IMG/VR virus record: IMGVR_UViG_3300019458_000024
Coordinates: 82,209-146,208 of that record
Reading direction: 5' to 3' (one strand)
Length of the DNA stretch: 64,000 nucleotides
Source: a virus
Shown here: piece after piece, positions 1 to 64,000 of the stretch
Numbering within the stretch: the stretch's first letter is position 1
Layout of the letters: the number at the start of each line of letters is the position of its first letter
Notes under the pieces: model-generated
Seen by the model: only the letters and a program-made list of their open reading frames with translations
Database searches by the model: none
What the model was told of the DNA's origin: nothing
Made by a program: the position numbers and the translations under genes

Positions 1-4
1 AAAT

Positions 5-195
5 ATGATTTATCAACTAGTTCCGTATAAACACGAATCTTATACTAACCTTACGGATGCCGAAGAAAAAGTTTACTCTAAAGTTAAGTCAAGGATGAAG
101 AAACTTGAGAAAAAAAGGCTTTGGAAGATTTGATCGCTGGCATGGAAAAGGATTTAGTCTCGCTAAAAGAGGAGTTGAAGAATGAAGAACTTTGA
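5..195 (+). CDS. small coiled-coil-like protein, apparently frameshifted in an A7 run (110-116)
   Basis: ATG at 5 reads to TGA 131-133. The -1 frame continues KALEDLIAGMEKDLVSLKEELKNEEL* to 195, overlapping the next gene start. Confidence 0.35.
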
Positions 196-409
196 CAGCA
201 ATAGTCCTACTCTAGTCCTTCAATTTGATAACGTTGATGCGGTTAATCACTTTAAATCTTGGCTTTGTGAATCAGGGGAACAGCACTACTGGGATTGGAT
301 GATTGAAGCAGAAGAGGATTGGGAGGGTAATATTTCAGGTATAAATTTTGACTATTCTACAGGATCAACTATTAAAGTTACGTGCGGAAGGTTGAACAAA
401 TGGCTATAA
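182..409 (+). CDS. hypothetical protein
   Basis: ORF track; GAGGAG SD upstream; tightly packed. Confidence 0.7.
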   Translation: MKNFDSNSPTLVLQFDNVDAVNHFKSWLCESGEQHYWDWMIEAEEDWEGNISGINFDYSTGSTIKVTCGRLNKWL

Positions 410-666
410 ATCTCTCTCATTTAAAGAAGCTTTGCGCGGAGGCTACGAATCAAACGCTCCTGTGGGCGCGAGATCCGATGGTGCCGAATCCTATGATCGT
501 GCTTGCGGAAGAGGCCGTCCCCGCGCTCATCGAGGCGTTGGAGAAGTATGGCTTCCACCTGACGTTCTGCAAAGTTAACGTAGACCCAGTTAGCGGTGGA
601 TGGTCTATCGATGCGCCATGCACCTGCGGCTGGTCCGCGCTCCTGGACACGAGGGAGGAGGGATGA
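400..666 (+). CDS. hypothetical protein with C-terminal KYGxH...CTCGW motif
   Basis: ORF 382..666, ATG at 400 preferred; ATGA overlap with next gene. Confidence 0.7.
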   Translation: MAINLSHLKKLCAEATNQTLLWARDPMVPNPMIVLAEEAVPALIEALEKYGFHLTFCKVNVDPVSGGWSIDAPCTCGWSALLDTREEG

Positions 667-926
667 TGGTCAAGGATGATGCTGATGATCATGATTGTAT
701 CAGATGCAATGGGGCATGTCATGTTCCATTCGGTTTTGAGAGACCTGATCATGGTCTGTGTTGGCCATGCTGCAGCGATGTCGTGAGTGAGCTGCAGGAA
801 CAGCTCACGAAGTACGGCGCGCATACGATGGCGTGCCCATCATGGGATGATCCGCGAGCTGAGTGTCACTGCACATGCGGTTGGGACGATGTTGTGAAGA
901 CAATGGAAGAGAGGAAATTGTTGTGA
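663..926 (+). CDS. Cys-rich hypothetical protein with KYGxH...CTCGW motif
   Basis: GAGGAGG SD before ATG 663; CxxC pairs. Confidence 0.7.
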   Translation: MMVKDDADDHDCIRCNGACHVPFGFERPDHGLCWPCCSDVVSELQEQLTKYGAHTMACPSWDDPRAECHCTCGWDDVVKTMEERKLL

Positions 927-1327
927 AAAATCACTATTCTGTAAAACAAACAATAGTGATTAGAACCGACCTTCAAATGACTGCTGGAAAAATGTGTGCA
1001 CAGGCAGCACACGCCTCCATGGCAGTTTTGCTCAACGCAAGTCAAAGAGAGACACTTAACGGAACACTTGTCACTGTAATCAGACACTGGATGGATCTGA
1101 CTGCTTGGTTGGACCATTCTTTTGCTAAGATCGGGCTTAGAGCAGAGTCTGAGGAAGAGCTTAGAGATATTATTCAAAAGGCTAAGGATGCCGGCTTGCC
1201 GGTAGCTGAAATTACCGACAATGGGTTTACTCATTTCAAAGGAGTGCCTACACTAACGTGTTGTGCAATTGGGCCAGCTAAGTTGGAAGAGATTGATAAG
1301 ATAACAGGTCATTTAAAGTTACTTTGA
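923..1327 (+). CDS. pth2: peptidyl-tRNA hydrolase, Pth2 (archaeal/eukaryotic type)
   Basis: KQTIVIRTDLQMTAGKMCAQAAHAS, ITDNGFTH and TCCAIGP...IDKITGHLKLL are Pth2 hallmarks; GTG start at 923. Confidence 0.92.
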   Translation: MKNHYSVKQTIVIRTDLQMTAGKMCAQAAHASMAVLLNASQRETLNGTLVTVIRHWMDLTAWLDHSFAKIGLRAESEEELRDIIQKAKDAGLPVAEITDNGFTHFKGVPTLTCCAIGPAKLEEIDKITGHLKLL

Positions 1328-1342
1328 ACAAAGGTCTTAATA

Positions 1343-1762
1343 ATGAAAATAACAGGTAAACAAATTACTACAGTAATTTTAACTCTTTTTGTTACTACGA
1401 TTTTTAGTACTAGCCTATACGGTATATTACACGGATGGGTAGAGAAGAAAGCCACCCTAGCTGGGATATATGCTTGGCTGGGTTTTACATTTACAGGTCT
1501 TTTTGCTTGTTTAATTGCAGTGCCATTCATACTAGAAAAGTTTTTTTTACTATATAAATGGTTGTGGGTAAGTAACCCAACTTTTGAATTTTTTCGTGAA
1601 GATTCAATTCCCAGAGCGGTTGTTAGGAAGTTATTTAAACCAAAGCTAGATTTCAAATCTTTTCTTATTTGTGACTCTAGAGTCCCTCCTGATTATGAAA
1701 GAGGTTGGAATGATGCTGTTTTAAAACTTTCAACGGTTGTAAACAATAAAGGAGCTAAATAG
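1343..1762 (+). CDS. membrane protein (2 predicted TM segments)
   Basis: Two hydrophobic stretches in the N-terminal half. Confidence 0.7.
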   Translation: MKITGKQITTVILTLFVTTIFSTSLYGILHGWVEKKATLAGIYAWLGFTFTGLFACLIAVPFILEKFFLLYKWLWVSNPTFEFFREDSIPRAVVRKLFKPKLDFKSFLICDSRVPPDYERGWNDAVLKLSTVVNNKGAK

Positions 1763-1763
1763 C

Positions 1764-2076
1764 GTGGACAAAAAACTCAAAACAGAATGGGTCAAAGCAC
1801 TGTGTTCTGGAAAGTATAAACAAGGTACTAAACATTTGATTCAACTGAAGGAGAATGATCTTGGGAAGCTTGAACCTCTACATTGTTGCCTTGGTGTTTT
1901 GTGCGATGTAGCTAACAAACGAGCAATTAAATGGCACGCAAACAAATAATTTGACTGTAAATCAGTTGAAGGATTTTAAGCTAAGCCAACAAGAGGCGGA
2001 CAGACTCATGACTCTTAATGATGATAACAAGTGGTCATTCAAGAAGATCGCTAATTGGATTGTGAAGAATTTGTAA
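1764..2076 (+). pseudogene. phage hypothetical (WVKAL-SGKYKQG...CCLGVLCD...LND...SF family), split by a frameshift near 1912-1947
   Basis: Frame 1 stops at 1949. The +1 frame, open from 1912, encodes the expected C-terminus LMTLNDDNKWSFKKIANWIVKNL* ending 2076. Confidence 0.55.
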
Positions 2077-2088
2077 TGGATATTACTG

Positions 2089-2385
2089 TTGGAGGAGTGT
2101 GTGACAAAAGAAACGGAAAATAGCGGAAATACTAAAATGATGCCTTGTAAGTATCCAAAATGTGGAGAAAGGAGAATTCATTTTGAACGTCAGGATGTGT
2201 CTCGCAAGACACAGTATGTAGAAGTACCTGATAATGCTACCGAATTTGATCCAATTTTTTGCTCTATTGAATGTGCTCTATTAGATGGTTGGATTTCTAT
2301 AAATTGCGATGGTCCAGAAGACCAGCAGACGCAGTGGGACAAGTGGCGAAAAATGAACGCCTCACGTATGTGCAAAATCCTATAG
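2089..2385 (+). CDS. hypothetical protein (CxxxxC/CSxxC motifs)
   Basis: ORF track; start codon uncertain. Confidence 0.6.
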   Translation: MEECVTKETENSGNTKMMPCKYPKCGERRIHFERQDVSRKTQYVEVPDNATEFDPIFCSIECALLDGWISINCDGPEDQQTQWDKWRKMNASRMCKIL

Positions 2386-2386
2386 A

Positions 2387-2400
2387 GTGTAGAATGACCT
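2387..2400 (+). promoter_or_regulatory. conserved motif GTGTAGAATGACCT, copy 1
   Basis: Exact match; 7 nt before ATG 2408. Confidence 0.85.
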
Positions 2401-2407
2401 AATAAGC

Positions 2408-2788
2408 ATGATTAGAAATAAACAAACACAAAGTGTAAAAATGAAAGAAATAACCCACCTTGTAACCTCTACAGAGCGTCGCATGAAAGAAAAGGAAATA
2501 AGCCACCTTTCAGACATGTCAGAACGTTGTCTCAACATCTCTAAGAGGTACTTGAAAACTACATTTACGGGATTTATAGTTGCTGTATTTTCCTGTGTGG
2601 GACTAGGTACAGTAGAGTTGTTGTATGTAAACAATAATATTTCTAATAGGTTGTTTACGTTTTTCTTGCTGCCAATTATGTGTGGTTCAATTTTCTATGC
2701 TATTTCATCTTACGTTTCATCCCGGACTTGGTTTGTGAATTCTGAAAAATATCTCGCAAAAGCAGAGAGATTGAGAACGTTTAGGTAA
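2408..2788 (+). CDS. membrane protein
   Basis: Two hydrophobic segments; follows motif copy 1. Confidence 0.7.
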   Translation: MIRNKQTQSVKMKEITHLVTSTERRMKEKEISHLSDMSERCLNISKRYLKTTFTGFIVAVFSCVGLGTVELLYVNNNISNRLFTFFLLPIMCGSIFYAISSYVSSRTWFVNSEKYLAKAERLRTFR

Positions 2789-2791
2789 GTT

Positions 2792-3097
2792 ATGAAGCCT
2801 AGTGAAATATTAATTGAAGCTCGACAAGTTCTTGAGAAAAGGGGCTGGTGTAAAGGCCACCATGAAGACAGAGAAGGGCGCGTTTGCGCGCAAGGTGCTC
2901 TAAACAAAGTCTGGACTATAGAAAAGACCCCGGTTCGACAGACTGCCTACGACTATTTATTGAAAGTAGCTGAGGGGGAGTTTTCTTATTCCATTACTGC
3001 GTATAATGATAGAATGTGTAAAACCATTGATGATGTTTTTGTTTGGTTTGATAACGCTATATCTTTAGCGCAACAACACGAATCTTGTGTAGAATGA
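2792..3097 (+). CDS. DUF6197-like phage protein
   Basis: GWCKG...VCAQGAL...AYND...TIDDV pattern. Confidence 0.6.
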   Translation: MKPSEILIEARQVLEKRGWCKGHHEDREGRVCAQGALNKVWTIEKTPVRQTAYDYLLKVAEGEFSYSITAYNDRMCKTIDDVFVWFDNAISLAQQHESCVE

Positions 3098-3100
3098 CCT
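3087..3100 (+). promoter_or_regulatory. conserved motif, copy 2
   Basis: Exact match; overlaps the upstream stop; 8 nt before ATG 3109. Confidence 0.85.
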
Positions 3101-3108
3101 AATAGATT

Positions 3109-3351
3109 ATGACTGCTTTCATTTGGCCAGCTTTTCTTTTTGTTGTGATAGGTGGAGTTCTTCTACATCTGTATGTTTGGCCTCGTGGACCTGAAAATAT
3201 TCCTGGAGTATCCCCAGGATACAGACACTGGATCTGCACAAGATGTTTTACCAGGGCCACTACAGTGAAGAGTGTGAGTACGGTAGTTTGTAGTCAAATA
3301 GATTGTAGTCAAATAGATTGTAATAGCAAACGTATGCAATTGGAGGAGTAG
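3109..3351 (+). CDS. small membrane-anchored Cys-containing protein
   Basis: N-terminal TM, CxxC, 15-bp tandem duplication at 3289-3318. Confidence 0.65.
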   Translation: MTAFIWPAFLFVVIGGVLLHLYVWPRGPENIPGVSPGYRHWICTRCFTRATTVKSVSTVVCSQIDCSQIDCNSKRMQLEE

Positions 3352-3352
3352 T

Positions 3353-3712
3353 ATGCCTGTAACCAAGTGTCAGATTCATGATATTGAGTACGTTACTCGT
3401 GAGTTAGCCACTACTACTTATGAAGTGTGCCCTGCTTGTGAACTACTTCCCAGTCAAGTCAAAGATTTGGAAAAGATTGAAGATCAATTTAAGGTAAATT
3501 CTGAAGTTGACAATGAAGTGCCTCCTCTCGATGTTGATAAGGTATATGGCGAGTGGCGTGATGAGATGGACACTCTAGACATGTTGAATAATACTGATAT
3601 TTCTAAGTTGTGTGTTCAGCAGAACGAGTATCCACCTATTATGGAAGCCGGGAAAATGGTTATGGTTCATTTGGTCTCCGACGGTAAAAGGTGGCTGCTA
3701 GTTCATTTTTGA
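3353..3712 (+). CDS. hypothetical protein (N-terminal CxxH/CxxC)
   Basis: GGAGGAG SD; ORF track. Confidence 0.7.
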   Translation: MPVTKCQIHDIEYVTRELATTTYEVCPACELLPSQVKDLEKIEDQFKVNSEVDNEVPPLDVDKVYGEWRDEMDTLDMLNNTDISKLCVQQNEYPPIMEAGKMVMVHLVSDGKRWLLVHF

Positions 3713-3729
3713 TGATAGGGGTGATAGTG

Positions 3730-4146
3730 ATGGAAGGAGAAAAGAAAGTGGAATGGAGCAAAAAAGAAGTTATCACGAATTATTTGGATTCATACCCAAG
3801 TGTTTTAATTCAATTTGATGCTCGTTGTGTGGGTGTGTCTGTGCCTCCTCAAATGTCAAATGATCATAGGTTGGTTTTCCGACTGGGCTATGGTTTAACT
3901 CCTCCAATTCTAGATCTTTTTACTGATAATGGCGGTATTAGCGTCACTTTACATTTTGCTGGCCGTCCTTTCTCCTGCGTGATTCCATGGGGAGCCGTTT
4001 ACAGAGTCAGTGCGGAGAATCTTCCAGACTTTTATTTTTGGGAAGATTCTATGCCAACCAAAATTATGGATACGCCCGTACCAGAGCCCGTAGATTCAGA
4101 AGATACTGCTGTTTTAAAAATTCCCCATCTTAAGTTGGTAGACTAA
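3730..4146 (+). CDS. sspB: SspB-like ClpXP specificity-enhancing adaptor
   Basis: VLIQFDAR..GVSVPP...GISVTLHFAGRPFSCVIPWGAVY core plus a C-terminal PHLKLVD resembling the ClpX-binding tail. Confidence 0.8.
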   Translation: MEGEKKVEWSKKEVITNYLDSYPSVLIQFDARCVGVSVPPQMSNDHRLVFRLGYGLTPPILDLFTDNGGISVTLHFAGRPFSCVIPWGAVYRVSAENLPDFYFWEDSMPTKIMDTPVPEPVDSEDTAVLKIPHLKLVD

Positions 4147-4487
4147 TGAATAGAAATAAATACGACTGGTGGGAGTCTGTTAAGGTTGTAGCTAAAAACT
4201 CTCCACAACCGGAATCTAAAGATTGTAATACTTTTCGTGGAATTGATCTTTCGGAAGATACTAGGAGACTGTGTTCCATTGATGTAACTGTCCCCGTCAA
4301 TGCTAAAAAAGTTACTATGACATTCCCTTCAGAGGTAGCTATAAGCAGTAGGGAAATGTTTGAACTTAGGAGAGTGGCTGAAGTAGTTGTACATACTATG
4401 CCGGACGGTAGCGACTGGGTGGTTAAAGACAGAAATGGAGCAGTGCCAAGACTAATCAAACTGGGGGAAGAAAAGCCTAATAAGTGA
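4146..4487 (+). CDS. hypothetical protein
   Basis: ORF track; TAATG coupling. Confidence 0.7.
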   Translation: MNRNKYDWWESVKVVAKNSPQPESKDCNTFRGIDLSEDTRRLCSIDVTVPVNAKKVTMTFPSEVAISSREMFELRRVAEVVVHTMPDGSDWVVKDRNGAVPRLIKLGEEKPNK

Positions 4488-4490
4488 TAA

Positions 4491-4775
4491 ATGCCATATA
4501 GGATGCCTGGACACAGTTATCTATGTTCGTGGTGCATGAGGCCAATAAAGGAAACAGATAATGGTTGGCAAATGTACACACGAGAAGACAATCCATTTGG
4601 TGTAAGAATGCACCATCTATGCGGTGATGTGGTTTATGTTCGTTATTGGTTATTGTTTCTTAATACTTTGCAAGTGCAGGCGCCTTGGTATATAAGAGTA
4701 TGGCTCTCTAAAAGATGGAAAGATGAAAAAGAACGGTATAGAAAGCTTCATGCCAAATGGATAAAAAGTCTGTAG
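4491..4775 (+). CDS. hypothetical protein (CxxC...HxxC)
   Basis: ORF track. Confidence 0.65.
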   Translation: MPYRMPGHSYLCSWCMRPIKETDNGWQMYTREDNPFGVRMHHLCGDVVYVRYWLLFLNTLQVQAPWYIRVWLSKRWKDEKERYRKLHAKWIKSL

Positions 4776-4954
4776 AAAGACCTCATATGGTGGACAAGAG
4801 AGCAAGAATCCAAAAATTGGAGAAAGATATTAGTTTGATGAAAGATTATCTACAGTTGCGTTTGCAAATGAATGATTGGCATGGAGTTCGAGACGCAGCT
4901 GCTGATATAGAACAATTAGTATCTGAAATTAAAGAACTTACTTATACTGACTAG
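4757..4954 (+). CDS. small coiled-coil protein
   Basis: ORF track. Confidence 0.65.
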   Translation: MDKKSVERPHMVDKRARIQKLEKDISLMKDYLQLRLQMNDWHGVRDAAADIEQLVSEIKELTYTD

Positions 4955-4959
4955 CGAAA

Positions 4960-5178
4960 GTGCACTATATGAAAAGACATAAACATCCACTTCATCAATG
5001 GTTAAGCGTTGTATACCGCTGTGGCAAGGAAATGCCAACAGAGGTAGCTTGTAGTAGGATCTATAATCATCCTGGGGAATGTGTGGCCATGATGTGTGAT
5101 GCCTACCACGCAGACACAGGACGAGAGTGGAAAGAAGATTACACAACATTACCTGAACCTAAAAAAGAAGAACTATAG
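4960..5178 (+). CDS. hypothetical protein
   Basis: ORF track; GTG start. Confidence 0.55.
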   Translation: MHYMKRHKHPLHQWLSVVYRCGKEMPTEVACSRIYNHPGECVAMMCDAYHADTGREWKEDYTTLPEPKKEEL

Positions 5179-5191
5179 AAAGGAAAAGAAA

Positions 5192-5464
5192 ATGGCAAGA
5201 CAAAAGAAAGACCCGTTCGCAGACCTTGATGAGAATTTCAAGGAAGACATTCTCGCTATGAATGAAGAGGAAATTCGTGATCGAATTGCCACTACTGCGC
5301 TTGCTCAAGCTGACCTCATGGCCGCTAAGAGCGAGGACCAAGCACTAAAAGAGAAGCAAGAAGAGTATAAAGAAGCGGGTGCTGTTTATCGAGAGGGCAC
5401 TAAGATGAACAAACTGCGTATCAGTTACGCTCGTCAAGTTCTTGAGGATCGTGGGAAGATTTAA
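5192..5464 (+). CDS. helical hypothetical protein
   Basis: AAGGA SD before ATG 5192 within ORF 5096..5464. Confidence 0.75.
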   Translation: MARQKKDPFADLDENFKEDILAMNEEEIRDRIATTALAQADLMAAKSEDQALKEKQEEYKEAGAVYREGTKMNKLRISYARQVLEDRGKI

Positions 5465-5662
5465 ATGACGCCGGAAGAACTTGATGCTTTTGAGAAATGG
5501 CTAACTGACGATGACCAAATAAAGTTTGATTTGGTTATGGATGGTGAGATTGAGCAAGTCTTACGACTAATACGTGCTCTGCGCGAAGCGTGGTCTGATA
5601 GAGATTACTGGATGCGTGAATACAACAATCTGAAAAATGGCACATTCGATTCAATTCCCTGA
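5465..5662 (+). CDS. hypothetical protein
   Basis: ORF track; abuts upstream stop. Confidence 0.7.
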   Translation: MTPEELDAFEKWLTDDDQIKFDLVMDGEIEQVLRLIRALREAWSDRDYWMREYNNLKNGTFDSIP

Positions 5663-5677
5663 ACGAAAAGAGTAATT

Positions 5678-5938
5678 ATGAGAATGAGATCAGATGAAGA
5701 AGTAAATGTGATGCGGTCCGAGGTTTGTGACCTATATGATAAGTGGATGTTGGACCTCATGGACTTCGCTAGAGCTAAGAACTCTGCTGGCATTAAAGAA
5801 GATCCCTATCTTTACGCTATTAATATCTACGCATCAGCAGCACAGTTTTTGGTTGACCGTGTCCAGGACCTTATGAAAAAGATGGGCGGCATGACTGTAG
5901 AATACGCTTCCTCTAAAAAAGAAGTTGATAATTCGTGA
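5678..5938 (+). CDS. hypothetical protein
   Basis: ORF track. Confidence 0.7.
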   Translation: MRMRSDEEVNVMRSEVCDLYDKWMLDLMDFARAKNSAGIKEDPYLYAINIYASAAQFLVDRVQDLMKKMGGMTVEYASSKKEVDNS

Positions 5939-6108
5939 TTTTTACTGAACCTGACCACGAAGTCTGTCATAAGTGTAATAGGGAAACTACGTGGATTCCT
6001 GTTAAGGGAGGAAGGTATTTAAAATGCTCTGGTTGTGGAGACAGGTTTCTTTGTAGAAAGAATTGTGAGCATTTAGATTGTAAAGACGCTAGGGAAGGAG
6101 AATATTAA
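5935..6108 (+). CDS. 57-aa Cys-rich zinc-ribbon-like protein (not in ORF track)
   Basis: Manual translation MIFTEPDHEVCHKCNRE...KCSGCGDRFLCRKNCEHLDC; GTGA overlap; fills the gap exactly. Confidence 0.6.
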   Translation: MIFTEPDHEVCHKCNRETTWIPVKGGRYLKCSGCGDRFLCRKNCEHLDCKDAREGEY

Positions 6109-6114
6109 AATAAA

Positions 6115-7134
6115 ATGAAAAATAAATTCTTTTCTACTGAAACTGCGCTTACTTACGATGATGTTCTTCTGGTTCCTGCGTATAATGGAATCTCGTCCAG
6201 AACTCAGGTTGACCTAAGTGTAGACATAGCTGGTAATGTTTTAACTTTGCCTTTTATGAGTGCCTCCATGGATACAGTGACCACTGGTCCTATGGCTAAG
6301 GTATTAAATACATTAGGTTGTATGGGGATCGTCCACAGATTCCAACCGCTTAAAGATCGAATAGAACAAGCTGACGTATCTCCTGCAAGTAATTTATCAA
6401 ATGTAGGTATTGCAGTAGGATTGAATGATGATTTGGACGTATTGTCGGAAGTGGACACTAATGTACTTTTGTCACTTGACGTGGCACATGCCGATTCAAC
6501 TCATGTGTATGATTATTTTAGTAAATTAAGGAAAAGATGTCCTAACCATGTGCTTATGGCTGGAAGTATTGTTACAGCCAAAGCTGCAAAAAACTTTGAT
6601 GCATTAGGAGCTGATGTAGTGCGATGTGGTATTGGTGGGGGCTCGGCTTGTACTACTCGTGAAGTTACTGGCTTTGGATTTCCTAATGTCACTGCTGTTA
6701 TGAACATTAGAGAGGCTGTAAATCTGCCTATCATAGCCGATGGTGGAATTAGGAAAAGTGATGATATAGCCAAGGCCATCGCTGCCGGCGCTTCGTGTGT
6801 GATGATGGGATCCCTTTTGGCAGGAACGGATGAAGCTCCTGGAGAGATTATCTCCACAAAAGAAGGTCGCAAGAAGGTCTATCAGGGTATGGCCTCTAAC
6901 CAGGCTCAGATTGATTGGAGAGGTGGTTTGAAGGAAGGTACTGTGGCTGAGGGCATAAGTGGGTATGTCAATTACAAAGGTTCTGTAAAAGGCATCATAG
7001 ATCAGTTAGCAGCAGGTCTCCGATCTTCCCTTACGTACGCAGGTGCTGAGAATTTAAAGGAGTTTTACGAATTAACACAGTTTATTAAAGTTACTCCTAT
7101 GTGTCTTACCTCGGAGTCAAAAACTCGTCTATAA
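6115..7134 (+). CDS. guaB: IMP dehydrogenase / GMP reductase family protein, no CBS domains
   Basis: LTYDDVLLVP, SASMDTVT, catalytic loop GIGGGSACTTR, IIADGGIR, YQGMAS. IMPDH versus GMPR is not resolved. Confidence 0.9.
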   Translation: MKNKFFSTETALTYDDVLLVPAYNGISSRTQVDLSVDIAGNVLTLPFMSASMDTVTTGPMAKVLNTLGCMGIVHRFQPLKDRIEQADVSPASNLSNVGIAVGLNDDLDVLSEVDTNVLLSLDVAHADSTHVYDYFSKLRKRCPNHVLMAGSIVTAKAAKNFDALGADVVRCGIGGGSACTTREVTGFGFPNVTAVMNIREAVNLPIIADGGIRKSDDIAKAIAAGASCVMMGSLLAGTDEAPGEIISTKEGRKKVYQGMASNQAQIDWRGGLKEGTVAEGISGYVNYKGSVKGIIDQLAAGLRSSLTYAGAENLKEFYELTQFIKVTPMCLTSESKTRL

Positions 7135-7138
7135 AACA

Positions 7139-7152
7139 GTGTAGAATGACCT
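7139..7152 (+). promoter_or_regulatory. conserved motif, copy 3
   Basis: Exact match; 6 nt before ATG 7159. Confidence 0.85.
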
Positions 7153-7158
7153 TATAGT

Positions 7159-7335
7159 ATGGATGACAATTCTTATAAGGCCGGATTTGAAGACGCTGTA
7201 CTAATTGTTAAAACTGCGCTATTAGCTCATAAAGAGCCCCCTATTCCTGGTGAGTCTGTATGGTTGGACACGGATTACACAGCTGCCTGGAATGAGCTTT
7301 ACTCAAAGGTTATGGAAGAGATTGATGGACTCTAA
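7159..7335 (+). CDS. 58-aa hypothetical protein (not in ORF track)
   Basis: Manual translation MDDNSYKAGFEDAVLIVK...EEIDGL*; directly follows motif copy 3. Confidence 0.65.
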   Translation: MDDNSYKAGFEDAVLIVKTALLAHKEPPIPGESVWLDTDYTAAWNELYSKVMEEIDGL

Positions 7336-7546
7336 AATAAACAGTCAAATTGTTGAAATTTCAGAGGATTTTGATGTAACCTTTAATGCGTTTCTTGAGG
7401 GCGTGTACGCACTACTGCGAAAAGATGGCATTTCCGATACGGCGATAACTTTAGCCATTCTACAATCATTGACTAATATTATTGTGAGTATGGCTATGCA
7501 GTGTATTACCAAAGATGAGTTCATCGCTATATTGAGTGAATCTTAG
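7325..7546 (+). CDS. hypothetical protein
   Basis: ATG 7325 within ORF 7250..7546. Confidence 0.6.
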   Translation: MDSKINSQIVEISEDFDVTFNAFLEGVYALLRKDGISDTAITLAILQSLTNIIVSMAMQCITKDEFIAILSES

Positions 7547-7874
7547 AGCACCAGGATTGGAAAGATTAATTGATATGTTTAAAAAAATAAAATTGGAAAA
7601 TATTAATAAATCCCGCGAGCTTGTAGAACATGATGGAATGTCAATAACTTTAGCGATTTCCAATTTTGTCTCCGCTGCGCAATTGAGCGGACATAATATG
7701 GACACTATTCTCATGTCTTTGTATTCTGTCCTTTTTCCAATAGCTATGGATGCGGGTTACGGATGTGGACTCACAAAAGATTTCCTCCTTAGAAAAACAG
7801 GTGATTACTACAAACCTGGTCCGTTAACTTGTGATTTATCACAAACAACAATTGATAAGAAAGTAGCCAATTAA
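7536..7874 (+). CDS. hypothetical protein
   Basis: ORF track. Confidence 0.65.
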   Translation: MNLRAPGLERLIDMFKKIKLENINKSRELVEHDGMSITLAISNFVSAAQLSGHNMDTILMSLYSVLFPIAMDAGYGCGLTKDFLLRKTGDYYKPGPLTCDLSQTTIDKKVAN

Positions 7875-7875
7875 A

Positions 7876-8181
7876 ATGTCTGAAGAACTAAAACCTGATA
7901 TTAAATATTACGAAAAGACGCCTGAAACGTCAGAGCTTCACAGTCAACTAGAATTGCAACTCAGTAATGTTATTAACAGTTTTTACGCAGAAGCTGTATT
8001 AAAGAAGCATGATCCCAATATGGTTGGGGCAATTGTTGAATCTGTCATTAGTCAAGCTTCGGCACTGATTGCAGTCAAGCGAAACATTCCAAAGGAAATT
8101 TTCGTGGTCCAATCTGGGATTGACTACGATGCGATGGTCCAGACTAGTCAAGAGTATGAAAACAAAGACAGGTTGGACTAG
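7876..8181 (+). CDS. hypothetical protein
   Basis: ORF track. Confidence 0.7.
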   Translation: MSEELKPDIKYYEKTPETSELHSQLELQLSNVINSFYAEAVLKKHDPNMVGAIVESVISQASALIAVKRNIPKEIFVVQSGIDYDAMVQTSQEYENKDRLD

Positions 8182-8182
8182 T

Positions 8183-8488
8183 ATGAATCAATATGAATCA
8201 TACCTTTGTGGGTCTCCTGACACTGGATATCATTACGTAAACTACGTATGGAATACGTCAAATACGTCGTATCTAGAAAAGATGGATAAATGCAGTTCAA
8301 AATATTGGACCCTTACGGAGTGTATTATTGATGCGCTTAAAGGATTCAGCCAGTTGGGTGCAAAGGCAGAAGATAAGGTATTTGTTTATGAGCCGACTGG
8401 AGTAGGTGTAGGTTGTTTTCCATTGGTAGACGACCTTAGAATTGTAGACGTGCGCTGGAAACCTCTAAAACAGTGTAGAATGACCTAA
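8183..8488 (+). CDS. hypothetical protein
   Basis: ATG 8183 within ORF 8069..8488. Confidence 0.6.
   Translation: MNQYESYLCGSPDTGYHYVNYVWNTSNTSYLEKMDKCSSKYWTLTECIIDALKGFSQLGAKAEDKVFVYEPTGVGVGCFPLVDDLRIVDVRWKPLKQCRMT
8473..8486 (+). promoter_or_regulatory. conserved motif, copy 4
   Basis: Exact match inside the 3' end of the upstream gene; 5 nt before ATG 8492. Confidence 0.85.
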
Positions 8489-8491
8489 CTT

Positions 8492-9052
8492 ATGAAACAA
8501 AGATGGTTATTGAAAAAGACTTATGCATTGCCTATCCGAGGTTTTTGGTGTAATGAAGGTGACTACACATGGGAAGACTGGCATGAGGAAAACAAGAAGA
8601 AGTATCCCGTCAGGTATTTTCTTCAAGAAGATTTGACAATGTGGTTTAGAGTAAAGATCCGTAACAGAGTTAGCAACGCATGGTACTGGCTTCGCACCCA
8701 CTTGTGGAATCGTTATCACATCATAAACATTAGTAACAAGGCCAATAAATACAACTGGGGCTGGATTGAATGTGACCAAGCAATACTCTATGCTTGCTTT
8801 AAAATTCTCAGTAACTTTGTTGAAAAAGAGATGAAATACAACTGCTATTATGTCCCTGCCACAGAACACTGTCCTGAATGGGATCAGAGGGAGACTGAGA
8901 AAGAGATTCGTGCACTATACCAGTGGTGGACAGAGGAGCGCCCTAAAGAACTTGAAACAGAACGGTATTACGGAGCGGGCGAAGCTGGTGATGCTAAGGA
9001 CAATGAAATGCTAGAAAGGCTGCTCAAAATTCGTAAAAATTTGTGGAGCTAG
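8492..9052 (+). CDS. Trp/Tyr-rich phage hypothetical protein
   Basis: ORF track; ends DNEMLERLLKIRKNLWS. Confidence 0.8.
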   Translation: MKQRWLLKKTYALPIRGFWCNEGDYTWEDWHEENKKKYPVRYFLQEDLTMWFRVKIRNRVSNAWYWLRTHLWNRYHIINISNKANKYNWGWIECDQAILYACFKILSNFVEKEMKYNCYYVPATEHCPEWDQRETEKEIRALYQWWTEERPKELETERYYGAGEAGDAKDNEMLERLLKIRKNLWS

Positions 9053-9053
9053 T

Positions 9054-9395
9054 GTGGAGTACCTTAAAAAGACATTTACCGTAAGTTTAGGGAGTAAAAA
9101 ATACAGTAGCAATTGGGCTAGAGCGTTCGGTCTGTGCCCTGTTTGTGAAAAAAAAGAAGACAAGTGCGTTTGTCCTGAAGAGGATCTTTTGACAGATGAA
9201 GATTTGAATATGATTGAAGAGGCGCAAAGACTTGTACTTGATTTTTTTAAGGGTGATGTTGATAAGGCCACTTTATGGTTTAAGATTGAGAATCCTATGT
9301 TAGGCAACGTATCACCATCCGACATGATCAAATGTGGGAGAATTAAAAAGCTTTTGAGATTTATCAAAACATCTGTTGATGGAGAAGGACCATGA
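9054..9395 (+). CDS. protein with C-terminal MbcA/ParS/Xre antitoxin-like domain
   Basis: FFKGDVDKATLWFKIENPMLGNVSPSDMI matches the A.xW...N..L.g.sP.d pattern. Confidence 0.65.
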   Translation: MEYLKKTFTVSLGSKKYSSNWARAFGLCPVCEKKEDKCVCPEEDLLTDEDLNMIEEAQRLVLDFFKGDVDKATLWFKIENPMLGNVSPSDMIKCGRIKKLLRFIKTSVDGEGP

Positions 9396-9601
9396 TCAAC
9401 CGTAAAATATTGGTGCCCGTACCTGGTAAAACAGGTCCGTGGATGGAAGTAAGAAAACAGCATATTTGGATTTATGGTCCAGATCTTGAAAATGGCGATA
9501 TGCCTATTTGGGCCACGCTTACCAATGATGAAGCTATTCATTTGCGTGATTTGCTTTGCGAGGTATTTGGTCGCCCCCCCTCTGCCTATTGTTCCTGCTA
9601 G
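9392..9601 (+). CDS. hypothetical protein
   Basis: GAAGGA SD; ATGA overlap. Confidence 0.65.
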   Translation: MINRKILVPVPGKTGPWMEVRKQHIWIYGPDLENGDMPIWATLTNDEAIHLRDLLCEVFGRPPSAYCSC

Positions 9602-9661
9602 AAAACCGCATATTAGACATGGACACGATTGTTGTTGTTCTATTTGTATTACGGGGGATGT

Positions 9662-9874
9662 ATGAAATATACAATTGAAACTGATTACTGTGGAATTTTT
9701 GAAGCTAAATGTGATAAGTACCCAGACGTGGCTGGAGTTGGATCAAATCCCATGGCTGCATTACAAAGGTTAGTGGGAAAACTTTTAGATAAATTGGAAG
9801 AAAACGAATTGGAAGACGACGAAATGCTTGATTCTCTTCATGAAGAAGATTGTCTTTGTAAGGAGTGTCGCTAA
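9662..9874 (+). CDS. HicB-like small protein
   Basis: YTIETDYCGIFEAKCDKYPDVAGVGSNPMAAL resembles the HicB N-terminal fold; GGGGG SD. Confidence 0.45.
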   Translation: MKYTIETDYCGIFEAKCDKYPDVAGVGSNPMAALQRLVGKLLDKLEENELEDDEMLDSLHEEDCLCKECR

Positions 9875-9876
9875 TT

Positions 9877-11223
9877 ATGTTTGAGAGTTGGAATAGTTAT
9901 CCAAAGATATGGAATATTGGCCATCCTAAAGCTACAACATTGTTCCAAGGTACTGTAATTGTTGAGGAAAAGCTTGACGGCTGTTTTCCTGGAGAGACAG
10001 TTGTGCACATGGCAGACGGCAGTAAACGTGCTATACGAGAATTGGTTGATAATCGTATAACTGACCCTGTTCGATGTTTCGATCTTGAGAAAAAAGAATA
10101 TACGCAAAGTCCTATTAAAAATTGGTTTTCTTATCCTCAATCCCACAAAAAATCTGTTCGTGTTGTGCTGCAAGGCAGGAACTCGGCGTCAAGGAGTTTT
10201 TTTAGATGCAGTACAGACCACCTTATATTTACTCAAAGAGGGTGGGTACCTGCTTGTAAGTTAAGTTCAGCGGATTCTGTCCTTATCCCAGATAAAGAAT
10301 CATTTTTTATTATGCAGCCTATATATTGTGTAGAGGATGTGGTGTCTACAAGATTTTTTGATATTGAAACAGGCAAACATAATTACTTAGTTTCTGACGA
10401 GGGGGTTTTAGTTCATAATTCTCAGCTATCATTTGGACGATTTGGAGATCAAATCAAAATTAGAAGTAAAGGCAGAGAGTTCGATATTGACGGCCCGGAT
10501 AGTCTTTTTGAAAAGGCTGCAGAGGTTGTGAAAATGCTGGCGCCAAATCTTCACGAAGGTTGGACTTATCGTGGAGAATATCTTGCTAAGCCAAAACACA
10601 ACGCTTTGGCGTATGACCGTATTCCTAATAATCACATTATGATTTTTGATATTGCTACTAATGTAGACAACTACTTAGGCTACGCAGAGAAAAAGATTGA
10701 GGCAAACAGAATTGGCCTTGAAACAGTTCCTGTTTATCTTGTTGGAACTTTTGATAGCGCTATTCCGTTTATGGGCTTGCTTGACCGTATTAGTGTTCTT
10801 GGTGGTCAAAAAATTGAGGGAATTGTTGTAAAGAATTATTCTCAATTCACTACAGATGGTAAGCCCATGATGGGTAAATACGTGTCTGAGCAGTTTAAAG
10901 AGGTTCATGGCCACGAGTGGACTAAGGACAATCCTAAGCCCGTTGACGTATTTGGTGCCATTATAGCTAAATATGTTACAGAGGCTCGCTGGCATAAAGC
11001 AGTGCAGCATATGCGAGAAAAAGGAATGCTAGAGAATTCTCCCCGCGACATTGGCGCTTTAATAAAAGAAGTGAGAGAAGATTTCTCAGTTGAATGCGCT
11101 GATGAGATTAAAGAGGAGCTTTGGCGTTGGTTCATGAAGAAGATAGGGGCAAATGCTGTTACTCGCGGTATTCCTGAATGGTATAAAATGAAACTTCTAG
11201 AAGGGGCTTTTGGTGAGAAATGA
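9877..11223 (+). CDS. Rnl2-like ATP-dependent RNA ligase, intein-containing
   Basis: YPKI, motif I EEKLDG|S, IRSK, RGEY, IFDI, EGIVVK and a helical C-terminal domain. Confidence 0.85.
   Translation: MFESWNSYPKIWNIGHPKATTLFQGTVIVEEKLDGCFPGETVVHMADGSKRAIRELVDNRITDPVRCFDLEKKEYTQSPIKNWFSYPQSHKKSVRVVLQGRNSASRSFFRCSTDHLIFTQRGWVPACKLSSADSVLIPDKESFFIMQPIYCVEDVVSTRFFDIETGKHNYLVSDEGVLVHNSQLSFGRFGDQIKIRSKGREFDIDGPDSLFEKAAEVVKMLAPNLHEGWTYRGEYLAKPKHNALAYDRIPNNHIMIFDIATNVDNYLGYAEKKIEANRIGLETVPVYLVGTFDSAIPFMGLLDRISVLGGQKIEGIVVKNYSQFTTDGKPMMGKYVSEQFKEVHGHEWTKDNPKPVDVFGAIIAKYVTEARWHKAVQHMREKGMLENSPRDIGALIKEVREDFSVECADEIKEELWRWFMKKIGANAVTRGIPEWYKMKLLEGAFGEK
9982..10419 (+). mobile_element. mini-intein (146 aa, no endonuclease) in the RNA ligase
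   Basis: Starts CFPGETVV, block B STDH, ends VLVHN followed by Ser. Confidence 0.92.
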
Positions 11224-11432
11224 CCAGGATTGAAAGACATATTTGGGCTTCTGCATTTGCAACGGAATTCATTAGATTGACCCCAGTTTGGGACAGCACT
11301 TCAGTAGCTTCATGTGCAGGAGTTGCTGATCTTTGTTTAGAGAAGTTTCGAGGATTGATTAGAAGTGAAGACTGTGTTGATATTACTCCCTATAAAGAGG
11401 GAGAGGAATGGACTGCTGAAGATGAAGAATGA
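11220..11432 (+). CDS. hypothetical protein
   Basis: ATGA overlap; ORF track. Confidence 0.65.
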   Translation: MTRIERHIWASAFATEFIRLTPVWDSTSVASCAGVADLCLEKFRGLIRSEDCVDITPYKEGEEWTAEDEE

Positions 11433-11799
11433 CTACAGTTTTGAAGCTTTTAAAAAGGCTTTTCCTAAACTCTTTGAGCAAGGGGTGCGGTGTGGCTTTT
11501 CTTTGCCTAAAGGTTGGGGTCCTATTGTATGGAAACTCTGTGAAAATCTCGATAGCGTTGAACACAGGAACGTGCCTTTAGTCATTGAGCAGGTGAAATC
11601 TAAATTTGGTGGTTTAAGGTTCTACACTAAAGGTGAGACAAAAGAGGATGCCTACCACATCAAGCACATAGAATATACTTCTTATCTGGTGTGTATGTCT
11701 TGTGGTACAACTGAACGTGTGAGTGAAGATTTGGATGAATGGGGTGGGGGTAGGTCTTTTTGTCCTCCATGTAATGAAGAGCGTAAGAATAGGATGTAG
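11422..11799 (+). CDS. phage hypothetical (GW...QVKxKFGxLRFY...CxxCG family)
   Basis: Recognisable QVKSKFGGLRFY motif and two CxxC pairs. Confidence 0.75.
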   Translation: MKNDYSFEAFKKAFPKLFEQGVRCGFSLPKGWGPIVWKLCENLDSVEHRNVPLVIEQVKSKFGGLRFYTKGETKEDAYHIKHIEYTSYLVCMSCGTTERVSEDLDEWGGGRSFCPPCNEERKNRM

Positions 11800-11807
11800 A
11801 ATGACCT
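11794..11807 (+). promoter_or_regulatory. conserved motif, copy 5 (ATGTAGAATGACCT)
   Basis: 13/14 match; followed by AAAGGGA SD and ATG 11826. Confidence 0.8.
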
Positions 11808-11825
11808 TATAGAAAGGGATAAGTT

Positions 11826-12032
11826 ATGTTGAATTTTGGAGTTATAGTCGTTGTTGTTGTTTGTATGGCACTTGCCACTTTTGTAGGTGGTTTTTTTGGT
11901 GCGAGATTTGAAAATTATTGGCTGGCTGCTTTGATAGCCGCTGTAGTTTTGGAATTTGTTAGTTTTTGTATGAAGTTGGGTGATAGTGTCGCGTCGAAAG
12001 AGGACGAGAATACGACGAAAGAAAATAAGTGA
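11826..12032 (+). CDS. small membrane protein
   Basis: Two hydrophobic segments. Confidence 0.7.
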   Translation: MLNFGVIVVVVVCMALATFVGGFFGARFENYWLAALIAAVVLEFVSFCMKLGDSVASKEDENTTKENK

Positions 12033-12033
12033 A

Positions 12034-12321
12034 ATGACTGAAATTACAAATACTCATTTACAGAAGAAGTTTGAATTGCATATTACCTTAAGCAATAAGG
12101 TAGAAATCCAGGGATGGAAAAGCTCATCTATACATGGAGATCCGTTGCTAGGGCCAGCTTTGAAACACTATTTGACGACATATGCCGGAACTAAGGAAGA
12201 GGCGGAAGACAAACTCAAAGACGGACTGCAAGTCCTTTATTTAATGGATAAAAAGCATGAAATTATCAGGGCTAAGATCGAATATATTGTCTTTGACGCG
12301 ATATTTAAGGAAAATAGGTAA
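12034..12321 (+). CDS. hypothetical protein (weak HicB-like TYAGTKEEA motif)
   Basis: ATG 12034 within ORF 11980..12321. Confidence 0.6.
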   Translation: MTEITNTHLQKKFELHITLSNKVEIQGWKSSSIHGDPLLGPALKHYLTTYAGTKEEAEDKLKDGLQVLYLMDKKHEIIRAKIEYIVFDAIFKENR

Positions 12322-12331
12322 AGGCGGTTCT

Positions 12332-12586
12332 ATGAGCGGACTAAGTTCCACTAATGTTAGGATAATGCAGGCTTACGCAGATAAATTTAAGAGAAATTTA
12401 AACAAGGCTCTGGAAGAGTTTGAAAGTGACATGCAAAAGAGGTGCACACATACAGAGGACAACGGTAGAAGCTCTTTGGTTCGTATAGGTGCTTTGTCTA
12501 CGGAAGGTCGTTGTGGGGTCTGCGGAGCGTGTGTCAGTCTTCCTGAAGAGAATAGTGCGCATAAAACGTGGCTAAACAGAAAATAA
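12332..12586 (+). CDS. hypothetical protein (CxH...CxxC)
   Basis: ATG 12332 within ORF 12257..12586. Confidence 0.65.
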   Translation: MSGLSSTNVRIMQAYADKFKRNLNKALEEFESDMQKRCTHTEDNGRSSLVRIGALSTEGRCGVCGACVSLPEENSAHKTWLNRK

Positions 12587-12587
12587 C

Positions 12588-12824
12588 GTGTGGAAGACTG
12601 GTTTATATTTTTTTGGTGTTATTGTTGTTTGTATACTTTTAGCGATAATGGGAATTATTTTGTTGGATTACCACGATGACGCGCCTTTTTGCGATGAGTG
12701 GGCGAAAGTGCTAGTGCCCTGCATAACCGATTCTTTAGTTGATAAAATTTGCCTAGAAAATAAGTGCATACGAATATGTACGAAAGTAAAAGGTTCAGAT
12801 GTTAAAGTTTGCCATGAGCCGTAA
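12588..12824 (+). CDS. membrane-anchored Cys-rich small protein
   Basis: N-terminal TM followed by a Cys-rich tail. Confidence 0.65.
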   Translation: MWKTGLYFFGVIVVCILLAIMGIILLDYHDDAPFCDEWAKVLVPCITDSLVDKICLENKCIRICTKVKGSDVKVCHEP

Positions 12825-12826
12825 TA

Positions 12827-13132
12827 ATGAATAAGAAACTAAATAAAAATCAGATAATTGGAGAAGCGGTAGACACGACTTTTGAAGTGTTGGAGAAGTT
12901 GCAAGTTTTAATAGCTGATTGTATAGATGACGCTTTATATGTCCACGGACGCGCTCCTGAAAGTGCTGGTATTGGAGTTATACACGCTCTGCTCAGAGCG
13001 GCTTCAGGTATAGCTGTGGTTGCTAAGATTAAAAAAGAAGCATTCTTACAATACGCAGGTAGTGTGTTTGATAAAATTGACGATTCTGGGCTAATGTGTT
13101 TAGTTGAAGACGAAAAAGATGTTATTAATTGA
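12827..13132 (+). CDS. hypothetical protein
   Basis: ORF track. Confidence 0.7.
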   Translation: MNKKLNKNQIIGEAVDTTFEVLEKLQVLIADCIDDALYVHGRAPESAGIGVIHALLRAASGIAVVAKIKKEAFLQYAGSVFDKIDDSGLMCLVEDEKDVIN

Positions 13133-13147
13133 AAGGGAAAATGTAAA

Positions 13148-13243
13148 ATGTGTGTCTGCACTGGGGTGGTTGAAGTAGGAATAATAGCTGCTGTTTGTGG
13201 GTTCTGTTCTTGGATTAAGAAGAAGTGCAAGCGGAGCAAGTAA
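13148..13243 (+). CDS. 31-aa hydrophobic/basic Cys-rich peptide (not in ORF track)
   Basis: MCVCTGVVEVGIIAAVCGFCSWIKKKCKRSK*; fills the intergenic gap. Confidence 0.45.
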   Translation: MCVCTGVVEVGIIAAVCGFCSWIKKKCKRSK

Positions 13244-13244
13244 A

Positions 13245-13448
13245 GTGTCTAAGAAGGACAAAACCAAGACTGATAAGTCTCTTGGTGCTTTTGAATTAAT
13301 GGCTTGGGAGCGGATATTTTGTGCTATTTTAGCTTCAGGCAAGTACGAGGTAGACGAAGCCGCTGGCGTAGCGGATTCTGCATTTGAAGAGTATAAAATT
13401 AGAAGTCCTAAAGAAATGTTAGAAAGGAAAAAAGATGGAAAGGTTTAG
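13245..13448 (+). CDS. hypothetical protein
   Basis: GTG 13245 within ORF 13197..13448. Confidence 0.6.
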   Translation: MSKKDKTKTDKSLGAFELMAWERIFCAILASGKYEVDEAAGVADSAFEEYKIRSPKEMLERKKDGKV

Positions 13449-13923
13449 TAAAGATGAGTTGGAGTTCTTTGTAAGAGAATCAAATGCTATTGAGGCTATT
13501 AGACGTGATCCTACGAAAGCAGAACTGGAGGAGGCTGAGCGATTCTTAAAACTAGAACAAGTCACTGTTCAAGATTTAGAGCGGTTTGTTAAAGTATACG
13601 AACCACGCGCGCTATTGCGCTCCAAAAAGGGAATGAATGTAATTATTGGTAAACACACGCCCCCGTCCGGTGGACCTATTATTCCGGATATGCTCATGCA
13701 AATTGTAGAAAATGCCAATAATAGAGAACATCCGTTTGATGTTCATCAAGAATACGAGACACTCCATCCGTTCCTAGATGGCAACGGACGCAGTGGTAGA
13801 ATCCTGTGGGCGTATCAAATGGTGCGCCAAAACTTTTGGCCTAATCTTCAATTAGGTTTTTTACATTGTTGGTATTACCAATCCTTAGACCAAAGTAGAC
13901 GATTGAAAGGTAAAGTAAAGTAA
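13435..13923 (+). CDS. Fic-domain protein (AMPylase-like)
   Basis: Intact catalytic motif HPFLDGNGRSGR. Confidence 0.9.
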   Translation: MERFSKDELEFFVRESNAIEAIRRDPTKAELEEAERFLKLEQVTVQDLERFVKVYEPRALLRSKKGMNVIIGKHTPPSGGPIIPDMLMQIVENANNREHPFDVHQEYETLHPFLDGNGRSGRILWAYQMVRQNFWPNLQLGFLHCWYYQSLDQSRRLKGKVK

Positions 13924-14162
13924 TGTCTGGAAATTCGAAAACTAGAACTAGGTTGTATACTAGGCCGGGTATTAAAACCCACACTGAGGCGGAGCAGGTT
14001 CGTAATGAACTTGTAGCCCAAGGTAAAGTGAAGAACCAGCCTATAGATAAGGTTAAAATTATTTATCGAGCTAACCGTAATGTTTTTGATGTAGTGGCTT
14101 TCGGACCGCAAAGAGAGTCTAAAGAAGAGACACATCAAGACGAACAAGAGAGCGAAGAATAA
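13923..14162 (+). CDS. basic hypothetical protein
   Basis: TAATG coupling on both sides. Confidence 0.7.
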   Translation: MSGNSKTRTRLYTRPGIKTHTEAEQVRNELVAQGKVKNQPIDKVKIIYRANRNVFDVVAFGPQRESKEETHQDEQESEE

Positions 14163-14698
14163 TGCGTCGCATATGGTTAGATATTGAGACTACTGGTCTT
14201 GATATGGAGAAAGATGTAATTCTTGAGGTTGGTATAGTCCTAGCAGACACTTTTGATGTCAGAGCCCGAGCTTCCTGGTTGGTTACCCCAACCTTACAGG
14301 ACTTATCTAATCTTCGTCCTCGCGTAAGGGAGATGCATACTAAGAATGGTCTACTGGAAGAGGTGATGGAGCCAGACACTCTTCCTCTATACGCGGTAGA
14401 AAATCAAATTATAGAATGGCTGAAAGATAACATGCCACCAGAAGACTCCTGGAAGTTGGCGGGCTCTTCTATTCATTTTGATCGTGCTTGCATAGCAAAG
14501 TACATGCCTAAGTTTGAAAATAGGCTTCACTACAGAATGCTCGATGTGTCAAGCATAAAAGAGAGTTTAATGGATTGGGCTCCAGATCTTGTGGAAGCTA
14601 GACCGGACGCGAAGGCTTTACATCGAGCCGTTCCAGACTGTCTAGACTCTCTGGAAGAGTGGCAATACTACAAAACAGTATTGCTTGGTGATTTTTAA
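14162..14698 (+). CDS. orn: oligoribonuclease (DEDDh 3'-5' exonuclease)
   Basis: IWLDIETTGLD, ILEVG, LAGSSIHFDR, LHYRMLDVSSIKE, HRAxxD. Confidence 0.9.
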   Translation: MRRIWLDIETTGLDMEKDVILEVGIVLADTFDVRARASWLVTPTLQDLSNLRPRVREMHTKNGLLEEVMEPDTLPLYAVENQIIEWLKDNMPPEDSWKLAGSSIHFDRACIAKYMPKFENRLHYRMLDVSSIKESLMDWAPDLVEARPDAKALHRAVPDCLDSLEEWQYYKTVLLGDF

Positions 14699-14722
14699 TT
14701 CATCTTTTGATACGATCTTTAT

Positions 14723-14992
14723 GTGTTGAAAGAAAAGAAAAGTCTCGGAGTTAATCATACTTCCGTAGTTAGTAACTCAAACAAAGGTCCTATAAAATGG
14801 TGCAAAGGTAAATCAACCTCTGCACACAATCCATATTGGATAAAGAACAATGATTGGAGCGCCGACACTTGGCAGTTGAAGTGCCGATCGTGCGGCAGAA
14901 CTCTTGGAACCAAACGGATAATTAACGGCGAAGATTCAATAAGTGTTAAGAAATTCAATGGTTATGAGAACTTCCTTGGAGGTCCTAAGTAG
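14723..14992 (+). CDS. hypothetical protein (WCKG...H...CRSCG)
   Basis: ORF track; start uncertain. Confidence 0.6.
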   Translation: MLKEKKSLGVNHTSVVSNSNKGPIKWCKGKSTSAHNPYWIKNNDWSADTWQLKCRSCGRTLGTKRIINGEDSISVKKFNGYENFLGGPK

Positions 14993-14996
14993 GACT

Positions 14997-15269
14997 ATGC
15001 ATACTAGGGAAGAAATACTTATTAGTTTCTTAGAGTTATCTAGTCGTCCTAATAGTTGTCCTGTTTTTGAACTGGAGCCTTTTATGTGGTACAGGAAGAA
15101 AGAAGAAGCAACGCATATTGCTAAAGCGTGTGGAGTGGAAGCTGAATTCCAAGCATTAGCTGGATACATCCATTATGATGATATGCAGTCCGTACAGTCG
15201 TTTTTAGGCGTCACCGACCATTGCATGACTCAATTATTTGAAGAGAATGTAAGGCTTCCTAGAGCTTAA
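14997..15269 (+). CDS. hypothetical protein
   Basis: AGGA SD before ATG 14997. Confidence 0.65.
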   Translation: MHTREEILISFLELSSRPNSCPVFELEPFMWYRKKEEATHIAKACGVEAEFQALAGYIHYDDMQSVQSFLGVTDHCMTQLFEENVRLPRA

Positions 15270-15272
15270 TAG

Positions 15273-15548
15273 ATGAAAGTCGTCGTATACTCTCTTGACG
15301 AGACAGAATCAGATCCGACTCTCATGATGTCAGGAAATGTCGTACCTATCCGACATATAGAAACATGTAAGATATTGTGGGAGGGTAATTTGGACATAGA
15401 TCCTGTAGAGGGTGATATTTTAACTTTGCCAAGTTCTGACACTGAGATTAAAAATATGTATGTAGTTACTCGTATATTTCAATTAGATTTAGAAGAGCCT
15501 ACATTGGCATTGTTTATTTCTACAGATGATGACTCTGAATATTCTTAG
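15273..15548 (+). CDS. hypothetical protein
   Basis: ORF track. Confidence 0.7.
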   Translation: MKVVVYSLDETESDPTLMMSGNVVPIRHIETCKILWEGNLDIDPVEGDILTLPSSDTEIKNMYVVTRIFQLDLEEPTLALFISTDDDSEYS

Positions 15549-15557
15549 TAGATTTTT

Positions 15558-15788
15558 ATGTTTTATACACGCCCTAATGTGGATGCTGTTTTGGAGTGGG
15601 AGACAGAGCAGAAAACAGAACCAATCTCTTTTCGCGATCTAGGTGATTTTCCCCGAATACAGGACTCTCTGATAAAAGAGGGACAAGAGTGCTATTTTTG
15701 TGGTAGTGGTTATTTAGCAGTAACCAGAACTAGAGAGGGGCATCCTATCTGTGAAAAGTGTGTAGAAAATGGCATACCTGGTAGGTAG
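15558..15788 (+). CDS. small zinc-finger protein
   Basis: CYFCG and CEKC pairs. Confidence 0.65.
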   Translation: MFYTRPNVDAVLEWETEQKTEPISFRDLGDFPRIQDSLIKEGQECYFCGSGYLAVTRTREGHPICEKCVENGIPGR

Positions 15789-15789
15789 A

Positions 15790-16059
15790 TTAATCGTTAA
15801 TACTCACTCTTACCTGCTTGCACTCAGTAACACTTATCACACCATAGTGTCGGCCAAAAGTGGTGGCACCGTGATTAACATCTTTGCAAACCTTTAAAGT
15901 TTCTGTGCAAAATACACTTTCTACGTTTCGTGTTTTGAAAAGTGTAACACCTTGAAAACACCAACGTATTTTTTGTGGAACTTTAGGGGTTTTTGTGTTA
16001 ATAGGAACTCTCGCGCAGTGCATACACAGTAGAGATAAAACTAATAATATTTTCATCAC
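15790..16059 (-). CDS. putative secreted/lipoprotein-like protein
   Basis: Only ORF filling the gap; N-terminal signal-like MKILLVLSLLCMHC. Confidence 0.6.
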   Translation of the reverse strand: MMKILLVLSLLCMHCARVPINTKTPKVPQKIRWCFQGVTLFKTRNVESVFCTETLKVCKDVNHGATTFGRHYGVISVTECKQVRVSIND

Positions 16060-16096
16060 TTATATTGAAGCTTAATTATTTGATTTAGTCAATTCT

Positions 16097-16110
16097 GTGT
16101 AGAATGACCT
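16097..16110 (+). promoter_or_regulatory. conserved motif, copy 6
   Basis: Exact match in intergenic DNA after the - strand gene start. Confidence 0.85.
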
Positions 16111-16155
16111 TATTAGAGCAGCCGGTTTCTTTAGTTACAAAGAATGTATGTAAAT

Positions 16156-16320
16156 ATGCGTTTCTACTTACATTATAAAGATCACGAAGGGGTAGAGATT
16201 AAAGAGTACATTCCGTTGGGGAACGGGAAGGATGCCGTTTCATCCTACCGCAGAATTTTGATCCGAAAAGTTCAATTGGTAATAACTATAATACAATCTA
16301 AATTGGTGAACGACGAGTAG
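16156..16320 (+). CDS. 54-aa hypothetical protein (not in ORF track)
   Basis: Manual translation MRFYLHYKDHEGVEIKEYIPLG...VNDE*. Confidence 0.5.
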   Translation: MRFYLHYKDHEGVEIKEYIPLGNGKDAVSSYRRILIRKVQLVITIIQSKLVNDE

Positions 16321-16329
16321 GAGTTTTAT

Positions 16330-16599
16330 ATGAAAAGAGTTTTAATTATTTATGAACTGGTGCCGTTTTCGACAAAAATATTTGATCTCGCAGTCACACC
16401 AGACCAATACGCAAAGATTTTGAAATGCCACGGTCACTACATCAATGGCGGGGATTGGATGAAAGAATGTGAATGGCTGACTGATTTTCTCAATGACTAT
16501 CCTCCAGTATATCAATCAGACGATAAGATTGGGACGTTTCTGCCTTACAAACCAGAAAACAAGTTTGATTTGATCATCGTGACAGGATTGGTGGTATAA
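16330..16599 (+). CDS. hypothetical protein
   Basis: AGGAG SD. Confidence 0.75.
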   Translation: MKRVLIIYELVPFSTKIFDLAVTPDQYAKILKCHGHYINGGDWMKECEWLTDFLNDYPPVYQSDDKIGTFLPYKPENKFDLIIVTGLVV

Positions 16600-16812
16600 G
16601 TGGCGGAGAGGAATCCAATGCGGTCATCTCTCAAACTGTTTCCAGATACAGTTGAGAACCATAAAAAATACGACTGTAAATTCTATGAAAAGTGTCTGGA
16701 TACTGCTTCGGAGAATAATTGGCCACAATTTCATTGTCGATCCTGTAAAGCCTATGAAAAGGAGGAGATAGTTCCAGACGTGTCTGGTTTTTCTATCATT
16801 TTAGATGAATGA
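16600..16812 (+). CDS. small Cys-containing protein
   Basis: DCKFYEKCLD...CRSC. Confidence 0.65.
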   Translation: MAERNPMRSSLKLFPDTVENHKKYDCKFYEKCLDTASENNWPQFHCRSCKAYEKEEIVPDVSGFSIILDE

Positions 16813-17599
16813 TAATAAGAAAAATAATGCAGAAGCACATTGGCGCAGTCAGCCTGAGTATGTAGAACATGTAGGAAAAATGAAGCAGATTATGCTTCCT
16901 GTATACAGGGACGCTACAGACAATACTGCATGTTTTGGATGGTTATGGATAGATGATGGTATTGTGTGTGATCAAGTGGACTGTGGTCTCCGTTCTTACT
17001 GTAAACAAACTTGGCAACTAGCTCAAGTGGCTAAAGCGGAGTCTGTGTCCTTTGAAAAGGAACTTACCTACACCGAAATATATAAAAAGGATCTTGTTAG
17101 CAAGACGCATTCTAAAAAGAAAAACTCCGTAAACAGAGGAAAGTATAAAAACTCTCCTTTATACAATAGAAAAGGTTATTGTGATCAGGGGCGTTTGGTG
17201 GATAGGTTAGTGACGCGCTTTAAAGAGACTATAGGAACCTATGAAACGCCTCCATCCGATTGGCGACCTGCTAAGAAAACTGTAGGTAAAGTAGCTATAA
17301 AAGCTACAGCCAGTTACCATTCTCTAATTGTCAATGGTGTGATAGTGGCGAGAATATGGACTGATTCTTCTAAAGTGGCGACTATAGATATTGTTCCAGA
17401 ATTGGTTACATCTATGGTGCACTTGGTCAAAAGTATCAAATCTCTCAATGATTCGCAAAAAGATTCAATAAACATGCCAACTAAGATTCCAGACACTTGT
17501 TTAAATAAGACTAGGCCATGTACTCACAGAGTTTCAGTGACTACAGAAAGTTCAATTGTTAAGGTAGCGAACACTATAAAATATAGATTTCAATTTTAA
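16805..17599 (+). CDS. basic hypothetical protein
   Basis: 264-aa ORF. Confidence 0.75.
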   Translation: MNDNKKNNAEAHWRSQPEYVEHVGKMKQIMLPVYRDATDNTACFGWLWIDDGIVCDQVDCGLRSYCKQTWQLAQVAKAESVSFEKELTYTEIYKKDLVSKTHSKKKNSVNRGKYKNSPLYNRKGYCDQGRLVDRLVTRFKETIGTYETPPSDWRPAKKTVGKVAIKATASYHSLIVNGVIVARIWTDSSKVATIDIVPELVTSMVHLVKSIKSLNDSQKDSINMPTKIPDTCLNKTRPCTHRVSVTTESSIVKVANTIKYRFQF

Positions 17600-17613
17600 G
17601 TGTAGAATGACCT
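17600..17613 (+). promoter_or_regulatory. conserved motif, copy 7
   Basis: Exact match; 6 nt before ATG 17620. Confidence 0.85.
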
Positions 17614-17619
17614 TATACT

Positions 17620-19485
17620 ATGGCGGGTAAAAATAGAAAAATCCAAATCTTTGAATCGTCCATCGAGCGTGTGGCTCGTATTTTGTCAAAGAAATGGAAG
17701 ATTCGTGTTGTATTTCAAACAGATAGGTGTGAAACCTCTGGTTCTACCATTTATCTTCCAGTACTTCCAGATAACGCTAGTACAGATCTTACCAACGCCA
17801 TGCAGGGCTATTTGGACCATGAGGCTGCACATGTCGTATACACAGACTTTAAAGCGCTCAACAGGGTCAAAAAGTTGCCTAAAACTATGACGGTGCTCAA
17901 CGCCCTAGAAGATCCCAGAATTGAGAAGAAGTGGTGTGATCTCTATCCGGGTGCACGGATTAATCTAAAAAGAGCCCAAGAATGGGCTCTAAATAAAGTG
18001 GCCGAAGAAAAGGAAATGGTTGATCCTGAGGATGGGGTAAAGAAGAAGATGCGGTCCTGGAACGGGCTTACTGATCTTGGTAAGTTTCTCCACGCATCCA
18101 TTACATATGCCTGCAATGCTTTTGATGATAGCCATTGGTTTCTGAAAGATATTGTTGAAGCTGACATTATGAATGATGTCAAAAAGTACTCTTCTTATTT
18201 TCAAAAAGCCCTTGCAGTTGACAGTACTACCGAGCTTGTTCCTATCGCTAAAGAATTGCTAGAAAAACTAGGACAAGATGATCCGGAACAGCCAGACCCA
18301 GAAGAGTCTGAAGAGGAGTCCGAAGAAGATGGTACCGGCACATCTGGAAGTCCGGCATCTAGCGGTGGAAGCTCTCCACAATCTCAAGTAATGAACAAAC
18401 AACCAAAAAATCAAAAGCAGACAGGACCTAGTCAAGCTCAGGCTGTTCCAGGCATGTTTGCTGACAAAAATGCTAACAAGAGTAGGTACGACGTATCTGA
18501 AGAAGGCATTAAAAATGACCAAGATTTGACAAATCTTGCTGATCAGATTAAAGAAGCAGCCAAGCACGAACTAGTAAAAGAAGATTGCTATCTTGTATAT
18601 ACCACTGAAGGTGATTCAATTGAGCGCATCAAAGACGGAGATAGGATGCGTTATAAAGAATTCATGTTGGAATCTATTAGATTAGTAGCTCCAATGAAAC
18701 GAAAAATGTCACGTAGTATGCTGGCTACCAAGCAATCTAATTGGGAGGGGGACAAGACCAGAGGTAAAATTAACCCGCGTAGGGTATACCAAGTGCCTAT
18801 GGGAACGTCAAAAAGAGTGTTTCGCCAACGAGTAGAGTCTGAAGACTATGATACATGTGTGTTGATGATGGTTGACCACTCAGGATCAATGGCAGGCCCT
18901 TCGCTGGATTTGGCCGCTAAAACTTCTATTATTTTCGGAGAATTACTGAACCAAATTGGGGTACCTTTCTCTGTGTTGGGGTTCTCTACAGGTAGTGAAT
19001 CCGTAGCCAGTGATCGTATTTCTAAAGCTTCAGATGAAGAGCGCACTTTGTATAGACGTTGGGGCAATCTATGGATTGGCGAATATAAAAACTTTGAAGA
19101 ATCTTGGTCTAGTGCTGGTCCTAAGATCATTAATATGGTTAGAAATAGTAAAATCAATACTTACGATGGTGAGAGTCTTAGGTATGGTGCACAGGTTCTT
19201 TTGGCCCGTCCTGAGAAGCGCAAAATTCTATTTTGGCTAAATGATGGTTATCCGCAACCAAACTATGGTGATGATTATTCCGCACACACTAAGTATGCAA
19301 AAGACTGCGCTTTGGAAGTAGAAAAAGCTGTTGAGTTGTTTGCAATTGGTATCCGTACAGATGCAGTAAAACGTTTTTATAAAAATTGTGTGCAAGTCAA
19401 TTCAGTTGAAGATCTTCCAAAAACGTGTTTGAGTGAACTTGACGCTCTGATTCGTAAAGGTAAAACTTATCATAGTAAGGGGTAA
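17620..19485 (+). CDS. CobT-like metallopeptidase-motif + vWA protein (MoxR AAA+ partner)
   Basis: GYLDHEAAH, NALEDPRIE, acidic linker, GKINPRR, MIDAS motif MVDHSGSM, LNDGYP. Confidence 0.88.
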   Translation: MAGKNRKIQIFESSIERVARILSKKWKIRVVFQTDRCETSGSTIYLPVLPDNASTDLTNAMQGYLDHEAAHVVYTDFKALNRVKKLPKTMTVLNALEDPRIEKKWCDLYPGARINLKRAQEWALNKVAEEKEMVDPEDGVKKKMRSWNGLTDLGKFLHASITYACNAFDDSHWFLKDIVEADIMNDVKKYSSYFQKALAVDSTTELVPIAKELLEKLGQDDPEQPDPEESEEESEEDGTGTSGSPASSGGSSPQSQVMNKQPKNQKQTGPSQAQAVPGMFADKNANKSRYDVSEEGIKNDQDLTNLADQIKEAAKHELVKEDCYLVYTTEGDSIERIKDGDRMRYKEFMLESIRLVAPMKRKMSRSMLATKQSNWEGDKTRGKINPRRVYQVPMGTSKRVFRQRVESEDYDTCVLMMVDHSGSMAGPSLDLAAKTSIIFGELLNQIGVPFSVLGFSTGSESVASDRISKASDEERTLYRRWGNLWIGEYKNFEESWSSAGPKIINMVRNSKINTYDGESLRYGAQVLLARPEKRKILFWLNDGYPQPNYGDDYSAHTKYAKDCALEVEKAVELFAIGIRTDAVKRFYKNCVQVNSVEDLPKTCLSELDALIRKGKTYHSKG

Positions 19486-19488
19486 ATA

Positions 19489-20988
19489 ATGATTGAATTC
19501 AAGCACAATATTGATGTCCATCCCATTCAGAAAATGGGTGGAGACCACATGGTTGTAGCAGCCGCTAGGGTGTCTACACAAGGACAGGAGGCAGAAGACT
19601 TAGTCAATATGCCGGCTGATGAGCAATTTGGGTTGATCAATTATCTGATGAAGTTTCGCCACGGCACCCCTTTTGAACACAGTGCAATGACATTTTTCGT
19701 TAACGCACCAATTTTCGTTTGGCGAGAGTGGCATCGTCACAGGATTGGTTTTTGTATTGACGGCGAGACCAAGATTTGGACGCAAAGCTACGCAGCAAAC
19801 TCAGGTTTAACTGTCAGAAAACAAAGCATCAAAGAGTTGTATAACAACTGGCATAACGGTGTTATAGATTCCATAGGTAGAGTTAGATATTTGGCATCTG
19901 TTAAAGCTCAAAAGTTACGGTGCCTGAATGAAGAAACAAAATTGTTCGAAGCAGCCTCGGCATTAGATATATTGTCCACTGGACAGAAGGAAGGTTTTTT
20001 ACTAGAAACTGATCACGCTAAACACAACAATCTTATTGCGTCAAAAGATCATAGAATTCTAACTGTTGACGGTTGGGCAACTATTAGTGATTTGCGTGGC
20101 GGCGAATTAATTTATGTGAATGGAAAAAGAAGTGCCCATGTTGGTGAACCAAAAATGCCTCCAGCGCTTCGTGCAGGCATAGGTGTTTGGACCTCTATGA
20201 TGCGGCGAGATTTGATCAAAAAAGTTGACCGTTGTTATATTTGTAACGATCAATTTAACGCGGAAGAGTTGGTTTTAGATCACGTAATTCCTGTAGTAAG
20301 TGATTTGACCAAAGCCTTGGATGTTAGAAATTTACAACCATGCTGTGTCAATTGCCACCAACGAAAATCGGATAGCGAGCAGAAATTTGCTACTCGTGAC
20401 ATTAGAGCAGGTGCCGTACTGTCACGAGTAGCACGAAAGCCCATTGCAGTTGGACCTCGTGATATGTATGACGTAGTTATGCCAGATCCGTGGCATAACT
20501 TTGTTGCAAACGGAATAGTAGTGCACAATTCGTATAATGAGGAGAGCGCAAGATATACACAGTTGAAGCCGGTGTTTTATATTCCACATCGTGAACGAGA
20601 AATGATGAAAGTAGACGGTTGGAAACCTGGTCGTCCAAAATTTGTCCGGTGTGAAGACAAATCTGTATATACCCAATTGTATTTCAATCTCGCGCATTCC
20701 TATACGGCTTCTTACGAAGCATATCAACGCAACCTTGCCCTTGGTATAGACCCAGGTTTGGCTCGCGATTGTTTACCTGTTGGTATTTATTCTAGTTGTT
20801 GGGTCACTTGCAATCCGCGTTCTCTGATGTCTTTCCTGTCTTTAAGAATTCATAACGAAGATGCGAAGTATGTTTCATACCCACTGTATGAGATTGAAAT
20901 GGCTGCTAAAACTTGTGAGAAAATGTTCGAACAAGGTTGGCCACTTACTTATAAAGCATTTATTGAGAATGGTAGAGTCGGCCCGTGA
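19489..20988 (+). CDS. thyX: flavin-dependent thymidylate synthase ThyX, intein-containing
   Basis: AARVS, HGTPFEH, REWHRHRIGF|SYNEESARY, AR..LP, FLSLR. Confidence 0.95.
   Translation: MIEFKHNIDVHPIQKMGGDHMVVAAARVSTQGQEAEDLVNMPADEQFGLINYLMKFRHGTPFEHSAMTFFVNAPIFVWREWHRHRIGFCIDGETKIWTQSYAANSGLTVRKQSIKELYNNWHNGVIDSIGRVRYLASVKAQKLRCLNEETKLFEAASALDILSTGQKEGFLLETDHAKHNNLIASKDHRILTVDGWATISDLRGGELIYVNGKRSAHVGEPKMPPALRAGIGVWTSMMRRDLIKKVDRCYICNDQFNAEELVLDHVIPVVSDLTKALDVRNLQPCCVNCHQRKSDSEQKFATRDIRAGAVLSRVARKPIAVGPRDMYDVVMPDPWHNFVANGIVVHNSYNEESARYTQLKPVFYIPHREREMMKVDGWKPGRPKFVRCEDKSVYTQLYFNLAHSYTASYEAYQRNLALGIDPGLARDCLPVGIYSSCWVTCNPRSLMSFLSLRIHNEDAKYVSYPLYEIEMAAKTCEKMFEQGWPLTYKAFIENGRVGP
19753..20529 (+). 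mobile_element. intein (259 aa) with HNH endonuclease in ThyX
   Basis: Starts CIDGET, block B SKDH, internal CYIC...LDHVIP...NLQPCCVNCH, ends IVVHN followed by Ser. Confidence 0.93.
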
Positions 20989-21659
20989 GTGTATTACAAA
21001 AACTACCACCACCTGATGATCATGACCTTGGTCCGCTTCGCTACTTTCCTGAAGTGCAAGAAATGGTTGACTTGCATAAGGAGGCACAAGGCTGTCAAGC
21101 GTGCCCTCTTAGCCAGACCAGAAAGAACGTTGTGTGGGGCAAGGGACGAGTTGTCAGACCTTTGGTTTGTTTTGTTGGTGAGGCGCCTGGAGCTGATGAG
21201 GATGAACAGGCCCTGCCATTTGTAGGTGCGTCAGGTCGTAAACTTGATCAGTGGATTGAGTGGATGGGTCTAGGATCCAAGTCTGAGGGTACAGCCTACG
21301 ACCAAGTATATATCATGAACACTGTGATGTGCCGTCCGCCCAAGAATCGGAATCCATACCCGGACGAAATAGCTTGTTGCAGTCACTACTTCTGGTCCCA
21401 GTTGAAAATTATCAAGCCGTCACACATCGTTGTTCTTGGAAAGATTGCGACTTTGACAGTGCTAGATCTTGGTTGGGATGGAGAAACTATTCGAGATCTT
21501 AGAGGAAAGTGGCATCATCATCCTATTGCACCTGTCCGAGTCACATACCATCCGGCCTATATCAAACGCAACCCGCCTGCTGAAAATTTGGTGTTGGAGG
21601 ATCTAAAAGCCGTTAGAGAATCAATAGATAGATACACACAGTCATGTAATAATAAGTAA
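20985..21659 (+). CDS. uracil-DNA glycosylase family 4
   Basis: CQACPL, VGEAPGADED...PFVGASG, NTVMCRPPKNRNP, TYHPAY. Confidence 0.93.
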   Translation: MSVLQKLPPPDDHDLGPLRYFPEVQEMVDLHKEAQGCQACPLSQTRKNVVWGKGRVVRPLVCFVGEAPGADEDEQALPFVGASGRKLDQWIEWMGLGSKSEGTAYDQVYIMNTVMCRPPKNRNPYPDEIACCSHYFWSQLKIIKPSHIVVLGKIATLTVLDLGWDGETIRDLRGKWHHHPIAPVRVTYHPAYIKRNPPAENLVLEDLKAVRESIDRYTQSCNNK

Positions 21660-21838
21660 TGAGGCTTATCATGGGAGCACGAGTTGAAATTCAACTTGCT
21701 GACGGCAACTGGTACCCTGGTGTGATCAAACATGCTGCACATACCTACTCAGCTCCGTTGTGGTTTATAAAATTGGATGATGGAAGGGAAGCTATTTGTT
21801 GTAGTGAAAAGTGTGTGCGAAAAATTAGTGTAGAATGA
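21659..21838 (+). CDS. 59-aa Tudor/SH3-like small protein (not in ORF track)
   Basis: MRLIMGARVEIQLADGNWYPGVIK...FIKLDDG; stop lies inside motif copy 8. Confidence 0.55.
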   Translation: MRLIMGARVEIQLADGNWYPGVIKHAAHTYSAPLWFIKLDDGREAICCSEKCVRKISVE

Positions 21839-21841
21839 CCT
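21828..21841 (+). promoter_or_regulatory. conserved motif, copy 8
   Basis: Exact match; followed by AAGGAG SD and ATG 21863. Confidence 0.85.
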
Positions 21842-21862
21842 TATAGTAAGGAGCAACTTTTT

Positions 21863-22558
21863 ATGACTATGAAAATGATGAGTGATTTTGTAATTGAACC
21901 CTGTGTTTTGGTCCGTGACCGCATTACCTTGGATAGGGGAGTTTCGTATTATCGTAGAGATGTCCAAGTTGTAGGTAATGAGGACGGCTCTGAAGATGCC
22001 ACGTGGCATACTGAACGGCACTATAAGGACCGTACAGAGTCTAAGGATGCCGAGCGTATCTATGCCAAAGTTCGCCAAAATATCCGTCAAGTTTGTCTTT
22101 CGACGGATATTGGTTTTATCTGCCCAATTGCTAAGAAAGATGATTTGGAGAAAGTAATTCAATCATCTCGCGAACTTGTAGACGAATTTAATCTTAACGC
22201 TAAGTATTGTAAGGTTAATTTTTTGGTAGTTTGCACTAATATCGATCCCAATAATCAAGACGGGGTTACGCTGCTTAGGAACACTCTAGAAAAGAGTGTT
22301 GATACTATTAGAACTTCATTGGCAAATTTTGATGTTACGGCAGCCAGATCTGCTGTTAATGCTACTAAAAAAATGATTGATGTTATGGCTGACCCTGGCG
22401 CAAAGGACGTGCTTGCGCATACCAGAGATGAGGTCAGTACTTTGTGCAAAGAAGTAGCTAAATTGGTAAAACAGTTTGATGGCAACATTCAAAATGCTAT
22501 TGTCTCTACAAATGGTCAAGAACTTCTGAAGCGCGCCAATGCCATCTGGAACTTTTAG
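21863..22558 (+). CDS. helical hypothetical protein ending KRANAIWNF
   Basis: 231-aa ORF with SD. Confidence 0.8.
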   Translation: MTMKMMSDFVIEPCVLVRDRITLDRGVSYYRRDVQVVGNEDGSEDATWHTERHYKDRTESKDAERIYAKVRQNIRQVCLSTDIGFICPIAKKDDLEKVIQSSRELVDEFNLNAKYCKVNFLVVCTNIDPNNQDGVTLLRNTLEKSVDTIRTSLANFDVTAARSAVNATKKMIDVMADPGAKDVLAHTRDEVSTLCKEVAKLVKQFDGNIQNAIVSTNGQELLKRANAIWNF

Positions 22559-22946
22559 ATGTACGACTGCGTTGTATTTTACCGACGCCGAAGTTACTAA
22601 TTCTAGTAGTATTCACTATTTTATTGGTGTTATACGTGAGCACGGTATAGAAGACTACTACACAGCAAAGTGCTGTAGAGGTAGAATGGATGAACTTCCA
22701 AGGACTGTAGTAGATGATAGTAGTTTCAGGCGGCGTATCTTTCAAAAAGAAAATGATGCGCTCGCCTATGTTGGAAAAATGTGTGGTATTTTGATCGAAA
22801 GAGGGTGCGTACAGAAAGACCTACATTGTGTAGGCACTATTAGTGTTCCTCCTTGGTGGCCTTCGGTGAATCCCATTAGTATGGAAGCCGCTATAAAAAA
22901 AGAAAAAACTATCATTAAACGTAAAAATGCTATTTGGAATTTTTAA
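22539..22946 (+). CDS. hypothetical protein (weak WGR-like) ending KRKNAIWNF
   Basis: ORF track; start uncertain. Confidence 0.65.
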   Translation: MPSGTFRCTTALYFTDAEVTNSSSIHYFIGVIREHGIEDYYTAKCCRGRMDELPRTVVDDSSFRRRIFQKENDALAYVGKMCGILIERGCVQKDLHCVGTISVPPWWPSVNPISMEAAIKKEKTIIKRKNAIWNF

Positions 22947-24001
22947 TGTCATCACGACTAGATAGAGCCATTGAAGACTTGGATTTGCAAGATTGGCTGT
23001 CTGATTATTCAGACGTGAAGATGTCTGGCAATGAGTTGCGAATTAAAGAATGTCCTATCTGTGGTAATGAAAAATACAAACTATACGTAAATGTAAGCAA
23101 ACCGGCATGGAATTGCAAAGTGTGTGATTGGGGGCGCGGTTTGGGTGATGTAGTTGTGCTTATGTCAGGAATCTCCGGCAGAAGTCCTACAGATATCCGA
23201 TTGGAATTAATGTCTTTTGTACCTCCTGCCCCGTCTGGAGACATAACGAGTATGTTATTGACTGCTTTTGATGGAACAGAAGATGAAGAGATACAAGGCA
23301 TAGATTTTGAAGAAATAGAAGTTCCTGGAGAACCGAAATTCGATGGATTGACTACGCGCAAGGTATTGGAATATGCTTATGAACGCGGGTTGACGGAGGA
23401 TGATGTAAAAAGGCTATGTTTGAGAGCTAGTGGAGGTTTGCAAACCTCAAAAGGAAGGGAAATTAGAGGGCCTTTCCTTGTGTTTCCCATTACTCTTGGA
23501 GATAAGTTTGTATCGTGGCAAGGGCGACGTTTGATCAATCAAGAACCAAAATATGTATCGTATGCCAATATTAAAAATTGGCTGTATCCTCTTAATCAAG
23601 AGTTTTTCAAACACTACAAAGGCACGGTGTACTTAGTTGAAGGTGTATTTGACGCGTTAGGAATGTTGAGGCTTGGAATTCCTGCGCTGTGCACGTTTGG
23701 AACTAGTATTTCCGCAAAGCAAATGAACCTACTTATTGAGTTAAGACCTAAAACTGTTTGTTTTGCATGGGATTTAGGTGCTGGCAAAGAAGTGATTAAA
23801 ACTGTTAATAGGGTATCATTTCAATTCCCTGAAACTTACGTGGCTATGGCCGACGCGGCACTACAGGACAGAAAACTTGATGCAGGTGAAGCTCTTAGGA
23901 ACAAGGATGCTGAGGAGTGGGTTAAGTTCAATACTGATCTTAGCAATGCCATTAATGTAAAAAGTCCGGAGTTTTTTAAATGGCAAATGATGAAAATATA
24001 A
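22946..24001 (+). CDS. DNA primase (Zn finger + TOPRIM)
   Basis: CPICG...WNCKVC zinc finger, WQGR, PKY, LVEGVFDAL, FGT. Confidence 0.85.
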   Translation: MSSRLDRAIEDLDLQDWLSDYSDVKMSGNELRIKECPICGNEKYKLYVNVSKPAWNCKVCDWGRGLGDVVVLMSGISGRSPTDIRLELMSFVPPAPSGDITSMLLTAFDGTEDEEIQGIDFEEIEVPGEPKFDGLTTRKVLEYAYERGLTEDDVKRLCLRASGGLQTSKGREIRGPFLVFPITLGDKFVSWQGRRLINQEPKYVSYANIKNWLYPLNQEFFKHYKGTVYLVEGVFDALGMLRLGIPALCTFGTSISAKQMNLLIELRPKTVCFAWDLGAGKEVIKTVNRVSFQFPETYVAMADAALQDRKLDAGEALRNKDAEEWVKFNTDLSNAINVKSPEFFKWQMMKI

Positions 24002-24660
24002 ATAAAACTTGTCCTAAACACGGACCGCAGGAGGTAGTTGGTATTATGAGAGATCCAAAATCTGGGATCTCTCATATTAATTTTCAATGTGGGTGCATTG
24101 TAGAGGCGGTTGAAAAAATTCTCAATGTTGGTGACGCTGTTATGTGGAGCGGTGAGTTATATAGGCTTGATGATATAGACGGTACAATTGGTATCATATT
24201 AAATATTTATGGAGAAAAGCGTGTAGTTCTGAATTACTTGAAATATATTGGCAAAGATACCTTAACTAGTGCCAAGAAGATTGAAGTCATCAATACAGAA
24301 GTAAAGCGCAAAACTTCCCACAGACATTCTCAGTCGTGGGATCCTGATGAAGGATATAGTTATGAGAATGCGTCATGGCACGCACCCCCTCGCACTAAAA
24401 GTAGGCACGAAACGACAAGAGCAATTAAAAAGGACAGTATATCAACCTCTTCTTTGATTGAAAACGAGGTCAAGGAATTGAAAAAGGAAGAGGGCAGTCA
24501 TACTCAATACAATGAATTTACTGGAGAAGCTGAGCACTCTGGAAACAGAGAGGAGAATAAAAATTCTCGCCCACTAAAAACTAAAGCTCCTACACAGAAG
24601 AGTAAGTCAAAGGAAGATGCCCCTACCCATGTGGTGACAAAGCGCAAGGGAGTATGGTAA
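23980..24660 (+). CDS. hypothetical protein (CPKHG...CGC)
   Basis: ORF track. Confidence 0.7.
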   Translation: MANDENINKTCPKHGPQEVVGIMRDPKSGISHINFQCGCIVEAVEKILNVGDAVMWSGELYRLDDIDGTIGIILNIYGEKRVVLNYLKYIGKDTLTSAKKIEVINTEVKRKTSHRHSQSWDPDEGYSYENASWHAPPRTKSRHETTRAIKKDSISTSSLIENEVKELKKEEGSHTQYNEFTGEAEHSGNREENKNSRPLKTKAPTQKSKSKEDAPTHVVTKRKGVW

Positions 24661-25178
24661 TGAGTGACCTTCTCAACGAAAGACCAAAACGTAAAATTTT
24701 AGGAAATCCTATTAGTAACAGCAGCGATGTAGTATATTTCGTGTCTACTTCCTTGTTCATGAAACGAGGAAAAAAGATGGAAGTAACAAATGAAATATCT
24801 ACTGACACTATTTCTGCATTATCGACTCTTTATCCTAATAGTATTTTTCTAATCATGGCGCTGCCCGCTAATAAAGAGTTGGCAGAGCGTATCTACAGCA
24901 GCAAAGGATCCTTGGATATTAGGATTTTTAATGTAGATGAAACTAATATTAGGGACACCAATCTTAGGTTAAAGAAAGCACTAGAAGGGTTGGGTTTACA
25001 ACTGTTTCATATTAAAAATCCTAGAACTGTGTCGTACCTAAACATACACAAATTTGTAGTAGATTCTAAACTAGTTCGTATAGAGCCTGATGATTATGCA
25101 AGTTTAAAAATTAGTCCGGAAAAAGAGGCTACGTTTGAAGACCTTGCACGTGTTAGGCGTAAAAAAGCCTGGATATGA
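24654..25178 (+). CDS. hypothetical protein
   Basis: ORF track. Confidence 0.7.
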   Translation: MVMSDLLNERPKRKILGNPISNSSDVVYFVSTSLFMKRGKKMEVTNEISTDTISALSTLYPNSIFLIMALPANKELAERIYSSKGSLDIRIFNVDETNIRDTNLRLKKALEGLGLQLFHIKNPRTVSYLNIHKFVVDSKLVRIEPDDYASLKISPEKEATFEDLARVRRKKAWI

Positions 25179-25183
25179 AAACA

Positions 25184-25197
25184 GTGTAGAATGACCT
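25184..25197 (+). promoter_or_regulatory. conserved motif, copy 9
   Basis: Exact match; 7 nt before ATG 25205. Confidence 0.85.
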
Positions 25198-25204
25198 AAT
25201 AAGT

Positions 25205-26284
25205 ATGGAAACTCAACTCGAAATGAAGAATGGTAACGGAATGTCTAAAAAGCCAGAACGCAAAGCGGCACATGTAGTTCAACCAGTTGAACGCCTTACT
25301 AAGAAGTTTGGTATCAGTGCAACTTTCGGAATTGATTTAGGCCCAGAATTAGATGACAACGACAATCCAATTCTGGACGCCTTTGGCAAGCCTGTTATGA
25401 AGGAACGGGAAGTCACAGGCTTCGTGGAGCCGGGACCAGAGACCCCTCAAATTGACCCCCACTACGTCTTCCCAGATGAAGATACCAAGATGATTCTTTT
25501 GGGTCTTGAACTTAGGGACCGAATTTTGCTGACGGGAATGACCGGTACTGGTAAAACTTCTATTCTAGAACAGATTGCAGCACGGCTTAATTACAACGTA
25601 ATTAAAATCAATTTTGACGGTGCTATTACCAGACAAGACCTTATTGGAGAGTGGGTAGTTAAGCCTGGTACGCAGGGTTCCGGATCTATTATGGAATTTC
25701 AATACGGAATTTTGCCACACGCATTTCAAATGCCTGGAACTATTATTATTTTGGACGAGTGGGATACTATCAGTGGGGAGTGTTCTTTTGTTCTTCAGCG
25801 CCCATTGCAAAAGGACGATGGTAAGTTGTTGATTCTTGAGAATGGAGGGGAACTTATTCCTCTACACCCACAAAATACTATCATCGCTACGGCAAATACC
25901 TGTGGTATGGGTGACGACACTGGACTACATACACAAGGAACTAAAGTTCAGAACTATGCTCAACTAAATCGTTTTAGCATGACTGTCAAAATGCAGTATC
26001 TGAAAGCTGAAGATGAAGTTAAAATGATTCAGAAAAGGTTTCCAGACCTTAAGTCTATGGAATGCGAGGTTTTTGTAAAAGCTATCAATTTGATTCGCGA
26101 AGCGTACGTTAGCGGCCAAATTTCCGCTCCTCTATCATCTCGTGATTTAATTAATTGGGTTGAAAAGTTTGTACTACTGGGCGACCCTATGCGAGCTGCA
26201 ACTTATTGTTTTCTTAATAGAATGCCGGCAGAGGATGCAGAAACCGCCTATTCAACCCTTCAACGAAATTTTAAGGATTCATAG
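25205..26284 (+). CDS. CobS/CbbQ-like MoxR AAA+ ATPase
   Basis: Walker A GMTGTGKT, DLIG, Walker B IILDEWD, ATANT, NYAQLNRF, SSRDL. Confidence 0.92.
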   Translation: METQLEMKNGNGMSKKPERKAAHVVQPVERLTKKFGISATFGIDLGPELDDNDNPILDAFGKPVMKEREVTGFVEPGPETPQIDPHYVFPDEDTKMILLGLELRDRILLTGMTGTGKTSILEQIAARLNYNVIKINFDGAITRQDLIGEWVVKPGTQGSGSIMEFQYGILPHAFQMPGTIIILDEWDTISGECSFVLQRPLQKDDGKLLILENGGELIPLHPQNTIIATANTCGMGDDTGLHTQGTKVQNYAQLNRFSMTVKMQYLKAEDEVKMIQKRFPDLKSMECEVFVKAINLIREAYVSGQISAPLSSRDLINWVEKFVLLGDPMRAATYCFLNRMPAEDAETAYSTLQRNFKDS

Positions 26285-26629
26285 ATGTACGAATACAAAG
26301 CAAGATATATCAAAGTAGTAGACGGAGATACGCTGGATCTTGATGTAGACTTGGGTTTCCATACGAAGACATCCCTACGTTTCAGAATCCTTGGAATCAA
26401 TACCCCAGAAAAGAATTCAAACGATCCAGAAGAAAAGAGGAAAGCCCTCGTGGCAACACAATACGTTCAGGACCTTCTGGCTAAAAATCCTCCGTTAACT
26501 ATTAGAACTGAAAAATCAGACAGCTTTGGACGCTGGTTAGCGGAAGTTTGGATAACTAACGATGATAAAAAGATAAATTTAGGAGAAGAATTGTTGGCGA
26601 AAGGACTAGCAGTTCCTTATAAGAAATGA
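26285..26629 (+). CDS. thermonuclease (SNase-like)
   Basis: VVDGDT, RILGINTPE, DSFGRWLAEV, GLA. Confidence 0.9.
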   Translation: MYEYKARYIKVVDGDTLDLDVDLGFHTKTSLRFRILGINTPEKNSNDPEEKRKALVATQYVQDLLAKNPPLTIRTEKSDSFGRWLAEVWITNDDKKINLGEELLAKGLAVPYKK

Positions 26630-26919
26630 AAACTTTCACTGTATGGCTGTGTAAAGAATCCAATAACAAGGCACCAGAGTATGTATTTGTTGATAAAGAC
26701 TATACATTCGCTGGAGAACTTGACGCGTCAAGCCCCAAAGAAGTTGTGAAATATATTGCATATACAAACCCTAAAGACTCAGAATTATTGGATCATAAGA
26801 CACTAAGAACAGGAGATGTGCTGGAGGATGAAGTTGGCAACGGCTTCATTCTTACGCCTTTTGGGGTGTGGGCTACTGTAAAAATATTACGTACAGGTCA
26901 CGATATCGTTGACGAGTAA
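26626..26919 (+). CDS. hypothetical protein
   Basis: ATGA overlap. Confidence 0.7.
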   Translation: MKTFTVWLCKESNNKAPEYVFVDKDYTFAGELDASSPKEVVKYIAYTNPKDSELLDHKTLRTGDVLEDEVGNGFILTPFGVWATVKILRTGHDIVDE

Positions 26920-26937
26920 AGGGTTATACGTCAATAT
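26909..26937 (+). promoter_or_regulatory. sigma70-like promoter overlapped by palindrome TTGACG-N14-CGTCAA
   Basis: TTGACG 26909-14, 17-nt spacer, CAATAT 26932-37; inverted repeat seen directly. Confidence 0.5.
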
Positions 26938-26943
26938 GTAAGG

Positions 26944-27210
26944 GTGATAACAAGAAAATCAGCCCCGAAGACGGTAGCAAACAATCTTATTACAGAACAT
27001 GGACGGGACGGCTTTCAGCGCCTTATTGACATGTTCAGAAACAACGAAAGTGGAACCAAAATTGGACAGCTCTTTGGCGTGTCTAGACAGCGTGTTTCCC
27101 AATGGAAAGCTGCACTTGGTAAAGAGTTAGTAACTTTTGAAATTCATCCTGATATCCAAGATCTTGTAGATCAGGCAGATCCAAAAGGTCTGAACAGAAC
27201 TCTTATCTAG
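26944..27210 (+). CDS. small HTH DNA-binding protein
   Basis: SGTKIGQLFGVSRQRVSQWK helix-turn-helix. Confidence 0.8.
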   Translation: MITRKSAPKTVANNLITEHGRDGFQRLIDMFRNNESGTKIGQLFGVSRQRVSQWKAALGKELVTFEIHPDIQDLVDQADPKGLNRTLI

Positions 27211-27257
27211 AGCAATTTTTGTGTTCATGGTAAGATTCGGAGTAATATAGGACAGTT

Positions 27258-27455
27258 ATGAGTGAGTGTCCTCATTGCCATGATTTTCTTCCAACTGTAG
27301 GAACTACTATGGTTTTGTGTAGTTGCGCGGAGAGCCGTAAACTTGAAGCCGAACAAAGACAACAGCGCAAAATGTGGCGCGCAATGCGCACGGTAGCTAT
27401 GGAAAAACAATTTGAAATTAGACGCATGTCGCGTCGTACTAAAACTAAGGACTAG
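27258..27455 (+). CDS. small zinc-ribbon protein
   Basis: CPHC...CSC. Confidence 0.65.
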   Translation: MSECPHCHDFLPTVGTTMVLCSCAESRKLEAEQRQQRKMWRAMRTVAMEKQFEIRRMSRRTKTKD

Positions 27456-27469
27456 GAGAATAAGACATC

Positions 27470-28186
27470 GTGTACAATCCCGTTAGATTCAATCAACCGT
27501 ATAGAAACAACAACAAGCGACGAGCGCGCCAGCTTGATCCTAAAGCAGGTATCAAACACAGTGATATCATGCGCCGTCAAGGGCTAGGACAAACCATCCC
27601 TTTGATGGGTAGAATTTCAACACCATATGGGGTGTCTGCTGAAATTTTTGCTGGAGAAGATTTTACTGTTCGTTCTGAGTTTATCAATTCAGGTAATAAC
27701 TTGGGGTATGGCGTAAACAAGAAAGCAGAACGCGTTTACCAAGTAGCTAAAGGCGTACTTTATGTTACTTACGATAATAATGGAGCTAGAAATATAATTC
27801 AAATTCAAGAAGGTGGCACTTTTAGGGCTCCTAAAGGATTGGCCCATAGTGTTTCTTCTTCCAATTCTGACGTTGAACTTATCGTCATTGAAAGTTCAGG
27901 CTATATGAAAGATTGGAAGGTGTTGATGGATGAGGAAGTGGTCACTTCTACCGTACCTAGCTTGTTGGCAACTACGCCTGACGTTCCAGCGACTCCGAGG
28001 AGAAAAGATCAATCCAAGGCTAAAGCAGCTGCTGAACAGCAAGCGCGCAAGAGGGCACGAAGTACTTCTCCAAACGTTGCCGCATCTGGTAAAATTGGAG
28101 TAAATAAAATTAGGTCTTCTAATTCGGCAAACGTAGTTGGTGTTAATCCACGGCCGGGCGGTCCAGGAGCTTATAGCGACGAATGA
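27470..28186 (+). CDS. cupin-fold-like protein with basic disordered tail
   Basis: VAKGVLYV...GGTFRAPKGLAHSV...VELIVIE. Confidence 0.6.
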   Translation: MYNPVRFNQPYRNNNKRRARQLDPKAGIKHSDIMRRQGLGQTIPLMGRISTPYGVSAEIFAGEDFTVRSEFINSGNNLGYGVNKKAERVYQVAKGVLYVTYDNNGARNIIQIQEGGTFRAPKGLAHSVSSSNSDVELIVIESSGYMKDWKVLMDEEVVTSTVPSLLATTPDVPATPRRKDQSKAKAAAEQQARKRARSTSPNVAASGKIGVNKIRSSNSANVVGVNPRPGGPGAYSDE

Positions 28187-28587
28187 GTATCATAAAGCCA
28201 GCGTCTTTTATTAACCAGTGTGATTTGATTCGCTCTAATTCTAGTTTTGCTGACGAAAAGGCAAAACAAATGATGGGAGCGGCAAACCCGCTTATTGGTT
28301 CCGACATTCGCAAACCTGCTAGTACTTTTTGCAGTGGTTGTGGTCGCTGGCACCGACCTGGAAACATGTGCCCAGCAACTAATAAGTCACAGATTACTGA
28401 AGGTAAAAAAGCGCTACCTGGATCGTTGCATCAAGATAGTTTTTTAAGTTATCAATCAGAACCGCCTACACAAGAAAGTACAGAAGATCAACAGCAAAAT
28501 TTTGTAGATTCAAGCGCGTATATGCAGAATCAACAAGAGAATTATTTGAACGCTTTAAGAGTTTGGCAGGCTAAATTTGGCGCATGA
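28183..28587 (+). CDS. hypothetical virion-region protein
   Basis: ORF track; CSGCGRWH...C. Confidence 0.7.
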   Translation: MSIIKPASFINQCDLIRSNSSFADEKAKQMMGAANPLIGSDIRKPASTFCSGCGRWHRPGNMCPATNKSQITEGKKALPGSLHQDSFLSYQSEPPTQESTEDQQQNFVDSSAYMQNQQENYLNALRVWQAKFGA

Positions 28588-29495
28588 ACGAAGAACTAAA
28601 TAAAGAGATGATGGTGAGTGAGTCTGATCCTCAGTCTTTGGAGGAACATAGTCATCATGAGCCTGATTCTTTTATGTACATCTATCGTTCTATAGACATT
28701 AGTCGCGTGCAAGAAGATGTTGATTTTGTAGATAAATGCGTGCGAGCTGGGGTGATACCTTCTTCATTACGATATGGTGTAATGCAGCGTAATCAAATGG
28801 TAGCGTATCGGGGCATAGTTAAATCTACTACAGATAACTATTACTACTTCAATTGGGCTCCTCAAACTGATTTTAGATTAGTTCCAGCGGATGACGCCAC
28901 TAAACAGTGGGAAGCTCAAAAACTTTTTAAGACTTGTTCTTTTGGTTGTGATATGCGCAAAGCAGAGGCTCCTCTTTCTCCTGGTGAGTCTATTGAAGGT
29001 TGCGAAGAGGAAGAAGTCAGTGAAGACGACGCGGACAAAGCAAACGCACCTAACATTTGGCCGGCCGGTAGCCCTTCTCGCGACGAAGACAAAGATATAA
29101 GAGAACAAGAATCTGATATTACAGATGCGCACCCTGGCGCCACGATAGCGCGCACTCCAGATGACCCCAATATTGGAAGGATATGGCATGAAAAAGCTCT
29201 ATCTAGACCTGGGGATGGGGCCATGCCATTAGCCACTAACGATGGGGAACAGCATTGGAACACTGCGGATTTAATGAAAGCATGGGGAAAAAAGCTTCAA
29301 GAGTCCGCTCCGGTTGTACAGCCGCAAATTACTCCATTGGAGTCTAGGTATTTGCAAGAAGTAATGGGAATGTCTCAAGCTGATGTTAATAAAGGTTTGC
29401 GCATTCCAGCTCGCCACAGAATTTCTTTCGAACAATGGAAATCTGGTCAATTGCGTTCAAACATAGATAACTTAAAATCTTGGCTTAAAAAGTGA
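28584..29495 (+). CDS. head-region hypothetical protein
   Basis: 303-aa ORF directly upstream of portal. Confidence 0.8.
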   Translation: MNEELNKEMMVSESDPQSLEEHSHHEPDSFMYIYRSIDISRVQEDVDFVDKCVRAGVIPSSLRYGVMQRNQMVAYRGIVKSTTDNYYYFNWAPQTDFRLVPADDATKQWEAQKLFKTCSFGCDMRKAEAPLSPGESIEGCEEEEVSEDDADKANAPNIWPAGSPSRDEDKDIREQESDITDAHPGATIARTPDDPNIGRIWHEKALSRPGDGAMPLATNDGEQHWNTADLMKAWGKKLQESAPVVQPQITPLESRYLQEVMGMSQADVNKGLRIPARHRISFEQWKSGQLRSNIDNLKSWLKK

Positions 29496-32494
29496 GTAGG
29501 CGGAAAAAACATAAAACTTCATCTGCCCCGATGGACATGAATCACATTGTTCGTGATGTAACTGCTATGCAACTAGCATCGCAGCATATTCCGGCTCTTG
29601 TTGCACAGGAAGTTAGAAAGGCGTGGAAACAACTTCCTAATGTTGACCCCAAACAAGGTCCAAAAAGTTGGTTTCATGATCCGTTGTCTTTACAGTACTC
29701 TCTAGGATATAAAGACAGGAGATTTAGCCTAACCTATGACACTCTGCGCAGAGTAGCAGGCCAACTTTCAATTATTAGCGCCATTATTAATACCAGAGCC
29801 GCTCAGGTCGCTGCTTTTGCACAACCATATAGGTGGACTAAAAGTTTAGGTTTTACTATTCGTCACAAGGACTCGGACAGACAAACTACTCCAGCTGAAG
29901 TTGAATTTATTAAAGAGTTGGAGCAGTTTATTCTTAATTGTGGGCGTTCAGAGCGTAACCCATTTAGTAGGGTTCCTCGTGATGATTTTGAAATGTTTTT
30001 GAGAAAAATGGTTCGTGACTCACTTACACTAGACCAGTGTTGTGCCGAAATCGTTCCAGATAAAGTTGGTTTGCCTTATGAATTTTATGCACTCGATGCG
30101 TCTACTGTAAGGATAGCGGCAGACGATCGCTATGTAGGAATAAATTCATCTTATCAAAATCGTACTGGATTTGTTCCTGATATGCCGTCACGTTTTCTTG
30201 GCTTGTGGGAAGGCAGAAAATACGGAGAGGAGAATGGAGAAAAACCAATCTCATTCGTCCAAGTAATTAATGGACAGATTGAAAATGTTTACTCGCGAGA
30301 TGAATTGATGTTTGGGGTTAGAAACCCTAGAACTGATATTTGGATTCAAGGTTATGGATACAGTGAGCTTGAACAATTAATTACTATTGTTACCTCTCAT
30401 CTGTACGCAGAGGAATACAACCGCCGATTTTTCTGCATGTGCGCAGAATCATTAGTAAATACAAAAAATGGCATGATACCAATTGTAGATTTGGTAGATA
30501 AAGAATTTGAGGTATGGAATGGCAAAGCATGGCGTCGCGCAACAGCTTTTGAGACAGGTAAGCGCAATGTACGCCGCACCAAACTATGGAACGGGCTTGA
30601 ACTCAGAACCAGTCCAGACCATAAATTTCACGTAATTCCGCGTGATAGTTTAGATGGATCGGTGGAGTGGCGCACGCAAGACGCGCTAAAAACAGACGAC
30701 TATGTACTAGTAAATTATACACGAACCGATTGTCCGCTAAATTTGGAAGCACTGTTAGTGGGGAAGACATATCAGAATACGCAAGGCAAGCCTTGGACAG
30801 TGACAGAAGAAACTGTTAAAGATGTTGAATTTTGGGAAATGATAGGTTTCGCGTTAGGGGACGGTTTGTGGCCTACTTTTTCTGATGGTCGCAGCTCCAT
30901 GATGATTTACCCTCACCACACTAAAGATGCCAAATTATTTGAGAAATTTTTGAAAATATGCGACAGACATGGAATAAATGCTAAGCAAAAGCAAATAAAT
31001 TTACACGTCACTAGAGTTTCTGATGGGGAGACTGGCTACCCATCAATCGCAATATTTCACACTACATTTTCTGAATGGTTGCGTGAGTTAGGCTTTCGAC
31101 CGTCAAATCAATCTAGACAAATCCCCAGATTCCTATTTTCACAACCGGCATGGATGAGGGAAGCGGTGTTAAGAGGGTTGTTTAGTGCTGACGGGCACAG
31201 GCCCGCACATAAATCAGGTTACAATACACCAACCGTATTTTCTGCGTGTCCTAGTTTTCAGGCTGATATTGTGTCTTGTCTGTGGTCAGTTGGTGTGTCT
31301 GCAAATTTAGTCGGAAAGGGATGGAATCGTAATGGCAGTATTGACATACAAGATATAGATAAATTTGTAGAACATATAGGTTATCTACAAGATTATAAGA
31401 ATGAAAATATAAAACGTGCGCCTGAGTCTAAACATAGGTGGGATAAGCTGCACCCCGTCTATTGTGTATCTTTAGCAAGAAAAATAAAAGACTCCCCAAA
31501 TTGGGATCGTCTTTCTCGTAAAGACCGTGATCTAGTTTGTAAGGTGGCTCGCAATCAGTGTCAAATAAGCAGACCCAGGGCTATTTCAATATGTGCAAAT
31601 CTCGGCATTGATGGAGGGGACGCTTTGAAGTATGTTCATGCACCGGTTGATGTGTTGGATCACAAATCTTACGGCACTGAAATGATGTATGATGTTGAAG
31701 TTTTTGATGATGAGCATATTTTTCTTGCTAATCACATGGCTGTACACAATAGCGCAGGCTCTTCTGCAAAGGGTATTTTGAACTTGAAAGGAGATAATTT
31801 TACTCCTGAGATGTTGGAGGGCTTCCGCAGACAGTGGCTAGCTCAAGTCTCCGGAGTAGAAAGTTCCTGGAAAACTCCTGTGCTACAGAGTGAAGGTCTT
31901 GAGTATATTGATCTCAATAAGACCAATCAAGAAATGGAGTTCGGTAAGTGGATGGAGTATCTACTTAAAGTAGCGGCTGGTGTCTACTTAATTGACCCTC
32001 AAGAAATCGGTTTTAATATGCAGGGCTCGACTCAGCATTCGCCAATGTTTGAATCTAGCCAAGAATGGAAGATTAAAGCTAGCAGAGATAGAGGTCTAAA
32101 ACCTCTTTTGCGTTTTTTGGCTAAAATGATCAATACCAATATTATTGATAAAATTGATGATCATTTTACTCTTGAGTTTGTCGGTCTTGACGAATTGTCT
32201 GAGAATGAAAAGCATGAAATGCTCGTTGAGCAAATCAGTTCTTATATGACTCTTAATGAAGGTCGCAGGACGCTTGGATTAAATGATCTGCCTGGTGGTG
32301 ATATTCCAATGAACCCAGTATACCAGCAGGCACTGCAGCTACAAGCTCAGCAAGGAATGGGTCAAGTCTCTGGAGCGGCACCTCCTGAGCAGACTTCAAA
32401 TTTACCACCTGGTCCTGGTGGAGAAAGTGGAGTCAAACCTTCAAGCCCTCGTTACAGTGGTTTATTTGGCCATGATGATTCTGGAGAAAACTAA
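29492..32494 (+). CDS. portal protein, intein-containing
   Basis: RDSLTLD, FYALDASTVR, RNPRTD...GYGYSELE, YNRRFF|SAGS..KGILN, IDPQEIG, GLKPLL. Confidence 0.9.
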   Translation: MSRRKKHKTSSAPMDMNHIVRDVTAMQLASQHIPALVAQEVRKAWKQLPNVDPKQGPKSWFHDPLSLQYSLGYKDRRFSLTYDTLRRVAGQLSIISAIINTRAAQVAAFAQPYRWTKSLGFTIRHKDSDRQTTPAEVEFIKELEQFILNCGRSERNPFSRVPRDDFEMFLRKMVRDSLTLDQCCAEIVPDKVGLPYEFYALDASTVRIAADDRYVGINSSYQNRTGFVPDMPSRFLGLWEGRKYGEENGEKPISFVQVINGQIENVYSRDELMFGVRNPRTDIWIQGYGYSELEQLITIVTSHLYAEEYNRRFFCMCAESLVNTKNGMIPIVDLVDKEFEVWNGKAWRRATAFETGKRNVRRTKLWNGLELRTSPDHKFHVIPRDSLDGSVEWRTQDALKTDDYVLVNYTRTDCPLNLEALLVGKTYQNTQGKPWTVTEETVKDVEFWEMIGFALGDGLWPTFSDGRSSMMIYPHHTKDAKLFEKFLKICDRHGINAKQKQINLHVTRVSDGETGYPSIAIFHTTFSEWLRELGFRPSNQSRQIPRFLFSQPAWMREAVLRGLFSADGHRPAHKSGYNTPTVFSACPSFQADIVSCLWSVGVSANLVGKGWNRNGSIDIQDIDKFVEHIGYLQDYKNENIKRAPESKHRWDKLHPVYCVSLARKIKDSPNWDRLSRKDRDLVCKVARNQCQISRPRAISICANLGIDGGDALKYVHAPVDVLDHKSYGTEMMYDVEVFDDEHIFLANHMAVHNSAGSSAKGILNLKGDNFTPEMLEGFRRQWLAQVSGVESSWKTPVLQSEGLEYIDLNKTNQEMEFGKWMEYLLKVAAGVYLIDPQEIGFNMQGSTQHSPMFESSQEWKIKASRDRGLKPLLRFLAKMINTNIIDKIDDHFTLEFVGLDELSENEKHEMLVEQISSYMTLNEGRRTLGLNDLPGGDIPMNPVYQQALQLQAQQGMGQVSGAAPPEQTSNLPPGPGGESGVKPSSPRYSGLFGHDDSGEN
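30434..31750 (+). mobile_element. intein (439 aa) with LAGLIDADG endonuclease in portal
   Basis: Starts CMCAESLV, SPDH, IGFALGDG and LRGLFSADG, ends AVHN followed by Ser. Confidence 0.93.
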
Positions 32495-32497
32495 CTT

Positions 32498-33448
32498 ATG
32501 TCTTTTTTAGATAAATTGTTGAAAAGTATTGAACCTGATTTTGGCAAACCTCTTCCAAAAAAAGAACCACGAGAAGGGGAGACAAAATTTGAGCACAAAA
32601 TTCGTCAATGGACTGATGAAGTAAAAGAGAGACCAGGTAGGTTTCCTGGCGGACAGAAGCAGGCCATTGCCATTGCTGCCCAACAGTCTGGTGTGTCTAA
32701 GGGGTCTGAAGGCGAAACTGAAAAACATAAAGAGAAGATGAGAGTTTTTATTGATGAAATGGCCGAAGAGTATGCTAAAGCCGGTGTAGGTAGTTCAGGA
32801 ATCCGGCAAGCAGGCGGCACTGGTTTTAGTGTTGGACAAGGTATTGGTGCCGGTTTAGATAGACCAGGGGGTGCAGCTACTGGTGTTGCGAGTGGTGTTA
32901 ATCCAACTGTTAGTGCTATTTCCGGCAGTGGCGGTAACTATAAACCTTCTGGTGGCCGTACAGCGCCTAAAGCAGCTACTGCTCCAAAAGCTCCTACTGC
33001 ACCTGCTGCGCCTACCTCGCCGCCTACATCATATCCCACCGCAGGGATGGAGCTAGGACCGGCCGGTAGAGCTAGAATGTCTGTAAAATCACATGGTTGC
33101 GATAAATGTATGAAAGGTGAATGCCCACACGGTGGGGAGGAAGGGCACGAAGAAATAGAAAAAGCATTGACTTCGCGTGCCTTGTCCATTCCAGCTCATC
33201 TTAGACAGCCTGCTGCCTATGATTTTGATGCTATTAGGCGATCAGCGACTCAACAGACTTCTAGAATGTACACCTCTCTTTCCCCGGGTGCTGCAGAATC
33301 AATTTTGAATGCAGCTGAACAAGAGAACAAAGATCCTAGAGTTAAAGCTGTGAAATCACAGGAAGAATCTTCTAAAAAAGTACAGGAGATGCGAGATAAA
33401 ATCGCAGCTGCTATGGTCCCCCGCACAGGAATTAAGTTCGTTAGGTAA
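32498..33448 (+). CDS. low-complexity Gly/Ala/Pro-rich head-region protein
   Basis: 316-aa ORF after portal. Confidence 0.8.
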   Translation: MSFLDKLLKSIEPDFGKPLPKKEPREGETKFEHKIRQWTDEVKERPGRFPGGQKQAIAIAAQQSGVSKGSEGETEKHKEKMRVFIDEMAEEYAKAGVGSSGIRQAGGTGFSVGQGIGAGLDRPGGAATGVASGVNPTVSAISGSGGNYKPSGGRTAPKAATAPKAPTAPAAPTSPPTSYPTAGMELGPAGRARMSVKSHGCDKCMKGECPHGGEEGHEEIEKALTSRALSIPAHLRQPAAYDFDAIRRSATQQTSRMYTSLSPGAAESILNAAEQENKDPRVKAVKSQEESSKKVQEMRDKIAAAMVPRTGIKFVR

Positions 33449-33460
33449 AGGAGAGATAGG

Positions 33461-33796
33461 ATGAGATTATACATAAATAAGCGTCCGAATCCGACTCTCT
33501 ATTTAGGGACTTCGGGCGCTCCAGCACTGATTTTAAAATCAGACCAAATTGTAGATTTGGAAGAATTGACGCCTGAGGCTATGAAAGCGTTTCGCAGCCA
33601 CTGGCTTAGGAAAGTAATAGAAGTAGAACCCTACTTGTATTTAGAAATAGACAAAGCTAATTCAGTTCGTGATCCTAGTCATGGGCAATATATTTCCGGT
33701 GGCGCCCATAAATCAAAACCAAAAGATATGTCTGAAGTTGTAAATGATCTTATGAGCAAACTTCCCGGAGAAAAGTTGGACAAGAAAGATGAGTAA
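33461..33796 (+). CDS. head-region hypothetical protein
   Basis: AAGGAG SD. Confidence 0.75.
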   Translation: MRLYINKRPNPTLYLGTSGAPALILKSDQIVDLEELTPEAMKAFRSHWLRKVIEVEPYLYLEIDKANSVRDPSHGQYISGGAHKSKPKDMSEVVNDLMSKLPGEKLDKKDE

Positions 33797-34274
33797 AAAC
33801 AATACATTTTCAAGAGTGCCTATTCACGTGCAAGACCCTAGTCTTGCAAAAGCTAATTCTCATAAAAATCCTTCTTATGAGAGTTTCCGGCCTCATCAGG
33901 TACACAACGTAGAATATAAGTACCAGGGTGAAGATCGTCCTAACACTCATATGATGAGCGTTATGCGACGCAATCCGGATGGTTCATTAGACTATGAATG
34001 GGCCAAGAATATGGTTGTGGATGCTATTCACGGAATGTCTTTTCCACACGCACTTCGTCCCATTCATCACGCACTGCTAACTGTGTGTTTTCCTGATAAA
34101 TATCGAGGAATGATGCCACAGGAAGCTGACCTCAAAACCCAGCTTAGCGCTTCTGAAAAGGCTAGAGTTCGTGACATGGTTGAAGAGCATCTTCTTGAAG
34201 AGGAGAATTGGAACGTTGGTGGAGGCGGAGGGTCCGTCGCAGGACGCTCCAAAACTAGAGACGGTACCCCTTAA
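33789..34274 (+). CDS. head-region hypothetical protein
   Basis: ORF track. Confidence 0.75.
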   Translation: MSKNNTFSRVPIHVQDPSLAKANSHKNPSYESFRPHQVHNVEYKYQGEDRPNTHMMSVMRRNPDGSLDYEWAKNMVVDAIHGMSFPHALRPIHHALLTVCFPDKYRGMMPQEADLKTQLSASEKARVRDMVEEHLLEEENWNVGGGGGSVAGRSKTRDGTP

Positions 34275-34447
34275 TGGATTGTTTTGACCCAAACAAGAGA
34301 GCTGAAGAAAAACAAGATTCTCGCAATGAGGATACAGAGGATTTAGTTTCAGGAAAAAAGAGCAGAGAAGAACTTAGACAAGAAAATGGCATTTTTTCAT
34401 TTCCTGATGCGAAAATAGACTGGTCAAGAGTAGGCAGGCTCTCTTAA
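34274..34447 (+). CDS. 57-aa charged small protein (not in ORF track)
   Basis: TAATG coupling; MDCFDPNKRAEEKQDS...VGRLS*. Confidence 0.55.
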   Translation: MDCFDPNKRAEEKQDSRNEDTEDLVSGKKSREELRQENGIFSFPDAKIDWSRVGRLS

Positions 34448-34462
34448 TAGGAGTTATTGATT

Positions 34463-35899
34463 ATGGCAAAAAATACTAATAATTACGGTAGTAGGAAACC
34501 ATTGAATTGGACTAAGAAAGAACTTTCTAATGGTCCTGTTAAGAAAGCTGTGTCTCATACAGAATTGATTGAAAAAGCACATAGACAAGGTACCCCTATC
34601 ACTACCAGAGGTTCTTTTAATGGATACGTGTCTAAATTAGGACCCAATCCTAATATTGCTGAGATCAGACCTGCTCTTTTTTTAGACGTAAACAAAGCGG
34701 CGCCTGCTAGTTCTAGTGGAGAACTTCAAGAACAGCAATCTCTTCCTCAACAAGCTGCTGACACGAGAGAGGAACAGCAAGAAGGTCAAGAACGTAGGCA
34801 AGATTATTTGGTAGGAAGACGTGGTGGTAAGATTATTGGACACTCCCAAACGGGTCGTCCCATTTATGCAAAGAATAAGTCTTTGAAGGATGGTGTTGTA
34901 GATCGTGCTCTGGACAAAGCTTTTATGAACAAAGCACTTGGAGTTCCACAAGTGCCACTTCGTCCAGAACAACAGCAAGGTCAAATGCAGCAGGGCACCC
35001 CCTTGGCGCAACCAAAAATCCCTGGATTTAATCAAATGACCCAGCCAGTGATGGCTATGCAGCAACAGGGACAGCCTATGGGACAGACTCCTCAAGGTCA
35101 ACCAACGTTTAATGATCCTTTCCATCCTGCACATCAGCAGTTTGGTAAAGAAGAACATGATGCTGCGTCTAGTCAACAGCAGGCGCAGGGAAATCAAATG
35201 GCTGCTAATGCCCATTCACAAATGGGTAAAGACGCACAAAGTCCAATGGAAAGAGCTGGTGACCGGTTTGGACAGGCTGGAGGCCAGCCTCCTCAAAAAG
35301 CTCCTGAAATGAAGGGTACGCAACAGCCTTATGGTATCCATCCTGATCAGGGAAAACCACAGGCGCCTCCACAAATTGGTCCTGATAGAAATGGTCCAAA
35401 ACCTGGTATGCATGAAGTTGTCCCAACTGGACAACCAATTGGACAACCAGCAGGGCATATGGCACCCCCCGGTCAGCAGATGCATCAACAGCCTAATTCT
35501 CCTCCTCCTGGTCATATGGGCACGCCCGGTCAGCCAGGACAAACTAGTACTCAAGATTTGTTGAGATTGATTGAGTCTCTTAAACAATTAGTTATGCACG
35601 AGTCAGGAGAACAGCAACAAGGTCAAATGCAACCTCCAATGCCTCATATGCCTCCTGCACCTATGATGCAAAGCGCTCCACAATATCCTGGTCAGGATAA
35701 ACAAGCAGGACCGTCAACCGGTCCAATGTCCAGTGGATCTTCGCCCCCAATGGGCGCCAGCAGTCACCAAGAGCCACTAGGCGCACCCAGACCACAGAAA
35801 CAAACTGGTTCTAGTGCACCTCCTACGAATGCAGGGGATCAAAAGACTCCTATTGAGCCTACTGCTAGAAAGAGTATTTTCAAAAGTCTTGGATGGTAA
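34463..35899 (+). CDS. Gln/Pro/Gly/Met-rich disordered head-region protein
   Basis: AGGAG SD; GRRGGKIIGHSQTGRPIY motif; repeated QQQGQMQ. Confidence 0.8.
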   Translation: MAKNTNNYGSRKPLNWTKKELSNGPVKKAVSHTELIEKAHRQGTPITTRGSFNGYVSKLGPNPNIAEIRPALFLDVNKAAPASSSGELQEQQSLPQQAADTREEQQEGQERRQDYLVGRRGGKIIGHSQTGRPIYAKNKSLKDGVVDRALDKAFMNKALGVPQVPLRPEQQQGQMQQGTPLAQPKIPGFNQMTQPVMAMQQQGQPMGQTPQGQPTFNDPFHPAHQQFGKEEHDAASSQQQAQGNQMAANAHSQMGKDAQSPMERAGDRFGQAGGQPPQKAPEMKGTQQPYGIHPDQGKPQAPPQIGPDRNGPKPGMHEVVPTGQPIGQPAGHMAPPGQQMHQQPNSPPPGHMGTPGQPGQTSTQDLLRLIESLKQLVMHESGEQQQGQMQPPMPHMPPAPMMQSAPQYPGQDKQAGPSTGPMSSGSSPPMGASSHQEPLGAPRPQKQTGSSAPPTNAGDQKTPIEPTARKSIFKSLGW

Positions 35900-35902
35900 T
35901 GT

Positions 35903-36037
35903 ATGGATACCCCAAAAATTCCATATGGGGTAATCCACCCAGATCCTTTTGATTACGACCCAGACGCGTTCAGTGATGAAGAAATTGATGACGGTTTAGA
36001 AGAACCGCCTGAGGAAGTGGTAAATGAACAAAACTGA
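35903..36037 (+). CDS. 44-aa acidic peptide (not in ORF track)
   Basis: MDTPKIPYGVIHPDPFDYDPDAFSDEEIDDGLEEPPEEVVNEQN*; fills the gap. Confidence 0.5.
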   Translation: MDTPKIPYGVIHPDPFDYDPDAFSDEEIDDGLEEPPEEVVNEQN

Positions 36038-38594
36038 GCCACTTCTACAAAGAGCTGCGCTACTCCAGGAAGCAGCTGCCGCATTATCAAAAGCGGCAAG
36101 ACTAGTCACAGAAGAGGAAAGCGAATGTGGTACCTGCTGCTCTTCTTGTGAGATTGGAAAATCTTGTAGTGATACACCGGATGATGGTCTTTGTGTAGAT
36201 GAATTTGCTCATGATTTATTGGCCATCGGCATTGCCCACGAACTGGAAAACACTACCAGTCAATCAGTTGCACAAGACCTTGCTATAGAAAATCTCAAAA
36301 AAGATAAGAATTACTATAGTAATACCGATAAAGTTAAAAAATCTAAAACCTTCAATTGGAAAGTTAAAAAGAATTTTAAACCAGTTAGAAAAATCAACTT
36401 TCAAGGGTTAGATATTTCCATTGAGCATGACACTGGAATGGTTCGCCATTGGAAAGACGAAGCTACTGGTGAAGAGGGTTTTAGAAAGATGCATTTTCCG
36501 TATGGCTACATTTGCAGAACAGATGGGGCCGATAACGAACAGCTCGATTGTGTGCATCCGTCTACAAAGATAACCATGTCAGACTTGTCTTTGAGAACTG
36601 CGAACGAGGTGTCGATAGGCGACTCAGTTTTAGCTTTTGATGAATTGCCACATGGTAGAGAAAATCCACGCCGGCTAAAACACAGCAAAATTACAAATAT
36701 CAAAAAGGGAACAGCTAATTCGATAAAATTCACGTTTGAAGACGACTCAACATTAATAACCACTCTTGGTCATCAAAATTTGGTGTTTTCGGGTAAGGAC
36801 GCTACGTGGAGAAGATCCGACAAAATTACTGTAGGTCAAGAGTTTTGTAAACTGTACGCAACAGTTGAAAATCAGATAACTAAAAAGTACGCGCAAGGTT
36901 ACTTGTATGGCGCGTACTTGGGTGATGGATCTGTTAGATTGAACCATCCTACGCTCAATTATATCGACATATCAGTAGTCGTATCGGATCATGCCATCAT
37001 AGAAAGAATTTCCCAATTTTGGAAATTACTGGGAGTGCAAACTGACACAGTTTCTAGAGTTTTTACCCCCAAGCAATCTACTGCAGAAATAGAGCCTGGA
37101 CGTATAGTAAAATCGACACAGGATATGATTGGCTTATTTCTTCGTAAAAAGCGGGTTATTAGCGACTGCGCAGCAACATTACAGACAATTGAGGTGTCGA
37201 ATGAGCAGTGGTGTAGGGGGTTTTTAGCTGGATTGTTCGACACCGACGGATGCTTGGTACGTGGACGAGAGGTTTGTTTTACACAAGTAAAAAAACAAGA
37301 AGAAACATTTTCACTAATTTCCAGTGCTTGTGAAAAATTAGGATATAAGACTTCTAAACGAAACTTACATCTTTTCGTTTTGACTAACAATCTTAACAAT
37401 TTACATGCTTTAAGTTTTTTGAGCATTATTAATCCAGTGCTATTAAGAAAAAAAGATTTAACAGGAAAAGTGGTGCGTTTCGACGCTAGCAAAGTTCGAA
37501 AAATTGAGTATCTGAAGACAGAATTTGTAGCCATTGAAACGGACGCCCAAACATACATAGCTAATGGTTTAGCTACGCACAACTGCTTCGTTGGTCCAGA
37601 CGACAAATCGGACAAAGTGTACGTTGTTCATCAGATGAAAAAACCTGATTTTAAGCAGTACGATGAGGATAAAGTAATAGTAGGCGCAGGCAGTGTTAGA
37701 GAAGCAAAAAACATTTATTTAATGCACTTTGACAGTCCAAAATTCCTTGGGTCTATGACGACTACCACAATGGCCGATTTTAAAAGAATGTTTATAAACA
37801 AAAGCGGACTTTTAAAAGAATATGAAGAGCTTCGTAGAAGTGTAAAAGATGAAAAAGACGCACGGCTTAAGGGCATGTGGACCAAGATTAAAGATGCCTT
37901 CTCCGAAGAGGAGATAAAACCCACCAAAACTTGGGTTAGAAACAGTAAAGACAAGTGTAAAACTGGGGTGTGTGAGCGTTTAGACGGTCAAAAAATATCT
38001 ATTGATGATACGTTTGAAGCTATGAAAGGTATGCAGGTAGACGGTCCTCCTGCGCACACAGGTTGTAAATGTGGTTTATTTTTTGAAGTATCTAAATCTA
38101 TAATGCCTGAAATGGGTACGAACGTACCTAATATGGGTATGCCAATGGTAAGGATGATTGATCCTCACGACGTAGAAACTTTTGAAGGAGTTCAATCACT
38201 TATAGGACGAATGGGTTCAGTAAAAGACCCAGAACTAATGGAAATAGCGAGTAAAATATGGGGAGACGGTTACAACTTCGAAGGAAAGCGACCAGATCAA
38301 GCGAGGGCAGAGATTCTTGGATTCCTGAGGGATCAGAGAGACCTACTAGGGGTGCAGTACGTAGAGACTTCGATACTAGAGTCACATCCTATGCTAAATT
38401 CACAGGACACGGCATCCCCTGGATCATCAGACTATTACAACGAATCTCCGAACTCGGAAAAGCAGGAGGCCCTGGGGCAACCAGAGGGCAACTCCTTAGG
38501 AGAGGAGTCTCAGGACACACAATCGACGAATTGGTCGGATCAGGACTCCTCAAAGAAACCAAAGACGGATTCATCAGAAAATACAGTGTTGTAG
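36024..38594 (+). CDS. multidomain head protein: DUF5661-like + inorganic-pyrophosphatase-like (intein-split) + MuF-like Cys motif
   Basis: GIAHELE...AIENLKKDKNYY; FQGLDISIE...YGYI..TDGADNEQLD|CFVGP...YDEDKV; GPPAHTGCKC. Confidence 0.75.
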   Translation: MNKTEPLLQRAALLQEAAAALSKAARLVTEEESECGTCCSSCEIGKSCSDTPDDGLCVDEFAHDLLAIGIAHELENTTSQSVAQDLAIENLKKDKNYYSNTDKVKKSKTFNWKVKKNFKPVRKINFQGLDISIEHDTGMVRHWKDEATGEEGFRKMHFPYGYICRTDGADNEQLDCVHPSTKITMSDLSLRTANEVSIGDSVLAFDELPHGRENPRRLKHSKITNIKKGTANSIKFTFEDDSTLITTLGHQNLVFSGKDATWRRSDKITVGQEFCKLYATVENQITKKYAQGYLYGAYLGDGSVRLNHPTLNYIDISVVVSDHAIIERISQFWKLLGVQTDTVSRVFTPKQSTAEIEPGRIVKSTQDMIGLFLRKKRVISDCAATLQTIEVSNEQWCRGFLAGLFDTDGCLVRGREVCFTQVKKQEETFSLISSACEKLGYKTSKRNLHLFVLTNNLNNLHALSFLSIINPVLLRKKDLTGKVVRFDASKVRKIEYLKTEFVAIETDAQTYIANGLATHNCFVGPDDKSDKVYVVHQMKKPDFKQYDEDKVIVGAGSVREAKNIYLMHFDSPKFLGSMTTTTMADFKRMFINKSGLLKEYEELRRSVKDEKDARLKGMWTKIKDAFSEEEIKPTKTWVRNSKDKCKTGVCERLDGQKISIDDTFEAMKGMQVDGPPAHTGCKCGLFFEVSKSIMPEMGTNVPNMGMPMVRMIDPHDVETFEGVQSLIGRMGSVKDPELMEIASKIWGDGYNFEGKRPDQARAEILGFLRDQRDLLGVQYVETSILESHPMLNSQDTASPGSSDYYNESPNSEKQEALGQPEGNSLGEESQDTQSTNWSDQDSSKKPKTDSSENTVL
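36549..37583 (+). mobile_element. intein (345 aa) with LAGLIDADG endonuclease
   Basis: Starts CVHPST, TLGH, YGAYLGDG and LAGLFDTDG, ends ATHN followed by Cys. Confidence 0.92.
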
Positions 38595-38615
38595 AAATAT
38601 TGTAAAGTCACACCA

Positions 38616-38645
38616 TTGACATGTAAATTTAAATATTGTTATAAT
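38616..38645 (+). promoter_or_regulatory. consensus sigma70 promoter with extended -10
   Basis: TTGACA 38616-21, 18-nt spacer, TG-n-TATAAT 38637-45; ATG at 38672. Confidence 0.75.
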
Positions 38646-38671
38646 TTACCTCTTTCTCGGGGTAAAAAACT

Positions 38672-41485
38672 ATGTTAATTCCAAATCTTGACTTAGAAAC
38701 CCTGATGAAGGCAGCGCAGCCTACTTCACCTCCACGTGGTGGAAAATACTTACATAGGGAGTGGGCGGGTGAAAGGTGGAGATATTATTATAATGATGAT
38801 AAATCACCGGCGCATGGGTTCACTGCCGTAGGCAATATAAACGACACTACGTTTGCCCACAGCTTGTCCTCTGTAGCAGAGAATTTATCAGGAGATCCTG
38901 AAAAGGACTATAAATCTGCTTTAGAAAAACTTATAGCTAATCCTAATGTAAAACATCCCGTAGCTAACCCTCAAGGTGGGGATGATTTGATTTTGAGCAC
39001 TATTGTCTCTAAATCAGGTACTAGGATACTGCGAATGTCAGACAAGTCTGGTAGTAAAATTAAAGACTTCAGTAGTAGGGGCGCTTACGAACTGTGGTAC
39101 CTTGGAACATCTAACACTACGCAATTCCTAGATCACACTGGTATGCCGATGTTTGAAGTTCGTCCAAAAGTAGGCAGAGTGGTTGATGGAGAGTTTGTAC
39201 CGAACACTACTAAGACAGTTAAAAAACTGGCTAGTGGAGTAGAAAAAGAATACGCCGCTAACAAATGGTGGGTTGAGTATTGTAAAGACTATCCTGCTGA
39301 AAAAAGACTAGGAAAAGTTGAAAAATGGCAAAAGTCATCTAGACAAAATGCTGAGATCTTTGTTCGTAAATTGATTAGAGATCAAGAATTGTCTGCCGGT
39401 GTTCCTCAAAAGAATTTTGAATTATCAAAAGACGAAACTATAGCAGTAGATGGAGCCAAAAAAGACACAGCTCACGCCTCTCCAGGTTCTGTCGCTGATA
39501 AAATTCAGAGCGGAGCCTTCAAATGGCGCATTAATAAAGAGACCGGTAAGCGTGAATTAGACTTAGACCAGAGTAAAAAAGACGCCCTTATTGCGCAAAC
39601 AACTAAAGAATATTATAAAGTTGTAATGTCATTGGCTAACCAAATGGCTAGTAACGAATTGTTTACTAAAGACAATAGAACTAGTATGTATGGCAGTACT
39701 GGCAAGTGGGGATGGATTGAGCGATTTTTGGGGTCTGATGCTGTGGAGCGTTCTACTCCACCAGACTTCATATTTCCTTCTCCAGAGTCTCCCACGTATA
39801 AGGCAGCTAACCACGCGCTAAATACCTTCGATCCTGCTATGGGCGTCGGCTTTACTGGGTATTTTGCTGGGAAACAAGGTATTTTATATTGGAAAATGCG
39901 ACTGTCGCAGGATGAATTTATAAATGAAATTAAAACCGAAAGCGACACGTCACGTAGCAAGGAAGGGGAGGAGTACCAGTCTGAATTGAGCGCAACGGAT
40001 GAACAAAGAGAAACCAGTGCACATCTTCAAACTACTGAAAATTTATCTGAAGATAGTGATGTGGAAACTTGGACACAGTCTATTAAAAATTTGATAGATA
40101 AGTGGGAAGAAAGCGCACCAGACTACCAAAAAGATAAGAGAGAAAAGATTAAAGAGGTTTTAGCCTCATTTTTACAGCTTAAACCCATTGATCAACCTAA
40201 ATACATGCCGCATGTGAATGAAATTCTTACAGAATTGGTAGATTGGCGGTCAATTTTAGGTAAGGCACTTGAACTTTCAGCAATGGACTTACTTAAAGCT
40301 GATATGGCACTCTTAACAAGAGATAAGAAAGTAGCGCCCGATCATGAGTATTCTCATATGGAAGGGGAAAAGGATAGTAATCCTAAATACTATTATAAAG
40401 ATCCAGTAGGAAACGTTATCAGATATTCTAATGCACCTACGGGACACTCAGACAGATCACAGCAGTATGGAGAAGCTGCGCCACATTTTACAGAGCCACA
40501 ATTTGACAGTAACCCGGAATATTTCACCCCGGATGGCCGAAAGTTGAGTAGGTGTCCTGACTGCGATCCTAATGCCGTAGAATGGAATTCTAATTACAGT
40601 CAATATGACCCGCAGAATCTGTGGGTGGGTCGTTGGATTGACCCTATTACTGGAAAGCAACAATATACTTATCTAGACGCAGATTTAAGAAATTTTCCTA
40701 GACTAAGAATTCATCAACAAAACGCCATTACTGATGTGCGACTACCTGCGCTTAGGGAGTATGCAACATCTTTGTTTGTTAGTGATCGTCTCAAAGACCA
40801 GTTAACAGCTTTGGCGCTAGTACTATTGGATCAGGGTCGCATGAGGGTAGTGGAACTAGCTACCTTAACACCTGCTCATATTGTATTTGAGGGTTCTATT
40901 GTAAATTTAGGAAATAGAAAAATATATGCAGATAATACGCTACGATCTGCTTTGGAAATTCTGAAGTTGAAAAAGAACCCTGATGAGCCTCTATTTGCAG
41001 TGCCTCTGCAAAAACAAGATGGGAGTATTGATACATCTCTTCAGAGGCTAATAGGTCCAAACTATTTATCATCTGTATTGGATCAATTGGGAATACCTCT
41101 TCTTGGATTGCAAACTTATCATGCAACTATGTGCTTCACAAGAAAACTGCAAAGACTAGTTTCTCAGTATGCGGTTCCGTGGGATCAAGCAGTTCAGCAA
41201 GCCCTACTAGCATCAGCATTAGAATGGGGACATGATTTTAGTCAAGAAGTAAGTGCACCAATGATTTTACAACTTACACAGTCTGTGTTGATTGATCCTG
41301 TTGTAGTAGACGCTTTGAAAAGATCTGCAAATGAACAAGGATTGCTATACAATATTCAGACTCAAGAACTTCCCGCAAGTTCTATCCCCATTCCTTATGT
41401 CTCTCTAGAAATGACTGGAAAAACTTCTGAAGAGATAGAGTTTAGTAAGTGGCTACATTCCACTCCAATTCACGAGTATGCATAA
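38672..41485 (+). CDS. large head-region protein with C-terminal degenerate topoisomerase-IB-like domain
   Basis: TGKQQYTY, ALVLLDQGRMRV, EPLF, LQTYHAT, LEWGH, VLIDP align by eye to Topo IB motifs. Confidence 0.65.
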   Translation: MLIPNLDLETLMKAAQPTSPPRGGKYLHREWAGERWRYYYNDDKSPAHGFTAVGNINDTTFAHSLSSVAENLSGDPEKDYKSALEKLIANPNVKHPVANPQGGDDLILSTIVSKSGTRILRMSDKSGSKIKDFSSRGAYELWYLGTSNTTQFLDHTGMPMFEVRPKVGRVVDGEFVPNTTKTVKKLASGVEKEYAANKWWVEYCKDYPAEKRLGKVEKWQKSSRQNAEIFVRKLIRDQELSAGVPQKNFELSKDETIAVDGAKKDTAHASPGSVADKIQSGAFKWRINKETGKRELDLDQSKKDALIAQTTKEYYKVVMSLANQMASNELFTKDNRTSMYGSTGKWGWIERFLGSDAVERSTPPDFIFPSPESPTYKAANHALNTFDPAMGVGFTGYFAGKQGILYWKMRLSQDEFINEIKTESDTSRSKEGEEYQSELSATDEQRETSAHLQTTENLSEDSDVETWTQSIKNLIDKWEESAPDYQKDKREKIKEVLASFLQLKPIDQPKYMPHVNEILTELVDWRSILGKALELSAMDLLKADMALLTRDKKVAPDHEYSHMEGEKDSNPKYYYKDPVGNVIRYSNAPTGHSDRSQQYGEAAPHFTEPQFDSNPEYFTPDGRKLSRCPDCDPNAVEWNSNYSQYDPQNLWVGRWIDPITGKQQYTYLDADLRNFPRLRIHQQNAITDVRLPALREYATSLFVSDRLKDQLTALALVLLDQGRMRVVELATLTPAHIVFEGSIVNLGNRKIYADNTLRSALEILKLKKNPDEPLFAVPLQKQDGSIDTSLQRLIGPNYLSSVLDQLGIPLLGLQTYHATMCFTRKLQRLVSQYAVPWDQAVQQALLASALEWGHDFSQEVSAPMILQLTQSVLIDPVVVDALKRSANEQGLLYNIQTQELPASSIPIPYVSLEMTGKTSEEIEFSKWLHSTPIHEYA

Positions 41486-41904
41486 TGAAAAAACTTCCAA
41501 GAGAACTATTAGGACTTACTAAAGAAACGCTAGAAGATACTTGCCACAGGTGTGGTTTGTGCTGCTATTCCTCTGTAAAATTTGACAAGGGAAATATTTT
41601 CCTGCCTGAGCTAAGATGTCGTCATCTGGAATTCGATGAAAATAAGAAATCTTGTTGTAATGTTTATGAGAACAGGCATGAAGTGACGAAGGGGTGGTGT
41701 TTACCTTTAGTAGATGCTATTGAGAAAGGTGTGTTCCCAGACAATTGTCCTTATGTTAAAGACGTAAAAGATTACGTTGGAACTGCAGTTCTTTCTGAAG
41801 AAGCGTATCAAATGGTACGCCCAACTATTCAAAAAGCGCTTGCTGAGGGTGGCAAGCCAGAATGGGTTAACGAGGACCATTGGAACGAATTTCTCAAGAA
41901 GTAA
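41485..41904 (+). CDS. YkgJ/CxxCxxCC cysteine-cluster protein
   Basis: CHRCGLCC...CRHL...CNVYENR...C. Confidence 0.8.
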   Translation: MKKLPRELLGLTKETLEDTCHRCGLCCYSSVKFDKGNIFLPELRCRHLEFDENKKSCCNVYENRHEVTKGWCLPLVDAIEKGVFPDNCPYVKDVKDYVGTAVLSEEAYQMVRPTIQKALAEGGKPEWVNEDHWNEFLKK

Positions 41905-42101
41905 TTCTTAGATGTACTTGCTCTGAGGTAGTCATGAAATCTCGTGAAGGCGAGGAGATTATCAGAGCTAAAGTATTGATTATAAAAGAGAATCAGGTTT
42001 ACGCAGTGTGTAAAAAGTGTAATTCTGAAGTTGAATTACCGCTTAAAAAGTCTGAACACAGGTCTGACGACTACGGTCCGGAACTATATCTGGATAAGTA
42101 G
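41880..42101 (+). CDS. small zinc-ribbon protein
   Basis: CTC...CKKC; start uncertain. Confidence 0.55.
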   Translation: MERISQEVILRCTCSEVVMKSREGEEIIRAKVLIIKENQVYAVCKKCNSEVELPLKKSEHRSDDYGPELYLDK

Positions 42102-42129
42102 GTTCATGTAAATAATTGTAATTTTTTGC

Positions 42130-42158
42130 TTGACGTGGCGTTGTCAACATCATACGCT
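42130..42158 (+). promoter_or_regulatory. putative sigma70-like promoter
   Basis: TTGACG, 17 nt, TACGCT; also contains TTGAC-N8-GTCAA. Confidence 0.4.
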
Positions 42159-42199
42159 CATATAAGCAATTACAATTATTTAGCATGATGCTCCAATAA

Positions 42200-42240
42200 A
42201 GGGAGGCTTGCCTAGCAGAGGTTTGCCTCCCTAATTTTTT
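42200..42240 (+). terminator. hairpin AGGGAGGC/GCCTCCCT plus T-run immediately upstream of the protease gene (terminator or attenuator)
   Basis: 8-bp stem, 17-nt loop, followed by AATTTTTT. Confidence 0.45.
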
Positions 42241-42243
42241 ATA

Positions 42244-43062
42244 ATGAAGCTTACAGAAACCAACGGTAAAAAACTTTTAGTGAACGGAAATGATTTTCAT
42301 TTCTTTGTTCCTATAGAAGTTGTCAAAAAAGCTGAAGGTAAGGATAGCGACAGAGTTATCCAGGGTATTGCTTCTACTGATGATAAGGATCTTCAGGGGG
42401 AGGTAGTTTACCAAAAGGGTATTGACTTCTCCTATTTCCTTGAAAATGGTTATATCAACGATGACCACAAAGAAGGCCCGGAGCATAAAGTTGGTGAGCC
42501 TTTAGATTGTAAAATGACTGCAGATGGTCTTTGGATTAAAGCCAAACTATATAAAGGAAAGGCGAGATCAGACTATTGGTGGGAGCACATTAACACTCTT
42601 GCTGCGAATGAGTCTAACAGGAAAGTTGGCTTTTCCATTCAAGGTAAAATTCTTAGACGAGAAGGTCACACTATTCTTAAGTGTTGGCTACAAGATGTGG
42701 CTATTACCGCCAGTCCAGTAAATACACATACTTGGGCAGAGATTGTTAAGTCTTTGTCAAAAGAAACCTGGTGCAAACATCCTTGGGAAGATAATTGTGT
42801 CGGTGGCTGCTGCGCTTGCAATGGTCCCCTCCATGAAGATGTAACTAAAGAAGAAAAAGCGCTTTCCGCTGGTGGAATGGGTAGAGTTATCACTCCCCAA
42901 TCCCTGGAAGGCCGAATGAAAGTTCAAACGTTTAAAAGTAATAACGTTGAACGAATCTCCTTTGATGAGGCGATTCGATATATCCAAGAAAATAAAGGAT
43001 ATAACTATATCACGGCAAAAGCATTAGCTGATGCCATTTTTGTAACGCATGGAATCCACTAG
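42244..43062 (+). CDS. prohead protease (HK97/U35-like)
   Basis: IQGIAST...DLQGE, NDDH, VGFSIQG, VAITASPVN. Confidence 0.92.
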   Translation: MKLTETNGKKLLVNGNDFHFFVPIEVVKKAEGKDSDRVIQGIASTDDKDLQGEVVYQKGIDFSYFLENGYINDDHKEGPEHKVGEPLDCKMTADGLWIKAKLYKGKARSDYWWEHINTLAANESNRKVGFSIQGKILRREGHTILKCWLQDVAITASPVNTHTWAEIVKSLSKETWCKHPWEDNCVGGCCACNGPLHEDVTKEEKALSAGGMGRVITPQSLEGRMKVQTFKSNNVERISFDEAIRYIQENKGYNYITAKALADAIFVTHGIH

Positions 43063-43074
43063 GAGGATAAAATA

Positions 43075-44124
43075 ATGTCGAGTATTGCAAAGTCTGACTT
43101 CCATGCTGCCCTCCAGAACCTGGAAAACATGGCTAAAGCACAGGGAGCAACCCAGCTTTACCACACTTCTAGTGATTCCGATCCGGGCAGCCATGCTGGG
43201 ACTAACACCAGTGACTATCAAGATGAGCATGAGGATGGTATTGATGATAACGGCACCGATTATAATGGTGTGAAAAAGGCTCTTGCGGCCAAGGTTGAGA
43301 AGTCTCAGGCTCTCACCCCAGCTGAAGTTGCTATCGTCAAAGGCCAGGATCCTCGGCCATTTATTGCAGATAAGGTGGCCAAAGGTGCTACTCTAACTGC
43401 TGCTGAATCGTGGGTCACCAAGGGTGGCTACGATAAGATGACCAAAGGTAATGATAAGCCCCAACCGGCCGGCACCCCTGGTGAAAATAAGGACGCTAAC
43501 AGCGTTCCAGATTCCCATGGTGGCGACAATGATGATGACGAAATTGAAGCTGACGCTAAGAAGTCACTTCAGGGTGCGATTGCAGAAAGCACCAACCTTC
43601 GCAAAGGTATTGAAATGAGCGCTATTCTTGCCGAGTTTGCTCGTGCAATGGGTACTGCTCTTCAAGGTACTGAAGCAAGGGTTGCTAAGAGCGTTCTTGC
43701 AGCTATTTCTCCGGTTGTGGAGAGGGTTGCTGCACTTGAAGCATCTCTTAGCAAGTCGGTTCGTTCTCAAAATGAATTCAACAAGGGTCTTGCTGAGACT
43801 GTTGTTGGTATTGGTCAGCACATTGCCGGTGGTTCTGAACTGGCGGCTAATCAAGCTTCTCAGCCCGCTGGTGGGCCCAAGAGCCAATTCCGAAGTGGAA
43901 CTGGCAATGGCGTGCAAGCTGTTGAGAAATCCTTTGGTCCAGGTGGCGTCCCGAACGGACGTGAAGCACTTGCCAAATCGCAAATTGTCGATTCCATGTA
44001 TGAGTTGGTGAAGAGCAATAAGCTCAATTCGCTTGAACTCTGCAAGTATGAGATGACTGGCGAAATTTCCCCAAATGTTCAACAACTGGTGATGGCCCAC
44101 GTTAGTGGTCCTCGGCAGTCCTAA
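43075..44124 (+). CDS. putative scaffold protein
   Basis: Between protease and MCP; acidic/coiled-coil; AGGAGG SD. Confidence 0.7.
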   Translation: MSSIAKSDFHAALQNLENMAKAQGATQLYHTSSDSDPGSHAGTNTSDYQDEHEDGIDDNGTDYNGVKKALAAKVEKSQALTPAEVAIVKGQDPRPFIADKVAKGATLTAAESWVTKGGYDKMTKGNDKPQPAGTPGENKDANSVPDSHGGDNDDDEIEADAKKSLQGAIAESTNLRKGIEMSAILAEFARAMGTALQGTEARVAKSVLAAISPVVERVAALEASLSKSVRSQNEFNKGLAETVVGIGQHIAGGSELAANQASQPAGGPKSQFRSGTGNGVQAVEKSFGPGGVPNGREALAKSQIVDSMYELVKSNKLNSLELCKYEMTGEISPNVQQLVMAHVSGPRQS

Positions 44125-44155
44125 CCCCGAATCTTAGTTAAGGAGATAAAATAAA

Positions 44156-45601
44156 ATGACTATTAGTCTTTCACACTATAATCAGGGGGGTCTTAATGGA
44201 TTCGGAACTGATCAGTCTGCTAGCGTTGCTGAACTTCAGAAAGCGCTAGAAGCTGGCTACCAAATCTCTAGTCAGACTGGTGGATCGGCACTTCGCGTTG
44301 AGTCTCTTGAGGGTTCCCTCAAGGTCGTGACGTATACTGCCCATCACATCAAGTTCTGGAAGAAGATCCCTAAGAGCCCCGCATACAGCACTGTTGAAGA
44401 ATACAACCAACTGGTTGACTACGGCAGTGATGCAACGGCCTTTGTCCAGGAAGGCGAGCTTCCCCCGACTCAGGATACTACTTATGCTCGTAGGACCAGC
44501 CTCGTTAAGTACATTGGTACTACGCGAGAGGTTACGCATCCAATGACCGTGGTGCACCCCGCTCACGGCGATGTTATCGCTCTGGAAAACCAGAACGGTA
44601 TCCTCTGGCTGCTTGAGCGTATGGAGAATGCACTCTTCCACGGCGACAGCTCTCTTGCTTTCGACGGTGAGAGTGAGTCCTGGGATGGTCTTGACGCTCT
44701 GATTGACCCAACCTCTTTTATCGATCTTGAAGGACAACCCCTTCAGGAGGCGGATATTGAGGAAGGTGCTAATCAGCTTGTTGAGAACTTTGCGTATCCA
44801 ACGGACTTGTGGCTTGGTACTCGTGTTGCTAGTGACTTGGTCAAGACGTTCTATCCTAAAGAGCGCGTGCAGCTTCCTGCCCCGCAAAATGGGATGGTTG
44901 GTCTGTCCATCAATAGCGTCATGACTCAAGCTGGCGTTATGGAACTTAATCCTAACGTGTTCCTTAAGAGGAATCCTTCGCCTCCGGCTGCTGCTACTAG
45001 CGCCAGTGCTCCTGCGGCTCCTGCCACGGTTGCCAGTGCTCTTGCGGCTACCGGTGCTGGTGATTTCAATAAGGCTGCACCGGCCGGTACTAATGAGTAT
45101 GCTTATGCAGTGACTGCGGCTAACCGTTTTGGTGAGTCGGCTCCGGTTCTTATCGGCGCTAATCAGTCAATCTCTCAAGCCCTCAAAGATGCTGGTAACC
45201 AGATTAACGTTACTATTACCAATCCTGGTGCCATTGGCCCATTCCCCCCGGAATTCTTCCGTGTTTACCGCACCCGTCCCTTGGCTGTCGGTGCTGGTGT
45301 CCCGGCAGACCTTAGTCAATACTCATTGATCATGCAACTTCCTGCGGCTTCGCAGGCGGCTGCTGGTGCTACGGTAGCGATGGATGTTAACTTCATCCTT
45401 CCGTTCACTGAGGTGGCGTATATGGGTGAGATGACTCCATCGGTGCTTACGTTCCGACAACTGCTGCCCATGCTCCGCATGGACCTTGCAGTGTTGGCTC
45501 CGGCGTTCCGTTGGATGATCTTGCTGTACGGTACTCCCTTGCTGTTTGCGAGCAAAAAGTTCCTGCGTTTTGTTAACGTGGGCCGACTTGAACGCGCGTA
45601 A
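44156..45601 (+). CDS. major capsid protein (SPO1/Twort-like)
   Basis: LQKALEAGY..SQTGGSALRVESLE, STVEEY, F..EG, DLEGQPL, EYAYAVTAAN..GES, QLLPM. Confidence 0.9.
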   Translation: MTISLSHYNQGGLNGFGTDQSASVAELQKALEAGYQISSQTGGSALRVESLEGSLKVVTYTAHHIKFWKKIPKSPAYSTVEEYNQLVDYGSDATAFVQEGELPPTQDTTYARRTSLVKYIGTTREVTHPMTVVHPAHGDVIALENQNGILWLLERMENALFHGDSSLAFDGESESWDGLDALIDPTSFIDLEGQPLQEADIEEGANQLVENFAYPTDLWLGTRVASDLVKTFYPKERVQLPAPQNGMVGLSINSVMTQAGVMELNPNVFLKRNPSPPAAATSASAPAAPATVASALAATGAGDFNKAAPAGTNEYAYAVTAANRFGESAPVLIGANQSISQALKDAGNQINVTITNPGAIGPFPPEFFRVYRTRPLAVGAGVPADLSQYSLIMQLPAASQAAAGATVAMDVNFILPFTEVAYMGEMTPSVLTFRQLLPMLRMDLAVLAPAFRWMILLYGTPLLFASKKFLRFVNVGRLERA

Positions 45602-45627
45602 ACTAAGTAATTAGTTAAAAGCAACAA

Positions 45628-45670
45628 GCCCGCACATCAAATAAATCGCTTATTGATGTGCGGGCATTTT
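45628..45670 (+). terminator. rho-independent terminator after MCP
   Basis: 13-bp perfect stem GCCCGCACATCAA/TTGATGTGCGGGC followed by ATTTT. Confidence 0.8.
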
Positions 45671-45763
45671 AGCTAAATACGTAAAATTTATAGAAAAGTA
45701 GTACTAAAAATTAGCTTAGCTTAATTTTCTATTTAACCTTATAATATTATTCGGTATATCTTT

Positions 45764-46306
45764 TTGGACTCAGAGCATAAACAACGCAAGGCCATTAAAC
45801 GAAGTAGTACCCAGCCAAAAGGGCTTCATGACTTAATGCGACAACTTGCTACAGCACAACACAAGCAGCCAATGAATAAAGAACCAATTAAAGGTAAAGT
45901 TTTACAGGCATCGTCTAAAAGACTAGCAGGACGAACTATTGTTGTTGGTAATACTAATTTTTCTTTTGACAAAAACGGTATTTGCACTAATAAACCGAAC
46001 GGTCGCGCAAGCCGAGGTGCTGATTTTATTACTCTTTGTAAAATGCACGGAGTTGCTGATATCTCTGAACAAACGACAGAATTGGCATTTGAACAAGAAC
46101 AACCTGCTTCCCCACTAACCGTGGCTGAGGAAAAGTTTGTTGAAGAGTTCATGGAAGAGAATAAAGAACTGATGCAAAGTTTAGCTTCTCAAGAAGCAGA
46201 ACAAGCCGTAGAAAGTGTTCCTGAGGGGCATATTGACTCTCAAATTAAATGGCTTGAAAATACAGAAAAGAAACGCGCAAAGCGCACTAAAAAGGAGAAT
46301 GAATAA
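45764..46306 (+). CDS. hypothetical virion-region protein
   Basis: ORF track; start uncertain. Confidence 0.7.
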   Translation: MDSEHKQRKAIKRSSTQPKGLHDLMRQLATAQHKQPMNKEPIKGKVLQASSKRLAGRTIVVGNTNFSFDKNGICTNKPNGRASRGADFITLCKMHGVADISEQTTELAFEQEQPASPLTVAEEKFVEEFMEENKELMQSLASQEAEQAVESVPEGHIDSQIKWLENTEKKRAKRTKKENE

Positions 46307-46542
46307 TGGCTCTTGGAAATCCCCATAAAATTGTTGAAGACGATCCGTCAGAAGTTGTCCGTTTGTCGCGCAAGGAGCTTAACAAACTCCTAGACGCGTT
46401 TTCGGCTCTTGTTGATGCTTCGCAACTTGCTACGTTTGCCGCTTTTCAAACCGCAGTCGCGGCTATTGACATGACGGCCCTTCGTAAGGTTTTGATGACG
46501 TTTGAACGTCCGCCTGCCCCCGAGTCAAGACTTACTCCGTAA
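46306..46542 (+). CDS. hypothetical virion-region protein
   Basis: AAGGAG SD. Confidence 0.75.
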   Translation: MALGNPHKIVEDDPSEVVRLSRKELNKLLDAFSALVDASQLATFAAFQTAVAAIDMTALRKVLMTFERPPAPESRLTP

Positions 46543-46605
46543 TTTAACTGACGACTACTGGTGTTTATTGTAAACACCAGTGTTTTGTCACAATGGAGGA
46601 CGGGT

Positions 46606-46863
46606 ATGCAATCTCAAAACGCACATCATTTTAATGGAACTGCTACGACTACGCCTGCAAAGGTTGAGCTTGGTCGTCTAATGCAGCATTTAAATATTAG
46701 AAATCTTGACACTACTGATGGGCTTGAAGTGTCTTTTAATGGCGGACAGAGTTTTTATACTATTCCAGCAGGCCAGTTTCTATCAGAATCTGTGCGTAAG
46801 CATGAGTTTTGGGTAAGGGCCACTGCCGGTACGGTTGATTACTGCGCTATTGTATTAGGATAA
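46606..46863 (+). CDS. small beta-rich putative decoration protein
   Basis: GGAGG SD before ATG 46606. Confidence 0.7.
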   Translation: MQSQNAHHFNGTATTTPAKVELGRLMQHLNIRNLDTTDGLEVSFNGGQSFYTIPAGQFLSESVRKHEFWVRATAGTVDYCAIVLG

Positions 46864-46869
46864 AATAAT

Positions 46870-47136
46870 ATGGAAGCCATAGTTACAGCACTCCTGGAAC
46901 ATGGTCTTCTTGGAATGGCTGTTATTGTTTTAGGCGTAGTTATTAGGACCCTATACAAGCGCAATCAAGAAATGGTGGAGGAAAAGGAACAACTTCACCT
47001 AACTTATCAGAAAAAATTAGACGAACTCTCAGAGAGGTACGTCACTAAGATTGAAGCATGGGCTGAAAAGAATAGAGAAATGGCAGCCGGCTCTAATGCC
47101 ATTTTGGATGCGTTAATCCATAGGAAAGGTGATTAG
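46870..47136 (+). CDS. single-TM + coiled-coil protein (possible holin-like)
   Basis: N-terminal TM GLLGMAVIVLGVVI, then coiled coil. Confidence 0.5.
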   Translation: MEAIVTALLEHGLLGMAVIVLGVVIRTLYKRNQEMVEEKEQLHLTYQKKLDELSERYVTKIEAWAEKNREMAAGSNAILDALIHRKGD

Positions 47137-47387
47137 TGTCTGCTAAGCGTAAGTATAAAAACGGCGCAAATGGTGTTAATCATTCACCAATTCTAAAAAC
47201 GGAGCTACTTGAACACGCAGACGGCAAAGCAGACGCGTGTATTGAAGAATTGGGAGAATTAGGTGCCCAACTCATTGCAATTGCTGCTATTCTTAAAGAC
47301 AAAGACACTGAAGATATGTTTAAGGATTGTAAAAACTTGAGTGAGTGTATAGAAAGAGCCCGAGAGATTTATAATCGAGACCACTAA
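47136..47387 (+). CDS. hypothetical protein
   Basis: ORF track. Confidence 0.65.
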   Translation: MSAKRKYKNGANGVNHSPILKTELLEHADGKADACIEELGELGAQLIAIAAILKDKDTEDMFKDCKNLSECIERAREIYNRDH

Positions 47388-47983
47388 TGAGCTGTCAACA
47401 AGTAACACAAAACATTGCGGATGATATTATTGTATTACTCACTAATGGAAGTGTGGCGGTTACTGGTTTGACCTTTTCAGATGTTACTGCACAGTTCCGT
47501 AAAGAAGGTGGTGCATTTCAATCTAAAACTCTCACTGCTTTAAATTTTACAGAAGTGGGAAATGGATTTTATGAAATCGATTTCACAGCGTCTGAACTTA
47601 ATACACTAGGGCAATTTTTAGTAGTAGTGGACGGCGTTGCAATTGACCAATCCAACACTATGGTAGAAGTTGTTGGTTCTTCTCAACCTACTACTTCAAC
47701 ATCTCTTTCTACTTGCGTAGTGTATGGTCATTTATTTGACGCTGGTGGTGATCCTTTAGTTGGGGCAGCAGTTAGTGCCAGACCTGTTGGATTGCCGGCA
47801 ATTGAGCAAAGTGCAGCCGCGATTTCCGATGATTTAGTGACAGCAGTTACCGATAGTAATGGTGAATTTTTTCTAACACTCATTAGATTGGCGGATATGG
47901 AAGTATTCATTCCTGCGGTTGGTCTTAGAAAGCGCATAGTTGTCCCTAACGCGTCTACAGCTCGGCTGTACGACATTCCATAA
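47387..47983 (+). CDS. virion protein with carboxypeptidase-regulatory-like Ig domain
   Basis: VYGHLFDAGGDPLVGAAV...TDSNGEF. Confidence 0.7.
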   Translation: MSCQQVTQNIADDIIVLLTNGSVAVTGLTFSDVTAQFRKEGGAFQSKTLTALNFTEVGNGFYEIDFTASELNTLGQFLVVVDGVAIDQSNTMVEVVGSSQPTTSTSLSTCVVYGHLFDAGGDPLVGAAVSARPVGLPAIEQSAAAISDDLVTAVTDSNGEFFLTLIRLADMEVFIPAVGLRKRIVVPNASTARLYDIP

Positions 47984-47986
47984 AAG

Positions 47987-49732
47987 ATGGCGGCACCTAC
48001 TTCCATAACGGTCGAAGTCGATAGGACCGAATACGCAAGACAGGAGCCAGGGAGAAACATTGTTCTTGTAACAATAGCTGTTGAAGGCAGCAGCTTATCT
48101 GGTGAGCAAATACAAGTTCAGTTAATTAAAGCCAGATACAATAGAGATGTTGTGGTTACGTCAAAACTAGTGACTTTGACTACTAACGGTCCTCACTTTG
48201 TTCAAGTGTCCTGGGATTTGTGCGAGATTATTGATGAGAAAGCTGTTCCCAAAGTTAGGAGGGGAAAATACTTTGTTAGAGCAACTAGCGTAGCTAATCC
48301 ACTAGTAACTGCTGATTCTGCTAATTTTCGTGTATCTCTTATCACTGTAGAAGCTCTTAAAGCTTCATTTTTGCATGGCGCCATTCTCTCTTCTGCTGAA
48401 GTGTTATTTGTTGTGAATCAACCACAATTTATAACTGGCGTGCATATTGATGAAGTTTCTTTTGGGCACCCTAAAGGTGCACATACGCTGGCTTACAATT
48501 ACGTAATTGATCAAGCGCCAGAGGTATTGGGGGTAACCACAGAGCCGTTTGCACTAGTAGACGGCCAAACACTAGTTCTTAGATTGAATGGGGGACCTGC
48601 ATTAACAGCAACTTTTAATACTGCTGAATTTGCTGCAATTGGAGCAGCGACCGCTGCTGAAGTAGCTGCTGTTATAAATGCAGAAATTCCTGGTGTGATT
48701 GCAAGTGATGACGGTACTGGAAAAGTAAAAATTGTTGGAGATTTAGTAGCCGGTACAAGATCTATTTTTGTAGACTCTTCCGGAACCGCAACCACTACTT
48801 TAGGTCTGTTAAATCAAAGTTCTACTGCTAATGTCGTTAGGACGTTGTCATGGTGTGGAGGTCCTACGCAAACTATTGAAGCAGGGGTTAAAACTTATAT
48901 TCTACGAAGAGGCACTACAGCAGCATATATAAAAGTTAGAATATCTTCTATAGCTGAACTACCATCTCAGTCACATGCAGAGATTATTATAGTTGATAGA
49001 AAACCGTTGGATGATGCTGCGATTCAAGGAATTATAGATCAAGCTATCTCATGGGTGGAAGATGTTGCAATTTCTGTGTTTCTTGAGCCAACTCGTATTG
49101 TCACCGAAATCGATCCAGATGCCATTGTGTTTCCTCCGGATGAAAGTACGCCGATTCTGGTTGGTGCTGATTGGGATAAAGTTGTGGATGCTCTCACATA
49201 TACAACCCCATCGGCGGGTCACTGGATCAACTTCAGATGCCCCTATTACCCCCTCATCTGTTTTGAAGAACTCTACGGAAAACTGTCAAACACCAGAATC
49301 GTTGATGTTGCCCTAGAGTGGATCGAAGCACATGAAAAGACTGGATTTGTAGAACTGGTTCCCTTTAACCAAGAAGTTGCTTTTAATTTTATTGGCCTCA
49401 TGTGGGTGGAGTCTCTTCGTGGTCCCGTGCCTTTGCCTAATTTTTGGAACTTTACTGCATTAGTAGGTTTTAGAAAAACTCCGGCTGTTCTTATTGAATT
49501 GGCAATGAAAAAAGCCATCATGGATCTTTTAACTATTGCTGGACAGGCGTACAGAGGTGGAATTGCCAGTACAGCACTCAGCAGAGACGGAGTTTCCGAA
49601 AGTGTATCTTTTACAGCAGCCGGCATGTGGGGCATTTATTCAGCTGCGATTGAGAATTATAGAAAATGGATTGAATCTGAATTAATTAGGATTCGAGGGG
49701 CTTTTAGAGGCCCTAACATGGTGGTTTTATAA
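47987..49732 (+). CDS. head-tail adaptor/neck protein with inserted beta domains
   Basis: C-terminal IAS..LSRDGVSESVSF and position after the MCP cluster. Confidence 0.65.
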   Translation: MAAPTSITVEVDRTEYARQEPGRNIVLVTIAVEGSSLSGEQIQVQLIKARYNRDVVVTSKLVTLTTNGPHFVQVSWDLCEIIDEKAVPKVRRGKYFVRATSVANPLVTADSANFRVSLITVEALKASFLHGAILSSAEVLFVVNQPQFITGVHIDEVSFGHPKGAHTLAYNYVIDQAPEVLGVTTEPFALVDGQTLVLRLNGGPALTATFNTAEFAAIGAATAAEVAAVINAEIPGVIASDDGTGKVKIVGDLVAGTRSIFVDSSGTATTTLGLLNQSSTANVVRTLSWCGGPTQTIEAGVKTYILRRGTTAAYIKVRISSIAELPSQSHAEIIIVDRKPLDDAAIQGIIDQAISWVEDVAISVFLEPTRIVTEIDPDAIVFPPDESTPILVGADWDKVVDALTYTTPSAGHWINFRCPYYPLICFEELYGKLSNTRIVDVALEWIEAHEKTGFVELVPFNQEVAFNFIGLMWVESLRGPVPLPNFWNFTALVGFRKTPAVLIELAMKKAIMDLLTIAGQAYRGGIASTALSRDGVSESVSFTAAGMWGIYSAAIENYRKWIESELIRIRGAFRGPNMVVL

Positions 49733-49785
49733 AGAATTTTTTATTCTTGAACAATTAAAAACTATTGTGCAAGAATACGGGTCCT

Positions 49786-50118
49786 ATGATCAGAGTGAAA
49801 ATTCCAGTAGAACTTGAAATTACCTACGACCCGGAAGTGGATATGTGCAATATCTATTTCACACCTCCTGAAAAATGGCCTGTATTTGAAAAGAATAAAG
49901 GCTGGGATGACGCTGTGCCTTGTATTACTCGTACCGGCAGAACCTTTGCCGTCTGTGACTTCAGGAGAGAGGCACTTGTAGGTATTGAAGTATTTGGTTT
50001 TCGTAGACTGCCTCGTGAAATTAAAAGTTATCTCTATAATAACAACTACTTACTTGAATCTAATATGGACGCTTTGGAAAATTTGACGACAAAGAATAAA
50101 AAGATTGTTGACGAGTAA
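49786..50118 (+). CDS. DUF2283-like small protein
   Basis: ITYDPEVDMCNIYF...LVGIEV. Confidence 0.55.
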   Translation: MIRVKIPVELEITYDPEVDMCNIYFTPPEKWPVFEKNKGWDDAVPCITRTGRTFAVCDFRREALVGIEVFGFRRLPREIKSYLYNNNYLLESNMDALENLTTKNKKIVDE

Positions 50119-50136
50119 AACAGATTCCTGTAGTGT
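50108..50136 (+). promoter_or_regulatory. sigma70-like promoter for the RNA/Ro60 cassette
   Basis: TTGACG 50108-13, 17 nt, TAGTGT 50131-36; predicted +1 near 50143-44 equals the 5' end of RNA element 1. Confidence 0.6.
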
Positions 50137-50143
50137 CTTTTTC

Positions 50144-50214
50144 AGACAGTAGTGAAGAGGTCGGTTACTTCATATGGTTGAAACTCCCCGCTCTCATTAG
50201 TTCTCTGTCTTTTT
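50144..50214 (+). ncRNA. candidate Y-RNA-like RNA 1
   Basis: Ends pair (AGACAG/CTGTCT; AGTGA-GAG/CTC-TCATT; CGG/CCG); contains TCGGTTACTTC; 3' T-run. Confidence 0.55.
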
Positions 50215-50227
50215 ACAATTTATGTTT

Positions 50228-50332
50228 TCCGGAAGTGAGATGTTCGGTTACTTCTTACTTGAATTGAGAGAAGGTGGGAGCTTTTGCTCTCCATCTAAAA
50301 CTACCCGAATACAGTATTCTCCGGATCTTTTC
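50228..50332 (+). ncRNA. candidate Y-RNA-like RNA 2 with tRNA-like arm
   Basis: Ends pair (TCCGGA/TCCGGA; TTCGG/CCGAA); TCGGTTACTTC; 5-bp stem with 7-nt loop CT-TGA-AT; second hairpin; 3' T-run. Confidence 0.55.
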
Positions 50333-50353
50333 TAATAAAAAGGGGTAATTAGA

Positions 50354-51952
50354 ATGGCAACGCCGAATAAAAAGAAAGTCTCCAAGACCGAAACTACGAA
50401 GCATTTGAATTGGATGGGAGGTGCTTCATACTTCTCTAGTAATCCAGTTCAATCCCTTAGATTGATTGCCTCTAGTTGTTTTTTTGGAGAGCCTCAATAT
50501 TATCATAAAGATTCATCTGTAGTAGGTTCGCGCCTTACAGAGCGACAATTGACAAGTTTGCGTGAGAGGCTTAATGCACTGGACCCCCAAGAGTGGAGAA
50601 GTAAGTCTCCTCAAGAATGTATGATTAACGCTATTGATGATGCGTTAAATCATAGTGTTGAGCAAACACTGCAGGAGGCTGTTCGTCTTCGTCAAGAAGA
50701 CAATATTCGCACCACACCCCAAGTTATCCTTGTACGTGCTGCCCACCACAAAAATGCAAAAGGTACGGGACTAGTTGGAAAATACGGTAAGGATATTGTG
50801 ATTCGTACTGACGAACCTTCCGTTGGATTGGCCTATCATATTGAAACATATGGAAAAGATGCGCCCATTCCCAACAGCTTGAAGAAGGTGTGGGCACGCT
50901 ATTTGGAAAAGAGGTCTGAAAAGGACCTCGCTAAATACAAGATGGATACTCGTGGTGTGAAGACTGTTGATGTGGTCAACCTAGTTCATCCCAAGAGAAC
51001 GCCGGCTATACACAAGCTTGTTAGAGGTGAACTTAAACTTGAGGCTAGTACTTGGGAATCTTTGATTTCCTCAAACGGTTCTAATTGTAATACTTGGACG
51101 CAAGCTGTTGACATTATGGGTCATATGGCACTTTTGCGCAATGTTAGGAATTTACTAGACAATAAAGTCGAGCAAAGATTGTTTTTGTCTAAACTTGTAG
51201 ACGGTGCAAAGACAGGTAAGCAACTTCCGTTTCGATACTATTCCGCATTTAGAGCTATTCCCGATGCGCCCGGCACGGTCAAAGATGCTATTGAACAGTG
51301 TATGGAAATCACTATGGAAAATGTTCCTAACTTTTCCGGACGTGTAATGTCCCTATGCGATAATAGCGGCTCCGCTCAGGGAACTACTACTTCTTCTATG
51401 GGAACTATGAAAGTTTCTACTATAGCTAATCTCACTGGTTGCATTGTCGGTGCTAAGGCAGACGAGGGTTATGTAGGAGTGTTTGGTGATCGTCTAGATG
51501 TTATGAGCATTCGCAAAAAGTCTTCTATTTTTGACAATTTGGAAAAGGCAGAAACACTTGCTGAGCGCGTAGGTCAAGAAACTGAAAATGGTATTTGGTT
51601 ATTCTGGGATAAGGCTATTCGTGAGAAAGAGCATTGGGATCATGTGTTTGTTTTTTCCGACCTGCAGGCTGGACACGGTGGCCTATACGGTATAAACGCA
51701 CAGTCTTACAAAGACTACGCGTGGGATAATGGAAGACACATTGATGTTTCTAAACTCATCAATGCCTATAGGTCTAAAGTCAACCCACTTGTTAACGTGT
51801 ATTTGGTACAAGTTGCGGGCTATAAAGATACTATTCTTCCTGAGTTCTACGATAGAACTTTCATTCTCAGTGGATGGGGTGAGGGTGTACTGAAGTTCGC
51901 GGGTCAAATGACCAGTGTTATGAACCAAGTTTCACAGAAAAAAGCTGTTTGA
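50354..51952 (+). CDS. Ro60/TROVE-domain RNA-binding protein with C-terminal vWA
   Basis: NWMGGASY, LIASSCFFGEPQYY, IRTTPQV, D..NL.HP, MALLRN, QLPFRYYSAF, CDNSGS, FSDLQ. Confidence 0.9.
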   Translation: MATPNKKKVSKTETTKHLNWMGGASYFSSNPVQSLRLIASSCFFGEPQYYHKDSSVVGSRLTERQLTSLRERLNALDPQEWRSKSPQECMINAIDDALNHSVEQTLQEAVRLRQEDNIRTTPQVILVRAAHHKNAKGTGLVGKYGKDIVIRTDEPSVGLAYHIETYGKDAPIPNSLKKVWARYLEKRSEKDLAKYKMDTRGVKTVDVVNLVHPKRTPAIHKLVRGELKLEASTWESLISSNGSNCNTWTQAVDIMGHMALLRNVRNLLDNKVEQRLFLSKLVDGAKTGKQLPFRYYSAFRAIPDAPGTVKDAIEQCMEITMENVPNFSGRVMSLCDNSGSAQGTTTSSMGTMKVSTIANLTGCIVGAKADEGYVGVFGDRLDVMSIRKKSSIFDNLEKAETLAERVGQETENGIWLFWDKAIREKEHWDHVFVFSDLQAGHGGLYGINAQSYKDYAWDNGRHIDVSKLINAYRSKVNPLVNVYLVQVAGYKDTILPEFYDRTFILSGWGEGVLKFAGQMTSVMNQVSQKKAV

Positions 51953-51955
51953 CTA

Positions 51956-52306
51956 ATGGATGATGATAAGATCTACATAGAGTGTAGTTGCAGCTCTAAA
52001 GATCATGTTATTTGTGTATCTTTGTGCACCTGGGAATGGAAAGGTGTTAAGGAAACTGATCTTTCTATAGACACACAAATGCGACCATGGCAAAGTTTTC
52101 TAAACAGAGTCAGAACTGCATTTAAATACATTTTTAGTTCAACCCCATGTAAATATGGGTATTGGAACAACACAATCCTGTCAATCGAAGACGCAAAACG
52201 CATTGCTGGGTTGTGTAATAGATGCATTTCCATGCGTACTGAAGAATTAAAACAAATTGAATACAAAGCAAAGCAAACAGCATTGCAAAAGGAATCCTGT
52301 GTTTGA
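51956..52306 (+). CDS. hypothetical protein (IECSCSSKDH)
   Basis: ORF track. Confidence 0.7.
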   Translation: MDDDKIYIECSCSSKDHVICVSLCTWEWKGVKETDLSIDTQMRPWQSFLNRVRTAFKYIFSSTPCKYGYWNNTILSIEDAKRIAGLCNRCISMRTEELKQIEYKAKQTALQKESCV

Positions 52307-52637
52307 ATGTGTTTTGAGTGAGGACGAATGGGCAAATTTACGATGTAAGAATTGTGGAGTGGAGTTTACCGTAGATGCTTGTTTTGAAGAAAATTTAGTC
52401 TTCTGTATTAATGCCAAAAGATTGAAACCTCGTTGTCCTAGTTGTGGTATTACAGAAGCTTTGTTACAAATTGAAACTCCTCCGATGCCGGAATTTCCTT
52501 TAACAGAGCCATTAGAGGTCACCGAACACGACGGACCAGTCAAGATTACAGGTAAATTTGAAGATAGAAATGAAGGACTCTACTACAACGACGAGTCTAC
52601 TGTTTGGGGCAATTATAAGAAAAGATCAAAGAACTAA
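52299..52637 (+). CDS. zinc-ribbon protein
   Basis: CKNCG and CPSCG; GTG 52299. Confidence 0.65.
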   Translation: MFECVLSEDEWANLRCKNCGVEFTVDACFEENLVFCINAKRLKPRCPSCGITEALLQIETPPMPEFPLTEPLEVTEHDGPVKITGKFEDRNEGLYYNDESTVWGNYKKRSKN

Positions 52638-52700
52638 TGAGCAAGTTCGTAATCATCGATCCTCCAGAACTGAGAACGGCAATAGAACTTCTTAGTCGTA

Positions 52701-53087
52701 TTGATGAAAAGGATTGGGGATCTTAGACCTGATATGCGGTTAAAGAAAAACAGTAGTAATTACCACGCGTCTAGCCTAAAAGTTAAGGATGCGAGAAATG
52801 ACAAATCTTTTGACGGAGCTACTGGAGGCGCAAAAAAGAAAAAGAATACCAAAAAATGGTGTTTAGGCATTGAAGGTAGGCACCACGTACCTATATGGAC
52901 AGAAGCTGTTAAATTACGCGGGTGTAGCGGTATATTAAGAACAAGACCACCTATTATGCAAGTTTCTTGTGAGAATTGTGATAAGGTTTTTGAAACAGAT
53001 TTCGGATTTTGGGGTCGTCCCAAACTCGGCAGAGATGTACTGTTGGAAAAATGGCGAAAGAAACTAGGAATCGATAAAGATAAGTGA
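52701..53087 (+). CDS. basic hypothetical protein (KKKNTKKWCLG..GRHH...CENC)
   Basis: ORF track; ATG 52734 is an alternative start. Confidence 0.7.
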   Translation: MMKRIGDLRPDMRLKKNSSNYHASSLKVKDARNDKSFDGATGGAKKKKNTKKWCLGIEGRHHVPIWTEAVKLRGCSGILRTRPPIMQVSCENCDKVFETDFGFWGRPKLGRDVLLEKWRKKLGIDKDK

Positions 53088-53091
53088 AAAT

Positions 53092-53758
53092 ATGTCTATC
53101 ATTGTAGAAGTAAGAGCCGGCGAAGGTGGCACAGATGCTAAACTACTGGTAAAAGACCAGTTTGTGATTTACTCGAAGATGGGAGCCCGGAGGGGTCTTT
53201 GAGGTTGAATTACTAGATGACAGACCAGGGTTGCTTATCTTCAAAGTGACTGGTAAAACAGCCGCTGAAGCGTTTAAAAATGAACCAGGCGGTCATAGAG
53301 TTCAAAGAATTCCACCCACTGAACGGAGTGGAAGGGTGCATACATCAACAATAACTGTATGCGTCTTACCTGAACCCACAGAAACTCAAATTAAACTAGA
53401 TGATCAAGATCTAGAGTGGCAGTTTTGTAGGGGCTCAGGAGCAGGTGGTCAAAATCGTAACAAACGGTCAACTGCCGTACAGCTAACCTATAAACCTACC
53501 GGCTTAATGGTGCGTTGTGAGTCTGAGCGGGCTCAGGATGCTAATAGGCGCGGAGCTTTGTCTATTCTTAGGGCAAAGCTTTGGGAGGCTAAAAACAGCG
53601 CTAACGCTGCTACAAGGGCGTTTGACCGCAAGTCTCAAATAGGGTCAGGACAACGTGCTGATAAGATTAGAACTATAAGATACCAGGATGGAGTGGTTAC
53701 GGACCATAGATTGAACAAACGTTGGAATCTTAAGGATTATTTGCGTGGGAATTTCTAA
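53092..53758 (+). CDS. class-I peptide chain release factor, RF1-type, lacking domain 1; expressed via +1 frameshift at 53197-53203 (221 aa)
   Basis: Frame 0 MSIIVEVRAGEGGTDA...RRGL-TGA joins +1 frame EVELLDDRPG...EPGGHRVQRIPPTERSGRVHTS...GAGGQNRNK...VTDHR. Confidence 0.9.
53189..53203 (+). promoter_or_regulatory. prfB-type programmed +1 frameshift cassette GGAGG-GGT-CTT-TGA-G
   Basis: Internal SD 53189-93, 3-nt spacer, in-frame CTT 53197-99, TGA 53200-02. Confidence 0.85.
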
Positions 53759-53966
53759 CACTCATCCTATGTACGTGAATGTATGTAATTATTGAATCTT
53801 CGATATTAAGTTCTTGAAGAACCATACGTAAAGCTTGATTAGCAGTATACGAAGATTCCACAACTTCAATATCTCTTTCAATATCTCTAAGGTAGTCGTT
53901 TGACGCTTCTGGACTTGGTAACCATTTGACAGCAACACACCAATCTGATTTCTCTACTTTCTTCAT
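53730..53966 (-). CDS. hypothetical protein
   Basis: ATG 7 nt downstream of motif copy 10 on the - strand. Confidence 0.75.
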   Translation of the reverse strand: MKKVEKSDWCVAVKWLPSPEASNDYLRDIERDIEVVESSYTANQALRMVLQELNIEDSIITYIHVHRMSVRNSHANNP

Positions 53967-53973
53967 GCTTATT

Positions 53974-53987
53974 AGGTCATTCTACAC
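53974..53987 (-). promoter_or_regulatory. conserved motif, copy 10 (reverse strand)
   Basis: AGGTCATTCTACAC on + is the exact reverse complement. Confidence 0.85.
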
Positions 53988-54080
53988 TGCCTTTACATGT
54001 AACAAATAAAGTCTCTTGTCGTGGAAAGTACGATGAATCTTTAGCTTGACTTACGCGCGCCTACAGCAGAAACTTGGTAG

Positions 54081-54896
54081 GTGGCATCACTGTTTGGCAA
54101 CAGTCTAGGCGTAGATTGGGTAGTTGGGCTTCAAGAGGGTCTGATTACAGATCGTGGATCTTTTATGGTTCATGAAATGGGTCTAGCGTGCCCTCACTGC
54201 CGTACCTCTGATGTTCACGCCAACATGCTTAGGGACGGACAGTCACAGACGCGATCTCCCAATTGTTCAAAATGTGGAGGGGATGGATTTTTGTTTCGCA
54301 GTCCAGACCTTATACGCGGTCTAGCTGTGTCAATCAGACAGCAAAGAAATGTTCATGACGTAGGAGAATCCCAACCTGGTGATATGCAATTTTCTATAGC
54401 ACCCGACTTCGGCGGTTGTGGTTCTAATGGGTTCAGGCGCATCTCACGAGACGATAAATTTACTGCTACATGGGATCAGCCCTTACACGAAGGACAAACT
54501 ATTGTTCGTGGTGCAGCTACCATGAATGAAAATTTGCGTCTATCGAATAATGTTTCTCTAAATGAAGACCGGCTTTGGTATGAACCATCGGATTCTTTGT
54601 GGTGTGAGGACCAAAATGGCGTCGTATATCATAAAGACGCAGATTTTGTACTAGGACCTGGAAAGGTTATTAGATGGGTGGGTAATCAACCAGTTAAAGG
54701 CACTAAATACGTAATTAAATACACTGCTTTTTTTGAATGGATTGTTTGGGCGCCTCCTATGGATCGAGTAGATCGGGATAATAGAGATCTTGGCCCACTG
54801 GTATTTTTACGCAAAAGACACATTGCTTACGTAAATGACTCTCCAACAATTACAGATTTGGATCGTGTGCCATTGTCTACACGAATTACTTGCTAA
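54081..54896 (+). CDS. neck/head-closure protein with zinc finger
   Basis: CPHC...CSKCGGDGF; DRF..; position. Confidence 0.65.
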   Translation: MASLFGNSLGVDWVVGLQEGLITDRGSFMVHEMGLACPHCRTSDVHANMLRDGQSQTRSPNCSKCGGDGFLFRSPDLIRGLAVSIRQQRNVHDVGESQPGDMQFSIAPDFGGCGSNGFRRISRDDKFTATWDQPLHEGQTIVRGAATMNENLRLSNNVSLNEDRLWYEPSDSLWCEDQNGVVYHKDADFVLGPGKVIRWVGNQPVKGTKYVIKYTAFFEWIVWAPPMDRVDRDNRDLGPLVFLRKRHIAYVNDSPTITDLDRVPLSTRITC

Positions 54897-55417
54897 TGTC
54901 ATCGGACACTAAATCAATAGGAATTCCATCAGTTAACACGCAATTTGGACCTGAAGTTCCGAATGTAAATTGGAATACTGTTCGTAAAGACTTTGATCAA
55001 GAAGTCGATGCAATGATGCAAGAGTTTAGTGCCGAACTTGAAAGACAATGGACAGACATGGCTAAAGTCTCTATGGCTAGCTCTGCTGATCGATATATGG
55101 AAGGTGTTTCGTTTAATGTACGCGGCGACAATGTGGATGTGACTATAGAAGGTTGGTTGCCGGTAGCGTTAGAGAGTGGTTCTGATGCTTTCGATATGAA
55201 ACCCGGTCATTTGAAAACTCGAAGTTTAAGAGTGATTAGACTAGAAAAAACCGGAGAATTCAGAACTATGTCTACTAGGTCCGCTCCTTGGAGTTGGTGG
55301 CACCCTGGCATTCAAGCACGCAGTATTGCCAATAGAATGGAATCTGAAGTGGACAACATTATTGAGAAGACAGTAACTCCGCGTGTTGAGGACTTCTTCG
55401 CCAGACAGGAAATATGA
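54896..55417 (+). CDS. neck/tail-completion protein
   Basis: Synteny; RTMS....WWHPGI motif. Confidence 0.6.
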   Translation: MSSDTKSIGIPSVNTQFGPEVPNVNWNTVRKDFDQEVDAMMQEFSAELERQWTDMAKVSMASSADRYMEGVSFNVRGDNVDVTIEGWLPVALESGSDAFDMKPGHLKTRSLRVIRLEKTGEFRTMSTRSAPWSWWHPGIQARSIANRMESEVDNIIEKTVTPRVEDFFARQEI

Positions 55418-56403
55418 GTTTAATGCCTGAATTTATATTTCGTGCTGTAATCGCTCGCGGCATGAGGACTATTCGTCAAGATACTAGATTTCTTGATCAG
55501 TTGTTTAGAAACCTTGATCAACAAAGCGCGGCAGATATGAGAAATTTTATTCTTAATAGTAAAATTTCTATTGATGTTAATTACCCCAGAGACATTCTAA
55601 AACTACCTGCAATTATTATTCTTCTAAAATCTGAGAATGAATCACAAGCGTTTTTGAACGACCAAATGGGCATAGATTCAGTGCCAGATGAAATGACTTA
55701 TGATGATTTTAGTGGGTCTGGATATGATGTATTGGGCGGTGCGGCTTCTGCTTCTGGTATGACAGGTCTTGGGCTCCTAAAGTCTGGTCCGCACCAAGTA
55801 GCAGCAGCCACGAATAACACTATTAGGATTGCAGATTCTCCATGGCGAATTGATCAATGGAAAGTTGGAAAACATACTGCTGCAATTCTTAGTGGCACTG
55901 GGGTTGGACAAAGGCGAGAAATTGTTGCAAACGGCCAAAACAATTTGATGGTATCACCTAATTGGACAGTGAATCCAAACACTACCTCTGTGTTTGAAAT
56001 TAGAGGAGCTGCTGGAGAAATTATAGGCGAGCCTAGAAGTATTTATACAAGAGAGTCTGCGCATCACATTGAAAGATTGGGTGGATACTACAACATGTCT
56101 TACCAAATTCAAATAGTGGCGCAAAACCCAGAATTAGCAATTTATTTGCACGCTATTATTAAATCAATTTTTACACTATCCAGAGTTTTTCTAGAAAGCC
56201 AGGGCATCATAAATATGAAAATGGGTGCTACTGATTTTATTCCACGCACCGAATATCAGCCGGATCACGCATATATGCGCGCTCTAAATATTGATTTTAT
56301 ACATCCGTTTGACGTGTTTGTTGAACTGCAAGGACTTGCTGAGAATTTAAGACTCGTACTAGAAGATTCTATTGAAACAATTCTCAGCGATGTTGAATTT
56401 TAA
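55414..56403 (+). CDS. tail terminator/completion protein with inserted beta domain
   Basis: INYPR...LPAIIILL.SE.E; position before sheath. Confidence 0.6.
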   Translation: MSLMPEFIFRAVIARGMRTIRQDTRFLDQLFRNLDQQSAADMRNFILNSKISIDVNYPRDILKLPAIIILLKSENESQAFLNDQMGIDSVPDEMTYDDFSGSGYDVLGGAASASGMTGLGLLKSGPHQVAAATNNTIRIADSPWRIDQWKVGKHTAAILSGTGVGQRREIVANGQNNLMVSPNWTVNPNTTSVFEIRGAAGEIIGEPRSIYTRESAHHIERLGGYYNMSYQIQIVAQNPELAIYLHAIIKSIFTLSRVFLESQGIINMKMGATDFIPRTEYQPDHAYMRALNIDFIHPFDVFVELQGLAENLRLVLEDSIETILSDVEF

Positions 56404-56409
56404 AGGAGG

Positions 56410-56709
56410 ATGGAAATGGCAAAACAGAAAAAAGATGAAAATATGAATGAAGGTGTTAAAGAAAAAGCAGTTGTGGAAATGAAAACCTCACCTGAGGTTA
56501 AACCTTCCAATGGTACTAAATCACAAGATGACCCTAAACCACAAGATGCCCCTAAAACACAGGAACTAGTTTTTACATTTGATCGTTATTTTTCGTCTCT
56601 AAATAAACCTCTTCACCACAAATCTGGAATGAAGGCATTTCTTAAGGGACGTGTGGCTAATAGTAAGAAAACGGTTGCCGAATGGAACCGATTGTTTGAA
56701 AGATATTAA
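56410..56709 (+). CDS. small tail-region protein
   Basis: AGGAGG SD. Confidence 0.7.
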   Translation: MEMAKQKKDENMNEGVKEKAVVEMKTSPEVKPSNGTKSQDDPKPQDAPKTQELVFTFDRYFSSLNKPLHHKSGMKAFLKGRVANSKKTVAEWNRLFERY

Positions 56710-56734
56710 AGCAGGAATTTCGGAGGAATAAATT

Positions 56735-59068
56735 ATGTCGAGATCAGTATCGTTTAATGGAGTTACGGCTTTCCGTCCAGGAGGGCTAACTCGTATAAAT
56801 GCCAACGCGTTGACTCCTATTGGATTGTCAGCTACTGGTATTGTTCATTTGCTTGGTGAGGCGGACGGAGGTGCTCCTGGTACTGGTGGGGTAGCAATCA
56901 TTGATGATCCTGCTTTGGCTAGGGAAATTTTCAGAAGTGGTCCACTGGCGGATGCAATCAGAGCTGCTTTTAATCCTAGCGGCGATGTTCGTATTCCCGG
57001 TGGTGCTTTCCGAGTAGTTGCTTATAAAACTAATGCTTCAGTTCAGAGCGGTACACAACTACCTGGAGACGAAGCTGAACTCGCAGGAACCGCAGCTGCC
57101 GGGTCAACTACTACAGTGATTAATTGGACTGGTGGTGGTTTGGTAGTTAACGCACACACTGGGCGGTGGTTGCAGCATGATAACCTTTCTGAAAAGAGGC
57201 GTATTGTGTCCAATACCGCAACTGCCATCACTGTTTCTCCAGGTTTCTCGGCTGTACCTGCGGCTGGAAATCCCCTATCCATTCTTGCTAGCCAACTAAT
57301 CCTCACCTCCAAGGATTATGGTGCACATACTAATCAACTTTCTGTTGAACTTGAACCAGGCACTGGTGAAGGTGTAGTTGTTACACTAGCGTTTGAAGAC
57401 ACTGTTGAACAGTCCGGTGAGTTGGGTGGAAATTCTCTTTTGAACCTTAAATACATCGGCGGGCCAGTGTTCGACACTGGTATTGTAGACGTTCTAACTG
57501 CCACTACTTTGAATCTGGACGTAGCTGTTGCACCCGTTCTTAACTCATACGCAGGCATGATTATTCGATTCTCAGACGGCACGCAAAGACTGGTGTTGTC
57601 CAATTCAGCTGCGGATCCTTCATTAGTAACGTTGGCAGTAGGACATGGTCTCAGTACAGAAGATCAATTGGCCCTAGAAGGTACTACCGCTCAGATTATC
57701 AATGTAACGTCTGCTACTGCAAGTATTACAGGCTCTAATGGAGTATCTACAAACCTTACCTCCGTAGTTGCACCTACGGCAGATAACTTGGCAATTAGTT
57801 TTTCTACTCTTGAAATTACTACACTTCGTCAGTTGGTTGACTATATCAATGGTAATACTAATTACGAAGCTAGTATTCCAGATGGAGTAAATCCAGATAC
57901 TACGCTAGCGTCTGAGTATGATTTCGGAGATAGAAACACGGCAGTTGATGTTAGGTTCGATGATGAGATTGATCCAGACAATAAAGGATCTTTTCGTCAA
58001 GATCTTCAAGCAGTTGTAGATTGGTTTAATGACTTTAGCCAACTTGCTGCTGCTGCCAAAGCAACTACTGGAACTGATGAGGGTTCTGAGCTTCCTTCAT
58101 TTACTGGTGGTGTTTCAGGAACCGTTCGTGATCTGCCTGTGTTCTTTGTAGGCGGGTCTCGGGGAACTTCCAGCAATTCCTCATTCCAGGCCGGTTTTGA
58201 CCAGCTACTTCAACTACGCGGTAACCACATCGTTCCTTTGATTTCAGAAAATCTAGAAAATGAAGGTAATGGTTCTAACGCTACTTTTGCTTCAGTAGCC
58301 GCACAGCTTAAAGAGCATGTTAAAAAAGCCAGGACTACTGATAAAAATGAAATGGGTGGATATATAGGTTTTAAAGGTACTAAAACTCAGATTATTGCCC
58401 AGGCAGCTGCGTTTAACGACACTGATGTTCAACTCATCCCTCAACAGATGAGTTTCTTGAATGTTGATGGTGACCTTACTACCTTCCCAGAGTGGGGTTC
58501 TGCTGTGGCAGCTGCTGGAATGCGGTCTGGTACGGTTGAAGTAGGTGAACCACTTACATTCAAAACTATCAACACTTCAACACTGCTTCAGGATTCTAGT
58601 TGGAGTCCTACTAGCAGAACAGACGCAAATCAGCTTATTCAAGCAGGTGTAATGTTTGCAGAAGTTACTAATTCTGGTGTTGTTCGTTGGGTTCGTGACA
58701 TTACTACCCATATTCAAGATGACAACATTGCCTTTATTGACGGCAATACCCGTGAAGCGGTGCGCTTTGTCGCCTTTGATCTTCGACAATTCTTGGAAGA
58801 CCGATTCACTGGTGTGAAGGCTACTCCAGCCAATGCAGCATCTATTAGAGACTCTGTAATGGCTAAAATGGCAGAGTTTTTGGACAACAACATTATCGTA
58901 CAATCCTTGGATCCGGAAACTCAGTCCAAGGTGTTGCCAGGCTATAGGAATCTTCGTGTTTTCATCGAAGGTAACGTAGCCACTATTAGAGTTGAAATCT
59001 TCCCAGTTACTGGAATTGTGTTTCAACTCACGGATATTTTTCTTAGTCTTCCCAGAATTGCTGCGTAA
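56735..59068 (+). CDS. contractile tail sheath protein
   Basis: RPGG, LGEADGGAPG, FRSGPL, GEPLTFK, sheath C-terminal domain. Confidence 0.93.
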   Translation: MSRSVSFNGVTAFRPGGLTRINANALTPIGLSATGIVHLLGEADGGAPGTGGVAIIDDPALAREIFRSGPLADAIRAAFNPSGDVRIPGGAFRVVAYKTNASVQSGTQLPGDEAELAGTAAAGSTTTVINWTGGGLVVNAHTGRWLQHDNLSEKRRIVSNTATAITVSPGFSAVPAAGNPLSILASQLILTSKDYGAHTNQLSVELEPGTGEGVVVTLAFEDTVEQSGELGGNSLLNLKYIGGPVFDTGIVDVLTATTLNLDVAVAPVLNSYAGMIIRFSDGTQRLVLSNSAADPSLVTLAVGHGLSTEDQLALEGTTAQIINVTSATASITGSNGVSTNLTSVVAPTADNLAISFSTLEITTLRQLVDYINGNTNYEASIPDGVNPDTTLASEYDFGDRNTAVDVRFDDEIDPDNKGSFRQDLQAVVDWFNDFSQLAAAAKATTGTDEGSELPSFTGGVSGTVRDLPVFFVGGSRGTSSNSSFQAGFDQLLQLRGNHIVPLISENLENEGNGSNATFASVAAQLKEHVKKARTTDKNEMGGYIGFKGTKTQIIAQAAAFNDTDVQLIPQQMSFLNVDGDLTTFPEWGSAVAAAGMRSGTVEVGEPLTFKTINTSTLLQDSSWSPTSRTDANQLIQAGVMFAEVTNSGVVRWVRDITTHIQDDNIAFIDGNTREAVRFVAFDLRQFLEDRFTGVKATPANAASIRDSVMAKMAEFLDNNIIVQSLDPETQSKVLPGYRNLRVFIEGNVATIRVEIFPVTGIVFQLTDIFLSLPRIAA

Positions 59069-59736
59069 TTTATCCGTGAGAAAACTACAACTAGCGGGCC
59101 AAACGTTTGGAAAATGGCTTGTAATAGAAAGCACAGACAAACGCGTTAACGGACGCGTGATTTGGTCATGTATATGTAGTTGTGGGCGCACCGGATTGGT
59201 TATCAGTAGTAATTTAGTGAATGGTACATCTACACAGTGTGTTCATTGTGCTGCTGTTGAACGCGGCAGTATCAGCCGGCATGGGCATACGAAAAATAGA
59301 CGCGCTACGCCTGAGTATGTTATTTGGCGTGGCATAAAACTAAGATGCTACAATAAAAAACATTCAAGTTTTTTGGATTATGGTGCGCGCGGCATTTATA
59401 TGTGCGATCAGTGGAAAGTTAGTTTTGAGACATTTCTCTCAGACATGGGTCCACGCCCATCACCAACACACCAAATTGATCGAATAAATAATTATTTAGG
59501 CTACACCCCAAGTAATTGCAGGTGGGTATTGCCTAAAGATAATCAACGTAATCGTAGAAATAACAAATTAATTACCTTTAAAGGAGTTACAAAACCGCTA
59601 TCGGAATGGGCGGAATCATGTGGAATAAAATATAGCACATTTCGTGCGCGCATAAGGGTAGGTTGGGATATGGACAAAGCTCTTAACACGTCCGTAAAAA
59701 TACTTGGTATACCAATTGCCTAGAATTGCTGCATAA
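59048..59736 (+). repeat. recoded direct repeat of the sheath 3' end (LPRIAA*) flanking the HNH gene
   Basis: CTTCCCAGAATTGCTGCGTAA at 59048-68 versus TTGCCTAGAATTGCTGCATAA at 59716-36. Confidence 0.8.
59076..59723 (+). mobile_element. free-standing HNH homing endonuclease
   Basis: GQTFGKWLV..WSCICSCG, YGARGI, IDRINN..GY.PSNCRW, C-terminal HTH. Confidence 0.88.
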
Positions 59737-59828
59737 TAAAAACTTGCATATATTTAATGCTTGAGTTTAATATTAATGACTACTAGTAGAAACAATAACT
59801 TAACCACTAATTAGAGGAATAAAAAACA

Positions 59829-60209
59829 ATGGCTAATCTAACTGATGCCCTTCGGGGCGCCCTAAGTCCGGAAAGTCTTTCCGAACTAAATAACGCGGCA
59901 ACGCGTAATTCGGAAGCGTCTCAAATTGAGACTAAGACTTCCGGTGCCTGCAGTCCAGCTGTAGGTCTTACCCTTGTGAGTGTTACTGGCACTCAAGCTT
60001 ATACCTTGGCAGCTGGTGCTCGCGCTGGTCAACGGAAACAGTTCCGCGTGACCGTGGCGGCTTCGACGCCAGCCGGCACCCTTACTCCAGCCAGTTTCGC
60101 AGATGGTACTAGCATTAGTCTAGACGCCGTGAACGAATACTGTGAGCTTATGTGGACTGGCACTCAGTGGCGTCTTGTTTGTATTGTTGGCGCGACTGTC
60201 ACTCCGTAA
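59829..60209 (+). CDS. small tail-region virion protein
   Basis: AGAGGA SD; Ala/Thr/Gly-rich. Confidence 0.75.
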   Translation: MANLTDALRGALSPESLSELNNAATRNSEASQIETKTSGACSPAVGLTLVSVTGTQAYTLAAGARAGQRKQFRVTVAASTPAGTLTPASFADGTSISLDAVNEYCELMWTGTQWRLVCIVGATVTP

Positions 60210-60230
60210 TAATTAATAATTACTAAAACT

Positions 60231-60268
60231 TAGGCACCTAGGAGGTTTTCTTAGGTGCTTATTTTTTT
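60231..60268 (+). terminator. rho-independent terminator
   Basis: TAGGCACCTAGGA/TCTTAGGTGCTTA stem followed by T7. Confidence 0.8.
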
Positions 60269-60433
60269 ATTTGACCTTTGTAGGTATTTAAGCTAATTTA
60301 TAAGTGTCTGTACGGCAATGCGCCGCAGCAATTAGCAACTCGCGATCTCCGTCCCGTAGTTGTCCCTTTTAAAAAAGTGATAGTTAAATTCTTAATATAT
60401 TAGGGATTTTTAGGTTTGACGGAGGTAATTTAG

Positions 60434-60850
60434 ATGGCGAGTAATGTGTTTTCCGGCAGTAGGGCAAGATTCAAAGTTAATGGATCTGTAGTTGCCTTTG
60501 CTGGTGGTGTTTCAGGTTCTGAGTCGGTTGACTATGAACCTGTAGATGTTTTGGATCTACTTGAAGTTAGGGAGTTCGTACCGGTGGCGTATCGGGCAAC
60601 CCTTAATGCCCAAGTTTTCCGAGTTATTGGTTCTTCGTTGAAACAGCTCGGTATCTTTCCGGTTGAGGAGAATATTCTCACTAGTGGAGATCTTGACTGC
60701 TCTATTGAAGACCGAATTACTGGTTTGACTATGGCTACATTCCAGAACTGTAAGGCCCAAGAGCATTCTTGGGACGTTACAGCTCGCGGGATTGTTAGCG
60801 AAAACGTAACCTTTGTAACCATCAGAGTTCGTGATGAGAGCGAAGTATAG
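60434..60850 (+). CDS. tail tube protein
   Basis: GGAGG SD; FSGSRA.F.VNG...VSGSE..DYEPV; follows sheath. Confidence 0.85.
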   Translation: MASNVFSGSRARFKVNGSVVAFAGGVSGSESVDYEPVDVLDLLEVREFVPVAYRATLNAQVFRVIGSSLKQLGIFPVEENILTSGDLDCSIEDRITGLTMATFQNCKAQEHSWDVTARGIVSENVTFVTIRVRDESEV

Positions 60851-60898
60851 GTAATTATTAAGTTCACATCTTCTTAGTTGAGTAGTATTCTTGTTTAC

Positions 60899-61567
60899 AT
60901 GACACAATCATGTAAACCTAAAAATTGTAAAGTGTGCTCTATGGAATTCCAACCTATATCCAGAAACCAAATGCGGTGTCAAACATGTATTGTTAATAAT
61001 GTACATAGTTTGACACCTCCTCTTTGCAAATGTGGTTGTGGAACTCCTCTAATCTATAATCGCGGTCGAAAAGGTTACGGTGAATATTCCTGGGGACATC
61101 GTTTAAAGCATGATCTAGAAATCAATAGACAAGAAACTATTGACTCAATGTCACACGCCAATCCTCGCAAAGGAAATATTACTTATTACGAACACAATTG
61201 TGACATGTGCAGTGCTTTTTTTAGAAATCAATTCAAAGAAGCAAAATATTGTTCTCAGAACTGCTATCACGCAGAATACCGTGGTGAAAAACATCCTTTT
61301 TACAAACATGGAAAAGGACGAACTAAATACAAGTATTACACAGAAAATGGAGTATTAAAAAGAGTGCATAGACGCGTAATGGAAGGAATGATTGGTAGAC
61401 CTTTGCGCTTTGCAGAAGAAGTACACCATATTGATGAAGATGGATTGAATAATGAACCTAACAACTTGCACCTATTCCACTGTCGTGGATGTCACATGTT
61501 TCACCACAGTAGAAAGGCCCCATTACAGTATGAATATACTGAAGCGCATGAAATTCCCAGTAACTAA
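60899..61567 (+). mobile_element. free-standing HNH endonuclease with Zn fingers
   Basis: CKCGCG, CDMC..KYCSQNC, VHRRVM...VHHIDEDGLNNEPNNL. Confidence 0.85.
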
Positions 61568-61591
61568 CAACAACAGAAAGAAAATATATCT

Positions 61592-62080
61592 ATGATTGGC
61601 AAGAATACAAAGACATTTACTATAACTTATAAAGATGACAATGGAATAGAGCAAACTGGTCAATTTACGACTAAGCGCCTTTCCATTAAAGATCGTGCAA
61701 AAATTGGTGTTCGCAAAAGTCAACTAACTGGCGGTCAGTACTGCGTTAAAGATGATGCAGGAAATCCAACAGGTCAGGGGATTGATGAAGATACTGATTA
61801 TTTGAATGCAATGATTGCTCATCTTGAAATCAGTTTAGTTCAAAAACCAACTTGGTTTAACTTGGATGAAGTTGCTGAAATAAAAGTAGTCCAGGATGTT
61901 TACCAGGAGGTGATGGACTTCGAAATGTCCTTCTTTCGTGACAAAATCAGGGAAAATAATCCAGGGGAACATGACAGAGTGGGCCAAGGAAACAGCGGCA
62001 CAGAATCTTCGGGAACCGGACCTGGAAACACTCCTACGCCGGTGGTGGACCAAAAAGTACAAGCTGCCTTGGACGCATAA
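61592..62080 (+). CDS. tail assembly chaperone (G-like)
   Basis: Between tube and tape measure; KRLSIKD; low-complexity tail. Confidence 0.75.
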   Translation: MIGKNTKTFTITYKDDNGIEQTGQFTTKRLSIKDRAKIGVRKSQLTGGQYCVKDDAGNPTGQGIDEDTDYLNAMIAHLEISLVQKPTWFNLDEVAEIKVVQDVYQEVMDFEMSFFRDKIRENNPGEHDRVGQGNSGTESSGTGPGNTPTPVVDQKVQAALDA

Positions 62081-62516
62081 TAGCGTACAAGGATCAACTC
62101 TCGAAGATCTTTTAGTCGAGTACTATGAAGACTACTTTGAGAAATATCCAAATGAAGCAAGAAAAGCACTGTCCGGAGATGATGGATTTTTCTTCTCTAA
62201 CACTGGAGATCCACTAATCGATAAGTGGGAAGAGGAGCTAGCCAAAGGAATACAACCTGACCTTGAAGAAGGTCTTAACCAACAGACTAGAGAACAGCTT
62301 AAAAAAGAAAGATCAAAATATAGTCAAACAAATACAATACTATCAGAAATAGAAAAGCCACACCAAAACCCACCCCAAGACGCGATGTATGCTAGTAAAT
62401 TTGTTACACCAGGAAGCCAAGAAGAAAAAAGACTTCTCAAACACAAAGAACAGCAGAAATTCCTTGGGGTGGGTAAATCTTCAAACGATTGGGTTGATCT
62501 TTTAGGCGACGAATAA
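61938..62516 (+). CDS. second tail assembly chaperone (T-like), overlapping in the +1 frame
   Basis: Overlaps the upstream ORF by 143 nt; LRRWWTKKYKLP; alternative ATG at 61971. Confidence 0.7.
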   Translation: MTKSGKIIQGNMTEWAKETAAQNLREPDLETLLRRWWTKKYKLPWTHNSVQGSTLEDLLVEYYEDYFEKYPNEARKALSGDDGFFFSNTGDPLIDKWEEELAKGIQPDLEEGLNQQTREQLKKERSKYSQTNTILSEIEKPHQNPPQDAMYASKFVTPGSQEEKRLLKHKEQQKFLGVGKSSNDWVDLLGDE

Positions 62517-64000
62517 ATGCCAAATACTCCTAAATCCATTACTTCATCCTTTAATGCAAAACTTAAACCTATCAAGGACATGTTTAAGTTGTATGAGGGT
62601 TTAGGGTCTAAAACCTGGAAAGAAACGCAAAAGCGGACAAAGTTAGAAAAACAACGATACAAAGAACAACAAAAAGAATTAAAAGATTCTCATAAACTAC
62701 GCCTAACTCAAATTAAAGAGGAAGTTAAGGCAGATACTGCTGCGCATAAAAATAAAGTAAAAGGATTCAAAGAGCAGGAAAATCTTCAAACTAAGCAAGA
62801 CAGATCTTCTAAAAGACAAAGACGAGAAGAGGCAGAGCACCTAGACGGAATAAATAGAAGATTGTCCAGAGGACCTCTTGGACGAGCCGGAAACTTCTTA
62901 GGACGTACTGCTGCTTTTGCCGGTGGTGGTCTTGCTGGCTTGGTTGTTGGTGCTGCATTGCGCGGTTACCAAAACTACACAGCATACCAACAAGCGCTTG
63001 GTCCTACTATAGGGTTGGGCGGCAGAGGTGGACGTGAAGCAGCGCGCGCCGGAAGAGGAAAGGGCGGAAATCTAGGTTTTAATATTATGGAACGTGCCCA
63101 ACTCATACCTGCCATGGCCAGATCTACTGGAGTTGTAAGTCCTCGGGCCATGATGCAAGGTATGCGTGCTACGGGTATGGAAGCCGGAGAAGTAGCCGAA
63201 ATTTTTGGAGCTATTAGACAGGGAGGCACTCAGTTTGCAGGCACTGCTGATGTTTTTGGAGGAAAAAAAGACAGAACTGTACAACTAAAAGGGCAAGGTT
63301 CCCGAGAATTTTCAAAAATGATTGCTGCTGGGATGTTCTCTGGTCTTGAAAAAGCGCGCCTTCCTGAGTTCATGTCAGGAATAGCACAATTGATGAAAGT
63401 ACAAGGTACGATGGCAGCGGGTACCGTCACCGGAGGAGATTTTGCAAAATTAGGAGCTGTTTTTGGAAGAACTGGATTAGAAGGTATGAAGGGCGCTCGC
63501 GGCATGGAATTAATGAGCAAACTTCAACAAGGAATTCTTGCTCCTGGTGGTGGCGAGAGTGGTATGGCCTTTATGAGACAGGCTATGGGTTTTGGTAAAC
63601 CAGGTGGCGGTGCGTCTTTTTATGAGGCAGAAAAACGACGAGAAAAAGGCTTATCTGGTGAAAACTTTGGAAGGGTGATGGGAGAATTGAAATCTCAATA
63701 TGGAGGAGGACAAGACGCAGCATTAAAAATGAGAGAACTTTTTGGCGTTTCACTGAAACAAGCAGAAACATTAATGAAAATTTATGATTCTGACAAAACT
63801 ATGGAAGAGAAAGAAAAAGAAGCGCAAAAAGTTATGGAAGAGTCCAAATCTTTAGAACAAAAATCTTATGAAGAAATGAAAAAAGCAGGGACCAATTTAA
63901 CTAAACAAGCAGCATTATTTGATGATTCTGTTAAAATTGGGTCTGAAACGAAAGGCTATATCGAAGGGATAGAAAAAGCGATAATGGATTTGACTAAGTT
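62517..64000 (+). CDS. tape measure protein, 5' part (runs off window; absent from ORF track)
   Basis: ATG 62517 abuts the upstream stop; the first ~150 codons translated by hand are open, and no stop appears in the track; Lys/Glu-rich then Gly/Ala-rich helical sequence. Confidence 0.85.
   Translation, partial: MPNTPKSITSSFNAKLKPIKDMFKLYEGLGSKTWKETQKRTKLEKQRYKEQQKELKDSHKLRLTQIKEEVKADTAAHKNKVKGFKEQENLQTKQDRSSKRQRREEAEHLDGINRRLSRGPLGRAGNFLGRTAAFAGGGLAGLVVGAALRGYQNYTAYQQALGPTIGLGGRGGREAARAGRGKGGNLGFNIMERAQLIPAMARSTGVVSPRAMMQGMRATGMEAGEVAEIFGAIRQGGTQFAGTADVFGGKKDRTVQLKGQGSREFSKMIAAGMFSGLEKARLPEFMSGIAQLMKVQGTMAAGTVTGGDFAKLGAVFGRTGLEGMKGARGMELMSKLQQGILAPGGGESGMAFMRQAMGFGKPGGGASFYEAEKRREKGLSGENFGRVMGELKSQYGGGQDAALKMRELFGVSLKQAETLMKIYDSDKTMEEKEKEAQKVMEESKSLEQKSYEEMKKAGTNLTKQAALFDDSVKIGSETKGYIEGIEKAIMDLTK

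Follow-up and report, generated by a model that had tools for sequence, protein, structure and literature searches.

The stretch of DNA analysed here (the window; 64,000 nucleotides) is part of an IMG/VR virus record of 162,637 bp with an estimated completeness of 94% and a GC content of 42%. Standard-code ORFs extend over 87% of this phage genome, most of the genes lie on a single strand, and the 185 ORFs end in TAA (n = 93), TGA (n = 54), or TAG (n = 38). No tRNA genes were found in the phage genome. A strong Shine-Dalgarno (SD) sequence is present on 35% of the phage genes compared to a background of 15%, and this enrichment indicates that the ribosomes of the host probably use SD pairing. 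The gene under study, which codes for a release factor (RF), is flanked by structural genes for a tail fibre-like protein, virion proteins, and a tail sheath, and the virus is therefore regarded as a contractile-tailed phage. Its tail sheath shares at most 27% identity with that of any GenBank phage, the closest cultured relatives are very distant, and a megablast search of the RF region against GenBank phages yielded no match. Located 1.1 kb upstream of the RF gene and inside the block of virion genes is a gene for a TROVE/Ro60-like RNA-binding protein of 532 amino acids (50354–51952; Pfam TROVE, phrog_850). TROVE/Ro60-like genes in bacteria often accompany RtcB operons. The gene is no conserved partner of the RF gene, which has quite different neighbours in a related locus (L089).

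The RF gene is split over two reading frames, and all of its features described below are on the forward strand. Its start codon (ATG at 53092) lies 4 nt past the TGA of an upstream ORF of 128 amino acids (52701–53087), in which a Pfam search detected no RF homology. As this ATG has no SD sequence of its own (53085–53094), the arrangement suggests that the RF gene is translationally coupled to the upstream ORF. The zero frame (ORF1; 53092–53199) consists of 36 sense codons that specify the initial strand and helix of RF domain 2, including the motif VEVRAGEGG (positions 101–134 of the Pfam profile PCRF). It ends with CGG AGG GGT CTT TGA G, a sequence composed of an internal SD-like GGAGG built from two arginine codons (53189–53193), a 3-nt spacer (GGT; 53194–53196), the leucine codon CTT as P-site slip codon (Leu36; 53197–53199), from which the tRNA could re-pair to UUU after a +1 move, and the zero-frame UGA that serves as gate codon (53200–53202). 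The base following the UGA is a G (53203), whereas the canonical cassette of the bacterial RF2 gene prfB has a C, which provides a weak termination context. The +1 frame (ORF2; 53201–53758) contains 185 codons followed by TAA (53756–53758). It codes for the remainder of domain 2, domain 3 with the GGQ motif of peptidyl-tRNA hydrolysis (53444–53452), and domain 4, and it matches PCRF positions 154–194 and the whole RF-1 domain (Pfam; E = 1.6e-29 for RF-1). Since ORF1 covers the preceding part of the same PCRF profile, a single domain is divided between the two frames. The tripeptide PPT, which represents the RF1-type PxT stop codon “anticodon”, is encoded at 53312–53320 inside ..HRVQRIPPTERSGRVHTS.., and the residues G118, G119, and Q120 of the GGQ motif are invariant in an alignment of homologues.

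In the upstream direction the +1 frame is shut by a TGA (53165–53167), which sets the 5′ limit of the possible shift region, so that a shift must fall within 11 codons (53168–53202). The sequence GGAGG-N3-CTTTGA occurs once on both strands of the 64-kb window, compared to 0.06 occurrences expected from shuffled sequences, and this sole copy is situated in the 11-codon frame overlap. The first start codon within ORF2 is a TTG at 53231, and initiation there would cost part of domain 2; in the zero frame, further stop codons are met past the UGA. The public gene call for the locus is a fragment of 170 amino acids that comprises only a truncated ORF2 (P0003). The first-pass annotation had described an ATG at 53092, 36 codons, a GGAGG placed 3 nt before CTT-TGA, and a +1 frame continuing into an RF core with GGQ, and all of these elements are confirmed in the sequence. 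It had further assigned the product to the RF1 type rather than to RF2 and had stated that domain 1 is missing, and both assignments are borne out by the comparisons that follow.

ORF2 alone scored 208.6 bits against the NCBIfam model of bacterial RF1 (prfA; NF001859 / TIGR00019). In comparison to the two RF1 models (208 and 203 bits), the scores obtained with the models of RF2 (121 bits), PrfH (55 bits), and ArfB (50 bits) were low, and sequence comparisons with proteins of known structure in the PDB gave the same ranking (up to 150 bits for RF1, 85 for RF2, and 43 for PrfH). Besides the PPT motif, the stop codon-reading residues of RF1 are retained: the alignment columns of P74 and E77 are invariant, and Q71, the histidine, and the threonine are kept. 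The protein has 221 amino acids, compared to approximately 355–365 in bacterial RF1, because domain 1 (ca. 100 residues), which is involved in the interactions with the L11 stalk and RF3, is absent. It begins at PCRF profile position 101, four residues ahead of the first strand of domain 2, and just 0–60 residues precede the domain 2 motif in all 88 viral loci examined. As the score of 208.6 bits is below the equivalog cut-off of 400 and the defining domain is missing, the protein is not a prfA equivalog; judged from its sequence, it is RF1-like in the decoding and catalytic parts. An identity as PrfH (54.9 bits against a cut-off of 166.65, and 43 bits for PrfH compared to 150 bits for RF1 in the PDB search) or as ArfB (50.4 bits against a cut-off of 100) was rejected. 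A role in ribosome rescue, which had been raised as a possibility in the first-pass annotation, found no support in these scores, and the complete retention of the RF1 residues that read stop codons points to ordinary stop codon-dependent release by this “mini-RF1”. In work with truncated RFs of E. coli, codon-specific release in vitro reportedly did not require domain 1, in contrast to the interaction with RF3. A small RF3-independent terminator would fit this behaviour, which is a lead for the function of the phage protein. The stop codon tripeptide varies within the family and includes, in addition to PPT, many PPN, PPS (P0005), SPT (P0027, P0057, and P0113), and PRT. P0068 and P0112 are also listed among the tripeptide variants, and two database proteins have no decoding loop altogether (..HRWQEKSG..). 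These variants hint at an altered or lost codon specificity in some family members.

The split was recovered in an independent Logan assembly of the probable source, a sequencing run of a cave metagenome. The respective contig has a length of 162,736 bp and a word depth of approximately 209x, and its comparison to the window over positions 52900–53500 revealed 0 differences and 0 gaps. When ORF1 and ORF2 are fused by a single +1 step at the UGA, the resulting product of 221 amino acids (P0123) can be aligned across the junction to 13 continuous homologues with no gap, and Leu36 shows a conservation of at least 90% in this alignment. The AlphaFold2 model of the fusion, for which the same alignment was used, reached a mean pLDDT of 82.8 and a pTM of 0.79, with a pLDDT of approximately 94 around the junction, which is located between a helix (residues 14–33) and a strand (residues 37–44). 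In Foldseek searches with this model, RF1 structures were the best matches, among them T. thermophilus RF1 with 41–42% identity and free RF1 (1RQ0) with a TM score of 0.80.

A profile scan of IMG/VR retrieved 235 relatives, 80 of which were fetched, and further relatives were obtained from a metagenome scan, a genome scan, one Logan contig, and the unannotated huge phage LR745208.1 in GenBank; counts that draw on the metagenome and genome scans are lower bounds. At least 29 loci, including the window, carry the +1 shift at one and the same position, which follows the start of the motif xE(I/V)RAAEGG at a distance of exactly 32 codons. The other loci with this shift (at least 28) share 45–65% identity and originate from IMG/VR, JGI/ENA metagenomes, two contigs of metagenome-assembled genomes (MAGs), the Logan contig, and LR745208.1. 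The P-site codon is CTT in 28 of the 29 loci and CCT in one, a metagenome contig (L100, Ga0315284_10358639) that reads GGGGG-CGT-CCT-TGA-C. An exact GGAGG-N3 was found in 14/29 loci, an SD core of at least four bases in 21/29, and no recognizable SD in the remaining 8/29. The first-pass annotation had proposed a search for SD-3nt-CTT-TGA at the same codon in homologues, and the cassette indeed is conserved among them, with the stop codon being variable (16 TGA, 12 TAG, and 1 TAA, including the TGA of the window). The base after the gate stop is C in 25 loci, G in three, and T in one. C and T at this position are synonymous in the +1 frame (GAC/GAT, AGC/AGT), and the bias for C therefore reflects selection on the mRNA.

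Selection at the nucleotide level is also apparent from the codons that form the cassette. All 14 shifted loci that encode Arg-Arg before the site use CGG AGG, whereas the four continuous homologues that also encode Arg-Arg do so by CGG CGT, CGC CGC, AGG CGA, and CGT CGC, and have TTA, CTC, CTG, or a Val codon, but never CTT, at the position of the leucine. As the same residues are specified by other codons in the continuous homologues, the SD and CTT are selected as nucleotide sequences, and on this comparison both elements are maintained only where a shift is needed. A search of a collection of 5.8 billion proteins detected 3,725 short RF proteins at E ≤ 1e-10. Among the top matches, 101 proteins could be classified by the residues at the junction, where a spelling of xF(D/E), xFS, or xF(N/K) indicates a read-in through CTT followed by TGA (n = 56), TAG (n = 30), or TAA (n = 2), respectively. 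This +1 read-in signature was present in 88 of the 101 proteins, and the TAG gate was verified on DNA in 12 loci. The other 13 proteins are continuous (approximately 13% of these close homologues), which implies that the gate is dispensable. One shifted mini-RF1 gene is located on a megabase-sized metagenome contig (L092, Ga0316204_10000005; 1.17 Mb), and the matches listed from the scan of the genome collection included two short MAG contigs assigned to the Sandaracinaceae (L170) and a proteobacterium. According to these occurrences on a megabase contig and on contigs of Myxococcota and Proteobacteria MAGs, the family may also reside in prophages or bacterial chromosomes.

Both the continuous ORFs of some close homologues and the public gene calls, which show a truncated ORF2 only, would be expected if the split were an artefact or a sign of decay, caused by a 1-nt assembly error, pseudogene formation, or the existence of two separate polypeptides. 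This explanation is extremely improbable. An assembly error in an otherwise continuous gene, a doubt raised in the first-pass annotation, disagrees with the identity of two assemblies at approximately 209x and with the split at the same codon in at least 28 relatives. These 28 loci are independent and diverged, and both halves of the gene are intact in them. Furthermore, codon-level selection for the SD and CTT is found exclusively in the split genes, and a separate second polypeptide would have to be produced from an ORF2 that offers no start codon before the TTG at 53231.

The most plausible interpretation, to which we assign a probability of about 80%, is that a phage gene for a 221-residue, RF1-type class-I RF without domain 1 contains a prfB-type programmed +1 frameshift. 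For the slip itself, its stimulation by the SD, and the competition with RF2, the established mechanism of prfB serves as the model, and they would operate as follows. Ribosomes would start at the ATG (53092), read 36 codons, and then pause, the P site holding tRNA-Leu on CUU and the A site holding UGA, while the GGAGG located three bases upstream of CUU would pair with the anti-SD of the 16S rRNA of the translating ribosome. If RF2 of the host acted first, a peptide of 36 residues would be released. If termination at UGA were slow, the P-site tRNA would re-pair from CUU to UUU, GAG would be read next, and the full factor with domains 2–4, the PPT tripeptide, and GGQ would be made. Since the slip would compete with RF2 at the UGA, the output of mini-RF1 would be coupled inversely to RF2 activity. 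Likeliest among the candidate roles of such a device are a strict limit on the amount of a factor that is potentially toxic and probably unable to use RF3, and/or the provision of extra termination at UAA and UAG when termination by the host is limiting. Reading of the UGA as a sense codon was rejected for the window phage: a genome-wide use of genetic code 4 is contradicted by the 54 of 185 ORFs that end in TGA and by the additional stops that in-frame reading past the UGA would meet, and a suppressor tRNA by the absence of tRNA genes from the phage genome. Four observations were counted against a programmed frameshift of the prfB type: the G after the UGA, the use of UAG in relatives at about the same frequency as UGA, the 13 continuous homologues, and the 8 of 29 loci without an SD.

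The variation of the gate codon bears on the reading of the gate as an RF2 sensor. In a quick maximum-likelihood tree (IQ-TREE with SH-aLRT support), the shifted genes and 14 continuous genes formed one clade (SH-aLRT 98), with the continuous genes nested among the shifted ones. The TGA and TAG forms were interspersed in this clade, and well-supported branches force at least 5–6 changes of each label. No relation was found between the identity of the gate stop and either the GC content or the stop codon usage in the flanking regions. Likewise, the gate stop showed no relation to the tripeptide, with PPT-to-PPN ratios of 31:22 in genes gated by TGA and 16:11 in those gated by TAG. UAA, the sole stop codon read by both host factors, is nearly absent as a gate (1/29). 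Because UAG is used about as often as UGA, selection may act on something other than a specific sensing of RF2, and because UGA, UAG, and UAA are interchanged among relatives, an RF2 sensor is a reading that fits the window gene and not a rule for the family. The data fit a gate that needs a stop codon served by one host RF better than a device built specifically to monitor RF2, and UGA seems to be one of the exchangeable states that such a gate, limited by termination, can take. The proposal of the first-pass annotation that the locus cross-wires RF2 sensing to RF1 output thus fits the window gene, in which a UGA gate is combined with an RF1-type factor, but it cannot be extended to the family. 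Its further suggestion that the cassette was acquired independently of prfB agrees with the distribution of the sites: the cassette marks one phage clade and is placed elsewhere in other clades, and its location in domain 2 rather than at the prfB position makes an independent origin the simplest reading.

The same observations bear on two other explanations of the gate. It could be a constitutive attenuator instead of a sensor, with a fixed small fraction of ribosomes passing the stop and a harmful domain-1-less RF being kept at a low level; the stop codon would then only have to be one that is read by a single RF. The free alternation of UGA and UAG in close relatives, the near-absence of UAA, the repeated switches of the stop in the tree, the missing link of stop identity to GC content or tripeptide, and the existence of continuous homologues all are in line with such an attenuator, which nevertheless appears rather doubtful as a full account, because any stop-dependent +1 site competes with the cognate RF and hence responds to its level, whether this response is selected or not. 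The attenuator overlaps with a prfB-type frameshift more than it excludes it. True autoregulation as in prfB would be conceivable if the mini-RF had a broadened specificity and also read UGA, so that any gate stop would feed back on synthesis. Although all three stops are used as a gate across the family, the tripeptide occurs in the variants PPT, PPN, PPS, and SPT, and the loss of domain 1 might alter accuracy, this explanation is unlikely, because the window protein retains the RF1 decoding set (Q, the Thr of PxT, Glu, His, and Thr), scores as RF1 and not as RF2, and belongs to a family in which the PPT:PPN ratio is alike in UGA-gated and UAG-gated genes.

Frameshifting at the codon used in the window is one of several recoding signals in the phage RF family, and just two of 88 viral loci (L015 and L016) were free of any such signal. 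In two other clades, a prfB-like cassette is located ahead of domain 2, within a short 5′ leader ORF of approximately 6–30 codons, for example ATG ACT AGG GGG TGT CTT TGA C in L014, and one locus (L005) has a leader cassette with CTT TAG. Tandem SD-N3-CTT-stop cassettes are present in the leaders of L002 (2834–2882; CTT TAA, then CTT TGA) and L003 (2837–2879; CTT TGA twice), where two +1 shifts would accordingly be needed. A divergent relative (L007, 388–393) contains AAAGGTG-TAT-CTT-TGA-G in domain 2, eight codons upstream of the site in the window, which apparently represents another independent placement. A further clade without a shift (SH-aLRT 100; 67 fetched loci including L017, L020–L051, and L053–L088) has an in-frame TGA, always as GGN TGA, at the gate position of the window, where bacterial RF1 has a tryptophan (..RKRWKTE.. 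in L172). The base after this in-frame TGA is A in 41 of 57 distinct contexts. Genetic code 4 was rejected for this clade as well, since TGA is the stop codon of 46 of the 145 flanking ORFs (≥120 codons) and since the next stop follows at a similar distance after TGA (median of 7 codons) as after TAA or TAG (median of 10 codons). The simplest reading of the sequence pattern is a gene-specific readthrough of UGA by tRNA-Trp, which again would compete with RF2. In the AT-rich genome of a 634-kb uncultured phage (L251, GenBank LR745206.1), two in-frame stops are found in domain 2 of the mini-RF homologue (positions ~540–590), which may indicate an alternative code or more readthrough. For the family as a whole (3,725 proteins at the above threshold and 235 IMG/VR loci), we lean slightly towards the view that synthesis of mini-RF1 is gated by the termination efficiency of the host through several convergent-looking recoding devices, namely the +1 shift with UGA or UAG at the position of the RF1 tryptophan, single or tandem prfB-like leader cassettes, and the in-frame UGA at this tryptophan.

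To our knowledge, prfB has for decades been the single textbook case of an RF gene under +1 frameshift control. The phage cassette resembles the bacterial one (SD-N3-CUU-UGA-C) in the CUU slip codon, the zero-frame stop in the A site, the SD-like element located 3 nt upstream, and, in most relatives, the C after the stop; in both cases the gene codes for a class-I RF or, alternatively, yields a short ORF1 peptide. It differs in that the phage gene is of the RF1 type and lacks domain 1, and in that the site is found at codons 36–37 of 221 in domain 2, at the tryptophan position of bacterial RF1, whereas the prfB site is at codon ~26 in domain 1. Since UGA is not a stop codon that an RF1-type factor should read, the loop in the window phage would not be self-closing, unlike that of prfB. 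The relatives with UAG also have no equivalent among prfB genes: in a survey from 2025 that covered more than 12,000 bacterial genomes, none of the 8,164 prfB motifs contained UAG, and no programmed frameshift was detected in prfA (PMC12421855). According to a review of recoding from 2016, a UAG-containing counterpart of prfB in an RF1 gene was unknown, and the only case cited was an eRF1-type gene of giant amoeba viruses (PMC5009743). This gene of Mimivirus and Megavirus requires both a frameshift and readthrough (PMC3521657; noted in PMC5009743). It is thus also a viral termination factor recoded at stop codons, and both types of recoding are represented in the phage family as well, but it is of the eukaryotic type, occurs in amoeba viruses, uses different signals, and belongs to an unrelated protein family.

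Phage-encoded RF1-type factors have been described from the TGA-recoded (code 4) “Jade” gut phages, in which the RF1 gene is part of a code-change module together with a suppressor tRNA and TrpRS and is written in the standard code, with no frameshift being reported (bioRxiv 10.1101/2021.08.26.457843; PMC10746230). The window phage, in contrast, lacks tRNA genes, follows the standard code, and has an RF gene that is itself gated. PrfH (RF-H) is a domain-1-less RF homologue that is paired with RtcB (PMC1586002). The window protein shares with it the absence of domain 1 and the retention of the GGQ domain, and the TROVE/Ro60-like gene in the neighbourhood is a further point of similarity, but it keeps the PxT decoding loop of RF1 and scores far below the cut-off of the PrfH model (55 versus 167 bits). 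In the full-text literature, no published description of a frameshifted or UGA-gated phage RF1 was found. The locus represents a novel form of a known kind of recoding, the +1 frameshift, with both the gene family and the position being new, and the wider pattern of stop codon-gated phage release factors appears to be undescribed so far.

The phage family supplies both cases that were missing, the UAG gate and the frameshift in an RF1-type gene, and adds an RF1-type gene gated by UGA, all at a new position of the protein. Gene callers truncate or miss such gated RF genes. The natural variants with UGA, UAG, UAA, or no gate, with or without an SD, and with single or tandem cassettes can be used for testing how the kinetics of termination set the efficiency of frameshifting. 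If synthesis of mini-RF1 is indeed gated by host termination, the UAG variant would provide an RF1-type equivalent of prfB autoregulation for the first time, and the UGA variant in the window would connect the two factors in a circuit, with the activity of RF2 governing how much of an RF1-type factor is available during infection. These findings raise the question of why many large phages bring along a domain-1-less RF1 and why its dose would have to be tied to termination in the host.
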